Shown here: in pieces, positions 1 to 64,000 of the stretch
Position numbering within the stretch: position 1 is the first letter of the stretch
How the letters are laid out: each line of letters starts with the position of its first letter
Assembly: GCA_965644495.1 (NCBI GenBank)
Contig: CBFFSA010000010.1
Location: forward strand, 434,001-498,000
DNA length: 64,000 nt
Direction of reading: 5' to 3'
Source: Perkinsela sp. CCAP 1560/9
Lineage: Eukaryota > Protista > Euglenozoa: Kinetoplastea
Notes under the pieces: generated by a model
Databases searched by the model: none
What the model saw: the letters and a program-made list of their open reading frames with translations, nothing else
Told to the model about the DNA's origin: nothing
Translations under genes and position numbers: made by a program

Positions 1-124
1 TGCACCTCATACAAATATATAATTTTCGCAAGGACTCCCTCCCCAATAGCTCCGCCAGACTTTCGGGGAAGGGGGCTTATCCTAGCTCCTCGGTTTGAGC
101 GACTTGGGTTTGTGGGTTCGCCTC

Positions 125-631
125 CTATCGGGGGCATACAAATGTATGTCTTGGACTGAGTCTCCGTCCCGGGCCGTAGTGTGGGGAGGGCTGGCGACGT
201 TGGGCGCGGTCGCAATGCCCTCCAAGATCGTCTCGCTGGCCAGTGGGGTGGCCCGCCCTTGGAGGGGGATTTCTATGGCGGCGTCCCGGGTTGGCTTCAA
301 TGTAGCCCCTGCGCAGGTTGCACTTGATTATATGGGCGGACCGTCCTGTTTCGCTGATGAGGGATTCGGAAGATAAGAAGCTCCATAAAATCCCGTCCTC
401 GTATTCCTTGGGCTTCCAAGCTACGGTTAGGATATCGAGAATTCCTATTTGTTTGCTGAGGAAGGCAGGGATAACATGTGCGGCTCCTATGCCCGGCGCT
501 AAGAGGCTGCCTTGGAATGTACCGTCGTACACTCGTATTGCTTTGGTGTCGATGTATCCTGTGCTGCCTGGTGGTAGGGTCAGGCGTACAGAGATCCTTT
601 GGGCGCATTTTGTTGTTGTTTTTTCATGCAC
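125..631 (-). mobile_element. N-terminal ORF of an SL-headed non-LTR retroelement, with a degenerate 2A-like motif (LRRGYIEANPGR); the element probably continues beyond the window start
   Basis: Lies downstream (minus strand) of the SL copy at 1224-1248 and the structured leader at 900-1223. About 65 aa align with the 5750-5960 copy, and similarity ends at NPG. Confidence 0.6.
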
Positions 632-721
632 TTATAGTGCAGAGATTTGCCTCACTACATGTCCTTACCCCGCATACGACGGGTGGATCACGTGAGAGTT
701 CGCCTTCGCCTGTGGCAAGAG

Positions 722-888
722 GGTGCAGAGAGCTGGCGTCCCAGGTGCAGAGAGCTCGGTTGTCATGTGCAGGTGCAGAGAGCCGGATGCGTAATCCCCA
801 TATTACAGTTTCGGGGGCAATCCGGGTGAAGAGAGCTGCGACAGAGCCGAGGTGCGGAGAGCTGGGTGACCGCCAGGTGCGGAGAGCC
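722..888 (-). repeat. Six irregularly spaced GCTCTC(T/C)GCACC motifs (one variant) in the retroelement 5' UTR
   Basis: GGTGC(A/G)GAGAGC on the + strand at about 722, 744, 772, 826 (variant), 851 and 876. Confidence 0.75.
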
Positions 889-899
889 GGAAGTCGTAG

Positions 900-1223
900 C
901 GAAGGACACGTCTAGTGGTCCTCAAGGGAGGCCACCGTGACGCATTGCCTCCTCGGAAAGGTAGACACGAGAAAGAAAAGCCGAGAGAGGGAAGCACACT
1001 CACTCCAGGAGAGTGAGTCGGGGAGGGGCGAAGGGTGAAAGGCGCGTCCCCTGCTTCAACGAAAAGAGGGACAGTCCCGACCTTAGTGCCGGGGAGGGGT
1101 GATGGGGTAGAAGCGCGTCCCCTACTTCGCCGAGAAAGAGGAACAGTTTCAGCCTTAGTGCCGGCCGGCAACGGGCATATGAACAGTTAGACTATGCCCG
1201 TTGCCGGGGAAAGAAAGGATGAA
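900..1223 (-). ncRNA. Structured SL-adjacent leader RNA, copy 1
   Basis: Perfect 15-bp inverted repeat at 1165-1179/1193-1207. Blocks shared with 38511-38760 (GGGACTGTCCCTCTTT, GAAGTAGGGGAC, GGTGGCCTCCCTTGAGGACCACT). Confidence 0.7.
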
Positions 1224-1260
1224 CAACAAGGTACAGAAACTGTATCTTGTACAGAAACTC
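1224..1260 (-). ncRNA. Spliced-leader exon remnant (3' 25 nt), preceded by a partial duplicate of the core (AGTTTCTGTAC)
   Basis: The reverse complement of 1224-1248 is AAGATACAGTTTCTGTACCTTGTTG, matching the kinetoplastid/diplonemid SL core CAGTTTCTGTA...TTG. Confidence 0.8.
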
Positions 1261-3740
1261 TCCCGATCTGTAATGTGGGTCACTTCCCCAGATGTGTCCT
1301 TGAGGAGTAGGCTCTCGTCGGGCACCCCAATGGTATACCCCACGATCCCCAGGATGTCTGAAAAGGAGGTTGAAGCTTCGCAAGGAACTCGAATTCGTCC
1401 GGCCCGTTCGGGGCCAAGGTCTAGGGTAATGAGTATACCTTCGCCCCGTAATCCAGGGGGCTGCCCTCCTCGGGCGCGTAAATTGGCGCGAAGCTATGCG
1501 GGTGTGATCCTGGATCTGGTCCCGGTGTAGGGTTAAAGTGGAAGGCAGGGGTGTGGAAGTGGTGCTGTGGAGGTAGAGAAGTGGTGCTGTGGAGGCCATG
1601 GAGGATTTGCTTCGAGAGTGGGGAATCCTGCTGTAGGGAGTTGCGCTGCCACGAAGAAACATTCTTTGAAGAGGCTCAGGAACTCCGACCAGCCTTCTCG
1701 TTTGAGGGCGTAGGCGCCCCGGGCATGACTTCCCAAAAGTTCGTACAATGCTTTCCGAGTGCGCTTCGGGGCGTGTACGTTTAGGATGTGGGCCTGCAGG
1801 CCTATGAGGTGTTGATGTGCGGCTCCCCAGAATGTCTGAAAAAGAGGTTAATGCGTCACATGCAGACCAGTTGGGTAGCCGTTGGGGCTTTCCCTAACGC
1901 GGCCTCACAGAGGTTGCGTGGGGCTGCTCGTTGGCTTACATGCCCTGGGGTCGGCCCTGTAGGGCGTTCTTCACCTTGGCCTGCATGCCCTCGGCCTTGT
2001 GCTCGAAGGGGATGGTCCCCAGGAAATCTGCCGTCAAGAGGTGATTGGAAAACGGTATTTTTCCCAAGGAGTCCATCCCCCGGAGCAATGCCTCAGCACA
2101 TGCCAGGACGGCTGTGCCGACTTGGGCATCGGCCACTTTAGTGACCCGGGGCTCGTGGGTCCTTACGATGTAGTTCCATCGAGGACTCCCACAGAGTCTT
2201 AAGAGGGGCAAGATACACTGCCAGCTACTGTCCTTAAGTTTCCCCAAGAAGGAGATTACCTTCGGCGCCTTGGAGAGCACCCATTCTTCTTCCCTAGCCT
2301 AACCTAGCCTCCCTAGCCTAGGGCTTCCGCGCATACCTTGGGTTCACCCGCGAAGGTGACGCCGTCCAGGTACGCCCAGACCTTCAGCGTGCCTGTGAAG
2401 TTGGCCGCCACTCTGGCAATTGCCCCCTGGATCCCTATGGCAAATAGGATGGGAGCCATGGGGTCACCTTGCTTGACCCCACTTGAGTTCGTGATGGATT
2501 GGCCTTCCCCAAGGTGAAGCGTACGTGTAGTACCGTAGCTGAAGAGGGTGATGCCCTCAATGCGGAAAAGTTTCGGATCCCCCCTTACCGCCCTAAAAAT
2601 TGCCGACCGTGAGATGCTATTAAAAGCGTTCTCGAGGTCTGCCGCCACGATGACCTCCTTCGGCCTGTCCCTGAAGTGCTGTCGCACATTATAAATTATG
2701 TGCTCACACCCCTGCGTGTATTGGGCTCCAAACTGGATGCCCTGAAAGCAAGTGGGGAGATGTTCCCGGATTTTCTCCAGGCAAGGAGCCCCGCCACCTT
2801 GAGGACGCACTCTCCCATGGCGATGGGCCTGTAGGAAGAGTGGTGCCCCGCCGGGGAGTCCGGTTTGGTGAATAGTTTTAGGGACGCCCCCGTGAGCCGT
2901 TCCCTCATTGAGGGGAGTAGGGAGTTTGTCATAATCCCGTGGATTATCCACGTGATACAGTCGCAGGGTCCACCTTCCATGAGGACTGGGACAAGCAGTT
3001 CCTTGGTCCATCCCGTAGGTCCGGGGGGCGCGGATAGGGGCCAGGCTTGGGGCCTTCCTGGCCACATCGGCGGGGGAGGGTAGGGTTCCGTGTCGGTCCC
3101 TATTGTACCTGAATTTCCCCGCAATGTAGGGCCCGCCTGTGGGATGTAGTCGCTTAGCCTGTTCTAGGGCCGCCGTGGGATTGGCCGGTGGATTGAGGGG
3201 CGCCTCCATCGTTTTGGCCGTCCTAGAGAAGCAACCCGCCCTGCACAATTCCTCCACCCGTTTTTTGACGGACCACGGGGGGCCGTTGGCCTGACTCGGG
3301 GATGGAGCCAAGGTCTTCGAACTTATTCAGAGTTCGCGTGCTAGCTGTCGTTGCAACTCCGCCTATCCTCAGGGAGGTGTAGGAAACGTTTTACGGCTAA
3401 AAGGAGGTTCCAGGCCATCTCAACTTTGTCCCCCCCTGACTTATTGAGAAAGTCATGACATACACTGGCAGTGTATTCCTTCCATGCCGGGCATTGGACC
3501 GCGTAAAGTTTACTCGGGGACCCCCTCCCAAGAAGCTCCGCTAAGCTCTCGGAGGAGGGGGCTTGCCCACGCTTCTCAATTGGAGCGCCCTGGGCTATTG
3601 GGGTGGTTTGCTGGCCTTCTGTAATGCGAGATGATTCCACCATCACCGATGACCCCTTATCTAATGTCGTCCGTTGGGGAGTGCCGGTGACATTTGCTTC
3701 CGCCGCGATGGCTGGCTTCCGGCATACCCCCCCAGAGCAG
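1261..3740 (-). mobile_element. Degenerate, 5'-truncated CRE/SLACS/CZAR-like non-LTR retrotransposon (RT plus probable RLE remnant)
   Basis: RT motifs YRPIAMGE, QFG, AADLENAFNSISR, GVKQGDPMAPILF and AYLDG (YLDD decayed) are split over frameshifted ORFs 2313-3311 and 2696-3124. LLRLCGSPRWNYIVRTH follows in 1936-2280. The 3' end abuts the SL remnant. Confidence 0.85.
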
Positions 3741-4161
3741 GGGATGTAGGATTAGGGCCCGGTAAAGAGTTGTTGAATATCAGGACAGCGTGGATAGTAT
3801 ATGCATATGTGATATGATACCACAGACAGTGCGCTCCTCTGGACAAAGAAATCATGTAAAACGTTTTTTATAAATATGACCTGATTGGATGAAGCGTCAT
3901 AAAGGAGTGCCTTCCGTTAGGAGTTCGATGAATGCGCAGTTTTATGTCAATCGTGGTAGCACTGGTAGAAGAGTTTGGGCATGCTGCCCCATGGATCCCC
4001 TCACTTTAGATAGTCTTTAAAACATTTTTGGGAGATTTTGGGATTAATCGAGTCCATGGCCTTTTCAACAAAATGATAATAAGAGGGGTAGTATACAGTC
4101 TCAATGTACTATATACAAATGCATATATCAAAAATGCAGGACTCTTGTAAATGTTTACTCC

Positions 4162-5016
4162 ATGTATTCAGTAACGTCAGCTGACGACGCACCTACTCGA
4201 AATGGGGCAACGGTATCACTGCCAGGTTCCGTGTCATCACAATCTACATCACGAGCGCCGGGTAGAATTCGCGGTGCCGCATTACCACAAGAATACGATT
4301 TAGCTCGTTTTGTTAAAAATCTGGAAGGTCTGCATCCCACATGGTGTACAAACGTAACAGCATGCAAGTGGTCGGGTGTGACGTGCAATGAGATGGATGA
4401 AGTCACAGCATTAGACTGGACCAATTCAGATTATGTTCCAAAAGTGTATCCAACACGCGGCTTGGTTGTTTGGAAGTATCTTCCATTGACTCTCATCGAC
4501 CTGCATCTGGATAATGATGACTTGACAGGCGAGGTTGAATTTCGTTGTCTTCCGCAATCTTTAAAGTTATGCAATCTTAGTTCTAATCGTTTTTTTGGCA
4601 GGTTTGATCCACAATTTTTGCCTCCTCTCATTGAGAAGCTTTACTTAAACCAAAACGATTTTACCGGGCAGATCAACCTCACAAAGTTGCCTCCTAATTT
4701 AACCGACATGTGGTTGGAACATAATAAGTTTGATGGGACAATAGATTTGTGCCATCTACCATTGAATTTACGAGTCTTGGACGTTTCGAACAACCATTTT
4801 AGTGGGAAACTTGATTTTCGTAATCTTCCGGACTTTTTTGTTGAACTCTATGCACAAGACAATAATTTCGAACTTTTGGTTAACGCGGAGTGCTGGGTAA
4901 AAAATGCGGCGTACTGTCGCTTAGATAACAATCCTAATTTGCGTGGTCGCGTGATGCAAGTTGGTCTTGAAAAAAGATGCTTTAACACAATAGATACATT
5001 GATAGAATTCGTGTAG
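4162..5016 (+). CDS. 23-aa LRR family protein
   Basis: GRIRGAALPQEYDL motif, ACKWSGVTC cap and LxxLxLxxNxFxGxIDLxxLPxx repeats. Confidence 0.92.
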   Translation: MYSVTSADDAPTRNGATVSLPGSVSSQSTSRAPGRIRGAALPQEYDLARFVKNLEGLHPTWCTNVTACKWSGVTCNEMDEVTALDWTNSDYVPKVYPTRGLVVWKYLPLTLIDLHLDNDDLTGEVEFRCLPQSLKLCNLSSNRFFGRFDPQFLPPLIEKLYLNQNDFTGQINLTKLPPNLTDMWLEHNKFDGTIDLCHLPLNLRVLDVSNNHFSGKLDFRNLPDFFVELYAQDNNFELLVNAECWVKNAAYCRLDNNPNLRGRVMQVGLEKRCFNTIDTLIEFV

Positions 5017-5379
5017 GCTACTTACGCATAAGTTATGTAAGCTTGTGTTAGTAATGTATGATTATACACATGTAAATATAACTGCAATATAAATAATTCG
5101 CGAATTGTAGGATAATTTTTTTCTTCGTACACAAAGAAAATAAGTTTGAAAGCGGGTACAATATACATGTATGTATACATACACATGTATGTACTTACAT
5201 ATAGTTATCTGCTCCCAAATTTCTCTGGGGTCGATCAAAGATGCAAGTGGTAAAGATGCTAATGGTAATCATACATACGTATATGTAAAGTATACAAGCA
5301 CAACATAGGTCAAAACAGAGTATTTTCTGCTATTTCTCCTTTCTTTTTGATGCATGTCTCCCATCTGATATTTCTCGTT

Positions 5380-6881
5380 CTCTTCGCCATCTGGGTGATG
5401 CAGGCCCGTCACGTCGAGCGTCCTGGAGTTGCAAATCCGCAGATCACTTTTAACGCGAAATGGACGTACTCTCGGGACCGTTTCTTGGATGGAGATCGTC
5501 ACATGATGGTATGATGTGTGTACATGATGTATGCAGATTGTATCCAGCGTAATCCTCGCTGGCATCAAGCATGACTCCCCCATGGGAAGGGGATGTGCGA
5601 TTAGGGTTCGGAGTGTAATATTCGTAGGGTAGCGGGGTGGGGGTATCCTCGAAGTGTATGCTCGTCTGGCTCGTCTGTCCCGTTGTGTTCACGAGGTTAT
5701 TATCATCGGGACAGGAGGATTTGGATGGGGTATACTTACGTTTTCCGCGACCTGGTCCCGGGTTGGCCTCGATGCACCCTCTGTGGAGCTTACACCGCAC
5801 GCACTCGGCCGACCATTCCGAGTCGGCTATCAGACCCTCCGTCGTTGTGAAGCTCCAGCATGCCATTCCGTCCTCCCACACGGACGGGGTCCAGGCTCCT
5901 GCGAAGCACTGAGCTATACCCAGGGCGTTACAAAGGAAGAAGGGGATGTGTTCATCTGGGAGATCGGATGGCGTCTCTATACTGGCCCCTGCTTCCGATC
6001 CGACGAATACGTTGCCGTGGGGTCCATGGGAGGGGCCGTGGTTTCGGGTTAGGAGAGAGGACCAAATGCACCCTGCCTTTACCAGGTCCTCATCGGTCTC
6101 CGGGTACGGCCTTCCAGTTCGTGGGTCAGGCTTCTGCCGTTGGGAGGGAACCCCAAAGTGAAACCTAATGCTTGTACGAGCCCTTGTAAGGGGTTGTAAA
6201 GGGTGCAGGGATGGGGACCTAGATGAGTCCGGCTAACTGGGGTCCGAGAAGTAAGTTGACCCTAGTCCAATTGTCTTCGGGGAGTTGCATCGAAGATGGG
6301 GGTTGGTGTCCGCCTTGCTGGTGGGGAGGGTCCGCCTTGCTTGAAGTGGGTCCTTAGTACTGGGATGAGTAAGGTCCTCTAGTGGCGTCTGTTAGGGTGT
6401 TTGTGAGGGCAGGAGGTTCGTCGGCACAGGAAGGGAGAAGGGGAGGCTCGTCCATCTCCAAATTTCGCGTTTCCGTGGGGCCTGGAGAGGGGCCAGGGGA
6501 AGTGCGTTTAGGTCCTGGAGTTCTTGATGGAGATGGCCGTAAAGGTCGGCGGCGGAGGCCCATTGATGTTCCGCAATTATCATAGCTCCCTGCCGGTGCT
6601 CTGAAGAAATACCGGATACCATCGCTTGGGACCCAAAGCAGGGTCGCACTGGATGTGTCGCAGCTCCTTGGCTGCAATAACTAGGGGTACGCCTTGCAGG
6701 CGTTCTTCGTCTTTACATGCATGTCCTCGGCCTTGTTCTCGAATGGGGTGATCCCCAGGAGATTCTCCCGTGAAAAGATAATTTGAGAACAGTGTTCAAC
6801 ACATTTGTCCAAGAGGCTCATGCCTCCGAGAAAGCCTTTAGCACATGCTAGGACGGCTGTGTTCGACATGGGTGCATGCAT
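5380..6881 (-). mobile_element. Rearranged retroelement remnant: a CRE-like post-RT segment (6681-6881) joined to an N-terminal region with an intact 2A-like motif (LHRGCIEANPGP, 5753-5788)
   Basis: 6681-6881 aligns with ORF 1936-2280 (TAVLACA...LG..PFE.KAE.M..K.KNA). 5750-5960 aligns with ORF 125-631. Confidence 0.75.
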
Positions 6882-7078
6882 GCTCCCTCTTCTTCGCGGA
6901 ACTGATGATGCGATCAGTAGCTACGACCAGCTTTCCCCGATTCTCAAGAGCGTTCTGGCCGATTCTATTGCTTGGAGATCGAAAGTAGTTTTTTTTCACT
7001 ATTTAAGAGTGTAGTGAACAAAATAATAAAAAAAACCATTTCGTGTGAGCTTTTCCAAGCTTTTGCAAAGCACCACAA

Positions 7079-7128
7079 AGCTTGCGAAATGATCCTGCTT
7101 TGAAAAAAGCAGCATCATTTCGCAAGCT
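7079..7128. repeat. Near-perfect 23-bp inverted repeat upstream of the Prp43 gene
   Basis: AGCTTGCGAAATGATCCTGCTTT ... AAAGCAGCATCATTTCGCAAGCT, with one mismatch. Confidence 0.7.
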
Positions 7129-7255
7129 CGTTTTTACACTATCTTAGGTTAACTGTGTACACCCTTCGTCGTACAAGTATCCACTACGGGATAAACGGAA
7201 TCAAACTTTTTTCTAGCTTTGCAGACCTCTGGAATAGATTTCCCACCCCCTCCTC

Positions 7256-9709
7256 ATGGCCGCCCCACTTCCCCCCACCTCCCACTCCCGAAAACGTCCC
7301 TCCCCCCAGGACCCATCCCCCCCTCCCCCTTCTTACAACCCCCTCACCGGGCTCCCCTTCTCTCCACGATACCACACCCTTCTCCCCTCCCGACGCGCTC
7401 TCCCGGTCTATGGCCATAAATCCGATTTCTTAGAGTTAATCCAAAACCATTCGGTTCTGATTCTACTCGGGGAAACCGGAAGTGGCAAGACCACGCAAGT
7501 CCCCGCGATGTTACTGGAGCTGGAGAGCGAGAAGGGGAAGAATACAATAAATAAAGATTTAAGGAATCATAGTACAAAAATGAAAGTCGCGTGTACCCAA
7601 CCCCGACGTGTGGCCGCGATGTCGATTGCGGAACGTGTCGCGCAGGAGTGTGATGTGAGGCTCGGGCAGCAGGTGGGGTATTCGATCCGGTTCGAGGATA
7701 AAACCTCCAGCTGTACGCGGTTAACCTATTTAACCGATGGTATGCTGCTTCGGGAGGCTATGGGCGACCCGAGACTGGAAAAATACGACGCCATTGTGCT
7801 GGATGAGGCCCATGAGCGAACGGTGCAAACCGATCTGTTGTTGGGGTTTTTAAAAAGGTTGTTGCCGGAACGACCGGAGCTGAAGGTGGTGATTATGTCT
7901 GCCACGTTGGAGAGTGAAAAATTTCAAGCGTTTTTTCCGCAAGCTCCGGTGTTGCGCATCCCCGGACGGGTGTATCCTGTCGAGGTTGTGTATACAAAAC
8001 AGACGGTACCGGATTACCTCGAAAGTGCGATTCATACGGTTGTAAAAATTCACCGAAGTGAACCTCCGGGAGACATTCTGCTGTTTCTTCCGGGGGAAGA
8101 AGAAATCGAGGATGCGTGTTTGCGGATTGAGGAAAGGATCGCATCGCTTCGCAGAAATCAAGGCAATGGGGCTACATTGGAGGCGTCAACATTTGAAAGA
8201 AACGATGTTGGTATTGAATCCGTAAAGTCGGAAGCCCCGAAATCTCCCATTCCCCCTCTACGGTGCATTCCTGCCTATGCCGCACTTCCTCCCCATGTTC
8301 TACAACGTATTTTCGACCCTGCACCCCCTGGGGGACGTAAAGTTGTGATTGCCACCAATATTGCCGAGACCTCCCTGACCATTGACGGGGTCGTCTACGT
8401 TGTAGACCCCGGCTTTAGCAAACAGAAAGTATTCAACCCCCGTACAAGGGTCGAGTCCTTGCTCGTGACTCCAATCAGCCAGGCCGCGTGTGATCAACGA
8501 AAAGGACGAGCCGGGCGAACGTGTCCGGGAAAATGTTATCGGCTGTTTCCCCTTTCCGCATTCGAGGAATTGGTCCCACAAACCTACCCGGAACTTCTTC
8601 GGGTGAATCTAAGCTCGGTTGTCCTCACCATGCTGCGTCTGGGCATCTCAAATTTAATCCAATTTGATTTTCTCGATGCTCCGGCGCCCGAAACGCTGAT
8701 GCACGCGCTGGAGGTGCTACACTTTATTGGGGCCATGGACGAGCACGGAGCCCTCACGGCTACGGGAAACCGTATGGCGGAGTTCCCTCTGGACCCCCAG
8801 CTCGCACGCAGCATTCTCGCAGGCTATTCCCGAGGCGTCGGACCGGAGATGTGCGCCATTGCCGCCATGCTGAACGCCCCAAGGGTACTGCTAGCCCCCC
8901 GGGATCGCAAAGCCGTCGCGGCTCAGGCCCACCAAACCTTCGCGGACCCCTCGGGGGACCATCTCCTGCTCATGAACGCCCTCCGCGGGTTCGTGGAGGC
9001 CAACCAAAGCGCCGACTGGGCCAAGGCGCACTTCTTAAACCTACGCGGTCTGCGTACCGCCCTCCACATCACCCAACAGCTCGAGAACACCGCTCGTCGC
9101 GTGTTGGCCCACAAACCGGCTCGACTCGCTCAACAGTCTCGATCCAGTTTTCTGGACAAAACTCTACTCGAGAGTCGTCCAACTCTAAACACAAAACAAA
9201 GTAACGCTGCTCCAGAAACCTTTTCGGGATCCCCGCGATCCCGTTCTGGAGATCTACGAGGGGATTACGACAAAAATACAAAAGATGTATTAGCAAAAAA
9301 CGGATCATTATCCCCTCTCCCCGGGGACACCCGCGAACGGGTGCTGCAATCCCTCCTCTGTGGCCACTTTATGAATGTGGCCCACAGCGTGGGGAAGCGC
9401 ACCTACCGGCTCGTCCGGGGCCAGACGGCGGTGGAGATCCACCCCGGGAGCGGGCTGCTGGCCCGGGGGGGGCCGCTGCCCGAGTTCGTGCTCTACCACG
9501 AGTACGTGTTCACCTCGCGGCACTACATCCGCACCGTGAGCGCGGTCAAGGGGCGCTGGGTCGTCGGCGCCTCCCCGGGGTACTTTGACCCGGGGGAGAT
9601 GCCCGAGGGGTACACCCAGCACGTGTTTCTGAAGCTCCAACGGGAGTTTTTGGGAAAGGGGGTGGGAGAGAACGGGGAGGGGGATTCGGAAGATTCCGAC
9701 GAGGGGTGA
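7256..9709 (+). CDS. PRP43: DEAH-box RNA helicase Prp43/DHX15
   Basis: Motifs GETGSGKTTQ, TQPRRVAA, DEAH, SAT, ATNIAETSLTI and QRKGRAGR. The N-terminal NPLTGLPFSPRY...RRALPVY is typical of Prp43. HA2/OB-type C-terminus, no introns. Confidence 0.93.
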   Translation: MAAPLPPTSHSRKRPSPQDPSPPPPSYNPLTGLPFSPRYHTLLPSRRALPVYGHKSDFLELIQNHSVLILLGETGSGKTTQVPAMLLELESEKGKNTINKDLRNHSTKMKVACTQPRRVAAMSIAERVAQECDVRLGQQVGYSIRFEDKTSSCTRLTYLTDGMLLREAMGDPRLEKYDAIVLDEAHERTVQTDLLLGFLKRLLPERPELKVVIMSATLESEKFQAFFPQAPVLRIPGRVYPVEVVYTKQTVPDYLESAIHTVVKIHRSEPPGDILLFLPGEEEIEDACLRIEERIASLRRNQGNGATLEASTFERNDVGIESVKSEAPKSPIPPLRCIPAYAALPPHVLQRIFDPAPPGGRKVVIATNIAETSLTIDGVVYVVDPGFSKQKVFNPRTRVESLLVTPISQAACDQRKGRAGRTCPGKCYRLFPLSAFEELVPQTYPELLRVNLSSVVLTMLRLGISNLIQFDFLDAPAPETLMHALEVLHFIGAMDEHGALTATGNRMAEFPLDPQLARSILAGYSRGVGPEMCAIAAMLNAPRVLLAPRDRKAVAAQAHQTFADPSGDHLLLMNALRGFVEANQSADWAKAHFLNLRGLRTALHITQQLENTARRVLAHKPARLAQQSRSSFLDKTLLESRPTLNTKQSNAAPETFSGSPRSRSGDLRGDYDKNTKDVLAKNGSLSPLPGDTRERVLQSLLCGHFMNVAHSVGKRTYRLVRGQTAVEIHPGSGLLARGGPLPEFVLYHEYVFTSRHYIRTVSAVKGRWVVGASPGYFDPGEMPEGYTQHVFLKLQREFLGKGVGENGEGDSEDSDEG

Positions 9710-10010
9710 GGGAAAATGGGGGAAAGCGGGTTTGGGGGGGAGGAAAAGCTTTCCCGAAACCTTTCCCCAACCCGGATTTAGGTTGTGGTGGGGAGAGAAA
9801 AGGGAGGAAAGGAGGTCATCTATGATGGGGAGAAGTAGAGGAGTTTTGGTAAAGTTTGAAAAGGAAAGAGTGGATAGCGATTCAAAATTGATTCAAAACA
9901 ATTTCGATTCAAAATTGTTAGAATAATCCTAGAAAATAGAATATGCAGGAATTGAATTACAACGACTAGAAATCATTTATTTGCAGCCCCTACTTCATTT
10001 TTCCTTGCGC

Positions 10011-10805
10011 ATGATTGTATCTACTCATTTGGCTGATATTTTATCGAATACTCGAAGGGGTAAGATACGCGGTGCGTCACTCCCTCAGGAATATGCACTG
10101 GAAAATTTTGTTCGCAATGTCACGAGGTACGACCACACTTGGAGCTCACAAACTCCGGCGTGTGAGTGGGCTCATGTTGTTTGCGGGGAGATGCATGTCG
10201 TGAAGGAGCTTTCCTGGGGACAATTGGGCCTGGAAGGCTATCCGCACTGGCCCTCACTTCCAGATACTATTGGGTATATGGCCGTTGGTCGTAACAAATT
10301 GGCTGGTGAGCTTGACTTTAGCAAATTCCCCTCTGGACTGCTACTTCTACATGCCCACAAAAATCAACTTTATGGAAATTTGCACTTACATTTTCTGCCT
10401 TCCGATTTGGAAAGACTGGATTTGGTCAAAAATCGTTTTGACGGTGACGTTGATTTAAGTTGTCTTCCTAAGAATCTACAATATTTGGACCTCGGTGGCA
10501 ACGCTTTGTCAGGTCTGATAGACCTAACACGTTTCCCCGAAGGAATCCTATTCGTAGGGCTGGATAAGAACACGTTTATCGGAACACCGGAACTGAGATT
10601 TTTGCCCAGTACCTTGCAAAGACTATATCTTCATGAGAATTTATTTGAGGGGCGAATCGAATTGGAATCCCTCCCTCAAACAATGCGTTGTTTGTGTCTA
10701 CAGGATAATTCCCTGTTGTCTGGCTCCATTAAGCGTGATCACCTTCCCGTTGGACTTCGTGGATACTGGTTTAACCGTGAGCACACTAATGTTGTTGTTC
10801 AGTAA
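10011..10805 (+). CDS. 23-aa LRR family protein (ATG at 10011; the ORF track starts at TTG 9981)
   Basis: RRGKIRGASLPQEYAL motif, ACEWAHVVC cap and about 7 LRRs. Confidence 0.92.
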   Translation: MIVSTHLADILSNTRRGKIRGASLPQEYALENFVRNVTRYDHTWSSQTPACEWAHVVCGEMHVVKELSWGQLGLEGYPHWPSLPDTIGYMAVGRNKLAGELDFSKFPSGLLLLHAHKNQLYGNLHLHFLPSDLERLDLVKNRFDGDVDLSCLPKNLQYLDLGGNALSGLIDLTRFPEGILFVGLDKNTFIGTPELRFLPSTLQRLYLHENLFEGRIELESLPQTMRCLCLQDNSLLSGSIKRDHLPVGLRGYWFNREHTNVVVQ

Positions 10806-11371
10806 ATTTGGGTCGATGCTCTCCCAATTATTCTATGAATTCCCCCGTTACAGAACCGTCTTTTTTGAATCTAATTAATGCAGGCGTGCGTGATACTTTT
10901 CTATGAAATAAAAATTGGTATTTACGAAATAGCGAAATTGTCTTTTCTCACGTGAAATCATGCTAAGCAAATTATACCCAACAAAATTATTTGTGTAACA
11001 AAAAACAGGAAAACAAAAATTTGTGAATTTCTTGTGCAACTTTTTCAAATATATAGATTTTATTTTATTTTTCTTTGCTCAAATCCTAAAATTTAAACTG
11101 TTTTTTAAACTAAACGAGGGTCGTGTTTAGCATATCTGTGAGCTCGTACCATACCGGAGGGTGTATGGTATCGTACGCAGGAACTATAGCATACTCCCCC
11201 TTGTTTTTAGCAGTTCCCCCTGGTTCTCTTCAGCAGTTCTGAATGGTTGTGACTAAATCCTTTTTTGATTGTGTTTAACTTTCTTTTCAAACGCAATATT
11301 CTATTAATACTTACCACACGTCCGAATATACACACACAGTACATTACTATTCATACCGAATTACCCTCATA

Positions 11372-12337
11372 CAGTGGTTTCAGTAGATCTTGCCCCCCCC
11401 ATCGGAATTTTGATTTTTTTAATCCGTTTTTGCTCATCTTTGCAGCATTGGAGAGATCTCGTTCCCCTAGCGAAGAGGTTTGCCGCCTTTTTTTCATAGA
11501 GACCGTCTGGTGCCCCCTGGGTGACCCGAAAGTCGACAAAAATTAAAAAATGACACTTTTTTACCATCAAAAATGGAACAAAAAAGGGAATTTGTGTCCA
11601 AAAGTTAACTCTAAAGGAAAAGAACTAGTATCCGGAATGGCCTCCATTGTTTTGCAACACTTTTTGAAGTCTATTTGGGACTGAATCAATTGTGTTGCAC
11701 ACTTTACATTTTTCTTGAGGACTTTGTGGGATATTGGGGGGATATTGTCATTCCACCCTTGTACGTACTCCCCCTGTTTGGGGTTAGCGGGTCTGGTCTG
11801 CATAATGTAAAGGTGTTGACTAAATTGAACTAGGCAATAGAGAAAGAACTAGTATCCGGAATGGCTTCCATTGTTTTGCAACACGCTTCGAAGTCTATTT
11901 GGGATTGAATCAATTGTGTTGCACACATTGTGGGGTTGTCTTCTCTTTTGTCATTACATTGTTCGACGCACTCCCCCTGTTTGGGGTATGAGGGTCTGAT
12001 CTTCATAATGTAGAGGTGTTGACTATATTAAATTAAGCGATAGGGATGGTACTAGACATAGAGCTTTCAAATTATCAATCTAGAACACTATTACTCGTAC
12101 TTACATGTGTAAAATGTACAGAAATCGGGAAAATGTGGCAAAAAATGGTTGTGTACACAGAAAACGTCCAAAAAACAGTGTTTTTTGGACCCAGGGGGCA
12201 CCAGGGGGTCTCTATGAAGAAAGGGCGGCAAAGCTCTTCGCTACGAGAACGAGATCTCTCTAATGCTGCAAAGATGAGCAAAAACGGATAAAAAAAATCA
12301 ATTTTCCGAGGAGGGGCAAGATCAACTGAAACCACTG
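11372..12337. mobile_element. Non-autonomous Tc1/mariner-type element with ~150-bp TIRs and an internal ~225-bp tandem duplication
   Basis: Begins TA|CAGTGGTTTCAG and ends CTGAAACCACTG. Internal direct repeats at about 11617-11830 and 11843-12030. Confidence 0.85.
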
Positions 12338-13200
12338 TGGTTATACACCCTCAGTGGTGATACACGTATGTGAGCGACCAGATTCTATACAAAGAAGTGT
12401 GCACTCAATTTCTCGATTTTGTAGTATATTTAATTATAGCATGTACACACGGAGAACGTTCATGGTACGTATTCAGCAAATTTCACATGATGACGATTCA
12501 CTGTCAAACACTTGAAACGCTATGATAACAAATCTCTTGAGCATCACGGACTGAAGATAGGGCTGTGAATATTGTTACAGTCATTAACTTATATTGAGGG
12601 GGATACTACTCCCTCGCTACTCTATATTAAACCTTGTTCCGGGTTAATGTGCCTAGACCCAGTTATTGTGCAGGGGGGCACAATAAGTGGAAACGACCAT
12701 TATTCTTGTGCCCCCCTCCAAAATGTTGGCGGCACGAAAATGGGTGTTTTATTCCCATTTTCTCGTAATTGACTTCATTTAACAAAGCACCTCTTAAATA
12801 GAAGTAATTCTGCATATGAACATGTTTGTCCGTAAAAAAGGCGCCGCGAAGCGAGGCCAATTTTTGTTTACCCTATTTTGGTTCTTTCCAATATTTAGTT
12901 ATTGTGCCTAGAGCCAGTTATTGTGCAAGGGGGACACAATAACCCGGAACCCGTTTTAAAAGGGACTTCAAAAATTTTCCCCCTTTTTCGCCTGATTTTG
13001 GAACGAAAAACGTTCTAAAGAATGCGTTTAAATTCAAAAATATAAAAATAAACCCCCCACAGCCAACCCCCCCCCCAAACTTTTCATCCAAGTGTCCGTT
13101 TGAGCTGATTTTTGTTGCATTTTGCAGATCTCAACGCAATGTCTTTGCGCGCTAAAAACCGGAATCAAAAATATCTTTCATGATAGTTTATATTTAACAT

Positions 13201-13900
13201 TTACCATTTTTTCACTTTTTCGCCTTTCAATCTTATACACGCTTTGAGGCGAGCATCGAAACTCAAAACAGTTTTATCAATCATTTTTTGTGACAAACGG
13301 GACCACGCATTGCGTATGCATCGGATGAGTGAAGATTTGTCTGATGGGGTCTGCTCGTCCACTACCTCTTGGACCATAGACCAGACGTTTTCTATGGGGG
13401 AAAGGTCTGGTGAATTGGGGGGGAGCAATTTTTCAATAGATCTTTCATTCTATTCGTAACACCCCTTAGAGGCGCGCGCGGTGTGCGCCGTGGCCCCGTC
13501 TTGCTGAAAAATACACTTCCGTGGGAAATGTCTTAATGTAGGACATGCTCGTGATAGACGAGTCAGAGTCCAGAACAACTAAGTAGCTCCACCCTACTCC
13601 TATAGCACCCTAAACTTGACATCTAGGCGCCCAGCGTACTTTTTGACGTGGAGCGGCTTTTTCACCGGGTGCTACCCACATATTCTTTCGGCCATCATTA
13701 GTATCAAAGATTTTTTCGTCTGTAAAGACGACGCGGGATGTATCCATACATGTATTGTATTTCTTTAGAAAAGCTACTCTTTTTCTTTTTTGTACCTTTG
13801 TGAGTCCTTGGCACACGGGCCTAACATTATAGTCATATCCCATGATTGAAAGATCATGAAGCACCGTGCTTTACGACACTTTAGTACCTCCCCCACTTAA
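13201..13900 (-). mobile_element. Tc1/mariner transposase pseudogene
   Basis: VVFTDEKIF, FQQDGATAHTAR and LPPNSPDLSPIENVW in broken frames. Confidence 0.9.
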
Positions 13901-14019
13901 TTTAGCCTTTATTCGCCTACCCGAGTTAATTTTTGGCACACCGGCGAGATAGAGAGGGGCAATATTTTTCGGGTACGTCTCTACTTCGTTGAATATTCAA
14001 CGAACCGCCTGCGATTCGT

Positions 14020-14906
14020 TGAACGTTGAATTCTTTACTGTGATTTACAGTAAAATGGCGGCAGTACTCCCCAAAGGTAATATACCCCCGCCACTCGTCA
14101 GCCACCACCACTGAACGTGCACTCGTTAAATGGGGAGTGATAAAACTGAGAAGCGTATTCTGGTCCCTTCACTTGACCAGCTTCCAGTGCGTTCTCCCCA
14201 TTTTCCGGTCATCAATCTCCGTGACGGTGACAAACCACCACCCAACTTTTCTAACCCGCTTTCCGCGGTGACACTTTCTTTTCCCAATGAAAGTTTCATC
14301 GACTTGCAACTTCGAAAAATTAAAGTCGACATTCTCCTGGCGAAAATAAGCGGCGCTCGAAACCATGTGCAGGAGATTAGTTACTGCCCTCTGACGCACT
14401 CCACGGTTACGGGCGATTTGTCCAGTCGTCAAATTATTTGCTATGTCCGCCCAGATTAGAAGAAGGGTGGTAAGAGCGACGCTAGATCGGCTGCGCAAGT
14501 AAGGTGCATACCGAAAAACCCTTGCCCTACACGCACTGGTGTCACCCTCCCCCCGATGAGTGCACTCAAAAAACTGAAGGCTCCCCTTGATCCCCACCAT
14601 GAACTCCCCCCCGTGACGTTTACATTGCGGTTCCGACAAGAGTCCATGATTCTTCATCCACACCTCGGCCGCTTCCCCCTGAGGAATGTATCGCATGTTT
14701 GGCCATACCCGAACGCACGCGAAGCCCTCGCACCCCCGACACACTCTGTGTGCTTCGAAGGGAGGAATTGTACCCTCAGTCCAAGATGGGTCATCTTCGC
14801 GATTTTCAACGCTACTATTGGTGTGAGAAACTTGTGTTTCCAAGAAAGCCATGAAGCAGCGCAAAAATGCTTCCGAAGTATTTCCAGTATCACTGTTGTT
14901 GTTCAT
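14020..14906 (-). mobile_element. Merlin/IS1595-like transposase (frameshifted, 3'-truncated)
   Basis: LQVDETFIGKRKCHRGKR, then ADEWRGY and HFTVNHSKEF. N-terminal CRGCEGFAC and Zn-ribbon cysteines. Confidence 0.88.
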
Positions 14907-15038
14907 TCAAAACAGGATCCGCAAAAGAAAAATGCCGTGTTTTCTATACATCAATATTAAAGAATAGTCCAGAATCCTGCGGAAGTGGCAGACATAGGTT
15001 CTCAGTGCGCCAAAAAATATAATTATGTCCCAGGGCTA

Positions 15039-15154
15039 CGCTCACAGTTGGGCCTTGCTCGCAGACGGGGGCTTTTGCCTCCAGAAGTGGGCTTCGCTCA
15101 CAGTTGGGCCTTGCTCGCAGACGGGGGCTTTTGCCTCCAGAAGTGGGCTTCGCT
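15039..15154. repeat. Perfect 56-bp tandem repeat (2 copies) upstream of the Merlin ORF
   Basis: CGCTCACAGTTGGGCC...AGAAGTGGGCTT occurs twice in tandem. Confidence 0.9.
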
Positions 15155-15276
15155 GGCAGAATCCTTGAAAATATCGATGAAAAAAATCTAGTACCGCGCG
15201 CTACCTTTGTTGCTCCGTTGAGACAATTTAAAATGTTAAAAAAATCGAACGCTCGCTCGAAAAAAAATTAAAAAGC

Positions 15277-15480
15277 ATGGCTCGAAGAAGGGATATCTTG
15301 CGAAAACAACTGCGTAGAAAGCTAGTATAGGTCTCAAACTATCAAAATACAATATGGGAAACGATTGTGTAAAAAATTTTTTTTTTCCATTTTTTTCGCC
15401 AAGTTGAAATTTTTTTCAAATTTTTTTTTCCGAAAAAATCCGAACTTGGCGGACCGGTCCTGCGGATACGCGGGGGGGTC
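15277..15480. repeat. Dispersed repeat, probably a TE subterminal module
   Basis: The (T)ATCTTG(C/T)GAAAACAA...AGAAAGCTAGTAT.GGTC block recurs at about 44446, 50244 (partial) and 61648. The CGAACTTGGCGGACC block recurs at about 44682. Confidence 0.75.
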
Positions 15481-15727
15481 TTTTGTTTTGAAAAATAATT
15501 TTTTCAAAAAAAATTTGCTCAACCATGACCCCCCCCATGGACCCCCCCTAGACCCCCCCTAGACCCCCCATTTTTTTCAATTTTTTTTTTCATTTTTGGA
15601 CCACCGGAGCCCCCTTTTATATTTTTTTCTTCTATTATATTACTGTGTTCTTCTTTATATTTTCACTGTTTTTGTTCACTTTTTTTTCAATAATCGAGGG
15701 TAGAGCGGTAGTTATATAACCACCGCA

Positions 15728-15990
15728 ATAATATTAAGAACCCTGATCCTTCATGGGACCCAAGCAAACCCATTCAAGAATGGAGAAACGTTAGACTAAA
15801 TTCTGATGGAAGGCTATTCGCATTGACTGGCAGCGTATGGGACTTCAAGGAACCCTTTCATGGGAATTTCTTCCAAGCACTTTGCGTCTTATTCTGTTAC
15901 AGACGAACTGCCAACTTAACGCAACGTATCGTTAACTTGGAAAAACTTGTTTCTCCAAAAACAAGCGTGTTCGACACCTCGGCGGATTCA
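15728..15990 (+). pseudogene. Frameshifted LRR-family pseudogene (missed by the ORF track)
   Basis: Reads NIKNPDPSWDPSKPIQEWRNVRLNSDG, then after a frameshift IRIDWQRMGLQGTLSWEFLPSTLR, matching the family cap region. Confidence 0.75.
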
Positions 15991-16921
15991 ACGTTGGATT
16001 CAATCCAACACTGAGCAGGAGCGTTGGGAAGTTGTGGGCTCCGCAACTAGCGAGTTGCTGACCTCTGGGGAGCCGCACTATTCATCGAATTTAGACTGCA
16101 CACTATTTTTAACTGCTAATGCATCGTCTAAAAGTTGAGCATCCAAGCAAGTGTTCATCCATGGGTCTGTAACTGATAACAATTCTGTGTGCGTGAAAAA
16201 ACGCTTTGCTAAGTCCTCATGGATTTCATCTTCGTGACACTCAGTGTCTTTCAGGGAAGCCTACAGGCTATATCGCTATACTCTCTTCCCCATTCCACTC
16301 ATCCTCACAGGATCAACCTGACTCATCGCTTGGCCCAGTCGGGATCGTCACTTGCGGAGAGGGCAGAGCTGGTGTTCAAGTCACTAGACGTCACAGCGGA
16401 TGTGTCGGAAAAGGCAGAAAGACTGTTCCGATTCAAAATCAAGAACTCCAGGTGTCACAAGGATTATGTGACCCAGTGACACGTTAAAAAAATAAAGAAA
16501 ACACGAGTTCAAAAAAGAGTTCAAAAAAACTTGATCATGTGAGGTAAAATTTGAAACTACGCTCATAAAGCTTAGAATCACGAATTTAAAACAATTTTCC
16601 GACGTTCTGCTTTATATTGACAACTTTTATATTGACAACTCACAAGTGAGTATTCCTATTTCGTCTGTCATGTTAATTTGGTTTTCAAGCATTTCCCCAC
16701 CTTACAACCTCCAGGACTAAGAACAGGGTACAACTACCGTGTTCCGCGGTACTACTTGTACTGTACAAGTAGTACTTGTAGTGTGTCTGTCACTTTTTCA
16801 CGAAAAGTAGTGACAGATAACTAGAGGGGTACAGTAATTAGGATTAGAACACAACAGTAGCGGGGAAGACATTGCCTTACCCTATGTTACCTTACCTTCT
16901 ACCGTCTTACCTTCATACCTT

Positions 16922-17230
16922 TTACAGTCTCATAACACACCTACAAGGCCTGGAAACGAATCGAAGGATATGAAGAAGCGATGGTGGTAGCCACCCAATA
17001 CAACGGGGATTGTATTCTGGGGGTAGTGGCGAGGACCCAGCCCCGTTATTTGCTTCACTTTGACGAGAAGCGGTCCGCTGACGCCACTTCTGGTAAACGC
17101 AAGACCGCTTCCCCGAAACAGAGCGCCACATACATTCGACAAAGTCGCCCACTTCACCTTGGACCCCGGGAGCATAGAGATGGCCTTCTTGAAGGTACGC
17201 TTCAAGATGAGCAGTGGCCTATTCAATGAA
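16922..17230 (-). mobile_element. Fragment of an orphan TE-associated ORF family (homologous to 53716-54412)
   Basis: GDFVECMWRSVSGKRS here versus ADFVESLWRSVSGKRS at 53716-54237. Confidence 0.7.
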
Positions 17231-17533
17231 ATACACGCTCCGGGGTCGGACGCTCAAAAGCAGATAGCTACTGCGTCTGATGGAATATAGCGTATGAATT
17301 TCATTTAAGAGAGGAGGACCAGTGGCAATGGATATTTTTTTTTATGCTTGATCGATTTGACGCAATTTCATCCCAGAAAATTTCATCTTGTCGTAGCAGA
17401 CATGTTTGCTCGCGGTGAGGGAGACTTCCAGTGTGCGGTGTCTAATCGTGCTTTTGTAAGGTCCTGGAGCGCGCAGAGGCTGGAAAAGTTGGCCCGGGCG
17501 GGGTGATGGTGGATGAGAGAAGGGAGGCTACTC

Positions 17534-18110
17534 CTACCTTGCGACAAAGAGGATCAGTTTCATCCCCCAATTGAGACATTTCCGTGGTCGATAGTTCAAC
17601 TTTCGTGCCGTCTTACTAACTTCAGCCTGCGTCAAAATGTCGAAAGCATCAGACTTTGAATGATGTTGACGAACCAAGCCATTCATATTTTCAACGGCCC
17701 CTTTTTCCCATGAGTGATAGGCTGACAGAACTACGACCTGCAATTTAACTTTTGATTTACCTTCTCATGATTCCAAAATTCTGTCCCATTGTCATAAATA
17801 ATAGTAAGAACTTTAAATTTCTTTAACCCTTTCAGTACCTCCCTTTCAACTTGCTTTGCCTGCTTGGTTTTGAGAGTGCGAAGAACAACGAATCTACTCT
17901 TGCGCTGACACAATGTTAAAATATATCCACTTTTTTTACTTCCTTCCGCAAGATCAGCTTCCCAGTCACCAGAGTGGCGCCGTCTGTCGACGATTTTCGG
18001 ACGCTTACTAATAGGGGCGCAGTTTCATATCGTGCTCCGGCCGTTCGTGCGACGCTTCTATGGTCGTCTCCCTCTAATACGAAGAGCCTTGTGTACATTT
18101 CCTCCCGGCC
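17534..18110 (-). mobile_element. IS30-family transposase pseudogene
   Basis: Reads HKALR...ISKRPKIVDRRRHSGDWEADL...ILTLCQRKSRF, TIIYDNGTEF, AYHSWEKGAVENMNGLVRQ and LNYRPRKCLNW, all hallmark IS30 motifs. Confidence 0.88.
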
Positions 18111-18144
18111 CCTTCCCTCTTAATGATCTTCCTCGAGTATTTAC

Positions 18145-18802
18145 ACGACTTTGGGGCCATAGTAACCATTTTACGGGAGGACTGGATTTCACCACATTGC
18201 CCCCGCAGATCCGGATTATATATTTGTATGAAAACGCTTTTTCGGGTCCTGTGTGCTTTACATCGCTGCCTGCATCCATTGTAGAATTGGCCCTTGACTG
18301 CAGCCGTTTGGAAGGATCGGTCGATGTGAGTCACCTCCCATCGTCGCTAATATCGCTCTCCTTGTATAACAACTCTTTCACGGGATCGCTCGATTTTTCA
18401 AGACTGTCGCGTTCCCTGAAAGGGCTTGCACTGGCTGACAATAAATTTGTTGGCGAAGTGGACATTTCGGTCCTTCCCAATCGCTTGAAATTTGTCTCTT
18501 TTTTTAAGAACGACCTTACCGTGTACATAGATATGTATCGAAAACCCCATAAGTTATCCACACTTTGTGTTTCAAACCCTCCTCGGATGAAAACTGATTT
18601 GAGTACTATTCCAACTCGGTTTGCGAAATATGATGCAATGTCAGGTGAATGGTTTGCTTATAACGGATCTGTTCCTGAGGGTCTTCAGGAGAGCATCGAA
18701 AAGATCGAAGAATCGACGGAACAGTTTGTGGATTCTACATGGTGGAATGCACTTGACCAGGATGGGTGGCACGTCGTCGCCTTAGGGAAATATGAAGGAT
18801 AG
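18145..18802 (+). pseudogene. 5'-truncated LRR gene with a non-LRR tail; the first ~35 aa of ORF 18032 are antisense IS30 sequence
   Basis: About 5 LRRs, without the N-terminal motif or cap. Confidence 0.75.
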
Positions 18803-19299
18803 GCTTTAAGTTAATAATGGAGACTGATTTTGTACATTGGAATATAGGGGGTGGCACTCGGGTCAGATTGAGGCAATATTGCACAGTTTCCGAAAAAAAA
18901 TGAAAATGAACTATTTCTATTTCAGAAGCACATAAAATCAACTAACATAAAATTATTGTGACCCCTCCCTTTATACTTCGCCCATTTTGAGCGGTAACGA
19001 AGTATAAAGGGGGGTCTGAATCTTTTCCCCGCTGTAAAAAAGGCCGCGCCGCGAAGCGGCGCGGCTCATCCAGTTTTCCTGTCTTTCCTTTTATACCACC
19101 TTCCATTTCTAGAAGGGAAGGCTTAGAGCGTTCTTGTTTTTTTCTAACAATTTTACAAAAAACACGAAAATCTCTTTTATCAGCCTCTTTTATCAGAGAC
19201 TGGCGTAATGAAAATTTCTTCAAGTTTTCCCGCTCTGCAGGTTTCACATAGAGTTTGCGCAATGTCGCTTCCCGCCTGGCGGACTCTTCGATTCTGATG

Positions 19300-19940
19300 A
19301 TTTTAGAAAAAAAGGTTTCATCCACTTGTATAAAGGCAAGTGTTCCTTCCGCCTCTTGTCTTCGATACTGATGAGCCCATGCCATGATATGATCCAACGT
19401 CTGGCATAACTTGCATATCGCCTGCTCAGAAATTCCACTCTTCGGCTACATCCTTTCCTTTCATTGAGCGTGAATACACAATGAGGCCTAGGATTACTTG
19501 GGTAGAAGTGAGTTGACATTTCGAGAGCAGAAGTGGAGACTCCAGCGCGTATCGGGCTCGACAAGTGCGCACGGGACATGCCCATCGCCCCAACGCACGT
19601 GGTTTGCGGATGTCCACGTTCACATTTTACGGTTTAGGTAATGAGTTTGTGCTCTCTGAGCCATGAAACGCCGTCCCCTGCATCCCATGACCCAACCTTG
19701 CTCATGACCATAATTTTAGCACACGAAATATCTGCACACCCTGCACAAACCGGTCGCGGCGCCTTTTTTTTCGTTGTTAAACAAGGTTCTGCTCCCTTTC
19801 GATAAACTTTTTGTTGTTGGGGTAGAGCTGAAAAAAAAATCGATTTTTTTTTGATCTTCCCTGAAATCTATTTGGGCCTTCCAGACAAAATGGCCCTATT
19901 AAAGGGGGGGCACGTAGCCCTATTAAATAGGGAGGGATAG
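19300..19940 (-). mobile_element. Merlin-like N-terminal fragment next to a DNA-transposon end shared with 41238-41326
   Basis: WACPVRTC Zn ribbon and FIQVDETFF. The terminal CCAGACAAAATGG...CCTATTAAATAGGG.GGGATAG|TA is repeated at 41326. Confidence 0.7.
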
Positions 19941-20243
19941 TATTCAATTTACCTTAAAAAAGCCCACTAACACCCACAGTGATTGCCGCTGAACAACGAT
20001 GGAACAACGCTTTCGAAAGCTACGAAGCGTGTTTACGCAATCTGTGTCTTGTTCGTTCTTCAATTTGCGAAACGCAACGTTGATATAAACGCTGTATGAA
20101 AATACAGCTATTGATTTGTTGCAAATCGCAGGTATTTGCATGTATACAATATATTTCTACACTCCGGGACCCTTGATCCCTTGACGGATCATGGTAGTAT
20201 CAGGTTTAACTTTTTGAAGAACTTTCTTGATTCTTAGTACTTT

Positions 20244-21125
20244 ATGACAAGTGGCTGGCTTTACCTGCTACTCCTACGCGTGTTTGTTTTCCATTCTCAT
20301 TGTTGTGTCACTCTGGACGACGTGCCGCAACAACCTCCGCGGAAGAGACGAAAATTTGGAAGCAAGGTCAGCTCAGTAACCCTCTCTGAGATCGACATGA
20401 TGCGCCGTCTCGTATTAAATCTTCATGACACCCCTCCTTCGTGGAAGAAGCGACCCTCCGCTTGTTCTTGGAAAGGCGTAAAGTGTAACGCTGAATCCCA
20501 AGTTTCACGCCTACAATGGAGGTATTTCCCGCTCTCCGGTAACCTTACATGGAGTTACTTGCCCCCACACGTCACCTACGTTAATACCGAACATAGTATC
20601 ATCGGAAGAGCTTTAACGGGAATCTTACATTCCTCCGATTTGGTCACCCCACTAGAATCCTTTAATGCTGCAGAACACACACATCGAGGTGTGTTTGATT
20701 TCACGACACTACCTGTACAGCTTCAAGAGCTATACATAAAGGGTAATAAGCTAGAAGGCCCTGTCGATCTCACTCAGTTACCCCCAAAAATAAGGAAAAT
20801 ATACTCTGGGGATAATCGTTTTGAAGGACCGATTGAGCTTCACGCATTACCTCCTGGGATAAGCGTCCTTGCCTTGAATGACAATATGCTGACCGGGACG
20901 CTAGATCTTGATCATCTCCCGAAATCCATGGGCTTACTTGCTCTGGAAAGTAATCGTTTCGAGGGGACTACTAATCTTTCGTCTCTTCCGTCTTCACTAT
21001 GGCATCTTGATCTCTCGAAGAACCAGCTCACCGGAGTAACCGCAGAAGGCCTAGACAAGGACAAGCTGAAACAAATACACCTGAGTGACAACCTCTTTGA
21101 CTCATCACTCGAACAATGGGTTTGA
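20244..21125 (+). CDS. 23-aa LRR family protein with a signal-peptide-like N-terminus and an NLS-like PRKRRK
   Basis: Starts MTSGWLYLLLLRVFVF, then ACSWKGVKC cap and about 7-8 LRRs. Confidence 0.9.
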   Translation: MTSGWLYLLLLRVFVFHSHCCVTLDDVPQQPPRKRRKFGSKVSSVTLSEIDMMRRLVLNLHDTPPSWKKRPSACSWKGVKCNAESQVSRLQWRYFPLSGNLTWSYLPPHVTYVNTEHSIIGRALTGILHSSDLVTPLESFNAAEHTHRGVFDFTTLPVQLQELYIKGNKLEGPVDLTQLPPKIRKIYSGDNRFEGPIELHALPPGISVLALNDNMLTGTLDLDHLPKSMGLLALESNRFEGTTNLSSLPSSLWHLDLSKNQLTGVTAEGLDKDKLKQIHLSDNLFDSSLEQWV

Positions 21126-21849
21126 ATCCATGCATCCACCATAGTGGTTCTTGGTTCGGAAAATTCATTGCGTTGAATCAAGTAGTGTCTTCATTGCAGT
21201 GATCAATTTATAGTCCGTGGGCACCGGACATATTCATAATATTTGATAACCTTTTGACCGAAAATATACGGAAACGTATTTCAAACATACAGTATGCAAA
21301 AAAAACTGTTCACATGTTTAACACTTTTTTATTGCTGGAGTTTCCCTGTGGCCAGGTGTCGTGTGCATTGAAGTAGTATATCAGAGTAGTGTACGCGTGG
21401 GTACTACATACCCCAACAGTTAATTTACCAATTAACCAATTAACCGTGTTAATTAACCACTAATTAACGAGTAGTTAATTTGGTTGACCACAAAGCGGTT
21501 TCGCGGATGCGCGCACAGCAAGGTGGAAGAATATGCACGTTCTGTGTACTCAGCGAGAGGTGGAGTGAAGGGGTGAATAGGCGGGGACTTGGAGGGGTGG
21601 AAAGGGGTGAGATCTCGCATTTTCATTGTCCTACAATGTATGATATGGTGAGAAAGATAGGTTCGATCATAAATACATTTATACCTAAATACACGAATGT
21701 AATATAATCGATTCGTAAGATAGTGTACTGAGCATGACTTACCTTCAGGAGTGTTTGTTATTAATAGAGATACGCGAAGAAATACTCCAAGCACTAGCAC
21801 GATACTGAGAAAAGCCACGTAAAACGTAGTTCCGACAATAACAATAACA

Positions 21850-24350
21850 ACACTGAGAGAAAAACCAGAGAAGAATATCTCAGATACGAGGAAGAAATAC
21901 AGCGAAACTGAGCTCTGGACGTATGAATATTAACATGGATAAAACTTTAACACTTCTTTATTTAAATTTAATATGAATACAACACTTCTTCAGCTCAGTT
22001 TTGATCGTCTGATAACTTTTCTTCAGGTTCAAAAATAACACTAGTCATAATAGCTTCAAAATAACACTAGTCATAATAAATGTAAAACGAAACAATGTAT
22101 TTCTATTGTTCAACACAGAGAAAAACCAGAGAAAAATATCTCAGATGCGAGGAAGAAATACAACGAAACGGAGCTCTGGACGTATGAATATTAACATGGA
22201 TAAAACTTTAACACTCCTTTATTTAAATCTAATATGAATACAACACTTCTTCAGCTCAGTTTTGATCGTCGGATAACTTTTCTTCAGCTTCAAAAATTTG
22301 AACGCCGCATAATTTGTTAACATGCTCCAAGTTGGCGTGCAAAAACATCTGGGTACAAACGTGTTCTGGAGATAGCGATGTTTGTCGAGAGTTGAATTTG
22401 TCACCCATTATTGAGATTATTGAGTCACATTGGGTAAGTACAGGAGGAACCCAGAGATAGCACTTCGCAATATGATACACATCGGGAAATTCAAACTTTC
22501 CAACGCCTTCCCACCACTCAGTTTCGGTGCAGTTCCCTCCCGGCCAATTGAAATCCTGGCAGAAAACGAACTCCCACGCTTCAACAGAACACTGAAACAT
22601 CGGGATGTTGTTACCGAGCATGTCGTTAATAACGTCGACGGAAGGTGGAGAAATAGTTTTGTCGCGGAATGTTATACGTATATGGAGGACTCAACCACAA
22701 AACCTTGCTCCCAAATTTCATAGAATGATGCTTTTCTAAACGCTGTGAATGATAATTTAGTGCGCTTTGCAAACTGTCATTGTGAATCGCATCGTTCTTT
22801 CATTTTTGCAAGACAGGTATCACCGAAGTTGCCATAGGTTTTCGTTTGTCATCCGAAAAAAGTTTGAGTGCGTTTTGCGAAGGATGTAGCCGTTTGAGAA
22901 AGGCATGCGCTGTATCTATCACGTTTTAAATAGCATCTGGTTGAGACAAAATTTTGTAGCATTTTATTACTGAGGCGGACGGCACCTTCGTCGGTCGGGT
23001 AGCAAGACGCTGTATGAACCGAGCAACAGTTGGGAGCACCTGTGCAAGGTACTGAATTGATAAAAATTTATCTGAACTCTAACGCGTAACTCCACCCAAC
23101 TTCGGAGTCTTGCACACAGGGGCACGCTTAGCTGTCTCAATATCAGTATCAAGGGAAGAAAATGCAACGCGTAGGGTCTCATGCTTCTCTTTCAATGTGA
23201 GATCTGGCGAAGACAATTTTTCATGGAGGTCCTGAGCGGAAAGAACAACTAGCATTAACACCTGTACAGCTTCTAATAACATTTTTAGGACTCCAACCTT
23301 AGCCTGGCAGTCTAGCTATTGTGCGTCTAGCATTCCATGCCTTTGACGCAGCTTTCCGATGGCGCTTTGGAGCTTATCATCGAAGTCCGCAAGGTGAACC
23401 TCAAGTGCGACACCTGCATACTCACCTCCTCGCCCAGAATTTCGAGTAGAACCGTAGAATGATTGGGCGAAGGCTTTCCTTAGCTTAAAGAGATCAGTTT
23501 CTTCGTATTCCTTCAAAGCGTCTTTTGCGACGTTGTTAAGGAAGTGTCCAATGCATGGTATGAGTACTAAATGTGGTTCAGCAGCGGTGAAATTTTGATG
23601 GAAGTCTCTCCAGTCGGATTCGCCTATAGGGTCAATTTGCGAATATAGTTCACCCAGTGCACTGTACGCCTCAGAACGTGCTACGTGATTCACTGCGCAC
23701 CCATCTACCACCAGATACGCTAGCTTGGAAAAACGTGCTCCTTGAAGTCACCTCTTTAGTTCTCTGACCACAATTTCAGCAGTATCTTTACCGCTGAAAG
23801 CTCCGAACTTTGGGTGGTACATTGGTGGCATCAGCCATCTATAGGGGCCTACGTATAATACTGCAATAAGAACATGTTCATGATGTAATCGAATGATTCC
23901 CGCATCAATGGCCATACCGAAAAGATCGTATTCATCTACAGAACTACGTATATCACCCGAAACATGCTCTTCCAATCTGTGCATGTCGCAATAGAGAGTA
24001 CGGACATTCTTCGGAAGTACATTACCAACATCCTCCGATGGCACCTGAGCTCTGAATGATTCATATTTTTGTAGCAAGGCCAGTGTCGAAGATAGTGATC
24101 CAGACGTCGTGCAAAGGAGTTGGGGAACTATCTCGTGGCATAATCGACCCGACGTAGTTGATTCGATGGATCGATCTTTCTGTGACAATGCACGGTGTTC
24201 ACACACACGTGCATGAGCACAAAGAGCGGATTGTGGTATTGAGTGAGTGATATGACCACAGCGACGACACTTCAGATGAAGATAGTGACCCATGCTATCC
24301 TTCATGCAGGAGTCATTTCCTTCGTGCTTTCGTCTCCACCGAGCGCACAC
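21850..24350 (-). mobile_element. hAT-like transposase pseudogene with a ~180-bp 3' duplication
   Basis: MAIDAG, VVDGCAVN, CIGHFLN (CxxH), PKLGGVTR and a C-terminal dimerisation motif WW....EFPDVYHIAKCYLWVP...LSPEHV..QMFLHAN. Direct repeats at about 21854-22035 and 22113-22295. Confidence 0.8.
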
Positions 24351-24439
24351 GGGATCGTCCGAGGATTTTTTTTTGCAATTTTGAAAAAAAATATTTTTGA
24401 CGGAGAATACAATATACTTTCACTTAAAACTCAATTTTA

Positions 24440-25271
24440 GACTTATCCCTTAGTACTTCGTGACGCCCCCTTTCGCCTTGATTACAGCCTTCATTCGTCG
24501 AGGCATGCTTTCTACCACAGAGCAACACAGACTTTCTGGAATTTTAGCCCATTCTTCTTGGGCCCACTTCCAGAGTTCCAAAATTCCTGTTGGTGCGTTG
24601 CAACGACCTGCAATCGCCCTTTTGAGGTGATTCCAAATGTTCTCAATGCGATTGAGATCGGGGGACAGCGGAGGCCACTCCAGAAGCGTTTACGACTCAT
24701 CAGCAAAGAAGTTCTTTGCCGATTTGCTCGTATGCTTCGGATCGTTGTCCTGTTGAAAAATCATAAGATCTTTCTTCAGGCCAAGGTCTTCTAGAGAAAT
24801 TTCAAGATTGTCGCGAAGAATGCGAACGTATTGTTCTGCATTCATGTTACCATCAGCAAGAACGATCTTCCCTACACCAGTAGGTGCCATGCAGCCCCAT
24901 AGCATGATGGACCCCCCTCCGTACTTGACTGTCCCACGGGTGGTCCTGTCACTCAAACCTTTCCCTGGAGACTTGTAGACCCAATTGTCCCCCACATTCT
25001 CGAAGCGACAAAGCTTTGTCTCGTCCGACCATAACACCTTTCACCAATCTGCGAAGGTCCAATGCTGGTGTCGGAAAGCAAACTTTAGTCACAGTTTCTT
25101 TTGACGTCGAGTAAGCTTCGGCTTTTTTATACGTTTACCGGCTTGTAGCCCATTTGAACGCAGAGCATTGCGAACTGACTGGGGAGTTAAATTAGTGATA
25201 CGCTCTTCTCGGAGTCTCCGGCTTACAGTGCCAGCGTTCTTTTCGTCACCGCATACAATGAGAAGTTTCAA
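24440..25271 (-). mobile_element. Tc1 transposase pseudogene
   Basis: LWSDETK, TVKYGGGSIMLWGCM, FQQDNDPKHTSK and WPPLSPDLNRIENIW. Confidence 0.92.
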
Positions 25272-25519
25272 GTAACTCCAATGTTTTTTTGCGGCAAAAC
25301 CTTAACGAAAGAGGTTAAAAGGGGCAATACATGATCGAAACGGTTCTTACCCTGAAGCGGCAATTATTTTACCCCCCCCTCTCTCCCAGCATTGGTAGTA
25401 CTCAACCCTCCTCTCTTTTACCTTCCTTTTCTCCTCTTTTCCGCAACTCTTCACTCTAAAAAAACGCCCCCTCCCCTCCACCCCATGCCCCCCCTTCCCC
25501 TCCCCCTCGTGCCTCCCCC

Positions 25520-26851
25520 ATGATCCCCCCCTCCTCCCCCCGGCCCCCCCTCTACCACTCCGCCGGGCTCGCGCTCTGCATCCTCCCCCCTCTCCTTCTC
25601 CTGCTTTTTCTTTTTTTTCTCTTCCCCTCTCCAAGCCTTCCCCCCCTCCCTCTCCTCCTGGCCGGGTACGCCGCCCTCTGGGCCTCCCTACTCTCCCTGT
25701 TCCAAATGCTGCAGCATCTCGAGGCCTTCCACGCGCCGAACAAACAAAGTAAAATCCTCCGAGTACTCTTCATGGTCCCCGTCTACGCGGTGATCAGTTT
25801 CGCGAGTCTCGGGCTCCCCGCCGCCGCGCGGGTCCTCGATTTAATCCGTGACGCCTACGAGAGCTACGCGCTGTATAACTTCTTTACGCTCATGGTGGAG
25901 CTCCTGGGGGGCGCGGAGACCTTGCTGGGGTGTCTGCAAACCACCAAGAGGCCCCCGCTGCGGCATTATTTTCCTTTTCACTACTTTTTTAACCCTTTAA
26001 GGCTCACCCCGTCGTTTCTACGGGTCTGCCATTTCGCGGTGTTTCAGTTTATGGTGCTGAAACCGCTGTGTACGGCAGCGGTGCTGGTGCTGGAGGCCGG
26101 GAGGGTGTACCGCCCGACGATGGAGGTTACCAAAGGCTATTTCTGGATTAGCCTTGTGGTGAATGGCAGCGTCACGGTGGCCTTCACCGCGTTGGTGTAT
26201 TTCTACCGCGCCACACGGGACTGGCTCGCGGGGCAACGCCCCCTGGGGAAGTTTTTGTGCATTAAGAGTGTGATTTTTCTCTCCTTCTGGCAAGGGGTGT
26301 TTTTTGAGCTGTTACACGCGCTCGGGCTGTTGCCGTCGTTCGGGTACTGGACGGATTCTGAGGTCGCGATGGGGCTGCAGGATTTCTGTATTTGTATCGA
26401 AATGCTGTTTATTGCGTTCGCGCACAGGTTTTGTTTTAGCTGTGAGGAATATATCCCGCGGGAGGACTTGCGAGGGGTGTGCGAATATTCGTATCTGCCG
26501 GGTTCCGCGGATACGGAGGCGCAGAGCTTACGGCGCTATGGTCCTCAGCCAAGGGAAGGTTCCGTTAATGCCTCCGGTAGTTCGACGATTCCCATTGAGG
26601 GAGAGGGAAATAGCGCACAGGATAATAATCCAGGTTCAGTCGGTTTGGCGTATTTGCTGGGACAGCCAGTCGCGCAGGTGGGTGTAGTGTCCACCTCGAG
26701 CGCCACAGCGGAGGGTGTACAGGAACCAGTAAATGACAGGGCCAACAGACAGCAGCAAAGAAAAAGAGGGAGTCTCTCTAAGAATTTAGCGTACACGATT
26801 CGGCATGAGGATTTGTTGCGAGAGGTGCAACGTATGTGGAAAGGAAGGTAA
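25520..26851 (+). CDS. TMEM184 / organic solute transporter alpha family membrane protein
   Basis: ILRVLFMVPVYA, RDAYESYALYNF, KFLCIKSVIFLSFWQ and LQDFCICIEM, with multiple TM segments. Confidence 0.92.
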   Translation: MIPPSSPRPPLYHSAGLALCILPPLLLLLFLFFLFPSPSLPPLPLLLAGYAALWASLLSLFQMLQHLEAFHAPNKQSKILRVLFMVPVYAVISFASLGLPAAARVLDLIRDAYESYALYNFFTLMVELLGGAETLLGCLQTTKRPPLRHYFPFHYFFNPLRLTPSFLRVCHFAVFQFMVLKPLCTAAVLVLEAGRVYRPTMEVTKGYFWISLVVNGSVTVAFTALVYFYRATRDWLAGQRPLGKFLCIKSVIFLSFWQGVFFELLHALGLLPSFGYWTDSEVAMGLQDFCICIEMLFIAFAHRFCFSCEEYIPREDLRGVCEYSYLPGSADTEAQSLRRYGPQPREGSVNASGSSTIPIEGEGNSAQDNNPGSVGLAYLLGQPVAQVGVVSTSSATAEGVQEPVNDRANRQQQRKRGSLSKNLAYTIRHEDLLREVQRMWKGR

Positions 26852-27416
26852 GGCGACGTAGCAAAAGGGCCATACACTTAGATAAGGATGTGGTCCGACG
26901 AGGCGTCGAAAGTGGTGTTGCAGAGTACGAAAAGGTGTAATCCATGTTTTCGTCGGGCTCAACGCCTCTGCGCAGGCCTACAGCGCACTTACAACACACA
27001 AAGCAAAAATTCCCGTCTTGTGAAAGAAGGAACATGGAGAAACACGTTTTGGCATGTTGCTTGATGGGGTAATCTAGTATGATGTGTCAGGTGGTGCTGC
27101 TCTAGGGTGATTTTCGCTTAAAGCGCCATTAATTGGAAGTCTTCCAAATCTTTTTATTATTTCACAACCCCTCCAAACAGACCTCCGCATAAAATGCGTG
27201 TAACCCGGGGCTGCAAGAACCTCTGTGTGAGAAGGGTTCATTCGGGAATCCTTTATCTAGATGAATAAAATACGGTACTCCCCCATTTACGATAATTACG
27301 GTCATAATGGTATGTTACGGTCATAAGCCGTTAACTCAATTTATGCTATTTGAGTACACCAAGTGTTGTCACGGCATTTACGTCTTCGTGTTTACTTACA
27401 ACAACTTAGGGGGACA

Positions 27417-28394
27417 ATGTACCTTTACCTCTCTATTGAACTTTGTAGCTCTGTAAGAAGTAACATTATGAACCGGCTCACATGGCGTGTGTTAACGGCG
27501 GATACGTATAAAGAGGAATCAAGTCACTATCCACGACGTGGCAAAGTACGGGGTGCTATGCTCTCTCAAGAAATACTAATGGCTCAGTTCATCTCAAAAA
27601 TGAAAACCTCTATGATTATGAACTTTGACCAAAGTTCACCTTGTTCGTGGAGCGGCGTGCACTGTAATTTGAGTAAAGAGGTTGTCAGGGTGGAGTGGAT
27701 GAGCAAACATCTAGCAGGCAATGTGTCCTGGGAATATCTTCCCTCTACTGTCGCACTACTGCGTTTAGGAAATAATGCGCTTACAGGACTTCTTCCAACG
27801 ATGAATCTTCCACGTAATCTTACGAATATAAACATTCAGTCGAATGATTTTTTCGGTGATCTTGACGTAGGCTCTCTTCCAAATTGCATGGCTCAGTTCT
27901 GGTCAGCCAAAACACATTTTTCTGGCATTCTCGACTTGACATCACTCCCCCCCCTCTTGGAAACATTTTCCGCGCGAAATAACCGATTCATGGGAGCGTT
28001 AGACTTAACAATGCTCCCATCGAATCTCTGCTACCTGTACTTGCAGAATAACACTTTTACTGGGCGCGTGGATCTGACCCGACTTCCTAACAGACTTTAC
28101 TCTTTGCACTTATCGGAAAATGCACTGGATGGTGAACTAGACTTACGAAGTCTTCCATCTAGATTAAACTCGCTTCTTTTAAGCTTTAACTGTTTCACGG
28201 GAGAAATCGTACTAAGTTCCTTGCCATCCACGTTGACAGTGCTCGAACTCAACGGGAACGCATTTACAGGACCGATAGATTTTAGTTCTCTTCCTGGTTC
28301 GCTGATCGATTTGGCAATTCTAAACAACAAATATGAACTGAAACCTTCCTTACCCTTACCTGCCTGCGTTCAAATTACTACAAATCAAAAATAG
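27417..28394 (+). CDS. 23-aa LRR family protein (start uncertain: ATG 27417 or 27468)
   Basis: TAD...RRGKVRGAMLSQEILM motif, PCSWSGVHC cap and about 9 LRRs. Confidence 0.92.
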   Translation: MYLYLSIELCSSVRSNIMNRLTWRVLTADTYKEESSHYPRRGKVRGAMLSQEILMAQFISKMKTSMIMNFDQSSPCSWSGVHCNLSKEVVRVEWMSKHLAGNVSWEYLPSTVALLRLGNNALTGLLPTMNLPRNLTNINIQSNDFFGDLDVGSLPNCMAQFWSAKTHFSGILDLTSLPPLLETFSARNNRFMGALDLTMLPSNLCYLYLQNNTFTGRVDLTRLPNRLYSLHLSENALDGELDLRSLPSRLNSLLLSFNCFTGEIVLSSLPSTLTVLELNGNAFTGPIDFSSLPGSLIDLAILNNKYELKPSLPLPACVQITTNQK

Positions 28395-28749
28395 ATCTCA
28401 GACCAACGTAATACGGGAATGCAACCGTTCAGCTTCAAAGTCAGTATTCTAATTCAGTCTGTATTTTGGTTCTTTTTCTCAAAACAATTACTCTGTTCTA
28501 AAACAAGTTTGTTACGAAATTCTTTCGGTTTTATCCGGGGTTCGCGGATTTTAAAACTTTCAAGAAAGTACTTTAAAGTTACTTTATTTTTTTTCTAAAA
28601 ACTTTCAAAAACTTTTTTTCATCGTATACTTTAGAATCGCAGAATTTTCTTTCATCATGATTTTGATTCGCCTGTATTCATTACAGTTTGTTAGTAGGCC
28701 TCTATACAATACACGATATTCTTTTTTCTGATGGAAAAGCGCACCCGGG

Positions 28750-28910
28750 TTTTTGTAAAGAATTCTTTGCTCAAGTACCTCGTGCAGAGGGCGACAAGCA
28801 GATGGTGTAATGCAAATTGTGTCTTGAAAATAGCAAAAAACGTTTTTTGACGGCAAGAGGTCTACAGACCGATTACATATCGGCAGAAAGGCATCTTCGA
28901 AAGCACGATA
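28750..28910 (+). mobile_element. Degenerate BED-type zinc-finger fragment (hAT-like N-terminus)
   Basis: Reads EFFAQV...MV*CKLC...RHLRKH with an internal stop. Confidence 0.5.
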
Positions 28911-29367
28911 AAAGCTATGATGCGTGGTGCACGGAACAAAGGGTGAAATGCCGCCGAGAAAAGAGGAGTCCAAAGCATACAGCTTATCGGTGATCTTAAG
29001 CATAGCTATAAGGTGGCTCGGGAGGGTGGTTGGAAGGGGGGTGGGGGTGGCTGGGCAGGTGGGGGTAGCTGGGCGGGAGCAAATGGCGTGGTTGTCGGGC
29101 TGGCTGGACAGAAAATCAACGCACTCATGAACAAAAAAGGTCTTTCCCCACCAATAAAACATACCCCCCCCCCAGTAACAAGGATTTGGTCATTTTGGCC
29201 CAAAATCGGTTCTATTACTCGGGGGGGGGGGTATACGGTAGGAAACAAAAATATAAGATAGTCAGGGAGGAGAAAACATGTATGTCGGGGGTCTAACAGT
29301 AGTCTATATGTGAATGGTGTAGTGGGTACCACACATTCATATATGACTCATACATTGTAGTTATTAC

Positions 29368-30210
29368 ATGTCTATGTCATTTCAAATCCTCAGAAAAGCT
29401 GCACTTGCAGATTCAACCTGCACGAGAACACGTCTGGGTAAAGTGCGAGGAGCCATCCTCTCACAAGACATACAAATGGCACAATTTATTGAGAATCTTG
29501 AGCCAAAGCCAGGAATTACCAAGAATATAACACGGGCATGTTTATGGGTCGGTGTCGCTTGTAATTCCGATGATGAAGTCGTATCCATCATTTGGTCGTC
29601 CATGGTAGTAAGGGGTAATCTTACCTGGAGCAGCCTACCCCACACTGTGAGCAATATTCGTGTGGGAGGTAATAGGCTTAGTGGAACTGTTCCGGTTGCT
29701 GCACTTCCCCCTAAACTCACTTATTTAAACCTTCAATATAACCCCTTTCATGGAGCCTTTGATGCCGGATCCCTCCCCGAAGAGTTCGAAGAACTTTGGT
29801 CATCTGGAACAAAGTTTTCCGGTGAGCTTGACCTGACGGCACTTCACCCTTCTTTAAAAGTGTTTTCTTTGCCTCAGAACTGTTTTTCGGGAAGCATAAA
29901 TTTAACTTTGTTGCCCGCAGCGCTACTCAAACTCTATCTTCAAGGAAATAGATTCGTTGGGAGCGTGGACTTAACAAATCTTCCGAAGCAACTGGAAATT
30001 TTATTCCTGTCACAGAATAGGCTTGATGGTGAGTTGGAGTTTCGAAATCTTCCGCACGCATTACGTATGCTAACTCTTAGGGACAACGCATTTACTGGGA
30101 AAGTATGGTTTGATACATTGCCTTCAGCCATGCGTAATCTGGATTTAAGTGGAAATAAACATAATTTGCACGTTCAGTCCGCGTCGATTCCAAATTGTGT
30201 CAAATTGTGA
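29368..30210 (+). CDS. 23-aa LRR family protein (LSQDIQM subfamily)
   Basis: LADS..TRTRLGKVRGAILSQDIQM motif. Close to the genes at 52411, 55324 and 59426. Confidence 0.93.
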   Translation: MSMSFQILRKAALADSTCTRTRLGKVRGAILSQDIQMAQFIENLEPKPGITKNITRACLWVGVACNSDDEVVSIIWSSMVVRGNLTWSSLPHTVSNIRVGGNRLSGTVPVAALPPKLTYLNLQYNPFHGAFDAGSLPEEFEELWSSGTKFSGELDLTALHPSLKVFSLPQNCFSGSINLTLLPAALLKLYLQGNRFVGSVDLTNLPKQLEILFLSQNRLDGELEFRNLPHALRMLTLRDNAFTGKVWFDTLPSAMRNLDLSGNKHNLHVQSASIPNCVKL

Positions 30211-30459
30211 AATCTATTCTAGTTACTACCGCGTTACTTTAAAAAATGCTTCAAAATGGTGTCCGGGATTTTTTAAAAGAATGGGTTTTCCAAAACACGG
30301 AACCTAGGAGGAAAGATTGTTAAACGCGTTTTTAAAAAAAAAGAAATACAAAAACATATCGTATTGTCTGTTTAACCGCATACAATGCAAAAAAAAGAAA
30401 TATTTTTTAGTAGTTTCCACGGAAAAGTTAAAATGTTAGATTTGTTCCGGCAAAATTAC

Positions 30460-30710
30460 CCCCACCGGGTCTGCGAGCTCTCGCGTCGGGACAAGAACAA
30501 GCGCACACCCTTTTATCTCACCCCCAAAATGTGCTGGGTGATTGCAAAACCGTAACCCCCGTTTGACCATGCCTTCCCCGTCCATCACCAATAAGATCTC
30601 GTCCCCGAAGTAGAGGCTCAAATGTTTGGCTTTGAATCTCCGTCGTTTGGTTCCAGCCGATTAATTCACACTCCCGAATGAGAGCCGGGAAAAGATCCAA
30701 TGACTCTCGC
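30460..30710 (-). pseudogene. Frameshifted DEAD-box helicase N-terminal fragment
   Basis: Q motif (GWNQTTEIQSQT...LRGRDLIG) and motif Ia (ALVLVPTRELA). Confidence 0.75.
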
Positions 30711-30809
30711 TTTTTGCCGGAGTATAAAAAAACGAACGAATTCAGGCAAAGGGGTAGAAGTCAGATAAAAATGAGGAATGTGAAAAATATAATGGGAAAT
30801 TTTCGTAAT

Positions 30810-31390
30810 TTACCATTCATGAAAAGTAGATAATCCATTATTTTTGGTGGAATCACCCTCTTTTTCCCCCAAAAGAAAATCCTTATTCGTTAAGTTCTTT
30901 TGTTGTTTCGTAGTAAGGATTAAGCGCGGATTGCAGATATTCATGTAAGCTTCCGTATCAATCTTTATAATGATTTTGGGTTTGGTACGGAATATCTTGT
31001 GAAAAAGTTTGCACGTGACCCCTGCGTAGCCTTCTTTACCGCTCCATACGACAAATGGCGGCAAAAGACCCCCGTCCAAGGAAATTGCAACTACTGGAGT
31101 TGCGCTACGCTTTTCATCTTTCGAATTACTTGTTCTCCCGCAAAAGATTCCTCACGCTCGGCGAGACCGTTGCTGATTAGCTTTATCTTTTACTTGATCT
31201 ACAAGATATTTTGTATTTGCATCATTAATAATCAAACCCGTCACGGTTTCGCGAAGTGAAGACCAAAGTAGACATTTCTCAACCGGTATTCCATAAAAAA
31301 GGAGCTCCTCAACAATCCTTGTAATCAAGCATTTGTAAGGATGGAGCATGCACGGACGTTGATCGTCTTTGCGCAAGGGAAGCATCAACC
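30810..31390 (-). mobile_element. Degenerate pogo/DDE_1-like fragment
   Basis: DGGLLPPFVVWSGK resembles the pogo motif DGxxLPPxxIFKGK. Confidence 0.55.
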
Positions 31391-31519
31391 CCCACAGTTA
31401 TTATTTACATGTAAATAATACGAATATGTAAATAATAACTGTGTTCGTAAATACTACGTGTATTTTACACTTAGTATTTACATTGACAATAGTGTCACTG
31501 CATTAAAAAGTAGGTGCAT

Positions 31520-31828
31520 TCAAAACCAAAAAAGGCCCACTAAAAACATACCGCAAAAGGCGAAGATAACATGCTCATAAATAACAGTAAACCTGTCCAC
31601 GCACCATCTTGCTATGCCTCCGAGTTTCGGAATCACCACAACACGAGTTCTTCTCACCGTTTCAACAGCCTTCAATATGAAAGGAGTGTACTTTGCAAAG
31701 AATCGGTGCTTTTCGGTAGACGAACGGACCTGGTCAAGCTTAATACACAATTCTTCAATCTCGTCAGGAACCACTTTTTTAGTTTGTCCAAGCAGCACAG
31801 TAGCTGCGACTCTAGATTCCGGAGCCAA
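31520..31828 (-). mobile_element. hAT-like fragment
   Basis: PKLGGIARW matches PKLGGVTR of the 23-kb hAT. Confidence 0.6.
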
Positions 31829-32178
31829 GCGTCAGGGCAGTTTTCTCGTAGAACTTAGCATGACAGTTTCAACATTATTTCGGCGCTACTAGCACCATAT
31901 TCGAAGCGAACCAGTGAATTTGAATGTGTTTTCCCCCACACAGGAGGATGCACGAAAATCTAGGGGGTCTAAAATTTGTAAAACTTATCGAGTTTTGGAA
32001 AATAGCACCGGATTCGAGAGCTCATTAAACATTGAACATTCGCTTGAGGAAGTTCATGAGTTCGTCGCCATCAGAATGGTGTTCCCATAACGAAAGAACA
32101 TAGGCCACTTTGAGCCTATCTTTGGGGAAGGATTTGTTCAGTTATTCAAGTCCTTTACTTCTTTATTACTCAAATTCT

Positions 32179-33086
32179 GGTTAAATTAAAGCAAAATTCG
32201 CCTTTTTTTAAAAAAAGTTTTTTTTTTGCGGTTTTCAAAAATTTTGTGCAATGAAATCAACACTTTCCGCTTCTAGTTTTCTACTTAAATACTTGGACAA
32301 GACTTATAAATGAATACAATGACAATGATCTTGTAGATTCTGTAGGATGCGCAGCATTACATCGCCGCCATTGTACCGTAGGCTGCCGTTGCATTTTTCA
32401 GCATTGGCTTGCACACGATCTGCCCGTTTATCCTTTTTCCTTCCTAATACGTTTCCTTCTCGATTAAGTCTCTTCTTCGCCACCGAATTCGCGCACTCCA
32501 CAGTGTTCGTGTGGACACCCTCTTCTGTTATCCATTCTCGGCGGTGGTTCACGCTATTCATCATCCCATCCATCCATTGCCTTAGAGACACAATGGTCTG
32601 CTGACTAAGTTCTGTCTCCGCTGCCGAATCCGCATGTCGTCCACCACGAGCGTACAAAATTATGTACTTTAATGTTTGCTTTGCACTTCTTTGTGCCCTT
32701 CCAGGTACGAGAGGTCCTAAGGTGGCGTACATTCCTTTGCATTTTTTAGTACACCTCCATTTCCCGTCAGTGACGTGCATAGTATAGGGCGCCTTGTGTA
32801 GTCTTTTATAACATACAACCTTCTGAGCCACCAACTTATGGGTTCTTAACCACTCCCTGCATTTCGATTCGCTCCACACAGAAACTTTGCTCAAAGTGAG
32901 ATTTCCTCGGCAAGCGAAACCGTTGCATCCTTTACAGGGCATGTGTTGGAGTTGAGGAGTCTGAATCTGAAAAATAAAGGAAAAAGTGGAAATACGTGAT
33001 ACGATACAAAAAAAGATACAATTATTTTTAGTGGGGACGACTTTACTTTTTTTTTCAAAAAAGGCGAATTTTGCTTTAATTTCACC
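32179..33086 (-). mobile_element. Internally deleted Merlin element with TIRs and a perfect 8-bp TSD
   Basis: TIRs GGTTAAATTAAAGCAAAATTCGCC / GGCGAATTTTGCTTTAATTTCACC. TSD CAAATTCT at 32171-32178 and 33087-33094. The ORF has CKGCNGFAC and GVHTNTVE but lacks the VDET region. Confidence 0.93.
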
Positions 33087-33137
33087 CAAATTCTTAAGCA
33101 ATACATCAGATTTTATGTTTCACTTCGTATAAGTATT

Positions 33138-33510
33138 TTGTATAAGTACAATTTGCCCTATGCATTTTTTGGCCGTCATCCTCATTTCACAAACACTTCC
33201 GGGAGCTCAACGTCACGTGCGGCAAAGGTAAGGGGCGCATTTCTTCCACAGGAATACGAACTTGAAAAGTTTATTAGCGATGTCGAAAGCCCACATGAGT
33301 CGTCGAGCACTGCCACACCTGCATATGCGTGGGATGGAGTGGTAGGCAATGACGAGGGGGAAGTTATTGTCATTGCTTGGTATGGTCGAAAATTGTGTGG
33401 GACATTGCATTGGGAACATACACGATCTGTAAAACGTTTGGATGTTTCCAACAATGCGTTGAGTGGCACTGTCGATTTTTCTTTATTGCCTCGAAGTTTG
33501 GAGAGATTAT
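33138..33510 (+). pseudogene. LRR gene truncated at the SL/retroelement junction
   Basis: AKVRGAFLPQEYEL motif, cap and one LRR, ending at LPRSLERL|. Confidence 0.88.
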
Positions 33511-33590
33511 AAAGATCATAAAGATTATAAAGATTTATAATGATTATACTTATAATCATACTTATAAAGATTATAAAGATCATAAAGATA
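33508..33590 (+). repeat. Reiterated (T/C)ATAAAGAT units derived from the SL 5' edge
   Basis: TTATAAAGATCATAAAGATTATAAAGAT...; the last unit runs into the SL core. Confidence 0.85.
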
Positions 33591-33609
33591 CAGTTTCTGT
33601 ACCTTGTTG
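33584..33609 (+). ncRNA. SL exon remnant at the 5' boundary of the retroelement
   Basis: AAAGATACAGTTTCTGTACCTTGTTG. Confidence 0.82.
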
Positions 33610-33616
33610 TCTTTTG

Positions 33617-33640
33617 TACTAACTGTTATCACCCCTACAG
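33617..33640 (+). promoter_or_regulatory. Putative branch point and 3' splice acceptor immediately before the retroelement ATG
   Basis: TACTAAC at 33617-33623, CCCCTACAG ending at 33640 and ATG at 33645. Confidence 0.5.
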
Positions 33641-33644
33641 GGGC

Positions 33645-36600
33645 ATGTCACTCCACACCACTACCTCTGCCCCCCAGGCGCAAGGCGACCTCCCTCGAGG
33701 ATCTGCTGGCGCAAAACCTTCACGCAAGCATACCTTCAACTTCACACAAAAAAGTGCGATTTCTGTAAAAATAAGACACTCAACTTCCACATCATGGCTC
33801 TATTTCCCTGACATCCACGCGGCGGCTTGTTTTCTAACCAAGAAGAGGCACTTCAATGCCGAAATTTCAGCGGAACTTTCCTTAGCACGAACCCTTGAAA
33901 CAGGAGCAAAGCGGTCTGATGGTATATTAGTAGAAAAATGCACTTTACAAGACGTAATGAACGAGGAAGCATGCGAACATTTCGTATTCCGCGAAATTGC
34001 ACCGCCACACAGGATATTCCGGCACACTAGCTGGGCGACAGCACACGCAGACGCATCTCTACAGCTAGATAAACAGTACTCTTGTCCTGGAACCCTTGGA
34101 CGCACCATCAAGAAGAAACTGGCTGGGAACAACATCTCGGGACTTGCGGCGTTCGACCTAACCCACGTCCACACTAAGGAAGTACACGATGAAGGCTCTT
34201 GGGAAAAGGCTCTTGGGAGAACTAGGATTGAGTACGGCGAACCTTTCCTGATCGGGAAGCCCAACCAGGCGGCGGGACAAGGAACGCGGACAGTGCGGCA
34301 ACAACCTTGTGCCCACCGCTGCTTGAATAAACGCACCTGTCTCCACCCGTGTTGCAAAGTTGGGATGGAACCCGAGCTCACCAACAATCGTCCAGAGGAA
34401 CCGGGTGGCCACGCACCAAACAGAAGTCATCCGCTGCCTCGTACAACGGACGAACCAACCCCCAACCACGAAGCTCGACCCAGCCGTACTCAACCGTGTG
34501 CTCATCGATGTTTGAACAAGCGCATATGCCTCCACCAATGTTGCAAGATCAGTATTGACCCCGAACCTATGGACCACCCCTCACCTCACCCAGATATGCA
34601 GAGAGCAGATAGTGCAATCCAAAAGTCTGATGCCAGGCCTGATGCTACACCATGGCTTCGAGATGAACAAACGTCTAGCACATGCGCGACACCTCGACGA
34701 TCATGTAAACACATTTGCCAAAACAAGCAACAATGTAAGCACATGTGTTGCAAGATTGGGGTAAAGATCGACCCTAGAAGACTTGAATCCCTAAACGAAG
34801 AAACAACAGTAATTGCCACCCCTCCCTCACCCGCCCCACGCACTCAGACACCGCCAGACAGAAATCTGCATCACATAACAACGTCGGAAGAACAAGAACT
34901 CTCGCGCAGGCCCTGCAAGCACGTATGCCGCAACAAGGCCGAATGCAAACACCAATGTTGTAAGGAGGGAGTACTCAGCCCCCCTCAGGACGCTCGGCAG
35001 GAACCCACCCGCTGGAGCCTACGCAACCTCTTCTCGTGGAATCTGTCTAACAACGAGACAAACGGACAAGCACCTGCTGGTCACAGCGAAAGATCCGCAT
35101 CTTCTGAGCCCCAAAGACAGGTAGAAACCAAAATAGGCGCCGCACGGAGTTCACCACGAGATCAGCGCCACGAAAGACGCTTCACAAATGCCTCCGAAGA
35201 AACCCGCATCAATCAGTCTCCACGACAACCAGCACATCCACCGGTGAACAACGTAACCTCGGAACCAGCGCCAACCTTCGGAACTGAAAGTAACACACAG
35301 ACGCTTACCCAGACTCTCCCACCGCGGGGCGGACCACGGCAGACCCACGGGCCGAATGACAGCACGATCCTGAACTCACAGAGGAATAGATCTCGAAATG
35401 AAAACATATTAGACACCGAGACGGCTGAATACTTGTTAAGCACCATGCGTACGATCGAAGGAGGGCGGGTCATGATAAGCCTCTCACAGGACCAATGGCA
35501 GCTGGCAATAAAGAAGGCCATGGATAGATGTAAAAAGTACTTAAAGCCTGCATCAACCCCGAGCGAAGCCCTACTACATACGGAATTACTGACAGCTTGC
35601 ATGGCGGTCTCGGTTTATGAAGTTGTACGGGAACTCGACCCCACCAAAGGGTTCAAATTGCGCTCCAAAATTGGCCATGCGAAACGCCCCACACGACCCC
35701 TTAGCTATGACCGCTCTGCGAAGCAACTAGCAGGACACATCCGTCAACTGAAACGTACTCTTTCCTTTACCCACGGACGCTCAGAAAGGGACCGCTTGAT
35801 CGGCAACATAAAAGAAGCGACCAAAGCGCATAAGCTGTACACGGAAGAAGCGAAACTAGTCAAACAAGAACGAGAGAAACGCTGGATGATGGACAGGTTC
35901 CAAAGAAACCCTTGGACAGCAGCCGGAGAGTGTCTTGACAAGAACGAGCAACTGGTAAATCAGCCGGCAACCTTTCCAGACTGCTCGCAAGCAGCTATCG
36001 AAACATTTTTCCAAGAATTGTTAAGCACAGACACGGAAGATCATAGTCTACCTCCAACAAACCTCCTTGGCCTGGATCTAGAGAATGCAATGGAATGGGA
36101 AGCAATCGACGTACCAACCATAGCAGTGGCAATCTCCTCGAAACGCCCCTCGGCTGCCCCAGGCTCCGATACCGTGGGAAACGCATTTCTTCGACGCTGC
36201 GAAGAGCTCTACCCGTTCATCGCGCAAGTCTTCAATGACGTACTGAAGCATTCGGTCAGCCCTCCCTATTGGAAACAGGCCGTCACCCGACTCATTCACA
36301 AAGGCGGAGCTCCCAACCAATTGTCCAACTGGAGACCCATCAGTCTTACGAGCTGCCTTGGTAAGTTACTCCACTCCATTATTGGCCACAGAATCTTGAG
36401 CCATGCTGTGACGACAGGAATAATTGACACAACCATACAAAAAGGATTTTTGCCAAACGTAAATGGAACTATCGAGCATACCCAGTCACTCTGTGAACTA
36501 TTGGACTTTCAACGACAGCATAAACGACAATACTGCCTTGGTCAATTTGACTTAAAGAACGCGTTTGGTTCTCTCCCACACTCCATTCTCTTTCAAGTCC

Positions 36601-38369
36601 TAACGTGGGCAAATGTATCACCTCAAATCATCGCGTACATCCGCTCCCTATACCATGATGCGACTATCCGGATCAAATGTTCGGAAGGGCTGACCCAACA
36701 CATCCCCGTCAAACGAGGTGTTCTCCAGGGCGACACACTATCCCCCGTACTATTCAATCTCGCCATAGAAGTGGTTCTACGACATCTCCGATCGAGCTTC
36801 CCTAGCTATGGTATTAAATGGGGCAACCAAGAGTCGTTCTTAAAAGCCTTTGCAGACGATCTGGCTATCATCACGAACTCGGCTGAAAAAATGCAACACG
36901 TGACGAACGCCCTGATGAACATGCTTTCCAGGTTAGGCATGCGCCTTAACGTACCGAAATGTCGTCTCCAACACATGTCTGTAGCAGAAGGCGGATATAA
37001 GACCCACAGACCCCGTATCTTGGCATACGGTGAGAGTATTCCCAACGTTTGCGACAAAGGAAGTCAGTTCCTAGGTATGACACTCGCGCCGGGGACCCAA
37101 CAAGGGAAAGTACTGTTCAAAAGTCTCCTAAAGCAGCTACGATTTTGGTTGAACAATGTATCCAATAGTGCCCTAGATACCCCCGCTCGTCTCTGGGCCT
37201 ATAATAACGTAATCATATCTCGCCTGCGATATGTGCTCACGGTCAATCCAGGAATGACACTAAACTTTATCCTTCGACTACAAAAATATGCGACGAGACA
37301 CATTCGAAAATGGATAAACATGGCCAAAACAGCTACGAGCGAAGTTCTGTACTCTGAACGCGGCTGGGCTCTCACCAGCCTGTCTAAGCTTTGGTTACTC
37401 TGCACAGGCACAGCAGTTGAACAGATGAAAAAATCTCGTGATCCAGCAGTGCAACAAGCGCTGAGATATCGCATCCGTCGTGAACACGACAAACGTTCTT
37501 CCGGACAAGTGCGACCAGTCGTCGAGTTGTACGACCGCAGTGGAAATCACGCATCGACACGGCAGTACATTGAACATGAATACGAAAGACATCTCTCAGA
37601 AGCTGTGCAGCGTCGAGCACCAATCGCGGGGCAGTGGTTTCGCATGGCTACAGAAGACGACCTCGCGAAAGACTTCGCTGCTGCTCTGTGCAATATTAAA
37701 AGTACGTCGCTCTCCAGACTTGCTTCATCTGTTCTGACACAGACACCGCTTCCGACCCGATCCGCCTTACACCGCTGGGGCCTCAGTTACCACACGAACC
37801 GTAAATGCCCCATTTGCTCAGAAGACGTACAAACTGTGCGCCACGTTCTAACAGGCTGCAAGGCCGCCCTGCAACAGGGGCGGTATACCTTCCGTCACAA
37901 CCTCATTCTACACGCCCTTGCAGATGCTATTCGACAATCCCCCGAAACCGCACAGTATCACTTTGACCTCGCTCACCATCAGAATCCGCCAACCTGGCTG
38001 AGCGGGCAAGAAACGTCCCTCCGACCTGATGGATGGGTCCAACTTAAGAACGGTTCTGAGTTCATACTAGAACTGACATCTCCGTGGGAGGAAAACTTTA
38101 TCTCCTCACACGAACGGAAGATGCAGAAGTATGGACATATGTATCTACAACGGAAAATGTCGAACCCAGCCACTTTTCTCCTGGCCATTGAAGTAGGTGC
38201 CAGAGGAAAGCTCAACAGCTCAACTCGAGCACTGAACTCCCTTTTTGGTGGAAACAAGACCACCGCCTCGCGATGTCGTCAGCATATGGTAACAAGAGCC
38301 CTTAGTGGCAGTTTCAAAATTTTTAATAATCGCGGCATTGAGCAGTGGAGTGAGGGCACGTGCTGGTGA
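33645..38369 (+). mobile_element. Intact single-ORF RLE-type non-LTR retrotransposon (HERO/NeSL-like): 4 Cys/His fingers, RT, CCHC and restriction-like endonuclease. The element spans ~33610-38470.
   Basis: NWRPISL, QKGF, DLKNAFGSLPH, GVLQGDTLSPVLF, AFADDL, CPIC...HVLTGC, GRYTFRHN, LRPD, ELTSPWEEN, RKMQKY and IEVGARG. The first 35 aa of the track ORF are translated repeat and SL sequence. Confidence 0.95.
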
Positions 38370-38470
38370 AGAGTTTTAAAAACCTAGGAGAAACTCGTTT
38401 TGTGCAAGGATTGCGTGCTAGTCATGCATCTTCTAGGTATCAATCTCTGCAGGTAAACTGCATGAATCAA

Positions 38471-38510
38471 AAAGATACAGTTTCTGCACCATGTTGGTAC
38501 ATTTTGCTAG
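38471..38510 (+). ncRNA. SL exon remnant plus a 14-nt GT...AG spacer
   Basis: AAAGATACAGTTTCTGCACCATGTTG|GTACATTTTGCTAG; TTG|GTA matches the SL exon/intron junction. Confidence 0.82.
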
Positions 38511-38760
38511 TCCTTCCTTTCTTTTCCCGGAAACGGGCACACATTTTCTCTTTAAATGCCCGTTTCCGGCTGACGGCTAGCAGGGACTGTCCCTCTTTGT
38601 CGTGGAAGTAGGGGACGTACTTTCGACTTTTCACCCCTCCCCGGCTCACTCCTTCAGTGAGTTTTCTTCCCTCCCGGGCCTTTCTTCCTTTCACGCCTTT
38701 CCTTCCCGGGGAGCCATGCGCCATGGTGGCCTCCCTTGAGGACCACTGGGCGTGGCTCTG
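38511..38760 (+). ncRNA. Structured SL-adjacent leader RNA, copy 2
   Basis: Perfect 13-bp stem at 38527-38539/38557-38569, plus three more hairpins homologous to 900-1223. Confidence 0.72.
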
Positions 38761-38783
38761 CCTCGTCTTATCGCGAGGCAGCG

Positions 38784-38926
38784 GTCGGTTGCAGTGCGCC
38801 CCACCGGCTGCGTAAAGAGGTGGTGAGTTGCCTGGACCACCTCTACCGACTGGGGCCGAGTCGGTTGCAGTACGCCCCTCCGGCTGCGTAAAAAGAGGGC
38901 GAGTTACCCGGACCCCCTCTACCGAC
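38784..38926 (+). repeat. Two structured 67-nt units (76-bp period)
   Basis: GTCGGTTGCAGT...GGCTGCGTAAA...TCTACCGAC at 38784-38850 and 38860-38926. Confidence 0.8.
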
Positions 38927-39029
38927 AGAGTCCGTGCCGAATTCTCCTTCGTGCGACGTCTGTTGTGAGCGGGTCATGTGCCGATGATATCGGCCGTCGC
39001 ATCAAGGGCTGTATCTCTGCGTCAATGAG

Positions 39030-39119
39030 CGCATGAACATCAACAAGATGCCATCAAATGTGTTTAGCGGGGAATTACAAGTACATTTCGAGCATCTTCC
39101 AACTGGGGTCACTATACTA
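39030..39119 (+). pseudogene. Short LRR fragment ending at an SL remnant
   Basis: SNVFSGELQVHFEHLPTGVTIL|. Confidence 0.5.
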
Positions 39120-39250
39120 AAAGATACAATTCCTGTACCTTGTTGCTCATCCTTTCTTTTCCCAGAAACAGGCATACTCTTAGCCTTTTATGTATGTCCG
39201 TTTCCGGCCGGCACTAGGGCCGGAAACTCATCTTTCCGTTGAAGAGGGGC
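39120..39250 (+). ncRNA. SL remnant (39120-39145) fused directly to a degenerate leader, copy 3
   Basis: AAAGATACAATTCCTGTACCTTGTTG|CTCATCCTTTCTTTTCCCAGAAAC...CCGGCCGGCACTA. Confidence 0.78.
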
Positions 39251-39629
39251 CGCCGCTTCGCACCCACGCGCAGCGCGTCAGACGCGCCGAGTGCCCCCGC
39301 TGGATGGACGCCGGGGAGAGCCTCTCAACGACGCTGTGTAGCCGAAAGGCTTCTTGCAGCCTCTCAACGACGCCCCCCCGCAGTGGAAGTTCAGTGCCCC
39401 CTTCACCCCCCCAGGCGCTGCAGGACCTCCCTTGACCACGCGGCGTGGTCGAATCCCTGCGTACGACCGGCGTTGAATGCGCTGTAATGGTCGTTGATAA
39501 CGGTCGTCGTACGACAGGAAGATGCTCTGCCGGCTCGCCCGGTATGAAAGTGAAAGGAATGGATGTGGCAAAGTGTCAATTCAGTGGTTTCGTGTATCTT
39601 TCGTGTCTTCAGCATTCGGCGCTTCCTCG

Positions 39630-39751
39630 TCAGGTATTCCTGGGCCGCCTGTCATTGTACATCACCCGGGACGTGACGCCATCCTCTCGGCGAGGTCGAC
39701 CGCGAAACATTTTAGTGCTACCTGAGTACACTCTTGCACAGGTTGTATCAC
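39630..39751 (+). pseudogene. Duplicated 5' fragment of LRR gene 41433
   Basis: Near-identical to about 41453-41574. Confidence 0.85.
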
Positions 39752-39779
39752 ACGTTGCGAGAGAGTACCTTTACCTGCC

Positions 39780-41326
39780 TTAAAATTCTTGAGGTTTCCG
39801 AAATTTTAACAAAATAAATTACAATGCCCTTTTTCGATCAATTGTTTCTCGCGACTTTGAAAAAGCACGCCAAATCTTCAGCTCCTCGTCATAGAAACGT
39901 TTATAGTGAAAATTAAAAAATCGGTCACGTCCCTGAATGAGCGAGGTGCAATCACCTGGAATGCGATGTATGTCACAGTTGACAGGAACAGAGTTGGTGT
40001 GATGGGTCGTATGGTCATCCGTAATTAGGGCGGTAGGGAGTTTCGAGTCATTTATTGAATCCGTATATCGGGTAAGCATTTTTTCAAATACGGGCTGGCG
40101 CATCCATCTTGTCTCCGTAGCGTCAGCATACACTTTGCTGGAAAGAGATGTAGAAAGTACCTTTACCTGCCTCAAAATTCTTGAGGTTCCGAAGTTTTCG
40201 CTTGTGACCGAAATATTATAGTGGGAGGTGAAGGATAAACCGCACCTGCCTGTATGTTCACTATTCCGGCGAGAAAAACCGTCACCGCCTCCTCTTCATT
40301 TGTTTGAGAAATCTTTTTTGATTGCAAGGATCATGCCATGCGGATCCCCATCAGGAAAAACTGAAGTTTCTTCCCCAAATAGACAAATATATTTTTATTA
40401 AATAAAATAGAAAAACGGAGTTATATAGGCGAATGCAATGCTGCGTGCACAGCTACCTCGACCAAAAGACGATTCTAGCCTCAAGACCTGCAGGTGCAAT
40501 AACACGTTTTCTCCTAAAACGCTTCCAAGACCAACCAAAAGCATAATCAAGATTTTTTTAATCAGTTCTTTCGATTTCTCGGATAAAGAGTCATCCGATC
40601 TGCTTTCGAATACTCCGTGACGTTGCATGAGTTCGAAAACAACAGATTTGTTGATAGAAATGTGTTCAGCCAACATGCATGTATGCTCAAGTTCCGCGTG
40701 TACTTTTTCTTCAGGAGCTCTGCATGCAGAATTCGGACCCCGTTCTCTTTTACGATTTCTCTCCCCACGATTGATACGTTCTTGATACCTCAGATTCTTC
40801 TTGTTTTACTTGATAAACACATTGCTCGGAAACGTCGTGCTTTTTGGAAAGCGATTTTATGGACTCACTCGATTTGCTGATCGACAGCTTGTCCTCGATC
40901 GAAAGGCTCTTTTTCGTATGATAAGGGGGTTCTGTGGCGAATGATGGGGTGGGGGTAGATGTTAAGGGGTTGGCGAGGGGTCCAACTCGGGGGGCTAGTT
41001 CTCGAGACCTAATCCATTCTATCAGGGTCCAATTGACATATCAGTGGCCCAATTGCAATAAATAGTAGTAGCAGGAAAAAAGTATCCCTGTATAAACAAT
41101 AGAAATCGACAAACTATCACGAATAATAAGCAAATACAAAAAAAATTAAATCACTCATACATACAAAAGTACCCAGTCCAAAATTTTAACTACCCCCAAA
41201 AAACGGGGTAGATACGGATTAGACAAATTCTTTGCACCTTCCCTGAAATTTTTTTTGACCTTCCAGACAAAATGGCTCTATTAAAGGGTGGGGGTCACAC
41301 GTACCCCTATTAAATAGGGGGGATAG
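39780..41326 (-). mobile_element. pogo/DDE_1 transposase pseudogene with one terminal repeat
   Basis: WMRQPVF, ALITDDHTTH and IPGDCTSLIQGRD...N..YK. The end is shared with 19856-19940. Confidence 0.8.
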
Positions 41327-41432
41327 TAGTTTATTGAAGCGTACCGTTGAACTGAAGCAACACTGTTTTTTTATTTAGTTTGTGTTTTACTTATAACATT
41401 TTACTCGTAGCATTTTCTTTATAAATATTTAC

Positions 41433-42056
41433 ATGGCCTATATTGACGGCTGTCAGGTATTCCTGGGTCGCCTGTCGTTGTACATCGCCCGAGACGTGAC
41501 GTCATCCTCTCGGCTAGGTCGACCGCGAAACATTTTAGTGCCGCCTGAGTACACTCTTGCACAGGTTGTATCACAAGTGGTGGACCGTCATGTCAGCTGG
41601 AATACGAGCTGCCCGATCAATGAATGGATGGGGGTAACGTGTACGGAGACCGGAAATGTTGATGTGATTGCATGGAGTTTTTTAAGCCTCCGGGGAAATT
41701 TCTCCTTCAACGGTTTACCCCGCACCCTTCGACGTCTTAGTGTTGGGTTTAACGCGTTATCAGGTGAAGTAGAACTGGAAAACCTCCCCGAGAATATGGC
41801 GTATCTTTTTGCCTCCTACAATGAGTTTTATGGAGGACTCGAAATGCGATACCTCCCAAGGACCATGACTGATTTCTACTTTTCGATGAATAAGCTACAA
41901 GGTCGTGTAGACCTCTCGTCTCTTCCTCCCAACATTATACAGATTGATATTTCAAAGAACAAAGATCTCGTGGGGATTCTGAGAAAATGTGACACACCGG
42001 TTTCGCTAGTAAACTTCGATATTTCGGAAACCAAAATATCTCGACTTGCAGAATAG
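41433..42056 (+). CDS. Short LRR family protein
   Basis: RLGRPRNILVPPEYTL variant motif, EWMGVTC cap and about 4 LRRs. Confidence 0.88.
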   Translation: MAYIDGCQVFLGRLSLYIARDVTSSSRLGRPRNILVPPEYTLAQVVSQVVDRHVSWNTSCPINEWMGVTCTETGNVDVIAWSFLSLRGNFSFNGLPRTLRRLSVGFNALSGEVELENLPENMAYLFASYNEFYGGLEMRYLPRTMTDFYFSMNKLQGRVDLSSLPPNIIQIDISKNKDLVGILRKCDTPVSLVNFDISETKISRLAE

Positions 42057-42377
42057 AAATGCAACACCTTGGTTAGAGTGCTTTTTTCAATTGATGTAAC
42101 TCACTTCCGCTGCGAAAATGAATTCAATTATTTTGTGTAGGTTTTGATTCGATCATAAAATTAGCATCCTTCCACCTACGTAGGTGTTTAAAATGCATTA
42201 GTTTTCTTGATATGGGGTTGATAACTGTTTCACTGACAATCACGAAATAGTCAAAAATGATTTATTACAATGTCTAAAACATTTTTCTACTGGAGGTTGT
42301 ATTCTACAACTCATACGTAGCACTCATACGCCAAAGAAATGTAAATTCCAGCGTTGTATTACTTACATCCGACATTC

Positions 42378-43034
42378 ATGCTTTGTTGCGTTATTGCAAA
42401 CCTCGTTAAGACAATCAAGACTGCTGATGAATCACAATCATCCAGGAGAGTTCCTTCAAAAGTAACAGGAAGTTTATTACCCCAAGAATACGATTTATCC
42501 CGTTTTATAGGTGGTATCGAGAATCCATTGGGCTCCTGGAACTCGGATGTCCCGGCCTGTGACTGGACAGGTATCAGATGTGATGAACAAAAGGCTGTGA
42601 CGGGAATCTACTGGCTAGCTAGGGATTTGAAAGGTGTGTTAAATTGGCAATATATCCCGTCAACCATTGAAGATTTTTTTGCCGCGGGTAATCAATTTTC
42701 CGGTCATCTACCATTCGAAGTTCTTCCTTCGACGTTGCGGAATTTCTGTGCTGGGCGGAATGAATTAACAGGAACGCCTAATTTTTGTACTCTATCAGGA
42801 CTCTATGGCATTACCATAAACGATAACTTGTTTACAGGACACGTCGACTTTGATCTCTTGCCTGTGTCATTAAAGAAATTATTTGCGCAGTTCAACGCTG
42901 GTCTTGAAGGCACGTTGGATTTGAATCGCGGTCCAAGTGCCTTGTTCTATGATGTTCGAGGAACAGAAATCACAGTGAGTAACGGTGAGCCATATTTTTT
43001 CCAGGGCTCGTATAACCCTACAAGGTACAGTTAA
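42378..43034 (+). CDS. Short LRR family protein (ATG 42378)
   Basis: KTAD...PSKVTGSLLPQEYDL motif, ACDWTGIRC cap and about 4 LRRs. Confidence 0.88.
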   Translation: MLCCVIANLVKTIKTADESQSSRRVPSKVTGSLLPQEYDLSRFIGGIENPLGSWNSDVPACDWTGIRCDEQKAVTGIYWLARDLKGVLNWQYIPSTIEDFFAAGNQFSGHLPFEVLPSTLRNFCAGRNELTGTPNFCTLSGLYGITINDNLFTGHVDFDLLPVSLKKLFAQFNAGLEGTLDLNRGPSALFYDVRGTEITVSNGEPYFFQGSYNPTRYS

Positions 43035-43049
43035 AGTTATTGTACAATT

Positions 43050-44405
43050 ATTGTCAATATCGTCCACTTTAGTCTGGGTTGTACTAATACCCACAGTGCT
43101 TGCCATTTCTCTGGATAACGATGGAACAACGCTTTCAAAAGCTACGAAGCGTGTTGAGGCAATAAGTGTTTTGCTCGTTATCCAAATTGCGAAACGTAAC
43201 GTGGATCGTATTGAGCAATTGAATTCGATTTCGGGGGTGAATGTTGTCCTTTGTCGCATCCATAATGGACCAAAGGTTCTCAATCGGATTTAGGTCCGGG
43301 GACTTCGCTGGCCATTGCAACCATACCCTTTCGCTGGACATTGCAACCATACCCTTTCTCTTGGGCTTTGGCACGTGCCTTGTTATGAACAGGGGCGTTG
43401 TCCATCGCTACATACGCGCGGTGCCTCCGCAAGTACTGAAAGAACCCTCCCCTCTTTTGCATGACATCAAGGAAGGTATCACCGTTGACAGTGAACTTCG
43501 GGCCATCTGGATGATGAGAAGGGAAAACGTGAATGTAAAATCTATGTTTCAGGCTTACCCCCACCCAAACCATGATACCCTCCCCCTCATGGTGGGACCC
43601 CAACTCACCAGTTTGTTCCTTGGGGGGATCAGATCTCCTGCAAAGGTAAGTTGGCTTCGCCGATGATTTGCAACAAAAAAACGTTCGCCACAAAGCACAA
43701 TGCTCTGGCGAGCTCTATCGGAGAGCTGCATCATGTCGTTCGCGAATTGCACTCTTCAAATCTTGTGAGCTTTTGTTCAAAAAGGAACTTTTTCTACAAC
43801 ACGTAAAATGATCTCCTTTTTTAGTAGTCTTCGCAAAGTTCGCATAGAACACAAAAATTCTCGTCGATGCAGTTCCCTTAATAGCTCTCTCCAGGACGGA
43901 ATGCCATAGTCATAGACGGAATGCCAGGACGGAATGCCATAGAAGTCATTTCTCCGACACCGTCATCAATTAATTTTTGCGCTGTTTCCCTGAGGAGGGG
44001 AGTGGAAACAAGAGATGTAAGCAAAGGAATTGGACTTTCGACATCCCCAGTCGCCGCATGGCGCATGGCACAGAAAGACTGTGTTTGCTCATAGTCTGTT
44101 ACTAAAAGCATTCTATGACTCTCCTTGAGCATTGCGGGGAAGAATAGGATCGAGCAGACAGTACCGCACGATGTCCTCGATCGAACTTGCTCTTGTGGCA
44201 TAAAAAGAGGGAAAAAAGAAAATTTGTCGAATTTTCAAATGAAAAAAATAATGCTTTTTTATCACCGGATTAAATCGTTTAATTTGCGCGGTCCGAATAA
44301 GCCAAAGAATGCAACTCTGAGAGAGCTCTCGAATGCGCTATTGTTTTACAAATTTGAGCAAATTTTACAAACTTTAGACCCCCCAGGTTCAAGTGCCACC
44401 CCCTG
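43050..44405 (-). mobile_element. Tc1/mariner-like remnant; the paralogous locus at ~50150 lacks it
   Basis: AMDNAPVH and WPAKSPDLNPIENLW. End TTCAAGTGCCACCCCCTG|TA. The flanks at ~43034-43048 and 44406-44478 lie close together at 50141-50277. Confidence 0.8.
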
Positions 44406-44562
44406 TATATCCGTATATTTCAGGACCAGTATATTTTAGGTGTGTCACGGCTCCAAGAAGTGGTATCTTGTGAAAACAACGACGTAGAAAGCTAGTATGG
44501 GTCCCAAACTCTTGAATTACAATAGGCGAAACGATTTCGAAGCAATAGGTTCTTTATCATTT

Positions 44563-44630
44563 GAGGGGCTGCGGGTATGATCTCGTGTGATCTCGCGTGA
44601 GCTCATATTGGGCCTCACCCGCAGCCCCTC
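44563..44630. mobile_element. 68-bp MITE with 14-bp TIRs (GAGGGGCTGCGGGT family)
   Basis: GAGGGGCTGCGGGT...ACCCGCAGCCCCTC, flanked by TTT on both sides. The same terminus occurs at 50381, 53377, 56414 (degenerate), 62306-62317 (reverse) and 63544. Confidence 0.8.
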
Positions 44631-45060
44631 TTTTGTTTTGCAAAGTAGATTTTTCTTTGAAAAATGTTTTCCGAAAAAATTCGAACTTGGCGGACCCATC
44701 CTGCGGATACCAGGGGGGGTCACCCCTTGGTAGGGGGGTGGAAAATGCGCGCCAAGACCTCGGACCCTTTTACAAAATTTTCATTTTTTGGGCGCAAAAA
44801 TGTTCAGCGAAAAAAACATTCTGCGCAAAAATGTTCAGCGCACAATGGAGACGAAGTATGCTCTTCACTATTTTTGACAAAGTACTTTTCTTCGCTATGA
44901 CAATGAGGACTGTGCTGGTTTTGACTGGTTTTGCCTTTCATAGGTTTCAACCCTCTATATATTATTTCACCCGTAAAATAAATTTAGAACTGCAAAATAC
45001 GCAACATTACGCATCTACAGCTATTCATTCAAACTTTTCGGTTACTAAAACCCCACCCCC

Positions 45061-48000
45061 ATGCACTCTACCCCTCCCCTCGCCTCCTTCTCTACCTTCA
45101 CCAGCGGGGTCGCGAGTCAGCTCTCGCATGCAATCCGGCACACTCCTTCTTCCACTGCCCCCCATACCGGGTCCTCTGGCATCCTCCCCACCCGGCCGGA
45201 TGCTCCCCACCTCCTCCCCTACGACCCCATAGGGGGCGCCGCGCACCGGGACTACGTCCGTGACCCCACCGGGCTCCCTCACTTCGCCCCGCGGCTGGTC
45301 ACCGAGGGCGGCCGTCTCGGTGCCCCCCACCATCTCGCTCCCCCCGAATCCGGTCTCCACCCCCATCCCACACGCATGGTAGATTTGTCCCACCAGTCTG
45401 CCTTCGCCGCACAGCAGCGTGAGCTCTCACGATCGATCTCTACCGCCCGGCCCTCGATGGATCACACCGCCTCCTCCCCCGGGCGTGCAATGGGGACAAC
45501 CCCGCTACCATTCTCCTCCCAGGGCGTACGCGCCTCGTTGGGGTCCCCCTCTCTTTCAAGCTCTTCCCCCTCTTCTCCCTTCTCTTCCCATTCTTCTCCC
45601 CCTACCGCAACTCCAGCCGCCCATCTCTCTCAATGGTTTCACGACCAACTCACCCACGCGGGGTTACCCCGTAGTAGTGGTGGTCATAGACAACCTCAGG
45701 ATTCCTTTAGGGGTCCCCACAACCCTATAAATTTGGGAGACGCAATGGCAAGTACAAATAAAGAAAGAACAGGAACCGCAACCCCTGGGAGTACAGGAGG
45801 GGTATCTCCTCAAAGAGGTGAAGCCTTAGGTTTGCCTTCTTCAAATTTGTCCAGTGCATCCTCTTCCTCAAGATTTGGAGGTTCACCCACTTCCCCGACC
45901 TCCTGGGATGTTTCCAGAACGGACCCTGGGGTGTTACGTCACCAAAGTGGTCCAAGCCTTGCGGCGTACCAAACCCGCAGCGCGCGGGAGGCCCAGGAGG
46001 CCTCGGACCGTCGCACGCTGTACCAGCTGCACGGGTTCCGAGACAAGGAGGAGTATGACTACCACGACGCCCAGCGCTACCGGAACCCCCCGTTCCAGGG
46101 GTACGATAAAAAAAGGGCAGAGGTCGGGAGAGCGTTTTACGGCTCCCCGGCGGTCGGGCCCCTAAGCCCGGCGCCTCCTCGAAAGGAGGCCGAGGCCAAC
46201 CTCGGGAGTTATTATCTCCCCAGCGTGGAGAATATCAAAGGAGCAGGGGGGGCACAAGAGAATTTGTTGTCTTCCCCAGATTCCGGGGTCCCGCTGCTGG
46301 GGGAGGACAGGACAAATTTTACGTTGCGCCAGCGTTCCGTGGCCGCGGATGCGGAGCGAAGGGCGGAGGAACAGCAAAAGGCCTCGGAGTTTGGCCTGGG
46401 GCGGCAGGGACCGCTGGTGCGGGATGGAGGCCCGGATCAGCGGACTTTTCGCCGTGGGCAAAATGATGAGCGGTACCTTACTGCGGCAAGTTACTACGCG
46501 AATGCCTACCGTGGGGGGATGTTTGGTGGGGACCCGGCCCATGCCAGCCCCTATGGTCGGCGGAAGAATATGGAAGTTCTGCTCCCGACCTCGTTTGACG
46601 TCGATCGACGCACGCGAAATATTGCGCTAGGGAAGAGTGATGTCACCGACGCCCAGCATACCTGGCTCGGGGTCCCGATCCGTACCCAAATTGATGACCG
46701 GGTAAGGTTAAAAAAGAACCAAAGTGGGGAACGTCCGATGGAATATTTTATGCCACATCCCGCACGACAACATCTTCAACTTTTTAATCTAAAGAGCGAC
46801 GTTATTGGGATGCCCGTACTTACACGTGGAAAACCTTCCCGGGAGGAGTGGGGATTGTTCGTGCGGTACCGCGAGCATGGCTACCAGCGCCGTCGACTTG
46901 CGCTGATTCACAACCTCGAGCCAAAGCGAAGCGAGACCATCCCCGAACGTGATGCGCGGCGGGCGAAACTCGACGCGTTGTGCGAGCGTACTAGTTTTGT
47001 AGACCCCAGGCGTACGGATCTCGAGCTGATTTCCGCGGAGCATCTCCGTGCGTGGTTTGGGGAAGTGCTCCCGCCGGATGAGGTATCAACTTCTGGGGAG
47101 GTTACGGTCAAAGAACCACTGCTGTCGATTTCATTTCTGAAAAACCGCATCGTACAGGCTGGTGACCACGGCAGTCAAGCGACTCAGACCTTTCTTAAGC
47201 CCCCACCGTGCCAGTTACGCTATGAACAACCTCCAGAGCTTCTACGCCACCTCAGTGCGGAGCAGCGAGAGCGATACAACGAGTACGTTGCCCTGGAAAC
47301 AGTGGAACACGAGAAGAAGTGGACCTCCATTCTCGAACAACGCAAGTTCATCCCCTCCTTACGTTGTTTCGCACGAAAAGACCCGGACGTGGTGAGCACG
47401 AGCGCCGCCGCGGCAACGCATCCTGGACATATCCACGTGATTTTAGAAAACGGTAAAAAAGCGCACCTTCCGACATCGGAATGGGACCACGCCCCACTGG
47501 AACACACCCCTCCAGACCCCAACCTCCACCTCAACTGGGGCACCAACACCCTCCCCTGCAACGTTCTCAACTACGTCGAGACCCAGGACTACCTCTGGGA
47601 ACAGCGCGTGTACGCCGGGGTCGAGAGCTGGAGCTACGCCACCCCCCGCGACGGCCTCACCCGCGGGCACGTGGTCTGTGTCCCCCGCTCCCTCGGCCAC
47701 GGCCGTGTCGGTCCCCCCGAGCGCGCCGTCGTCACCCAGTTCCCTCAGGAACCCTATTTCAACCCCCCCTCCTGCCCCACCCTCTCCGTGGTCTACCTCC
47801 GCGACGGGGCCCCCGACACCCCCCCCCTCGACCGCGTCCAACTCTGGCAACTCACCCCCGACTTCCCCGAGCGTGTCGTCCCCGAGGAGACCCTTCGCCA
47901 CTCCGGGGGTCTCAAGCGCTACCTCGACGTGCGGGACCCCAAAGCCTCCCTCCGCGCAAAGCCCCACGCCCTCGACCCTCTCGCCCCCCCACCCCACCGT

Positions 48001-48576
48001 CACCCCCTGCAGAGTCTGAAGCAACTCGCGGAGCTCGACGGCTGGTACCGCTGGGACAACCTGCGGGCCGACAACTACCGTCGGCTCACCGCGAACGACC
48101 GAAAGGACTACCTGTTGCTGAATTACTTCCCTAAGTACACCCCGTGGGACTTTGTGTGCCACCAGGAGGACGACCAGCCCCTGCTGTTCCCCCGGGACGG
48201 GCATTACCTCCGCGACCGTCTCGGCCCGAGTGCGTTCACGGAGAGGGGCCGGTTCTGGACCCACAAGCGGCGACCCGTCGGGGTGATTCGAAACGCCCCG
48301 GAGGAGATCCGGGATTTTGTCACCACCGTGGATGGGAAAGTCCCGTGGGGGGGGAAGGCGGAGAGGGTGGAGCGGCTGTGGGAGGTGCGGCGGCACCACC
48401 CGCTGGCCCTGTTCCACGGCACCGCGCTGGCGCCCCACCGGAACGTGCTCGCGCAGTTGCCGAGTAAGACGTTTGAGGTGGACCGGAAGAGTGGACGGGT
48501 GACGGGGGTGAGGAGTGATGTGAGGGAGTATGTGGCGAGTGGGGGGGGTGGGGGAGGGGGGGACGGGGGGGTGTAG
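45061..48576 (+). CDS. Hypothetical protein, 1171 aa, with a low-complexity S/P-rich N-terminus (true start uncertain)
   Basis: Long uninterrupted ORF with the same GC-rich style as Prp43 and TMEM184. No domain recognised with confidence. Confidence 0.82.
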   Translation: MHSTPPLASFSTFTSGVASQLSHAIRHTPSSTAPHTGSSGILPTRPDAPHLLPYDPIGGAAHRDYVRDPTGLPHFAPRLVTEGGRLGAPHHLAPPESGLHPHPTRMVDLSHQSAFAAQQRELSRSISTARPSMDHTASSPGRAMGTTPLPFSSQGVRASLGSPSLSSSSPSSPFSSHSSPPTATPAAHLSQWFHDQLTHAGLPRSSGGHRQPQDSFRGPHNPINLGDAMASTNKERTGTATPGSTGGVSPQRGEALGLPSSNLSSASSSSRFGGSPTSPTSWDVSRTDPGVLRHQSGPSLAAYQTRSAREAQEASDRRTLYQLHGFRDKEEYDYHDAQRYRNPPFQGYDKKRAEVGRAFYGSPAVGPLSPAPPRKEAEANLGSYYLPSVENIKGAGGAQENLLSSPDSGVPLLGEDRTNFTLRQRSVAADAERRAEEQQKASEFGLGRQGPLVRDGGPDQRTFRRGQNDERYLTAASYYANAYRGGMFGGDPAHASPYGRRKNMEVLLPTSFDVDRRTRNIALGKSDVTDAQHTWLGVPIRTQIDDRVRLKKNQSGERPMEYFMPHPARQHLQLFNLKSDVIGMPVLTRGKPSREEWGLFVRYREHGYQRRRLALIHNLEPKRSETIPERDARRAKLDALCERTSFVDPRRTDLELISAEHLRAWFGEVLPPDEVSTSGEVTVKEPLLSISFLKNRIVQAGDHGSQATQTFLKPPPCQLRYEQPPELLRHLSAEQRERYNEYVALETVEHEKKWTSILEQRKFIPSLRCFARKDPDVVSTSAAAATHPGHIHVILENGKKAHLPTSEWDHAPLEHTPPDPNLHLNWGTNTLPCNVLNYVETQDYLWEQRVYAGVESWSYATPRDGLTRGHVVCVPRSLGHGRVGPPERAVVTQFPQEPYFNPPSCPTLSVVYLRDGAPDTPPLDRVQLWQLTPDFPERVVPEETLRHSGGLKRYLDVRDPKASLRAKPHALDPLAPPPHRHPLQSLKQLAELDGWYRWDNLRADNYRRLTANDRKDYLLLNYFPKYTPWDFVCHQEDDQPLLFPRDGHYLRDRLGPSAFTERGRFWTHKRRPVGVIRNAPEEIRDFVTTVDGKVPWGGKAERVERLWEVRRHHPLALFHGTALAPHRNVLAQLPSKTFEVDRKSGRVTGVRSDVREYVASGGGGGGGDGGV

Positions 48577-48760
48577 GGGGGGACAGGAGATGGCACGGAC
48601 CTTTGTACGCGTGCTGCATAGGTGGGTTGGTGTGTGGTGTAAAAATGGAGGAGGTACAGATGTAGATTGTGTATAGAGCGTGTTGTAACAGGTGCAATGC
48701 GTGTAGTGATGTCAATGAATGTGAATTCAGGTATTGGGGTAGGAATACATTCTTTTATTA

Positions 48761-49084
48761 CTGTACCCCCCCTAGTTATCTGTCACCCCCCCATCCCCCT
48801 AGTTATCTATCGCTTTTCGGCCCTTCGAATATATTTTTTTCGTCGCCCCCCCCCACTTATCTGTCGCCTTTCTAAACAAAATGAAAAATTCATAAAATTT
48901 TGAAAACTTCAATTTTTCTTCTGTTCTGCTTATAGGCTAATGGTTTTGCGTTGAGTTCTACGGCCAAAATTGGAAAACAGAAGTCGGAGCTCGTTATCCC
49001 CTCCGTCATCCCCTTCATCATTCCCTTCAACATCCCCATCATTGTCCCCTTGTTCCCCAGCGACAGATAACTAGGGGGGTACAG
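48761..49084. mobile_element. 324-bp MITE with TA TSD
   Basis: TA|CTGTACCCCCCCTAGTTATCTGTC ... GACAGATAACTAGGGGGGTACAG|TA. A solo end of the same family lies at about 16812-16834. Confidence 0.9.
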
Positions 49085-49096
49085 TACTCTTTATTT

Positions 49097-50139
49097 TTAG
49101 TAAAGTAACTGCAGTCAGACCGGAAATGTTGATGTGATCGCATGCAGTTCTTTAAACCTCCGGGGAAATTTCTCGTTCAACGGTTTACCCCGTACCATTT
49201 GAAGTCTTAGTGTTGGGTTTAACGCGTTATCAGGTGAAGTAGAACTGGAAAACCTCCCCGAGAATATGACGAATGTTTTTGCCTCCTACAATGAGTTTTA
49301 TGGAGGACGCGAAATGCGATACCTCCCAAGGACCATGACTGATATCTACTTTTCAATGAATAAGCTACAAGGTCGTGTAGACCTCTCGTCTCTTCCTCCC
49401 AACATTATACAGATTGATATTTAAAGGTGTGTTAAATTGGCAATATATCCCGTCAACCATTGAAGATTTTCTTGCCCGGGTAATCAATTTTCCGGTCATC
49501 TACCATTCGAAGTTCTTCCGTCGACGTTGCGGAATTTCTGTGTTGGGCGGAATGAATTAACAGGAACACCTAATTTTTGTACTCTATCAAGACTCTATGG
49601 CATTCCCATAAACGATAACTTGTTTACAGGACACGCGGACTTTGATCTCTTACCTGTGTGATTAAAGAAATAACGCCCTATTACACGAACGACGAACAGT
49701 GCACCCGAAAACGTACCTCCTCGTATTCGAAATTGGAGCACGAGGTGGTCTGGTAGCCTCCTCAGCGGATATTAATCGGTTGTTTGGAGGGGACGAAGAT
49801 TTGGGGGCTAAATGTCGGGCGTCACTCTCCCGAGCTGCTATCCGTTCCAGCTTCTTATTATGGCATAAGCGTGATTCCCCGCAATGGAGCGATGCAGAGA
49901 CACTGTCCGCATAAGGGATGCACCTAACAGCGTCATATGCGCAAGTTAGTTACATCCTCAAAAAACTCTATCTTAAAAGATATGATATCATCATCATGCG
50001 CAGTTCAACGCTGGTCTTGAAGGCACATTGGATTTGAATCGCGGTCCAAGTGACTTGTTCTATGATGTTAGGGGAACAGGAATCACAGTGAGTAACGGCG
50101 AGCCATTATTTTGTCAGGGGCTCGTATAACCCTACAGGT
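49097..50139 (+). pseudogene. Chimeric LRR pseudogene: 3' part of gene 41433 fused to 3' part of gene 42378
   Basis: 49097-49422 matches ~41647-41952, and 49423-50139 matches ~42630-43027. Contains stops and frameshifts. Confidence 0.9.
49672..49996 (+). mobile_element. 5'-truncated relative of the 33.6-kb retroelement, inserted in the chimeric LRR
   Basis: YLLVFEIGARG...LFGG...KCR...QWS here versus FLLAIEVGARG...LFGG...RCR...QWS. The 3' end is AAAAGATA plus TGATATCATCATCA. No TSD, and ~4 nt of target deleted. Confidence 0.88.
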
Positions 50140-50380
50140 AAAGTTATTGTACAATGGGCAATGGTACAGTATCCGTGTATTTCAGGATTGATACTAGTAG
50201 TATATCCGTATATTTAAGGACCCGTATGTTTTAGGAGGCGTGTCACGTCTCCAAGAAGGGGTATCTTGTGAAAACAAGTTTAAATTAAAGCAAAATTCGC
50301 ATTTTTCAAAACCTTCAATTTTTATAATGTTTTAAATAGAAAAATCAACTTTTGGCTTCTAGCTTCCAACTTAAATACGT

Positions 50381-51075
50381 GAGGGGCTGCGGGTCGCGGG
50401 TTCGGTGCGGGTTCGGCGCGGGTTGAAAAAAAATCCTCTGAAAGCATGCGAAATTAGTCGGAGCTGCAGACATTGAAGGAGAAAAATAGTTAGATCGAAG
50501 GAGAAATCATAATGTGCGACATACATAGTGTACATAATATACGATAATAACAAAAATTTATAAGCCATGTATACGATATGACTACGTAGTTTACATTTCG
50601 CAATTCATGGAAAACGACTAGCTACTTAATTTTATTTAGTTTTTGATCCATGCTGTGGTTTCTTGGGAACATATCCCACATCGTATATGTGTTCTTTGAG
50701 CCAATCCATCCTTTCATCAATCGGTTTGACTAAACCACACCCTTTGCTACACCAACAAAAAGATGAGTCATCGATATTTTGCAAGTGTATATTTATTTCA
50801 CTATCAAAGTCGTATTGGGGTTCTGATGCAAGCAAACCATACACTGCAACAGATACAATCTGAACGGCATCCTTTACCCACGTAATATCGTGGTCCGTTC
50901 CATGAAAAAAACGAAATTTTTCGAAACGAGCGAAACAACGCTCGATTCTTGAACGAATCCAAGAATGCATGCGGTTGAACCGATCCTGGTGTTCATCAAG
51001 GCAACCTTTGTGTGGTGTCTTGAATGGAACAAAACAGTGGTTGCAACTCACGTATCCTAGCTCCGCCAAAAACAT
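50381..51075 (-). mobile_element. PIF/Harbinger/ISL2EU-like (DDE_Tnp_4) transposase 3' fragment with TIR
   Basis: LAELGY, VPFKTP and FNRMHSWIRSRIERCF. TIR GAGGGGCTGCGGGT at 50381. Confidence 0.8.
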
Positions 51076-51757
51076 TTCATCTTCATGATGGTCAAAAAGA
51101 AATATTCCCTCAGGTCATCCTCAGGAGTGCTGGGAGGGTCATCCCTCGGGTTAATTGTTTTCCCAGGAATACTGGGAAAAGTAAGAATTTCCCTTTTTTG
51201 GTCAGGAGGAGAGGGGCACTTAATGCCTGCCTCCTTCATGTTAATCTTAGCAACATGGGCTTGGTCTTAGCAACATGGGCGTTGGTAGTACCTTCTCAGG
51301 ATAATAGCAACGCCACGTTTTCTCAGCCTCGAAATGATGAATATAACAAAAAAAGAGAAAGAGAAAGAGGTCAGACTGGCATCAATTCAGGCAAGCAAGC
51401 TCCATTTCCGAGGCTGAAAAAACGTGGCGTTGTTATTATCCTGAGAAGGTATTACCAACGCCGGCATTTTTGCATGCCTCTACTACGCATATCATTTCAT
51501 TCTTGTTTACATCCAAGGGTGCGTGATGTACGTGTACGATAGTTTTGTCGGATATGCATCTGAGTCATATCATGACAACATCATAAAATTCAAAGAGCGT
51601 ATGAGCAAGCATCTCAACGTGCCCCCCGAAGCTTATGAGATAAGAAAAGTGGCAAGTCCTATATCAATAGGATATATCAATAGGCGATGCTATATCAATG
51701 TTACTGGGCAATACGTACTACTACGTTTAATTACTTCTAAATTAAGCAATTCAAAGT

Positions 51758-51888
<131 letters not shown>

Positions 51889-51945
51889 ATACGAGTAGTA
51901 GTAGTACACTACGAGTACGAGAAAGGTAGAAAAACTACTCATACG

Positions 51946-51965
51946 ATAAAGATACCGTTTCTGTA
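51946..51965 (+). ncRNA. Isolated SL core remnant
   Basis: ATAAAGATACCGTTTCTGTA, 19/20 identical to 33582-33601. Confidence 0.6.
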
Positions 51966-52410
51966 AAGCCAACATTATCCGAACGCTTTGGAGATTCCTA
52001 AAATAATGAAAAATGTTTGGGACCTTTGTAAAAAATATCAACATCAAAATTTATTTTTAGCGAGTGCATGCGAGTACGTACTCGTGTACGTACTCGCATC
52101 TGCTCCGCAAATCGTACGTACACTCCGTACTCACTAAGGTATGGACTAGTGACCCAAAGAAACACTTGTTGAATTACTTTCACAAGCACGCCCCTTGGGA
52201 TTTTATTTTTTATAAAATCATTTTATAGCTCATAAAGGAGATGACCAGCCTTTGTTAGTTTAATGTATAGAATTTGTTAGAACAGATGAAATGCATGGAA
52301 TGCTGGTAAGAGTTATATTTGATTCATGCGCAAGTAAAACATTTTCGTCACTTTTTGAATATATTTTTCTTGAAAAAGAACAGTAACAGACTATTATTTA
52401 TTGAGTAATA

Positions 52411-53247
52411 ATGCCATCTCTAAAACTTAGAAACGTTACACCTGCGGATTCAACCCCTCCTCGCACACGTCCGGGTAAAGTGAGAAAAGCCGTGCTCTCA
52501 CAGGATATCCAGATGGCACAATTTATTGAGCATATGACCCCCACGATAGCGATAACCATGAATGAAACACAGGCATGTACGTGGACAGGTGTCACTTGCA
52601 ATTCCGACGATGAAGTCACAAACATCAATTGGTCCGCTAGACAATTAACGGGAAATCTCACGTGGGGCGGGTTACCTTACACCGTGTGTACAGTTCGTGT
52701 CCGAGACAATGAGCTTAGTGGAGCGGTTCCCGTTCAAGTACTTCCTCCAAAAATATGTTTCTTGAATATTCAAAGTAACCCATTCTTCGGACCATTTGAC
52801 GCCACATCTCTGCCTCACGCATCGGAGGAGATTTGGTCATCGAGCACAAAGTTTTCCGGGGTGCTTGATTTGACGTCGCTTCCTCCTCTATTAAAAGTGC
52901 TTTCTTTGTCGTATAACAATTTCTCAGGAAACCTGGATTTGACGAAGTTGCCCGAGACACTCGTCAATCTCTTCCTTCACAGAAATCAATTTGTTGGGAA
53001 TATAAACTTGTCATGTCTTCCGATGAAACTTGAAAGTTTGTACTTGTCTCGAAATAAACTCGATGGTGAGATAGATCTCCGCAATCTTCCACCTTCCATG
53101 CATAAACTCAATCTTAGTCGCAACGCTTTTACGGGCAGAGTGGGTTTTGATGCCTTACCTCCCACAATGACGGTCATGGACTTAAGTGCAAATGGAGGCA
53201 ATTTGGAAGTCAGCCCTTTGACCATGTCAAAGTGTGTTAAAATGTAG
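52411..53247 (+). CDS. 23-aa LRR family protein (LSQDIQM subfamily)
   Basis: PADS..RTRPGKVRKAVLSQDIQM motif, ACTWTGVTC cap and about 8 LRRs. Confidence 0.93.
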   Translation: MPSLKLRNVTPADSTPPRTRPGKVRKAVLSQDIQMAQFIEHMTPTIAITMNETQACTWTGVTCNSDDEVTNINWSARQLTGNLTWGGLPYTVCTVRVRDNELSGAVPVQVLPPKICFLNIQSNPFFGPFDATSLPHASEEIWSSSTKFSGVLDLTSLPPLLKVLSLSYNNFSGNLDLTKLPETLVNLFLHRNQFVGNINLSCLPMKLESLYLSRNKLDGEIDLRNLPPSMHKLNLSRNAFTGRVGFDALPPTMTVMDLSANGGNLEVSPLTMSKCVKM

Positions 53248-53376
53248 CTCGGCAAATCCAGGAATTACCTATCGGTTCGTCGAAAGCTTACGGAGACTTC
53301 AAATGTGTGTACGATGGTGTCCTTCACTTAAACACAGGAATAATGTATTCTTGACTGAGACTTTTATTATAAAAGT

Positions 53377-54420
53377 GAGGGGCTGCGGGTGCTGTGTCAG
53401 CACGGTTTCGCGCGGTTTCGGTACAGTTTCGCACGGTTTCGCCGCGGTTTCGCGCGGTTTCGGAGAGATCCGAACGCCTTCTCTACATAAAGGTGGGATG
53501 TATCGGTGCGGCCTCAGTGCGGTCTCGTTTGGTGTGGTGCGGCCTCAGTGCGGTCTCGGCCAAACTTCCTTGCGTCATATTTCAACAATTGCGTAGAAAA
53601 AATCTGAGTTAAGATTGTATTGGATCAAAGGATAATCAAAAGCAAATATGTGTACATTTTTTATGTTCTAACCAAGATTCATACCTTTTTTATGAAATAT
53701 CGGTAGTGCGGTAATCTAGAAAACGTGAACATTATGACTTGGCGCACTTACCCGGTTTTTTAGGGTCGTACGCCACGTTATGGATATGCTCCTTAAGCCA
53801 GTCTCTGCGGGCTTTTGTGATGAGACAATTCGATCAGAGGTTTGAATGCTTTCCGCCCGGTAGTATGTGCCGGATGGAGTCTCGGAACGTCCTGGCGCTT
53901 CTACGACAGAACGCTCCTCCTGTGAACGGATGTTAGTGTTTTTCCGCTGGAGACGCCAGTTTGCACAACAACGCGAGCGTTTTCCGGAAACAGAACGCCA
54001 AAGACTTTCCACAAAGTCAGCAACTTCGCTTGAACGCCGCGGAGCAAACAAAGGGTTTTGTTCAAGGAACGACCCAAGATCTTGACCTGCCTCTTCCACA
54101 AAGTAGATCGCGCGCGATCGAACATCTTGCAAAAGATGTCCACGGCGATCAATGATGTGGAGAAGTGCGCGCTCTAGGAGCTTTGGCGTGACTTCGATTC
54201 CACACACAGTACGTCCTCCGTGCAAAAAAGAATCCATAGTTCGTTGTTACACGATCCAAGATTTCTTCGATCTTAGCACCGAGCTCCTCCTCAGTGATTG
54301 TAAGCGCAGGAGGTGTGAACACAGACACTCGTTTCGTATAATTTCTCTTTGTTGAAGCCAGTATAGCCTTGTAGATGGCTTCTTCTGTTTCACTCGCCGG
54401 TGGCCAGAGCACACACTTCC
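53377..54420 (-). mobile_element. GAGGGGCTGCGGGT-family element end with 11-bp subterminal repeats and a frameshifted orphan ORF (53716-54412)
   Basis: CGCGGTTTCG-like array at 53401-53462. ORF homologues at 16.9-17.2 kb and 56.9-57.3 kb. Confidence 0.7.
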
Positions 54421-55323
54421 GACAGGGCCCGATGTCTCTCTCACCTTATGTTGCCTATGGGAGTAGCCACCCGGAAGGGCAATGCCCAGATAGTTTAAGC
54501 GGCGGTACAGGATTGGTACCGTCGCGGGGTGCGCTAACTGGGGTAGGAGCGGGGGGTGAAAATATAATATAATATACGTCTTTTTTTAGGCTTCATTTTA
54601 GAATATTGTACCGCTTACAATGATTTCAGAATTACTAGAAGCAAAGGGGGCTCAATTATTGCTAACATTCGAATATAGTTAACTATAAGTGAATTTCTTC
54701 TTTTTCGTGTAAAATTTAAATTAGCTTGTTCCCCGTGGTCAGGTTTCTTAGCGTCCCGAAAAAGGAACATGATGTGCTTAACTATACATATGTGGAAACT
54801 ATACTTAACTATACGTATGTGGAACAATATCATTGAAGCAATAGACTTTCAGTCACTGGATGGTGGTACTTTCCAGACAAACTAAATACAAAGAAGTTTT
54901 TCAAAACGTCGACAGGACACGTAAATGGTATTTCACCCAACATCGTACTTCAATTCCCATAACTCAGTTTTGGACAAAACTGTATGGCAATGATTGGCAA
55001 TTCAAAACTACGTAGTACCCTAAAGAGGTGTCATTGGAGAGTCATTAGTCACTCCAGCGAATGCTCGTGACCGTCGGCGGTTGGCAGGGTTTGCCAGTGA
55101 CTTTCAGCGACACTCAGTGACTGCCCACATACCCCCCATTGTTAACAGTATTCGAACTTTCGTTGCACCTCGTACAATGTTGCTATTGCGGGGTAAAAGT
55201 TCGATTATTGTTAGCCTTCGATTATTGTTTGCAAAACAATTGTTGATAGCTCGAAACAATTGTTAACGATAAACAAAACCTTCCTTTACGTAGAATGCTT
55301 ATGTTTCTTGTATATTCCTTTAC

Positions 55324-56175
55324 ATGACTTTCTATCTAAAATTCCTCATCTGTTTGAGACTTGCAACGGCGGATTCAACCCACACGCGAACACGGCTCGG
55401 CAAGGTGCGAGGGGCCGTACTCTCACAAGATATCCAAATGGCGCAATTGGTCGCAAGACTCGAGCCACAATCGATGATCAATATGAAGAATGAAACGCAG
55501 GCATGTACGTGGGCCGGTGTCACTTGTAATTCCGCCGATGAAGTCACAAGCATCAATTGGAAATATAAAGGATTGAAAGGAAACCTCACTTGGGGCAGTC
55601 TGCCGCACACCGTGTGTACTCTTTGTGTCTCTCAGAATGGCCTTGGTGGTACTGTTCCCGTTCATTTATTTCCTCCCAAATTATCTCACTTATATATTCA
55701 AAATAACATATTCTTCGGACCATTTGACACCACATCTCTGCCTCATGCATTAGTGGAGATTTGGTCATCGGGCACGAAGTTTTCCGGGGTGCTTGATTTG
55801 ACGTTGCTTCCTCCGTTACTAAAAATGCTTTCTTTGTCGTACAACGGTTTCTCAGGGAATCTGGACTTGACGAAGTTGCCCGAGACACTCGTCCTGCTTT
55901 TTCTTGATGCAAATCATTTTTCTGGTCATGTTGACTTGGCCTACCTCCCGAAGAGACTTCAAAAGTTGCGCTTGTCTAACAATAAACTCAATGGTGCGTT
56001 GGATTTCCGCAGTCTTCCACCTTCATTGCATACACTCGATCTGGCGCATAACGCCTTTACGGGCAAAGTCTCGTTTGATGCATTACCTCCCACAATAGTG
56101 GCCTTGTACTTCAGTGGAAATGCATGCGTTTTAGAAGGGAAGTCTTCGATTGTTCCAAAGTATGTGAGAATGTAG
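55324..56175 (+). CDS. LRR family protein, duplicate copy A
   Basis: Part of a ~1.25-kb duplication, 55123-56377 / 59226-60481. Confidence 0.94.
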   Translation: MTFYLKFLICLRLATADSTHTRTRLGKVRGAVLSQDIQMAQLVARLEPQSMINMKNETQACTWAGVTCNSADEVTSINWKYKGLKGNLTWGSLPHTVCTLCVSQNGLGGTVPVHLFPPKLSHLYIQNNIFFGPFDTTSLPHALVEIWSSGTKFSGVLDLTLLPPLLKMLSLSYNGFSGNLDLTKLPETLVLLFLDANHFSGHVDLAYLPKRLQKLRLSNNKLNGALDFRSLPPSLHTLDLAHNAFTGKVSFDALPPTIVALYFSGNACVLEGKSSIVPKYVRM

Positions 56176-56413
56176 GTAGTGGAAAAGGAATTTTTATGAC
56201 ATGGGAATCGCCCATATTTGCCCGTACTTCCCACACACACAGTATACACACACACCATGCTGTAAAAATTGTACCCCCCTTTTTAACCTAAACAAGATTT
56301 ATTCGAATTTTGTATTTGATTGAATACATCAATCTTATGTTCATCGCGGAGTTTTCCTATGCACAACGAACGAATTGCTCACATGATATTCCTATTACAC
56401 GGGCGTTATAAAT

Positions 56414-57300
56414 GAGGGTCTGTGGGTGACGTTAACCGCGGTCTCGGCGCGTTCTCGCCAGGTCTCATAGTTGTAAAAGGGTATAATGATATTTTAGAGA
56501 TTGTCAAATATTTTTCGTTTATAGTATACGTCTGTATTATTAATTTATTTCTACATATTGATGGGCTATCCTCATATCCTGCGGAGGGTAAAAACACGAC
56601 TTGCAGATTAGGTAAAATGGTATTTTAGGTCAACAATAAACATCCGCTTTGACAGACTTAAAATCATCACGAATAATAAGCAGAACTTAAAATCTTATCT
56701 TCTCTCTTTCTCCTTCAACTTTTCCTCAACGCGACCTTATTCGTTCAGCCGCGGGAACGAGACTATATGGTCTGATGTTCTAATTTCTTTCGCCGTATAA
56801 TAGGACGGCGTGGAGACATTCTTCTCCTGATCTGCAGCCGCGGACAAGCTTCTGGGGTCTGAGATGCTGGCTTCTGAGATGCTTCATCCGCACCTCGTTC
56901 GAGCCGGCGACGATCCAGGTGCATACATTGGGCTGAATTCCAGGAAGCTTAGGAGATCCTGGGCAGCTTATCCAACAAAGTAGACGGTGCGCGACCGAAC
57001 ATCCATAAGCAGATGCCCGCGGCGATCTACGATGTGAAGAACGGCACGCTCCAGCATCTGTAGCGTAATGTCTATGCCGCTAACGGAACGGCCCCCGTGA
57101 GGAAAACTATCCATGGTGCCGTGAATGCGTTCCAGGATTCCTTCGACTTTTGCTCCTAGCTCTTCTTCTGTGATAATCAGCTTCGGAGGGGTAAATACGT
57201 TAACAATTTCGTGAAAACCCTCTTGGTTGAAGCTAAAACAATCTCATAAATCGCCTTTTCACTTTCAACCTCCGAGGGGTACGCAATTCGAGCTTTTAGG
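56414..57300 (-). mobile_element. Second, degenerate copy of the orphan-ORF element
   Basis: Degenerate TIR GAGGGTCTGTGGGT. Reads MDSFPHGGRSVSGIDIT..MLERAVLHIVDRRGHLLMDVRSR and EKAIYEIVLASTKR. Confidence 0.72.
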
Positions 57301-57544
57301 TCAACATTACTCTCAATTCCAGTCATTGACAAGACAGAAGGATACGGAATGCAAAATAACAAACTAAAGATGTTCAAAAATAGTCTTACTTCTATCTACG
57401 TCAAGGCCTACAATATGAGTACTCCATACACATCGTTCAAATTGTGCTCTACTCTCTATCCAAAAACTAGCATTTTCTTGTCTCTCCAAGCCTAAAGCAA
57501 ACCGCGGTCTCGAGCGGTCTCAGCGCGGTCTCGCGCGGTCTTGT

Positions 57545-58683
57545 GTGCCACGACCTGGAGCCCCTCAAATGACGAGTTGAGTGCTCTGTTTTCGCGTTCC
57601 ACAGCGAACTTCCTTTTTGTTGCCTTCGGACGTCGTCGTCCGAGAATTTACAATCTCGTGCATTGTGCCCAAGCTTCCCACAATGACGACACGTCCCGCT
57701 TGGCGCATCAGGATACAACCAGGTTTTTGTCTGCCGCCCCACTTGGTCGTCTCTCGCGTCACGTGGGAACGCTTGACCATGATAGCGCTTCTTGGGGGGC
57801 TCCTCAATTAATACACTCCCCCGCTGTGCCCCTTTCCGAAACGCATTTAGGCGTTGCACTTCACGGGATTGACCAGCCAAATAGCTAACAATCAATTTGT
57901 TAGCCTGGTCTCCTGTGTCACCCATCATGACGCGCTCCAAGGATTCTGTGGACACCGTCGCCCCATCGCAAAGCAGACGATGGGTCAGTACGATGGCACC
58001 GAGCTTGCAAAGCAACGTCCAGACTCCATGGCGGATACCTTCACTCTCTGTTTCGGGTATCTTTTGGCCGGGCCCTTCCTCAGCTTCGCGTAATACGCGG
58101 CCGACGGGTCTGTTCCAGCTGCTGTGCGAACCTTGTTTTTCACGCCTTAGATTAGCCACGGTTCCGAACTGAATTCAGACGGGTTGAGACAAAGATACCG
58201 TTCTGTGCCGCAACGCGGATCTGTTCTCGTCCCCACGAGTGACTTGAATGCTTCTTGCATGCTTACATGCTGGGAGCAATTGCTATCTTTTGGGACGGTC
58301 TCCACAGGATGCTTCTCGCGGGGATCATTCTCTGTGAGTAAAGATTCCCCATGTCCGCACAGTTCATCATTTAGTGCGGTGAGCACATGACTGGTGACAT
58401 CGCGAGAACTAAGGTCCCCTTGCTTTACAGCCGACAGGGCCCGCCGTACGGTCTGTGCTCCACGCACCGTATCCCCGCTGGCCGCGCGGGATGCAGCCCG
58501 CTCGAAGATAGGGTTGATGGCGGTAAAAGCTTTTACGTGCGTGATGGCTCCGGGGAGTACCTGGAGTAGTTCGCGACGTAAGGTCACACCTAACCGTTTC
58601 ATGGCGCATAGATCTTCAAAGGAGGCCTTTCGCGTTGAGACTGCTTCGTTCCCTGGAACGAGATCTGGAAATACATCCACCAT
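57545..58683 (-). mobile_element. Gag-like ORF fragments with a CCHC zinc knuckle (LTR- or YR-retroelement-like)
   Basis: CRHCGKLGHNARDC (CX2CX4HX4C) in ORF 57467-58159; upstream ORF 58147-58683. Confidence 0.55.
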
Positions 58684-58999
58684 AAGGCAATAACTGTGTT
58701 AAGTAATAATAGCAATACTAGTACTCTGACTCGTATTGAACAATCTGGTTAAGGTTTCTGTAAGTTTAATCTTTACTAACTTTCACTTTTAACAGAAGCC
58801 TAAAGTAGTAAGATGTACCGTACTGTATGTCTTGTAGACGAGCTAGCTCCCCAAGCGGACTGGGAGGCCAATTTGAAAAGAAGGAAATAGAATGAAGATT
58901 ATATATTTTTACATTTGCACAAAGCTGGTTATCGTCCGAACTTCGCCTGTATCAGGAAGTATGCGTGAGTGTCCGGGCAGGACTGGGTCAAGCTATACT

Positions 59000-59194
59000 T
59001 CCTATTCCAAGGCGCCGCTCTCCTTTAACCCTCTGGTACAAAGCGACATACACCCCCCCCGCCACGTTTTTGAAGCGAAAACAAAAATGTGAAACTGAAC
59101 AACCATTTCCTTCCATCCCGATTTCCACGTAGTGTGGCCCGGGGCATTGGACCCGTTCAGCAGGGTTAAAGGAGAGCGGCGCCTTGGAATAGGA
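59000..59194. mobile_element. 195-bp MITE-like element with perfect 33-bp inverted repeats
   Basis: TCCTATTCCAAGGCGCCGCTCTCCTTTAACCCT and its reverse complement at 59162-59194. No TSD seen. Confidence 0.8.
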
Positions 59195-59425
59195 TGGGGC
59201 AGTTCCAAGATTGCGCCAAATGATACCCACATACCTCCCATTGTTAACAGTATTCGAACTTTCGTTGTACCTCGTACAATGTTGCTATTGCGGGGTAAAA
59301 GTTCGATTATTGTTAACCTTCGATTATTCTTAGCAAAACAATTGTTGATAGCTCGAAACAATTGTTAACGATAAACAAAACCTTCCTTTACGTAAAATGA
59401 TTATTTTTCTTGTATATTCCTCTAC

Positions 59426-60277
59426 ATGACTTTCTATCTAAAATGCCTCATCTGTTTGAGACTTGCAACGGCGGATTCAACCCACACGCGAACACGGCTC
59501 GGCAAGGTGCGAGGGGCCGTACTCTCACAAGATATCCAAATGGCGCAATTGATCGCAAGACTCGAGCCACAATCGATGATCAATATGAAGAATGAAACGC
59601 AGGCATGTACGTGGGCCGGTGTCACTTGTAATTCCGCCGATGAAGTCACAAGCATCAGTTGGAAATCTAGAGGATTGAAAGGAAACCTCACTTGGGGCAG
59701 TCTGCCGCACACCGTGTGTACTCTTTGTGTCTCTCAGAATGGCCTTGGTGGTACTGTTCCCGTTCATTTATTTCCTCCCAAATTATCTCACTTATATATT
59801 CAAAATAACATATTCTTCGGACCATTTGACACCATATCTCTGCCTCATGCATTAGTGGAGATTTGGTCATCGGGCACGAAGTTTTCCGGGGTGCTTGATT
59901 TGACGTTGCTTCCTCCGTTACTAAAAATGCTTTCTTTGTCGTACAATGATTTCTCAGGGAATCTGGACTTGACGAAGTTGCCCGAGACACTCGTCCTGCT
60001 TTTTCTTGATGCAAATCATTTTTCTGGTCATGTTGACTTGGCCTACCTCCCGAAGAGACTTCAAAAGTTGCGCTTGTCTAACAATAAACTCAATGGTGCG
60101 TTGGATTTCCGCAGTCTTCCACCTTCATTGCATACACTCGATCTGGCGCATAACGCCTTTACGGGCAAAGTCTCGTTTGATACATTACCTCCCACACTAA
60201 TGGCCTTGTACTTCAGTGGAAATGCATGCGTTTTGGAAGGGAAGTCTTCGATTGTTCCAAAGTATGTGAGAATGTAG
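59426..60277 (+). CDS. LRR family protein, duplicate copy B
   Basis: 12 nucleotide differences from copy A by manual count. Confidence 0.94.
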   Translation: MTFYLKCLICLRLATADSTHTRTRLGKVRGAVLSQDIQMAQLIARLEPQSMINMKNETQACTWAGVTCNSADEVTSISWKSRGLKGNLTWGSLPHTVCTLCVSQNGLGGTVPVHLFPPKLSHLYIQNNIFFGPFDTISLPHALVEIWSSGTKFSGVLDLTLLPPLLKMLSLSYNDFSGNLDLTKLPETLVLLFLDANHFSGHVDLAYLPKRLQKLRLSNNKLNGALDFRSLPPSLHTLDLAHNAFTGKVSFDTLPPTLMALYFSGNACVLEGKSSIVPKYVRM

Positions 60278-60441
60278 GTAGTGGAAAAGGAATTTTTATG
60301 ACATGGGAATCGCCCATATTTGCCCGTACTTCCCACACACACACAGTATACACACACAGCATGCTGTAAAAAAATGTACCCCCCTTTTTAACCTAAACAA
60401 GATTTATTCGAATTTTGTAGTTGATTGAATACACCAATCTT

Positions 60442-61158
60442 ATGTTCATCGCGGAGTTTTCCGATACACAACGAACGAATTCTGTGAGTACGCGACCTTC
60501 CAAAGTACGAGGGGTTTCCTTGCCACAAGAATATGAACTTGCGCGACTTATACAATATGTAGAAAATCAAGACCCCACCTGGAGTACGGCGCAACCCGCT
60601 TGCAAGTGGCGTCAGGTGAGATGCAATGGAGAGAAAGAAGTCGAAAAAATGTACTGGTCGTCTTTAAAGTTGTGTGGTCAACTTCAGCTGTCTTATCTGC
60701 CGCTCTCGACCAGAAGCGTTGACATTGCAGATAACAAACTCACAGAAACCGTAGATCTTACTCATTTGCCGGAAGCGATTCGTCGACTAAATCTTTCGCG
60801 GAACCGCTTTTTAGGTGAGGCAGATCTGATGAAGCTGCCGAATGAAATGGAAGAATTGTACTTGATACAGAATCAGTTTTCGGGTAATATTTGCCTCACT
60901 CAACTCCCGAGGAATTTACGATCGATGGCCTTAAACGGAAACCAATTTGAAGGAACGTTGGATTTGGAACATCTTCCGTTTAAGATGGAATCTTTGTTTC
61001 TTGAGCAAAATCGGTTTCGCGGAGCGGTAATTTTGGATTCATTGCCGCAGAGCCTACGTGAACTATGGTTAAATAGCAATAAGGAACTTTGTGGTACAAT
61101 AAACATCAGTATGACACAGTTCGCAAAGATTCAGAATACGAAAATTGTTGTAGAGTAA
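60442..61158 (+). CDS. LRR family protein (ATG 60442)
   Basis: RPSKVRGVSLPQEYEL motif, ACKWRQVRC cap and about 6 LRRs. Confidence 0.92.
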   Translation: MFIAEFSDTQRTNSVSTRPSKVRGVSLPQEYELARLIQYVENQDPTWSTAQPACKWRQVRCNGEKEVEKMYWSSLKLCGQLQLSYLPLSTRSVDIADNKLTETVDLTHLPEAIRRLNLSRNRFLGEADLMKLPNEMEELYLIQNQFSGNICLTQLPRNLRSMALNGNQFEGTLDLEHLPFKMESLFLEQNRFRGAVILDSLPQSLRELWLNSNKELCGTINISMTQFAKIQNTKIVVE

Positions 61159-62009
61159 TTTTTTTGGCTTTCTGTTTTCAGGCAAGTACTGTCATGTGCT
61201 TTACCCCGAATGTACAAATATCATATGGGATCAATTTATGTTACTTGACTTCAGTGACTTAAGCCCTTTATACGTGCGGTTGTTTTAAACTTAAAAGTCG
61301 CTTAAGACTTTTGCGCTCCTCGCGTTGAAACCTATTTCTGCATTTAACGAAGAGACTAAACGCGAGACATTTGGCTAGGAAAAAGAAAGAACCCGGAAGT
61401 ATTTGTGCGAAAAATATCCGATTTTTAGATAAAAATGAAGGAGAGTTTGCTCTCAGAGAACAGAATCCGACGTTTGCGCATTTAAAAGCACGAGTAGGCA
61501 GGAATGAAAGCCTACAGAATGTACAGCTTCTCTACATGGATAGAGAATGCGACTCCAACCACACCGTTCTTCCGACATAAAAACACTCATTTGGGTCCGA
61601 AACTTACTTTTTTGAGGCCAAAGATGGGTCTTTTTAGGAGGTTTACTACGGCTACAAGAAGGACTATCTTGTGAAAACAACGACTTAGAAAGCTAGTATA
61701 GGTCCCAAACTGTAACAGTACAATAGGGAAGACGAAAGCTCTATCCCCTATGAGAAAAATTCGCGCCAACAAAATTACGATCTGTATAGGTTGAAGAATT
61801 GATTGAAAAATCGACAAGCAGAAATTCCACACTAGATCGATCCGAGCACTCAAGTTGTACAACCAAACCACAATGAAGAACAAATTCAACCGGAGGGAAC
61901 CGCGAATGACGTGCGAAGACTAGAAATGTTGAACGTACTCTACGAAGGCTTATCGAACGACTGCGTTTTCTACAGGGCAGTTATGAAACGCTGTAAATGT
62001 GTGATAAGA

Positions 62010-62110
62010 GGGACTGACATTGTTTGTAAATCAAGGACGCATCACCCAACGAAAGTAATGATCTGGGGTGCTATTGCGGGCGACGAACACGTTTTTAACC
62101 ATTTGTGTGA
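62010..62110 (+). mobile_element. Small Tc1/mariner-like fragment
   Basis: HHPTKVMIWGAI. Confidence 0.45.
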
Positions 62111-63091
62111 TTTTTCTAAGTTCTACAAGGATGATACTTAGCGCGAATTGCCACCAGGGAAGAAGCGGTTAGAATTTCCACTGGAGAGGGGATGCGGGCG
62201 AGGCCCAGGACGAGATCATGCGTGATCACGCGAGATCTCTGTCTGGAGCGGATCCGGCTCGGGAGGGTGGTTGGATGACGTCAAAGCGAGATCACGCGAA
62301 ATCATACCCGCAGCCCCACTGGAAATAAAACTTGGATCGCTATTTTACCGTAAGGTGACATTGGAAAGCGATAAACGTGGCGCGGTACGTCAGTACAACT
62401 CGAGTGTTGATGCCTAGCTGGCCAGTGAATATTAAAAGAACTAGGGTGGGTGCCATTCAGGATAATCTTTCGAATGTTCAGGAATTTCATATCTAGGGAC
62501 ATAAGAAAATATGCTTCGGAATATTTTTTGGAATTAAAAAAGAAATTTGTTATTCTATTGCTCAATTTAGGTATACTTCCTCCGAAACATCTTATTGTAT
62601 TTTTTGAAATGTCAGCTTACCTCCTTTATAACCCTTTACTTCCAAAACTCCTGAAACCAGCGGAAGGACGTACATGTATAAGGCCGCACTTGTATTATAT
62701 TCTATAAGGCCGAAGTTGTATAAAGTGAGGGGTAACAATAAAACCTTTATGGCATACAGTTATGAAACGTCAATCTTTATGATGAATTGGACAAACTAAG
62801 AAGACGAGTCTAATGTATTACACATATGACGTATCATTGAGTCCATCGGCTACCAATAACTGATTTCAAGGAAACAACGTGTACTTTCTTGTCCCTTTTA
62901 AAATGGTAAACTTTGTAATTGTTTAAACACTTGTGCGTGCGAACAATTTACATTTTTCCGTATATTGTACAATAGGCGAAAAACTGTTCACATGTTTGAC
63001 ACACTTTTGTTGTTTGCTTCCATGTGGTCAGATACCGTACGCATTGAAGTACAGTGTAGTATATCCGAGTAGTTATATCATAGTATGCTTA

Positions 63092-63416
63092 CTGTACCCC
63101 CCGTTTACAATAGCCTCGCTTTTGCCCAAATGAACCTATAAATGGGGGAGGGCGATTAAAAGTTGGCACAGAAATCGATCTACATTTGGGAGAGAGGAAC
63201 CAGGAATATCCAATCGCTAAGTGGGCACCGGCGCTCTGCCAAAGTAAAATCTCCAGCGCGACCCCTCGAAGAATGTGTGATAGCCCTCGAAGAACAATGT
63301 GAAAATAATATCATAATATTTAAGACGGTGCAAGAAAATTAAAAGAAATCTTCCTCGGTTTGCCAAAAAAGAAAAAAAAGGGGGGGTCGAGGCTATTATA
63401 AACAGCGGGGATACAG
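63092..63416. mobile_element. 325-bp MITE with TA TSD
   Basis: TA|CTGTACCCCCCGTTTACAATAGCCTCG ... CGAGGCTATTATAAACAGCGGGGATACAG|TA. Confidence 0.85.
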
Positions 63417-64000
63417 TAGTTGCAGACGTATAGTGTTGTACTTAAGCAATCAGTTTATGAACATCCTTAAGCAACAGTTTTGGTATACATAAATACAATA
63501 TGTATGGACATAGTAAAATATGTATGGGTACTACAGTATACATGAGGGGCTGCGGGTGAAACCTCGCGAAACCCCGCTAAAATCTTTCAAGGACATGCTC
63601 AAGTGTTTGTCGTCCAGCAACTCATCAAATAAAATAGAAATACAGCAATAATGAGTGCTGGATAAATTCATTTTAACGTCTACCTTGTATTGTACAAACC
63701 ACATATTGATAAACTACACGTATTAGTAGACTGAGAAATTGTAAAACTAATTAGTACTACATCTATTTAATTAGCACTACAATAAATTTTATATTTTTTG
63801 TATTTCAACTTTCAGCCTTCGCAAGCTCTTCACACCTGTTTCACACGTTTTCAGTCTTTTTGGCCCCTTTTTGCGGTTTTTTAGTACTACAATCTACATA
63901 TTCAATGCATTCTTTGAGACATTCACGTCTTTCAAAAATTAACGTCTTTCAATCGGTCATAGATCTCCGTCATAGAGCTTCCCGCTCAATCGGCTTTACC

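What the first reader, a model, noticed from the sequence alone, without database searches (positions are those of the whole stretch)
33508..39250. Dispersed spliced-leader exons acting as self-regenerating landing pads for stacked retroelements
Seen: the 3' ~26 nt of an SL exon occur at 33584, 38471, 39120 and 1224-1248 (minus), with a shorter core at 51946, all outside any SL RNA gene array. Four copies sit exactly at retroelement boundaries, giving stacks such as SL-[RT/RLE element]-SL-[leader]...SL-[leader] and, on the minus strand, [CRE-like]-SL-[leader-2A ORF]. All copies lack the first ~12-13 nt of a 39-nt exon. Known: SLACS, CZAR and CRE1 insert near nt 11-12 of the SL exon within SL arrays and duplicate the downstream exon part. 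Inference: each element carries an SL exon at its 5' end (by trans-splicing or target duplication), so each insertion plants a new target. At least two distinct RLE clades then use these targets, spreading SL-specific retroelements into an LRR gene cluster.
Basis: partly seen in the sequence, partly recalled or inferred. Interest (0 to 1): 0.9.

Follow-up and report, generated by a model that had tools for sequence, protein, structure and literature searches.

The report
Spliced-leader-headed retrotransposons piled in LRR gene
The spliced-leader pieces are real, but they are the copied 5' ends of trans-spliced retrotransposon RNAs; the elements here aim at one fixed spot in leucine-rich-repeat genes, so the pieces are probably not the "landing pads" that attract further insertions.

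Summary
Four copies of the 3' 24-28 nt of the host spliced leader (SL) lie at the stated places, each at the 5' end of a retroelement; none is expected by chance.

The true SL RNA gene is elsewhere. Its 38-nt exon ends in GTTG and is followed by GTATGAG. In the window each relic is joined at the exact exon end to an element's own 5' UTR, so it was copied from trans-spliced RNA.

The landing-pad reading is not supported for these elements.
- The window holds one true stack. A young R2-like LINE (E1, 98-99% identical to its siblings) abuts the head of an old SINE (A1, at most 92% to any other copy).
- A2 is not stacked on A1. It lies 75 bp further on, at the same position of the next LRR unit.
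- Genome-wide, 3 of about 92 E1/A tails abut an SL relic, and all 3 lie at the LRR target (after LPxxLxxL).
- No such tail abuts any of the 327 long SL heads, a count that includes the 8 intron-bearing SL copies.
- Solitary copies show the same nt 11-13 truncation, so it is not an insertion scar.

Reuse of one LRR target is the best explanation. Earlier reports of this scan described SL-headed elements and the LRR target on other DNA of this genome.

The parts
33138..33512 (+). 5' part of an LRR gene, interrupted just after ...LPRSLERL (the target site)
   Evidence: ORF translation; the same LPxxLxxL context is found at other insertions
33508..33581 (+). 5' junction 'stutter': about 8 units of ATAAAGAT(T/C), which is SL nt 11-18, with a short inverted stretch in the middle. 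It overlaps the LRR end ...AGATTA, which shares AGAT with the SL
   Evidence: family D1, period 9. It is present with no differences in contigs of independent read sets (records 1 and 9). Similar junction stutters occur in other copies
33582..33609 (+). SL relic, nt 11-38, exact: the head of LINE E1
   Evidence: compared with the SL gene
33610..38470 (+). E1, an R2-like LINE. It has a 35-nt 5' UTR, an intact ORF at 33645-38369 (1574 aa), and a 3' UTR ending ...ATCTCTGCAGGTAAACTGCATGAATCA. The ORF carries four CxHxCxNKxxCxHxCCK motifs, an RT, a CCHC knuckle and a C-terminal RLE-like region.
   Evidence: Pfam RVT_1 2.7e-31. Aligns to solved R2 proteins from the RT almost to their C-terminus. 98-99% identical siblings. 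9 such tails in the genome.
38471..38496 (+). SL relic, nt 13-38, 2 mismatches: the head of SINE A1, directly abutting the E1 tail
38497..39044 (+). A1, a non-coding partner element of an old subfamily. It has a long hairpin (CCGGAAACGGGCA...TGCCCGTTTCCGG), an internal 76-nt duplication, and a tail ATCTCTGCGTCAATGAGCGCATGAACATCAA shared with E1.
39045..39119 (+). The LRR gene resumes (about NKMPSNVFSGELQVHFEHLPTGVTIL): one LRR unit, ending at the same repeat position as 33512
   Evidence: Direct translation; LRR flag (LPTGVTIL, 7 nt from the relic)
39120..39145 (+). SL relic, nt 13-38, 2 mismatches: the head of A2
39146..39560 (+). A2, a re-spliced SINE variant in which the SL is joined directly to ctcatcc, skipping the gtac...ag segment. 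Its 3' end and the rest of the LRR gene are missing or rearranged.
   Evidence: 39629-39755 duplicates 41452-41578
1224..1260 (-). SL relic (nt 15-38) preceded by a partial SL copy (AGTTTCTGTAC): the head of another re-spliced SINE variant
51943..51965 (+). Orphan inner SL piece (nt 8-30, 1 mismatch) beside a (TAC)n repeat, with no element attached

Best explanation
The organism is kinetoplastid-like. Its 38-nt spliced leader is AACTTTAACGATAAAGATACAGTTTCTGTACCTTGTTG.

E1 is a site-specific R2-like (RLE) LINE, and the A elements are its non-coding partners. They share its 3' tail, so E1's protein probably copies them. Their RNAs are trans-spliced like any mRNA of this cell. Target-primed reverse transcription copies the RNA, leader included, into DNA. 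With this machinery the copy ends at leader nt 11-13, so each new insertion begins with a 26-28-nt SL relic.

About 40% of the insertions go to one position of LRR genes, 0-2 codons after LPxxLxxL. Others go to (GT)n repeats or to varied sites.

The pile at 33.5-39.6 kb arose in steps:
1. An old SINE (A1) entered one LRR unit.
2. A second SINE (A2) entered the same position of the next unit.
3. Much later the young LINE E1 used the first site again. It landed between the LRR flank and A1's head, leaving a slippage stutter at its 5' junction.

Shown: the relics, the SL gene, the element anatomy, the LRR site, the relative ages, and the rarity of tail-to-relic junctions. Inferred: trans-splicing as the source of the relics (no RNA data), mobilisation of A by E1, and recognition of the LRR flank rather than the relic.
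For: SL gene and relics
- Exon plus GTATGAG intron in a 297-bp repeat beside a 5S gene.
- The SL 20-mer has 549 hits, of which only 8 carry the intron.
- In 77 of the 85 relics read, the exon end is joined directly to an element 5' UTR; the other 8 are the intron-bearing copies.
- 5 of 40 short heads use an alternative AG acceptor.

E1 and the A elements
- E1 aligns to solved R2 proteins from the RT to near their C-terminus.
- Its nearest named relative is R2-type, and no CRE/SLACS protein appears among the hits.
- E1 and A tails share the invariant blocks ATCTCTGC and GCATGA.

LRR target
- 14 of 40 short heads are flagged automatically as LRR-flanked, against 7.5% of control positions; about 3 more are hidden by stutters.
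- The LRR reading frame resumes after the tails.

Stacks are rare
- 83 A tails and 9 E1 tails exist, but only 3 abut a relic.
- All 3 are flanked by the two halves of an LRR gene.
- E1's sibling and E1-like elements on other contigs have plain flanks.

Ages
- E1 is 98-99% identical to its siblings.
- A1 is at most 92% identical to any other copy, its subfamily is 91-93% alike, and its relic has 2 mismatches.
Against: - No RNA data could be had, so trans-splicing of these element RNAs is inferred from DNA alone.
- Three double hits may be more than equal-chance reuse of several thousand LRR sites would give. Occupied sites may therefore be somewhat favoured, or may simply be the best-matching sites.
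- All 3 stacks put the newcomer exactly at the relic's 5' edge, at ATCA(A)AAAGATACAG, and carry extra partial SL copies upstream. This could mean that the relic takes part in the junction.
- The constant nt 11-13 start is unexplained, and it coincides with the nt 11/12 site of CRE-clade elements.
Confidence: 0.68

Rival explanations
1. Landing pad. The E1/A endonuclease recognises the SL relic, nicks near nt 12/13, and so inserts newcomers at the heads of residents. Each insertion then plants a new target.
For: Three tail-to-head junctions share the same join, ATCA(A)AAAGATACAG. The newcomer is always upstream of the resident. By my rough estimate the per-site hit rate of occupied LRR sites is a few-fold above that of empty ones. 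The relic start resembles the nt 11/12 site of SLACS and CZAR (PMC5814959).
Against: Only 3 of about 92 tails abut a relic, and all 3 are in LRR sites, although LRR-located short heads are only about 13-20% of all relics. None of the 327 long heads, a count that includes the 8 intron-bearing SL copies, has an E1/A tail in front. Solitary copies have the same truncation. Other E1-family copies sit in plain DNA or in (GT)n.
Confidence: 0.13
2. One-event chimera. While copying A1 RNA, the reverse transcriptase reached its 5' end, jumped to the 3' end of an E1 RNA, and so inserted E1-A1 together at one LRR nick.
For: Template switching is evident in this genome. There are junction stutters that include duplicated target sequence. 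There are also SL RNA retro-pseudogenes joined to other sequence. In the two other stacks both partners are young, 98-99% identical to their relatives.
Against: In the window E1 is young and its ORF is intact. A1 is at most 92% identical to any copy, and its relic carries 2 of 26 mismatches. One event would give both elements the same age.
Confidence: 0.06
3. The relics are target-site duplications or remains of SL RNA genes, into which SL-specific (CRE-like) elements inserted before the whole block moved into the LRR cluster.
For: CRE-clade elements insert at nt 11/12 of the SL and duplicate target sequence (PMC5814959, PMC12278014). A degenerate RT element lies on the minus strand at about 1855-3400.
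Against: No relic in the window is followed by intron bases, and none is preceded by SL nt 1-10 or by the SL promoter. The LRR reading frame continues across the insertions. E1 is R2-like and has no poly(A) tail.
Confidence: 0.03

Closest known systems
R2 and related site-specific RLE LINEs (R2Bm, R2Tg; solved structures 8gh6, 9dou, 9nl3)
   Same: A single ORF with N-terminal cysteine-rich motifs, an RT, a CCHC knuckle and a C-terminal restriction-like endonuclease region. Insertion at one defined position of a multicopy target. No long poly(A) tail. Untidy 5' junctions. Non-coding partners sharing the 3' end.
   Different: The target is a codon boundary of a protein-coding LRR family, with some insertions in (GT)n, rather than 28S rDNA. 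The RNA 5' end carries a trans-spliced leader rather than a ribozyme-processed co-transcript, and no HDV-like ribozyme was detected.
CRE clade of trypanosomatids (SLACS, CZAR, CRE1/2)
   Same: RLE LINEs of kinetoplastids that are physically linked to spliced-leader sequence. The relic starts near nt 11-13, close to their nt 11/12 insertion site (PMC5814959, PMC12278014).
   Different: In those elements the SL is the target: it flanks the element as part of an SL RNA gene, intron included, and the elements end in poly(A). Here the SL is part of the element's own 5' end, joined at the exon end. SL genes are not interrupted, and the tail is ...ATCAAAA.
Relict spliced leaders of dinoflagellate retrogenes
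   Same: A DNA copy of the leader at the 5' end marks a sequence as reverse-transcribed from trans-spliced mRNA, and repeated splicing and copying leaves traces (PMC6050394, PMC5585692).
   Different: Those are host retrogenes. Here the tagged sequences are the retrotransposons themselves and their SINEs, in a kinetoplastid-like genome, with a family-specific 5' truncation.

Membership tests
CRE clade (SL-specific RLE LINEs) | Insertion at a fixed position (nt 11/12) inside SL RNA genes | tested here: not met
   All 8 intron-bearing SL copies are uninterrupted. E1/A flanks are LRR genes, (GT)n or varied DNA.
CRE clade (SL-specific RLE LINEs) | Poly(A) 3' tail and target-site duplication | tested here: not met
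   The tail is ...GCATGAA(T/C)ATCAAAA, and no duplication flanks the solitary LRR insertions.
CRE clade (SL-specific RLE LINEs) | RT sequence closest to CRE/SLACS/CZAR proteins | tested here: inconclusive
   Most of the 120 best hits are unnamed. The named ones are R2-type or hypothetical, and none is called CRE/SLACS. No tree was built.
R2-like RLE LINE | RT followed by a CCHC knuckle and a C-terminal PD-(D/E)xK endonuclease | tested here: met
   The alignment to R2 chains 9nl3_A and 9dou_A runs from the RT to within about 15 residues of their C-termini. The motifs CPICSEDVQTVRHVLTGC and RPD...ELT are visible in the ORF. The C-terminal part alone gave no PDB hit, so the catalytic residues are inferred.
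R2-like RLE LINE | Sequence-specific insertion at one site of a repeated target | tested here: met
   About 40% of short-headed copies lie 0-2 codons after LPxxLxxL of LRR genes, against 7.5% of control positions. The specificity is not absolute.
R2-like RLE LINE | Insertion in 28S rDNA, with the 5' end made by an HDV-like ribozyme | tested here: not met
   The target is LRR genes, and there is no ribozyme family hit in 33400-39800.
SL-tagged retrocopies (dinoflagellate type) | Leader DNA joined at the exact exon end to the transcript's 5' UTR, without intron | tested here: met
SL-tagged retrocopies (dinoflagellate type) | The leader is present on the RNA of the copied gene | not testable with these tools
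   No RNA run holds the region.

The most novel reading that the evidence does not exclude
Relic leaders, or the ends of resident elements in general, do bias where the next element lands, so arrays regenerate their own target. Two forms are not excluded. First, occupied LRR sites may be several-fold preferred by E1/A because the newcomer's anti-leader cDNA can pair with the resident's relic. Second, among the poly(A) families, whose near-full leaders are preceded by a poly(A) tail in about one third of cases, chains may grow by directed insertion at leader heads or at poly(A) tails, rather than by RNA-to-RNA template jumps.
Probability: 0.15. Interest if true: 0.8.

Novelty: new variant of a known kind. 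Interest (0 to 1): 0.5.

Why it matters
In kinetoplastids the known link between retrotransposons and the spliced leader is that CRE-clade elements insert into SL genes. Here the link runs the other way. The elements' own DNA copies begin with the leader, a direct DNA record that trans-spliced RNA was the transposition template. My searches found this reported only for dinoflagellate retrogenes.

It also shows an R2-type element aimed at a codon boundary of a very large LRR gene family, which makes it a steady source of LRR gene disruption. Separating 'the leader is carried' from 'the leader is the target' keeps SL-targeting from being inferred wrongly in this genome.

Tried and rejected
- Rfam scan of 33400-39800 for an HDV-like or other ribozyme that could set the nt 11-13 start: only chance-level hits.
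- RNA evidence: no RNA run holds the region. Short-read contigs of four runs from one study confirm the 33300-33608 junction. They collapse at the repeats and show no empty or filled alleles.
Later searches gave coordinates only. I did not try to read flanks by other means.
- PDB search with E1's C-terminal 389 aa alone: no hit.
- Pfam on ORFs of the poly(A) families: little beyond RNase H.
- Test of 'the CRE-like element ends at an SL relic': the homology shared by about 20 copies ends at window 1855, and no copy has an SL core within 30 nt of that end. This is a weak negative, since it relied on an exact anchor.
- 'The relic is simply inherited, not re-acquired': rejected as the sole explanation. 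At least five different SL/5'UTR junctions in different families all start at nt 11-13.
- Literature search for this SL sequence: nothing found.
Full report
**1. Observation**

The 23-mer GATACAGTTTCTGTACCTTGTTG occurs four times in the window. It is exact at 33587-33609 (+) and at 1224-1246 (-). It has two mismatches at 38474-38496 (+) and at 39123-39145 (+). None of 100 shuffles gave a match. A 23-nt inner piece lies at 51943-51965.

In the whole 21-Mb assembly the 20-mer ACAGTTTCTGTACCTTGTTG (up to 1 mismatch) has 549 hits, and the reversed control has none.

**2. The real spliced leader**

At G000:C1:661.3k two copies of a 297-bp repeat carry ...cccttgtt|AACTTTAACGATAAAGATACAGTTTCTGTACCTTGTTG|GTATGAGAAGC... 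beside a 5S rRNA gene. Only 8 places in the genome have the exon-intron junction. Six of these are retro-copies of the SL RNA itself. They start at nt 3-5, end at GGGGCTT plus a short A run, and lack the promoter region.

The motif is therefore the 3' part of a 38-nt kinetoplastid-type leader. The CAGTTTCTGTAC core is conserved in kinetoplastid leaders (from my own knowledge). None of the window's copies belongs to an SL gene.

**3. Anatomy of 33.1-39.6 kb**

- An LRR gene (33138-33512) breaks off after ...LPRSLERL.
- A 74-bp run of ATAAAGAT(T/C) units follows.
- Then comes an exact relic of SL nt 11-38 (33582-33609), followed by a 35-nt UTR.
- An intact 1574-aa ORF follows (33645-38369), with an RT domain (Pfam, 2.7e-31).
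- Its C-terminal 889 aa align to solved R2 proteins from the RT to within about 15 residues of their ends. The nearest named database relative is R2-type.
- This element, E1, ends ...ATCTCTGCAGGTAAACTGCATGAATCA at 38470.
- It directly abuts a second relic (38471-38496, nt 13-38). That relic heads a 573-bp non-coding element, A1, whose tail ...ATCTCTGCGTCAATGAGCGCATGAACATCAA shares invariant blocks with E1's tail.
- The LRR frame then resumes for one unit (39045-39119, ...NVFSGELQVHFEHLPTGVTIL).
- The third relic (39120-39145) heads A2.

So E1/A1 is a true stack inside one LRR site. A2 occupies the same position of the next LRR unit and is not stacked on A1. Downstream of A2 the LRR gene does not resume.

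**4. Source of the relics**

In all 85 relic loci I could read, the leader is followed right at the exon end by one of two things. It is either the intron (the 8 gene or pseudogene copies) or an element-specific UTR, never partial intron.

Related A copies differ by SL|gtacattttccctttag|ttcatc versus SL|ttcatc. The second form skips a pyrimidine-rich stretch ending in AG, which is what trans-splicing at a downstream acceptor would produce. Five of 40 short heads, among them A2 and the 1224 copy, are of this re-spliced kind.

Together these are the signature of reverse transcription of trans-spliced RNA, not of target duplication. RNA proof was not available.

**5. Two head classes**

Long heads run from nt 2-5 to nt 38. 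There are 327 hits, belonging to poly(A)-tailed families.

Short heads start at nt 11-16 and number about 220 by difference. They belong to E1, its relatives and the A SINEs.

At least five different SL/UTR junctions all start at nt 11-13. These include E1, two E1-like families on other contigs at 65% and 42% protein identity, and two A types. The truncation is therefore made anew by this machinery. I cannot explain it, and no ribozyme family matches.

**6. Test of the landing-pad idea**

- There are 83 A-type tails and 9 E1-type tails in the genome.
- Only three are joined to a relic: the window's, L031 and L033. All have the same join, ATCA(A)AAAGATACAG. A further composite has 18 nt in between and is repeated in tandem. 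One unread C19 match, with about 22 nt between GCATGA and the SL part, was not counted.
- All three stacks lie between the two halves of an LRR gene, after LPxxLxxL.
- No such tail precedes a long head or an SL gene or pseudogene.
- Solitary copies flanked by LRR genes, (GT)n or other DNA have the same nt 11-13 start, so the truncation is not a scar left by another element's insertion.
- Fourteen of 40 short heads are flagged automatically as lying after an LPxxLxxL motif, against 7.5% of control positions. About three more are hidden by stutters. The LRR frame continues after the tails.
- E1's sibling at C1:2438877 ends ...GCATGAATATCAAAA|GCGTGTG, which is plain DNA. An E1-like element in L093 sits inside (GT)n.

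**7. Order of events**

E1 is 98-99% identical to four or five siblings, and its ORF is intact. A1 is at most 92% identical to any copy. Its subfamily is 91-93% alike, whereas the young A subfamily is 98.5-99.5% alike. A1's relic has 2 mismatches.

E1 therefore arrived long after A1, at the LRR/A1 boundary. This excludes a single chimeric event in the window. In L031 and L033 both partners are young, so a template jump is not excluded there.

**8. The stutter**

Junction stutters that mix SL nt 11-18 with duplicated target sequence also occur in solitary copies. They point to template switching when the 5' junction is made. In the window the LRR end ...GAGAGATTA shares AGAT with the leader's AAAGATA, which would allow slippage. 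All three stacks carry such partial SL copies, against about 5 of 38 solitary heads. This may reflect pairing between the newcomer's cDNA and the resident's relic, and I count it in favour of the minority reading.

**9. The minus-strand case**

The homology shared by about 20 copies of the RT element at about 1855-3400 ends at 1855. The bases 1542-1261 in front of the relic match nothing else in the genome. No copy of that family has an SL core within 30 nt of its common end. A second RLE clade using relics is therefore not shown.

**10. Comparison and verdict**

CRE-clade elements insert at nt 11/12 of SL genes and carry poly(A) tails (PMC5814959, PMC12278014). E1 and the A elements fail both tests. 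They fit R2-type architecture and behaviour, with a new target and an SL-tagged 5' end. The tag itself is known from dinoflagellate retrogenes (PMC6050394, PMC5585692). My searches found no report of it for kinetoplastid mobile elements.

Earlier reports of this scan on other DNA of this genome reached similar readings (SL-headed elements, the LRR target). I re-tested these points here.

The landing-pad mechanism is the weak part of the finding. I give it about 0.13 for these elements.

Noticed in passing
genome-wide; e.g. L009 (C1:1440955-1443974), L074, L076, L081: About a third of the long SL heads are directly preceded by a poly(A) run (55 of 148 on the reverse strand). Units are chained head-to-tail, for example LINE, then a 660-bp element, then another LINE. 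The join is always at the very 5' end of the copied leader, with variable extra bases (TC, CTC, GATC, CAC, G). This fits insertion into older poly(A) tails or RNA-to-RNA template jumps better than a fixed cut inside the leader, but it was not settled.
   Followed up: partly
long heads in L009-L022, L072-L091: Most long heads read TCTTTAACG where the SL gene has ACTTTAACG (nt 2 read as T). This could be misreading of a modified cap nucleotide by the reverse transcriptase, or a second SL gene variant missing from the assembly.
   Followed up: no
L034, L037-L041: There are six retro-copies of the unspliced SL RNA (exon plus intron, ending GGGGCTT plus a short A run). Three are joined to a GGAGGTGGCGGAG-type repeat. 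Only two promoter-bearing SL genes are in the assembly, next to a 5S rRNA gene.
   Followed up: partly
window 34326-34964: E1's N-terminal half carries four spaced repeats of a CxHxCxNKxxCxHxCCK cysteine/histidine motif (period 189-210 nt). This is a candidate DNA-binding array for target choice.
   Followed up: no
L052 (C1:3069.7k), L093: (GT)n microsatellites are a second recurrent target. An A SINE and an E1-like LINE (42% identity) each sit with (GT)n on both sides.
   Followed up: no
window 5450-5881 (-) and 125-631 (-): ORFs there contain 2A-like peptides (CIEANPGP, YIEANPG), as known from trypanosome LINEs.
   Followed up: no
L042-L045 (C1:394-407k): An A-type tail fragment, then 18 nt, then a deeply truncated leader (nt 24-37) heading another element. 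The composite is repeated four times with a period of about 5.2 kb, and it is not in an LRR context.
   Followed up: partly
window 38471-38600: In A1 the relic's AAAGA..ACAGU..CUGC can pair with a downstream GCAG..ACUGU..UCUUU around a long perfect hairpin (fold z-score -3.8). The ACUGUCCCUCUU partner recurs in the two other A copies I compared by eye (the L031 and L033 downstream elements). Covariation was not tested.
   Followed up: no
window 39629-39755 and 41452-41578: A 127-bp duplicate (93% identical) of an LRR gene's N-terminal region lies right after A2, so the interrupted LRR gene has lost its 3' part through a rearrangement.
   Followed up: no
window 51943-51965: An orphan inner leader piece (nt 8-30, 1 mismatch) beside a (TAC)n repeat, with no element attached.
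   Followed up: no

Follow-up and report, generated by a model that had tools for sequence, protein, structure and literature searches.

Coding content and termini of the element

The window, by which we mean the whole stretch of 64,000 nucleotides analysed here, carries a LINE that opens with a remnant of the SL exon of its host and is followed directly by non-coding repeats headed in the same manner (Table 1). The ORF of the LINE runs without stops over 1574 amino acids, as the earlier note had claimed, and is the only uninterrupted one among five near-identical full-length copies in the assembly; the window element is 97-99% identical to its sister copies. Four tandem zinc knuckles in the N-terminal part presumably form a nucleic-acid-binding domain. 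This region has no Pfam match, and searches with Pfam identified neither a C2H2 nor a Myb domain in the N-terminus, nor an Ulp1 protease or RNase H domain in the element. The catalytic FADD of the reverse transcriptase (RT) lies within the motif AFADDL (36846-36863, aa 1068-1073; regular-expression scan). Farther downstream, a CCHC knuckle (37806-37859, aa 1388-1405) introduces a restriction-like endonuclease (RLE), whose RHN, PD, E(LT), K and GARG residues align with KPD, D(VT), K and GARGK of R2 in a HMMER alignment to domain 2 of the R2 protein 9nl3_A. All of the motifs listed in the earlier note (AFADDL, FRHN, LRPD, ELTSP and VGARG) were located.

Table 1. Positions of the LINE, its parts and neighbouring repeats in the window.
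Feature	Position	Strand	Details and evidence
9-bp tandem array	33504-33589	+	9.4 units of ATAAAGATY; Tandem Repeats Finder
SL remnant, 5' head of the LINE	33582-33609	+	SL exon nt 11-38; match to the SL RNA gene at L034
5' UTR of the LINE	33610-33644	+	Sequence; comparison with sister copies
ORF of the SL-headed RLE LINE	33645-38369	+	ATG at 33645, stop codon included; 1574 aa, no internal stops
Four tandem zinc knuckles	34308-34964	+	aa 222-440; CxHxCxxKxxCxHxCCK; regular-expression scan
RT domain	36297-37079	+	aa 885-1145; Pfam RVT_1, E = 2.7e-31
CCHC knuckle (CX2CX8HX4C) and RLE	37806-38207	+	HMMER alignment; regular-expression scan
3' UTR and terminus of the LINE	38370-38470	+	Comparison with sister copies
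SL remnant heading the next repeat	38471-38496	+	SL nt 13-38, 2 mismatches
Non-coding SL-headed repeat (X family)	38497-39119	+	Sequence; genome matches
Diverged relative, 5'-truncated 3' fragment	49672-49996	+	Encodes an endonuclease end, ...EIGARGG

The 5' UTR consists of a conserved GTACTAACTGTTA and a pyrimidine-rich run, with a CAG at its end, 4 bases before the ATG, where sister subfamilies have TG; between the SL and this 5' UTR, sister copies hold 1 or 12 additional bases. At the opposite end, an ...GAATATCA terminus is common to the five near-identical full-length copies and to 5'-truncated 3' fragments. Sister copies terminate in ...CTGCATGAATATCA, with either TAT or a short run of A after it, and the window copy terminates in ...GAATCAAAAA, which abuts the next SL head directly. 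The family lacks LTRs and its copies are dispersed, with a defined 3' end and, in some, a truncated 5' end. Judged from its sequence, the window element is an intact, autonomous RLE-type non-LTR retrotransposon of ~4.9 kb. The presence of RT and RLE in one open ORF bears out the earlier description of an intact element, which is possibly active at present.

The repeat downstream of the LINE belongs to a family, here termed X, that is unrelated to it. The X head, SL + GTACATTTTGCTAG..., recurs at unrelated loci (L035, L037, L038 and L060). A second SL-headed X copy starts at 39120, directly after the first, and the region is therefore a head-to-tail stack. We also considered the X repeat as a non-autonomous partner of the LINE and rejected it, since the 3' end of X (...CACTATACTA) is unrelated to that of the LINE.

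The diverged relative at 49672-49996 sits in a leucine-rich-repeat gene, has the terminus ...AAAAGATATGATATCA and adjoins no SL. An SL edge had been claimed for it; the sequence there reads AAAAGATA and then TGATATCA + TCATCA, not CAGTTTCTG, and TGATATCA + TCATCA resembles the 3' terminus of the LINE family itself. A second RT family in the window, at 2.3-3.3 kb, had rightly been distinguished from the LINE, with which it shares 28% identity over 114 aa; this other family has a full-length copy (L063) with an RLE and a poly(A) tail. The window also encodes a DHX15 helicase, which shows 52% identity to the PhM-4 and PhF-6 transcriptomes, the closest among the named near-full-length matches. By this similarity the host is a prokinetoplastid.

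Relationship to other RLE-type elements

In a phylogenetic tree of RT domains, the window LINE falls in a clade of 23 members (support 100/100). This clade is sister (91/85) to one containing oomycete, RNase H-bearing Utopia-type elements and does not lie inside it. The R2 clade, anchored by proteins scoring 466-1074 bits against solved R2 structures, is separate (91/84). The references in the tree were R2 and Utopia-type elements, and within that scope the placement of the RT, outside R2 proper and beside the Utopia-type (NeSL-clade) elements, fits the earlier label "HERO/NeSL-like".

The 28S rDNA-specific R2 elements (9nl3, 9dou, 8gh6) resemble the window LINE in having a single ORF with an RT, a CCHC linker and a C-terminal PD-(D/E)xK nuclease. 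However, the LINE scores only 105 bits against R2, far below the range of true R2 proteins, and differs from R2 in its four CxHxC...CCK knuckles, the lack of an rDNA target and the SL remnant at its 5' end. Messy 5' junctions are a property of R2, as of the window LINE. The NeSL clade comprises NeSL-1, which inserts into nematode SL1 genes, and Utopia, which inserts into U2 snRNA genes (PMC4640811). Its members are likewise RLE LINEs, and the sister clade in our tree holds oomycete elements with the RNase H domains described for oomycete Utopia, but the window LINE inserts into neither SL nor U2 genes, its flanks being unrelated or AT-rich. The trypanosomatid SL-gene-specific elements of the CRE clade (CRE1/2, SLACS and CZAR) share with it a kinetoplastid host, the RLE type and an association with the SL. 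CRE elements interrupt SL RNA genes at nt 11/12, whereas the SL of the window LINE occurs only at its 5' end, inside the insert, and unrelated DNA flanks the family at the 3' side. The best 120 matches to the LINE include no trypanosomatid CRE protein, which is indirect evidence for the earlier "non-CRE" label.

Several relatives of the LINE are associated with microsatellites: they lie in (GT)n or end in (ATT)n or (ATTTTT)n. In this they are similar, by description, to HERO, Togen and Dong-type elements, which have a weak or microsatellite target preference, and they are compatible with membership in HERO or R4/Dong. To our knowledge, the elements known from kinetoplastids are ingi/L1Tc, CRE, VIPER and TATE only; judged against that list, this RLE family would be an undescribed lineage in kinetoplastids.

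SL heads and flanks of the family copies

In an SL RNA gene of the same genome (L034:467-504, minus strand), the exon measures 38 nt and a GTATGAGAAGC intron comes after it. The 26-nt direct repeats reported earlier (33584-33609 and 38471-38496), which differ from each other at 2 positions, are true SL sequence: both correspond to nt 13-38 of this exon. The window contains their 20-nt core 4 times, where 0.02 occurrences would be expected. The unit of the 9-bp array, which has a fragment of a leucine-rich-repeat gene on one side and the SL head of the LINE on the other, equals SL nt 11-19; the array may have arisen by stutter of the RT or because the enzyme jumped repeatedly between templates at the 5' end of the RNA.

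The assembly holds two full SL RNA genes with promoter, exon and intron, both uninterrupted, versus 505 SL 25-mers. Many of the SL copies are arranged as poly(A), SL nt 3-38, a 5' UTR and an ATG, and five are retrocopies of unspliced SL RNA. These observations argue that capped, SL-bearing RNAs are routinely reverse-transcribed in this genome. Where we sampled the context of SL fragments, at roughly 40 loci, they are the 5' heads of retrocopies. Copies of the present LINE family and of the X family begin at SL nt ~11; retrocopies of the poly(A) type extend to nt 1-5.

Perkinsela has a 38-nt SL and more than 500 SL fragments, 24 of which lie beside retrotransposons (PMC5601477, Supplementary Notes 1.2-1.3). 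That genome is like the genome of the window in its 38-nt SL, its more than 500 fragments and one or two intact SL genes, and also in its hundreds of leucine-rich-repeat genes and ~47% G+C (PMC5601477). Shared features of this kind, rather than a sequence match, suggest that the genome of the window is that of Perkinsela. The fragments were there read as decaying SL genes and their neighbours were called ingi-like, the link between the two being left open (PMC5601477, Supplementary Note 1.3). Our reading differs, in that the fragments at the loci sampled are 5' heads of retrocopies and the present family is an RLE LINE. It offers a testable account of the point left open in the 2017 Perkinsela paper, the presence of SL fragments by the hundred and the position of some of them next to retrotransposons.

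We identified nine independent 5' ends, each opening with an SL remnant beside unrelated upstream DNA: those of the window element, the C33/C1 pair (one event), C7, C12, two C1 copies of 72% identity, C3, C20 and the P0003 element. The SL begins at nt 10-14 in these, and once at nt 21. At the 3' end, SL follows the window copy only, 1 of 12 independent junctions, and the 11 others run into unrelated sequence; the earlier description of the element as bracketed by SL is thus literally correct for the window copy and does not extend to the family. The downstream SL in the window belongs to the neighbouring X repeat and is neither a part of the LINE nor a target-site duplication. An empty-site reading of skips in Logan contigs (33608 to 38497, with 33150-39100 covered) was discarded, as the short side of 25-27 nt is the SL repeat itself.

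In the C12 copy, a 10-nt duplication (9/10 identical) occurs directly before the SL head and directly after the 3' end. Target-site duplications of other full-length copies are ambiguous, and only that of C12 is clean; the C1 2.44-Mb duplication match was not accepted, as it lies 45 nt upstream, within a shared 930-nt composite. The P0003 family, which has 43% amino acid identity to the window LINE and the same SL, shows the layout (GT)n / SL13-38-element / (GT)n. Because the C12 duplication and the (GT)n flanks of P0003 enclose the SL remnant, it lies inside the inserted unit, and at the 5' end of that unit it matches the host's own SL, as in an SL-tagged retrocopy. Family copies are flanked by AT-rich or unrelated DNA, with microsatellites in related families. 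Random or microsatellite flanks are what the earlier note had itself named as refuting evidence; by the random 3' flanks, together with the (GT)n flanks of P0003, the SL targeting that had been proposed fails.

The point of the 5' UTR to which the last base of the SL is attached varies between copies: the join is direct, or includes +1 nt or +12-13 nt. This variation is present within the subfamily of 98-99% identity and separately within that of 72% identity, and repeated re-addition of the SL fits it better than does one inherited head. Two of the junction variants would require acceptors other than AG or TG (CA and TC) if derived from the long form. A further family, P0008, has 32% amino acid identity to the window LINE and comes from kinetoplastid metagenome contigs. 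The leader of its host is the canonical ...ACGCTATAAAAGTTACAG...TACTTTATTG, and a remnant of that host's own SL precedes the P0008 ATG; its two copies have two different SL-UTR junctions. A search for an older, degenerate SL relic in the 5' UTR was dropped, the local-alignment scores being equalled by 30-90% of shuffles.

Origin of the SL head

We consider it likely, with a probability of about 0.7, that the LINE transposes from an SL-bearing and most likely trans-spliced RNA, so that the SL belongs to the RNA of the element and not to its target. Reverse transcription would start from a template with the host SL at its 5' end, acquired most likely through SL trans-splicing of a read-through transcript. 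Synthesis of the cDNA, or joining of its 5' end, would halt ~10-14 nt before the cap, and each new copy would therefore be born with a head of SL nt ~11-38. Integration would not be SL-specific, occurring in AT-rich, unrelated or, for related families, microsatellite DNA. End-to-end template jumps of the RT would be the best explanation of the head-to-tail stacks and of the 9-bp array upstream. A host-SL tag on copies of an autonomous LINE would mark the RNA intermediate from within, and would show how its 5' end was processed. No RNA run containing the stretch was found among the public runs.

It seems unlikely that a single ancestral trans-spliced capture fixed SL nt ~11-38 and that this head has since been inherited by way of read-through or internally initiated transcripts. 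The roughly common SL start in all copies would agree with such a history, as would the lack of an SL-less master copy in the 21-Mb assembly and the C33/C1 pair, in which the SL head was copied as part of the interior of a longer composite. However, the junctions would then call for at least 3 independent losses of 11-13 nt, each starting exactly at the last base of the SL, in two subfamilies; the 32%-identical family in another species carries the SL variant of that species; and the unrelated X family repeats the pattern, with junctions at AG sites.

Less probable again is addition of the SL during reverse transcription, by a jump of the RT, once at the 5' end of the element RNA, to the 3' end of a free SL exon or to some other SL-bearing RNA. 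End-to-end template jumping is established for the RT of R2, the element-side junctions are variable and do not all follow AG or TG, and there are many stutter arrays and nested repeats of partial SL (33504-33589, L048, L014 and the flank of C7). Against this, RT-PCR in Perkinsela yielded a product of an L1Tc-like element with the SL at its 5' end, an SL-bearing retrotransposon transcript (PMC5601477, Supplementary Note 1.2). Addition by jumping would also require abundant RNA ending exactly at the 3' end of the SL, whereas trans-splicing already accounts for the SL on every mRNA.

On the reading of the earlier note, the element is site-specific, convergent with CRE/SLACS/CZAR and NeSL-1, and its insertion into a copy of the SL exon would have duplicated 26 nt; the window copy does have SL nt 13-38 on both sides, and the remnants start close to the nt 11/12 site of the CRE clade, but this reading is very improbable because the 11 other independent 3' junctions lack SL, the duplication in C12 and the (GT)n at P0003 place the SL inside the insert, the 26-mers differ at 2/26 positions in an element almost identical to its sisters, the downstream SL is the head of a separate repeat family present elsewhere, and both full SL RNA genes are intact. 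A false lead is thereby removed, in that SL-gene targeting did not arise independently a third time with this LINE.

Transposition from a trans-spliced RNA, the reading that we prefer, may have a further consequence. Acceptor dinucleotides in Perkinsela are AG (27%), TG (26%) and AT (15%) (PMC5601477). The SL remnant ends in TG, and could thus itself act as an acceptor for a fresh SL. We tentatively suggest that a Euglenozoa-restricted lineage of RLE LINEs might spread via SL-trans-spliced, mRNA-like intermediates, with the TG-ending remnant as a built-in acceptor for the next round and with template jumps giving rise to the stacks. If so, the element would need neither a promoter nor a specific target, and jumps of the RT would also account for the majority of the "SL gene fragments", more than 500 in number, in prokinetoplastid genomes.

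The DinoSL-tagged retrogenes that dinoflagellates carry (PMC6050394, PMC5585692) likewise have SL remnants encoded in the DNA at their 5' ends. The present LINE would extend to kinetoplastids a kind of SL-marked retroposition described until now for dinoflagellates. The present case differs in its kinetoplastid host, in the tagged unit, which is an autonomous LINE and not a host gene, and in a remnant cut to ~nt 11. As with the DinoSL retrogenes, the genome of the window contains nested repeats of partial SL as well as junctions between poly(A) and SL.

The spliced leader as the 5' head of the element

The 26-mers at 33584-33609 and 38471-38496, mismatched at two positions, both correspond to nt 13-38 of the spliced leader (SL) exon, and their 20-nt core occurs 4 times in the window against an expectation of 0.02. 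An earlier note had taken them for genuine spliced-leader sequence, and they do match the exon of the genome's SL RNA genes; it had also read them as direct repeats created by insertion of a HERO/NeSL-like, non-CRE retrotransposon into an SL target. We gathered other copies from the window's own genome assembly (110 contigs totalling 21 Mb, with the window at C10:434001-498000) by searching with the first and last 600 nt of the element, and then read their junctions. Four further near-identical full-length copies were found, on contigs C33, C1 (at 2.44 Mb), C7 and C12 (97.4-98.7% identity to the window copy), as well as diverged subfamilies at 71-75% identity. Every 5' end opens with an SL remnant adjoining unrelated upstream DNA, in 9 independent cases that include the element encoding P0003, a 43%-identical protein. 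The remnant begins at SL nt 10-14 in all cases but one, which begins at nt 21. In the window copy its last base is joined directly to the 5' UTR; the junction has 1 extra nucleotide in C12 and a 12-nt AATTAATTTTCA in C33, C1 and C7. The 72% subfamily shows the same alternation of long and short junctions.

The window copy is preceded by a 9-bp array of 9.4 units, each unit being SL nt 11-19, which may record stuttering of the reverse transcriptase (RT) at the 5' end of its template. The C33 and C1 copies have 930 nt of upstream sequence in common but different 3' flanks. In this stretch the 3' part of another element, which encodes RNase H, is fused directly to the SL head, so an SL-headed copy can also travel inside a composite. 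In it (L002/L003), an RNase H-like domain is followed by one CKHKCKNKSTCGHKCCK knuckle; this unusual zinc knuckle is found four times in the N-terminus of the window ORF and is thus common to different element families of this genome.

At its 3' end every copy has ...CTGCATGAATATCA (...CATGATAAACAAAA for members of the 72% subfamily), followed by a short A-run or TAT and then unrelated sequence. SL sequence follows the 3' end in 1 of the 12 independent junctions examined, that of the window copy, where it forms the head of a repeat of the X family, which is non-coding and unrelated to the element. This head, SL plus GTACATTTTGCTAG..., is present at several other loci, and a further X copy lies at 39120. 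The C12 copy is bounded by a 10-nt duplication (9/10 identical), directly before the SL head and directly after the 3' end; since the duplication is outside the SL head, the SL is within the inserted unit. The P0003 element (L064), bearing the same SL, is arranged as (GT)n, SL nt 13-38 plus element, (GT)n. The sequence at 49672-49996, proposed as a second case ending at an SL edge, is a 5'-truncated 3' fragment whose AAAAGATA runs into TGATATCA, with no SL; TGATATCA there resembles the family's own terminus. The flanks of the other copies examined are thus unrelated or microsatellite sequence, the finding that the earlier note had named as refuting its reading, and together with the C12 duplication they contradict SL targeting. 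The feature is real, with the anatomy described here: the SL belongs to the element as its 5' head and is not the site it targets.

Several copies of the element's own LINE family lie inside leucine-rich-repeat genes (see table) at about the same repeat phase, after ...LPxxLxxL and before LxxNxFxG; others lie outside such genes. This siting could reflect a target preference or the mere abundance of these genes.

Source of the leader

P0008, a relative of the window protein (32% identity, 1850 aa), is encoded on metagenome contigs of another kinetoplastid with a canonical leader. At locus L079 two remnants (ACGCTATAAAAGTTACAG...TACTTTATTG, SL nt 6-39) stand ahead of the ATG; L075 has a shorter remnant, placed after an A-run, with an SL-UTR junction that differs from that of L079 by six bases. 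Because the SL head matches the carrying host, these sequences argue for its acquisition from host RNA rather than for ancient inheritance. Perkinsela splice acceptors are AG (27%), TG (26%) and AT (15%) (PMC5601477). As the remnant ends in TG, and TG is a used acceptor, a fresh SL could be joined by splicing precisely where the old remnant ends and would regenerate the same junction each round; under such re-splicing, CA or TC acceptors would still be needed for two observed junction variants.

Spliced-leader copies across the genome

The genome contains the SL 25-mer 505 times, but full SL RNA genes, with promoter, exon and intron, were found just twice. In each of the two, a 38-nt exon (L034:467-504, minus strand) precedes a kinetoplastid-type intron start, GTATGAGAAGC. 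At about 40 sampled loci we read the SL context. Many consist of poly(A), SL from nt 1-5 to 38, a pyrimidine-rich 5' UTR and an ATG, as head-to-tail retrocopies of trans-spliced, polyadenylated mRNAs; in about one third of them the octamer AATTATTT directly follows the SL, although the downstream genes differ. Five loci are promoter-less retrocopies of unspliced SL RNA, with the exon from nt 3-5 and the intron through its 3' end. Judged from these two kinds of locus, reverse transcription of capped SL-bearing RNAs is routine in this genome. In the element's family and the X family, unlike the poly(A)-type copies, the SL starts near nt 11. Some sampled loci carry nested partial SL repeats, in which the last 16 and the last 10 nt of a full remnant are repeated after it, or SL nt 22-33 stand before it. 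Breakpoints come after AG or TG, and the arrangement resembles relict SLs of dinoflagellates, or RT stutter.

Locations of SL-related and retrotransposon features
Feature	Location	Remark
SL RNA genes	C1:661237-661709	two in tandem
Poly(A)-SL-UTR-ATG loci	L039-L052 (e.g. C1:1442300-1443320, C2:559180-561650); also L063:6860-6930	many loci
Unspliced SL RNA copies	C25:23875-23977, C2:801575-801677, C86:12021-12122, C49:34326-34426, C20:10884-10984	
Nested partial SL repeats	L048 (C2:1477350-1477700), L014, window 1244-1265	window locus on minus strand
SL-headed ~5.1-kb units in tandem	C1:2477627-2492945 (L033)	4 SL heads, spacing 5092-5093 bp
Leucine-rich-repeat-sited copies	window 33400-33503, 49560-49671; L022/L071 (C1:2073200-2078600); L023 (C2:1089300)	
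'CRE-like' RT	window 2313-3311	minus strand; full-length relative L063:2716-6831

A second RT family in the window, that of the 'CRE-like' RT, was traced to full length at L063 and is of the restriction-like-endonuclease (RLE) type. This 1371-aa LINE has C-terminal CxC...H...C, KPD and PD...VDVT motifs and ends in 22 nt of poly(A). It has almost no named relatives; searching the genome with the protein yielded 824 first-look candidates. The poly(A)-type retrocopies may owe their RT activity to this LINE, which is a candidate source.

The genome has in common with the published Perkinsela sp. a 38-nt SL, about 500 dispersed SL fragments, one or two intact SL genes, a G+C content of 46.9% and leucine-rich-repeat genes, here all across the window (PMC5601477 and its Supplementary Notes 1.2-1.4). 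These features point to Perkinsela as the probable host. That study counted 531 SL-like sequences, 24 of them adjoining retrotransposon-like sequences, in an arrangement described as "reminiscent of SLACS", though not SLACS-like, and as "worthy of further investigation"; an RT-PCR product of an L1Tc-like element obtained there carried SL at the 5' end (PMC5601477). SL tagging, partly noticed in 2017 and essentially undescribed for kinetoplastids, is a useful marker of retroposition from SL-bearing RNA, and parallels the SL-tagged retrogenes of dinoflagellates (PMC6050394).

Protein and phylogenetic position

The uninterrupted ORF of the window copy (1574 aa; ATG at 33645, end at 38369) includes RVT_1 at aa 885-1145 (E = 2.7e-31) and a weak zf-RVT match (Pfam), and every motif listed in the earlier note is present. 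Over its C-terminal 190 aa it can be aligned to the R2 endonuclease in solved structures through a CCHC knuckle, RHN, PD, E for D, K and GARG. Against these structures the window protein scores 105 bits, versus 466-1074 for true R2 proteins among the matches. Among the five near-identical copies the ORF is uninterrupted only in the window (longest ORF in the other four, 632-877 aa), and in the 72% subfamily two copies retain an uninterrupted ORF, of 1613 aa. These ORF states are purely descriptive; none of the sequencing runs that contain the stretch is recorded as RNA.

An IQ-TREE phylogeny of 49 RT domains (424 columns), in which quick and careful runs agree, was built without named CRE, HERO, R4 or NeSL-1 sequences and with the window's other RT family as outgroup; the root position is unsure, because two long branches meet there. 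The family falls in a clade of 23 proteins (support 100/100) that bear no informative names. The sister group (91/85) contains oomycete RNase H-bearing elements and spider and bee proteins; RNase H domains have been described in oomycete Utopia elements (PMC4640811). The PDB-anchored R2 clade lies outside this grouping. Microsatellite 3' ends occur in the 23-protein clade in P0012, (ATT)n, P0003, (GT)n, and P0008, whose element continues into (ATTTTT)n; they recall HERO, Togen or Dong. No trypanosomatid CRE proteins were among the 120 best matches of the window protein, and the designation "non-CRE" has indirect support from this, from the flanks and from the shape of the tree. The element adds a new member to the RLE LINEs, and its host is a prokinetoplastid. 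For a DHX15-type helicase in the window, the closest named near-full-length matches (52% identity, 94% coverage) are from transcriptomes labelled PhM-4 and PhF-6, presumably strains from a paper about free-living Prokinetoplastina. These free-living forms are the subject of PMC7859406.

What the first reader, a model, noticed from the sequence alone, without database searches (positions are those of the whole stretch)
38471..38530. Spliced and unspliced fossils of the same SL-leader junction
Seen: copy 2 reads TTG|GTACATTTTGCTAG|TCCTTCCTTTCTTTTCCCGG. Copy 1 (1224, minus) reads TTG|TTCATCCTTTCTTTCCCCGG and copy 3 (39145) reads TTG|CTCATCCTTTCTTTTCCCAG. The 14-nt difference is bounded exactly by GT...AG. 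Inference: 14 nt is too short for ordinary cis-splicing, so copies 1 and 3 are probably retrocopies of RNA trans-spliced at that AG. Copy 2 keeps the SL donor GTA plus the element's own acceptor. This resembles the relict SLs known from dinoflagellate retrogenes, and it gives a mechanism for creating new SL targets.
Basis: partly seen in the sequence, partly recalled or inferred. Interest (0 to 1): 0.82.

Follow-up and report, generated by a model that had tools for sequence, protein, structure and literature searches.

The report
Spliced-leader-headed SINEs in two forms
Short jumping elements in a kinetoplastid-type protist begin with a DNA copy of the cell's own spliced leader, and about one copy in seven has lost exactly a 14-17-base splice-acceptor module, which is best read as element RNA that was trans-spliced and then copied back into the genome.

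Summary
The three copies belong to a ~450-600-nt non-coding retroposon ('SINE-A'). Its 3' stem-loop matches the R2-like LINE that ends just upstream of copy 2.

The usual head has three parts: a 5'-truncated spliced leader (SL), a module of GTAC + pyrimidine tract + AG (14-17 nt), and the body. In the 21-Mb assembly about 100 copies keep the module. In 17-18 copies the last G of the SL abuts the first base after the AG.

These short copies occur in at least five subfamilies whose modules differ in length and sequence. On a tree of the bodies they need at least 6 independent origins. Recurrent, exact, AG-bounded loss points to RNA splicing. Because 14-17 nt is far below any known kinetoplastid cis-intron, SL trans-splicing followed by retroposition is the best reading.

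Three things were not shown. No usable RNA data were available. The origin of GTA(C) is open: the true SL intron starts GTATGAG, so only 3 nt are shared, although GGTAC rebuilds the top of SL RNA stem-loop I. How the long form keeps propagating is also open.

A few junctions are not at the AG. The scan had already noted this phenomenon on other DNA of this genome (s1-682851).

The parts
38471..38496 (+). Copy 2 (long form): relic spliced leader, SL nt 13-38 with 2 mismatches. It abuts the 3' tail of the upstream LINE.
38497..38510 (+). Copy 2: 14-nt module of GTAC + pyrimidine-rich tract + AG. This acceptor-like block is missing from the short copies.
38511..39046 (+). Copy 2 body (subfamily A-like). 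A 13-bp hairpin lies at about 38527-38539 / 38557-38569. The 3' stem-loop ATCTCTGC..GCATGA..CAA starts at 39013.
1224..1248 (-). Copy 1 (short form): 25-nt relic SL joined directly to the body. An extra partial SL piece (AGTTTCTGTAC) lies just upstream at about 1259-1249.
609..1223 (-). Copy 1 body (subfamily C). The 3' stem-loop starts at 646 and runs down. The 3' end is approximate.
39120..39145 (+). Copy 3 (short form): 26-nt relic SL with 2 mismatches, joined directly to the body.
39146..39565 (+). Copy 3 body (subfamily E). It is 91-93% identical to long-form E copies L001, L114 and L116, with their 15-nt module absent. The 3' end is approximate.
33582..38472 (+). R2-like LINE headed by a 28-nt relic SL (33582-33609). 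The ORF runs 33540-38369, with a likely start ATG at 33645. It has an RT domain, a CCHC motif and a PD..ExK endonuclease motif. Its 3' stem-loop matches that of the SINEs. It is the probable mobiliser of the SINE family.

Best explanation
The three copies belong to a non-autonomous retroposon family (SINE-A, about 450-600 nt) that is mobilised by an R2-type LINE in a kinetoplastid-type genome. The replicating form of the element carries three parts in its DNA: a copy of the cell's spliced leader, usually cut back to its last ~27-29 nt; a short module of GTAC + pyrimidine tract + AG; and a structured body. When an element transcript is processed by the cell's SL trans-splicing machinery at that AG, everything upstream is replaced by a fresh SL. 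Reverse transcription of that RNA by the LINE machinery then gives a copy in which the SL abuts the first base after the AG (copies 1 and 3). Copy 2 comes from RNA that was not spliced at that AG. Short copies arise again and again from long lineages and do not themselves amplify. Shown here: the two classes, their exact boundaries, their recurrence, and the LINE/SINE relationship. Inferred: that the loss is made by trans-splicing with genuine SL RNA as donor, and that the LINE enzyme did the copying.
For: (1) Genome tally. About 100 long heads and 17-18 AG-exact short heads were found, with 0 hits to the control pattern. (2) The short class occurs with body starts that are diagnostic of subfamilies A (CCCTTCC), B (TTCATCT), C (TTCATCC), C' (TTAATCC) and E (CTCATCC). 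Their long relatives carry modules of 14-17 nt with different sequences, yet the cut is always TTG| and AG|. (3) On a tree built from the body alone, well-supported branches force at least 6 origins for the 17 short copies. Many short copies differ from a long sibling by 0-0.003 changes per site, and no clade consists of short copies alone apart from one pair that shares its upstream flank, probably one locus assembled twice (L046/L048). (4) Binomial P is 2e-5 for that many junctions landing on one position. (5) The module looks like an acceptor: GTAC and AG are conserved in all subfamilies, while the tract between them varies but stays pyrimidine-rich. (6) The SL is genuine, and a probable RNA run holds an SL-headed contig of another gene. 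(7) L083 shows an SL joined after the ACAG inside an older relic, so re-splicing of relic-bearing transcripts does occur. (8) Known kinetoplastid cis-introns are hundreds to thousands of nt long (PMC11613528). (9) The LINE and the SINEs share a 3' motif whose 5-bp stem covaries (TGCAG/CTGCA, TGCGC/GCGCA, TGCAC/GTGCA). The LINE also has RT, CCHC and PD..ExK motifs, and its best named hit is R2.
Against: No RNA evidence was obtained. The only runs served were contig sets, and none showed use of this acceptor. SL relic lengths are the same in short and long copies (median 27 nt in both, Mann-Whitney P = 0.57), so a 'fresh' full SL is not visibly longer in short copies; only L041 may carry a full SL. 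A minority of junctions are not at the AG: TTG|AG.., TTG|CCTTAG.., loss of GTAC alone, and loss of one G. SL junctions of the LINE itself vary at positions that are not AG-bounded, so some SL junctions in this genome arise by other routes such as template switching or deletion. How long-form RNA obtains or keeps its SL is unexplained. No SL-less master copy and no copy inside an SL RNA gene exist in the assembly.
Confidence: 0.77

Rival explanations
1. Two alternative acceptors of an SL-less master gene. Both forms would be retrocopies of mRNAs from master loci that have no SL in their DNA. One acceptor AG would lie just before GTAC (major use, giving the long form) and the second 14-17 nt downstream (minor use, giving the short form). 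The GTA after the SL would then be a coincidence, and the long form would also be a spliced fossil.
For: Several successive AG acceptors per gene are common in trypanosomatid trans-splicing (general knowledge). Short copies sit next to long siblings in every subfamily at 9-26%, as expected for a constant minor splice choice. At least one long copy has a full 38-nt SL (L111), so long-form RNA can start at SL nt 1. The assembly holds only two SL RNA genes, so repeat arrays and master copies may be missing.
Against: Every one of about 100 long heads has SL sequence directly before GTAC, and no copy has a non-SL ..AG before GTAC. GTA matching the first three intron bases has a chance of 1/64. In addition GGTAC(A) pairs with the SL's (T)GTACC, reproducing the top of stem-loop I of the real SL RNA.
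Confidence: 0.2
2. The element's own relic donor is used. The relic SL with GTAC is a 5' splice site, and the module is removed by splicing from that donor. This could be a 14-17-nt cis mini-intron, or splicing in trans between two element RNAs, with no genuine SL RNA involved.
For: The block is bounded by GT..AG. Relic lengths are identical in the two classes, as expected if the short form inherits the parent's relic.
Against: An intron of 14-17 nt is far below the known kinetoplastid cis-introns (medians 440-3350 nt). The element lacks the rest of the SL RNA, that is the intron stem-loops seen in the real gene. The same relic-length distribution is also expected if the retroposition machinery sets the 5' end for every RNA.
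Confidence: 0.07
3. No splicing is involved. The block would be lost by DNA deletion, replication slippage or reverse-transcriptase template switching.
For: Other small head deletions exist: GTAC alone, one G, GTTG, and 8-13 nt with non-AG ends. Template switching within the SL is evident, because the same repeat-X/SL junction is attached to four different SINE bodies.
Against: Only 1 nt (G) of microhomology flanks the block. The same two boundaries recur in at least 6 independent events with four different block lengths.
Confidence: 0.04

Closest known systems
Relict spliced leaders of dinoflagellate (and Perkinsus) retrogenes (Slamovits & Keeling 2008; reviewed in PMC6050394)
   Same: A DNA-encoded copy of the organism's own SL marks sequences copied back from trans-spliced RNA. 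Re-splicing of transcripts that already carry a relic occurs: L083 shows an SL joined after the AG inside an old relic.
   Different: The carriers here are a LINE/SINE pair and other repeats in a kinetoplastid-type genome rather than host genes. The re-splicing site is the element's own pyrimidine-AG module downstream of the relic, so the relic is replaced rather than stacked. Spliced and unspliced forms coexist as sister copies.
SL-gene-specific LINEs: CRE1/CRE2, SLACS and CZAR of trypanosomatids, and NeSL-1 of nematodes (PMC12278014, PMC3636483)
   Same: The LINE belongs to the R2 superfamily, with an RT, a CCHC motif and a restriction-like endonuclease motif, and it is physically linked to SL sequence. 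From memory, the common relic start (about SL nt 11) lies at the same distance from the exon end as the CRE/SLACS insertion site.
   Different: Those elements sit at one fixed site inside SL RNA genes. Here the two SL RNA genes are uninterrupted, the copies are dispersed, and the SL lies at the 5' end of the element as part of the copied RNA.
LINE-dependent SINEs that share the partner LINE's 3' end
   Same: The element is short, non-coding and multi-copy. It has subfamilies and variable 5' truncation, and its 3' stem-loop is shared and covaries with the LINE's.
   Different: The head is not a tRNA, 7SL or 5S gene with an internal Pol III promoter. It is an SL (a Pol II small-RNA exon) plus an acceptor-like module.
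snRNA- or small-RNA-derived retrocopies and chimeras (for example U6-L1 chimeras and SINEU; from memory)
   Same: Retrocopies of the complete unspliced SL RNA occur in this genome, together with one cut 12 nt into the intron and fused to other sequence. The SINE head could be such a fusion that kept the SL plus 3-4 intron bases.
   Different: Only GTA(C) is shared with the intron, so derivation from the SL RNA rather than from a trans-spliced mRNA is unproven.

Membership tests
Relict-SL retrocopies (dinoflagellate type) | A DNA copy of the organism's own SL lies at the 5' end of a repeated or retroposed sequence. | tested here: met
   The SL equals the exon of the SL RNA genes. The SL 20-mer has 549 genomic hits at <=1 mismatch and 0 control hits.
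Relict-SL retrocopies (dinoflagellate type) | The SL is joined where the precursor has a 3' splice acceptor (AG). | tested here: met
   17-18 short copies are joined exactly after the AG that long sister copies retain.
Relict-SL retrocopies (dinoflagellate type) | Stacked relics occur, with a new SL joined after an AG inside the old one. | tested here: inconclusive
   There is one clear case (L083). Copy 1 and L001 have extra partial SL pieces that do not fit the rule.
Relict-SL retrocopies (dinoflagellate type) | The SL-body junction is present in RNA. | not testable with these tools
   Only contig sets were served, and none was informative for this junction.
CRE/SLACS/CZAR/NeSL site-specific LINEs | An R2-superfamily LINE with an RT and a restriction-like endonuclease. 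| tested here: met
   RVT_1 scores 2.8e-31. The best named homologue is R2 and the top hits carry no APE domain. A CCHC motif lies at aa 1423 and RPD..ExK at aa 1495.
CRE/SLACS/CZAR/NeSL site-specific LINEs | Insertion at one fixed site inside SL RNA genes. | tested here: not met
   Both SL RNA genes are intact and no further promoter-bearing SL gene exists. LINE and SINE copies have unrelated flanks. There are only occasional insertions into relic SLs (L075, L104).
LINE-dependent SINE | A short non-coding multi-copy element whose 3' end mimics a partner LINE. | tested here: met
   The element is about 450-600 nt with no long ORF. It shares the ATCTC-stem-loop-TGA..CAAAA 3' end with the LINE, and the stem covaries.
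LINE-dependent SINE | The head derives from a Pol III small RNA (tRNA, 7SL or 5S). | tested here: not met
   The head is the SL plus the module. Rfam found no hit in the window.
cis-spliced spliceosomal intron | GT..AG borders. | tested here: met
   GTAC...AG is present in nearly all long copies.
cis-spliced spliceosomal intron | A length compatible with the lineage's cis-introns. | tested here: not met
   The block is 14-17 nt, against medians of 440-3350 nt in Kinetoplastea (PMC11613528).

The most novel reading that the evidence does not exclude
The head of this LINE/SINE system may be a portable trans-splicing cassette derived from the SL RNA itself. It would hold the SL exon plus the first 3-4 intron bases, keeping the top of stem-loop I with its splice donor, followed by the element's own branch/pyrimidine/AG acceptor. 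Each transcript would then either stay intact and replicate, or be SL-trans-spliced and become a capped dead end. Under this reading the genome keeps a countable fossil record of splice-site use (9-26% by subfamily). It also scatters about 100 donor-plus-acceptor modules that could supply new SL acceptors and SL-homology recombination points to host genes.
Probability: 0.3. Interest if true: 0.75.

Novelty: new variant of a known kind. Interest (0 to 1): 0.6.

Why it matters
Relict spliced leaders are the classic evidence for 'recycled cDNAs' in dinoflagellates. Finding the same signature in a deep-branching kinetoplastid-type genome would show three things. It would show that SL trans-splicing and retroposition interact in Euglenozoa too. 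It would provide a built-in tag for retroposed sequences there. And the paired long and short sister copies would give a rare genomic read-out of how often one defined acceptor is used. The result also links the SL-associated R2-type LINEs of trypanosomatids to a dispersed, SL-carrying lifestyle. My text searches of the open literature found no description of such elements in Euglenozoa. That is a blank in one library, not proof of novelty.

Tried and rejected
The one probable RNA run covered only the SL of another gene, so acceptor use could not be checked.

Ribozyme or known RNA: Rfam found nothing in the window at gathering thresholds and nothing relevant at E<=1 over 33500-39500. It also has no model matching this SL RNA.

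SL-less master copies: a search for the module and hairpin regardless of upstream sequence found only SL-preceded copies.

Master copies inside SL RNA genes: only two promoter-bearing SL genes exist and both are intact.

Sharp '28-nt = CRE cleavage site' idea: I set this aside as a conclusion. Relic starts spread over nt ~8-14 of the SL, with tails from 8 to 38 nt. Some starts are fixed by target microhomology (L117).

Target-site duplications: none are consistent.

SLACS and CZAR primary papers: not held, so the comparison with their TSDs rests on memory.

Metagenome scan: full SL + GTAC gave 0 hits. The shorter SL pattern gave one SL RNA gene of a relative and no element.

The tree and relic statistics therefore use 93 heads.

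Full report
OBSERVATION

- Copy 2: an SL-like stretch ends in TTG at 38496. The 14-nt block GTACATTTTGCTAG follows at 38497-38510, and the body starts at 38511.
- Copy 1 (minus strand): the SL occupies 1248-1224 and abuts the body directly.
- Copy 3: the SL occupies 39120-39145 and abuts the body directly.

In the three-way alignment the 14-nt block is the only head difference. The SL 20-mer has four sites in the window against 0.01 expected. The fourth site, 33590-33609, was not in the finding.

WHAT THE LEADER IS

The 20-mer has 549 hits at <=1 mismatch in the 21-Mb assembly and none to the reversed control. Two tandem copies, 297 bp apart at G000:C1:661k, are true SL RNA genes. They share an upstream region, a 38-nt exon that starts AACTTTAACG and ends CCTTGTTG, and an intron that starts GTATGAGAAG followed by stem-loops. 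A 5S rRNA gene lies beside them. A metagenome contig from a relative carries the same exon and intron start behind a different upstream sequence. A PRP43 helicase in the window is nearest, among named proteins, to the prokinetoplastid transcriptomes PhM-4 and PhF-6 at 52% identity. The host is therefore a deep-branching kinetoplastid-type protist.

WHAT THE ELEMENT IS

The three copies belong to a non-coding repeat of about 450-600 nt. Its body starts with a strong 13-15-bp hairpin whose arms covary between subfamilies (GGAAAC/GTTTCC versus GGCAAC/GTTGCC). It ends in ATCTC, then a 5-bp stem-loop, then TGA and a short A-rich tail.

The same 3' design, with a covarying stem, ends the 4.9-kb LINE at 33582-38472. 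The evidence that this LINE is of the R2 type:
- It has an RT domain.
- Its best named relative is R2, and its top hits carry no AP-endonuclease domain.
- It has a CCHC motif plus an RPD..ExK motif.
- It too is headed by a 28-nt SL relic.

I read the repeat as a SINE mobilised by this LINE. Copy 2 starts directly at the LINE's tail.

GENOME-WIDE TALLY

Pattern searches anchored on the SL and the body hairpin gave 86 heads with a 23-45-nt spacer and 19 with a 6-22-nt spacer. A search that ignored the SL raised the long class to about 100.

The long heads fall into subfamilies with different modules, and module lengths are 14, 15, 16 and 17 nt:
- GTACATTTTGCTAG
- GTACATTTTCC(C)TTTAG
- GTACTTTTTCCTTAG
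- GTACTTTTTTTCCTAG
- GTACATTTTYCCTAG
- GTACTTAACCTTAG

Sixteen of the 19 short heads, plus one with a mutated SL, have the SL's last G joined to the first base after the AG. Their body starts are diagnostic of five subfamilies: CCCTTCC x3, TTCATCT x3, TTCATCC x9, TTAATCC x2 and CTCATCC x1. By subfamily the short share is about 9% (A), 9% (B), 26% (C), 0 of 8 (D) and 1 of 5 (E).

INDEPENDENCE

I built a tree from 330 nt of body sequence, with the head excluded, for 93 heads. The short copies are scattered through it. Well-supported branches alone force at least 6 origins. Many short copies are identical or nearly identical to a long sibling, and short copies never form an expanding clade. With at least 6 of about 11 independent TTG|x events ending on one of about 16 possible positions, chance gives P = 2e-5.

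Only a single G of microhomology flanks the block. This pattern is what splicing gives and what deletion does not. Known cis-introns in Kinetoplastea number three per genome, with medians of 440-3350 nt (PMC11613528), so a 14-17-nt cis-intron is not credible. SL trans-splicing at the module's AG followed by retroposition is the best reading.

EXCEPTIONS

A few heads have other junctions:
- TTG|AG.., two bases early
- TTG|CCTTAG..
- TTG|TTTCCTAT..
- loss of GTAC only (two copies)
- loss of one G (TTG|TAC, eight copies)
- small losses inside the SL, such as CCTT|GTAC

The LINE's own SL junctions also vary at positions not preceded by AG. Not every SL junction in this genome is therefore a splice product.

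THE LONG FORM

Every long head has SL sequence directly before GTAC. No copy has a non-SL ..AG before GTAC, and no element sits in a promoter-bearing SL gene. The true intron starts GTATGAG, so only GTA is shared.

Two observations favour descent from the SL RNA. First, GGTAC(A) pairs with the SL's (T)GTACC to give the same hairpin top that holds the splice donor in the real SL RNA. Second, the genome holds five or six retrocopies of the complete unspliced SL RNA, and one is cut 12 nt into the intron and fused to other sequence.

One observation points the other way. LINE heads carry GTACTAAC, a branch-point-like box, at variable distance from the SL, so GTAC may belong to an acceptor module instead.

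Relic length does not separate the classes: the median is 27 nt in both, the mode is 28, the range is 8-38 and P = 0.57. One long copy has all 38 nt (L111), and one short copy may have them (L041). The machinery, rather than the RNA's history, seems to set the 5' end about 10 nt in.

How long-form RNA keeps an SL upstream of an unused acceptor is open. Three candidates remain:
- a master copy that the assembly lacks, either SL-RNA-like or with an upstream acceptor;
- read-through transcripts of dispersed copies, with the 5' end set during integration;
- template switching within the SL.

SIGNS OF SUCH SWITCHING AND OF SL-DIRECTED INTEGRATION
- The same junction between a repeat 'X' and SL nt 20 precedes four SINE bodies of three subfamilies, two long and two short.
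- L083 has a new SL joined after the ACAG inside an older relic, as in dinoflagellates.
- L075 and L104 are SINEs inserted into another element's relic SL, with duplication of the target.

RNA

The run search returned four contig sets of unknown kind and one probable RNA set. Laid on 33500-39499, they gave no information on the acceptor. The probable RNA set shows only an SL-headed contig of another gene. The central inference therefore rests on DNA alone.

COMPARISON WITH KNOWN SYSTEMS

The phenomenon works like the relict SLs of dinoflagellate retrogenes (PMC6050394). It differs in that LINE/SINE elements carry it in a kinetoplastid-type genome, and re-splicing uses the element's own acceptor. 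The LINE is related to the SL-gene-specific CRE/SLACS/CZAR/NeSL group (PMC12278014 and PMC3636483), but it fails that group's defining feature of insertion at a fixed site in SL RNA genes. Text searches found no description of SL-headed retroposons in Euglenozoa.

Earlier notes of this scan on other parts of the same genome reached the same reading (s1-682851, s1-695552, s1-686817). They are not independent evidence.

VERDICT

The core interpretation is supported at about 0.77. The origin of the GTA and the 'new SL targets' idea remain open. The finding is a new variant of a known kind.

Noticed in passing
L050, L053-L057 (G000:C1:410102, C2:801599, C20:10944, C25:23935, C49:34386, C86:12044): Dispersed retrocopies of the complete unspliced SL RNA: exon plus about 62 nt of intron, then a short A run. 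Their first 2-4 bases are garbled, possibly by the cap-4 nucleotides. L050 is cut 12 nt into the intron. Several are followed by GGAGGTGGCGGAGTGGG-type repeats.
   Followed up: partly
L036, L038, L091, L096: The same junction between an >800-nt repeat 'X' (..GCAACACCCT) and SL nt 20 precedes four SINE-A bodies of three subfamilies, two long and two short. X does not resume after the SINE. This looks like template switching or recombination within the SL.
   Followed up: partly
window 33507-33590: A tandem run of ATAAAGAT(Y)-like units lies directly upstream of the LINE's relic SL, which starts with ATAAAGAT. Similar duplicated TAAAGA pieces precede other copies (L027, L082, L109, L115). This may be reverse-transcriptase stuttering at the 5' junction.
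   Followed up: no
window 33610-33647: After its relic SL the LINE head has GTACTAAC (a perfect yeast-type branch-point box), a pyrimidine-rich stretch, CAG and then the in-frame ATG at 33645. This would be a second acceptor-like module. In copy L030 the AG is absent.
   Followed up: partly
L075 (G000:C12:200.7k); L104 (G000:C5:475.4-476.0k): These are SINE-A copies inserted into the relic SL of another SL-headed element, with duplication of the target: about 34 nt including a full variant SL in L075, and 9 nt in L104. They hint at a residual preference for SL sequence.
   Followed up: partly
G000:C1:2477648-2492926 and L009-L018: SL-headed units with a nearly full SL, often directly behind a poly(A) run, include a 5,093-bp tandem array. 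Short 5' UTRs (23-42 nt) lead into ORFs of 100-490 aa. Two of the ORFs share the motif LGSWDQFAANK.
   Followed up: no
L051 2232-2350: A 5S rRNA gene (99 bits) lies next to the two SL RNA genes. The assembly holds only two promoter-bearing SL RNA genes, which suggests that an SL array is collapsed or missing.
   Followed up: no
L120 1-80 (metagenome contig Ga0316204_10168667): An SL RNA gene with the identical 38-nt exon and the same intron start, but different upstream and downstream sequence. It comes from an environmental relative of the window's organism.
   Followed up: no
window 2313-3311 (-) and flanks of several SINE copies: A second RT fragment (RVT_1, 2e-9) lies near copy 1.
   Followed up: no
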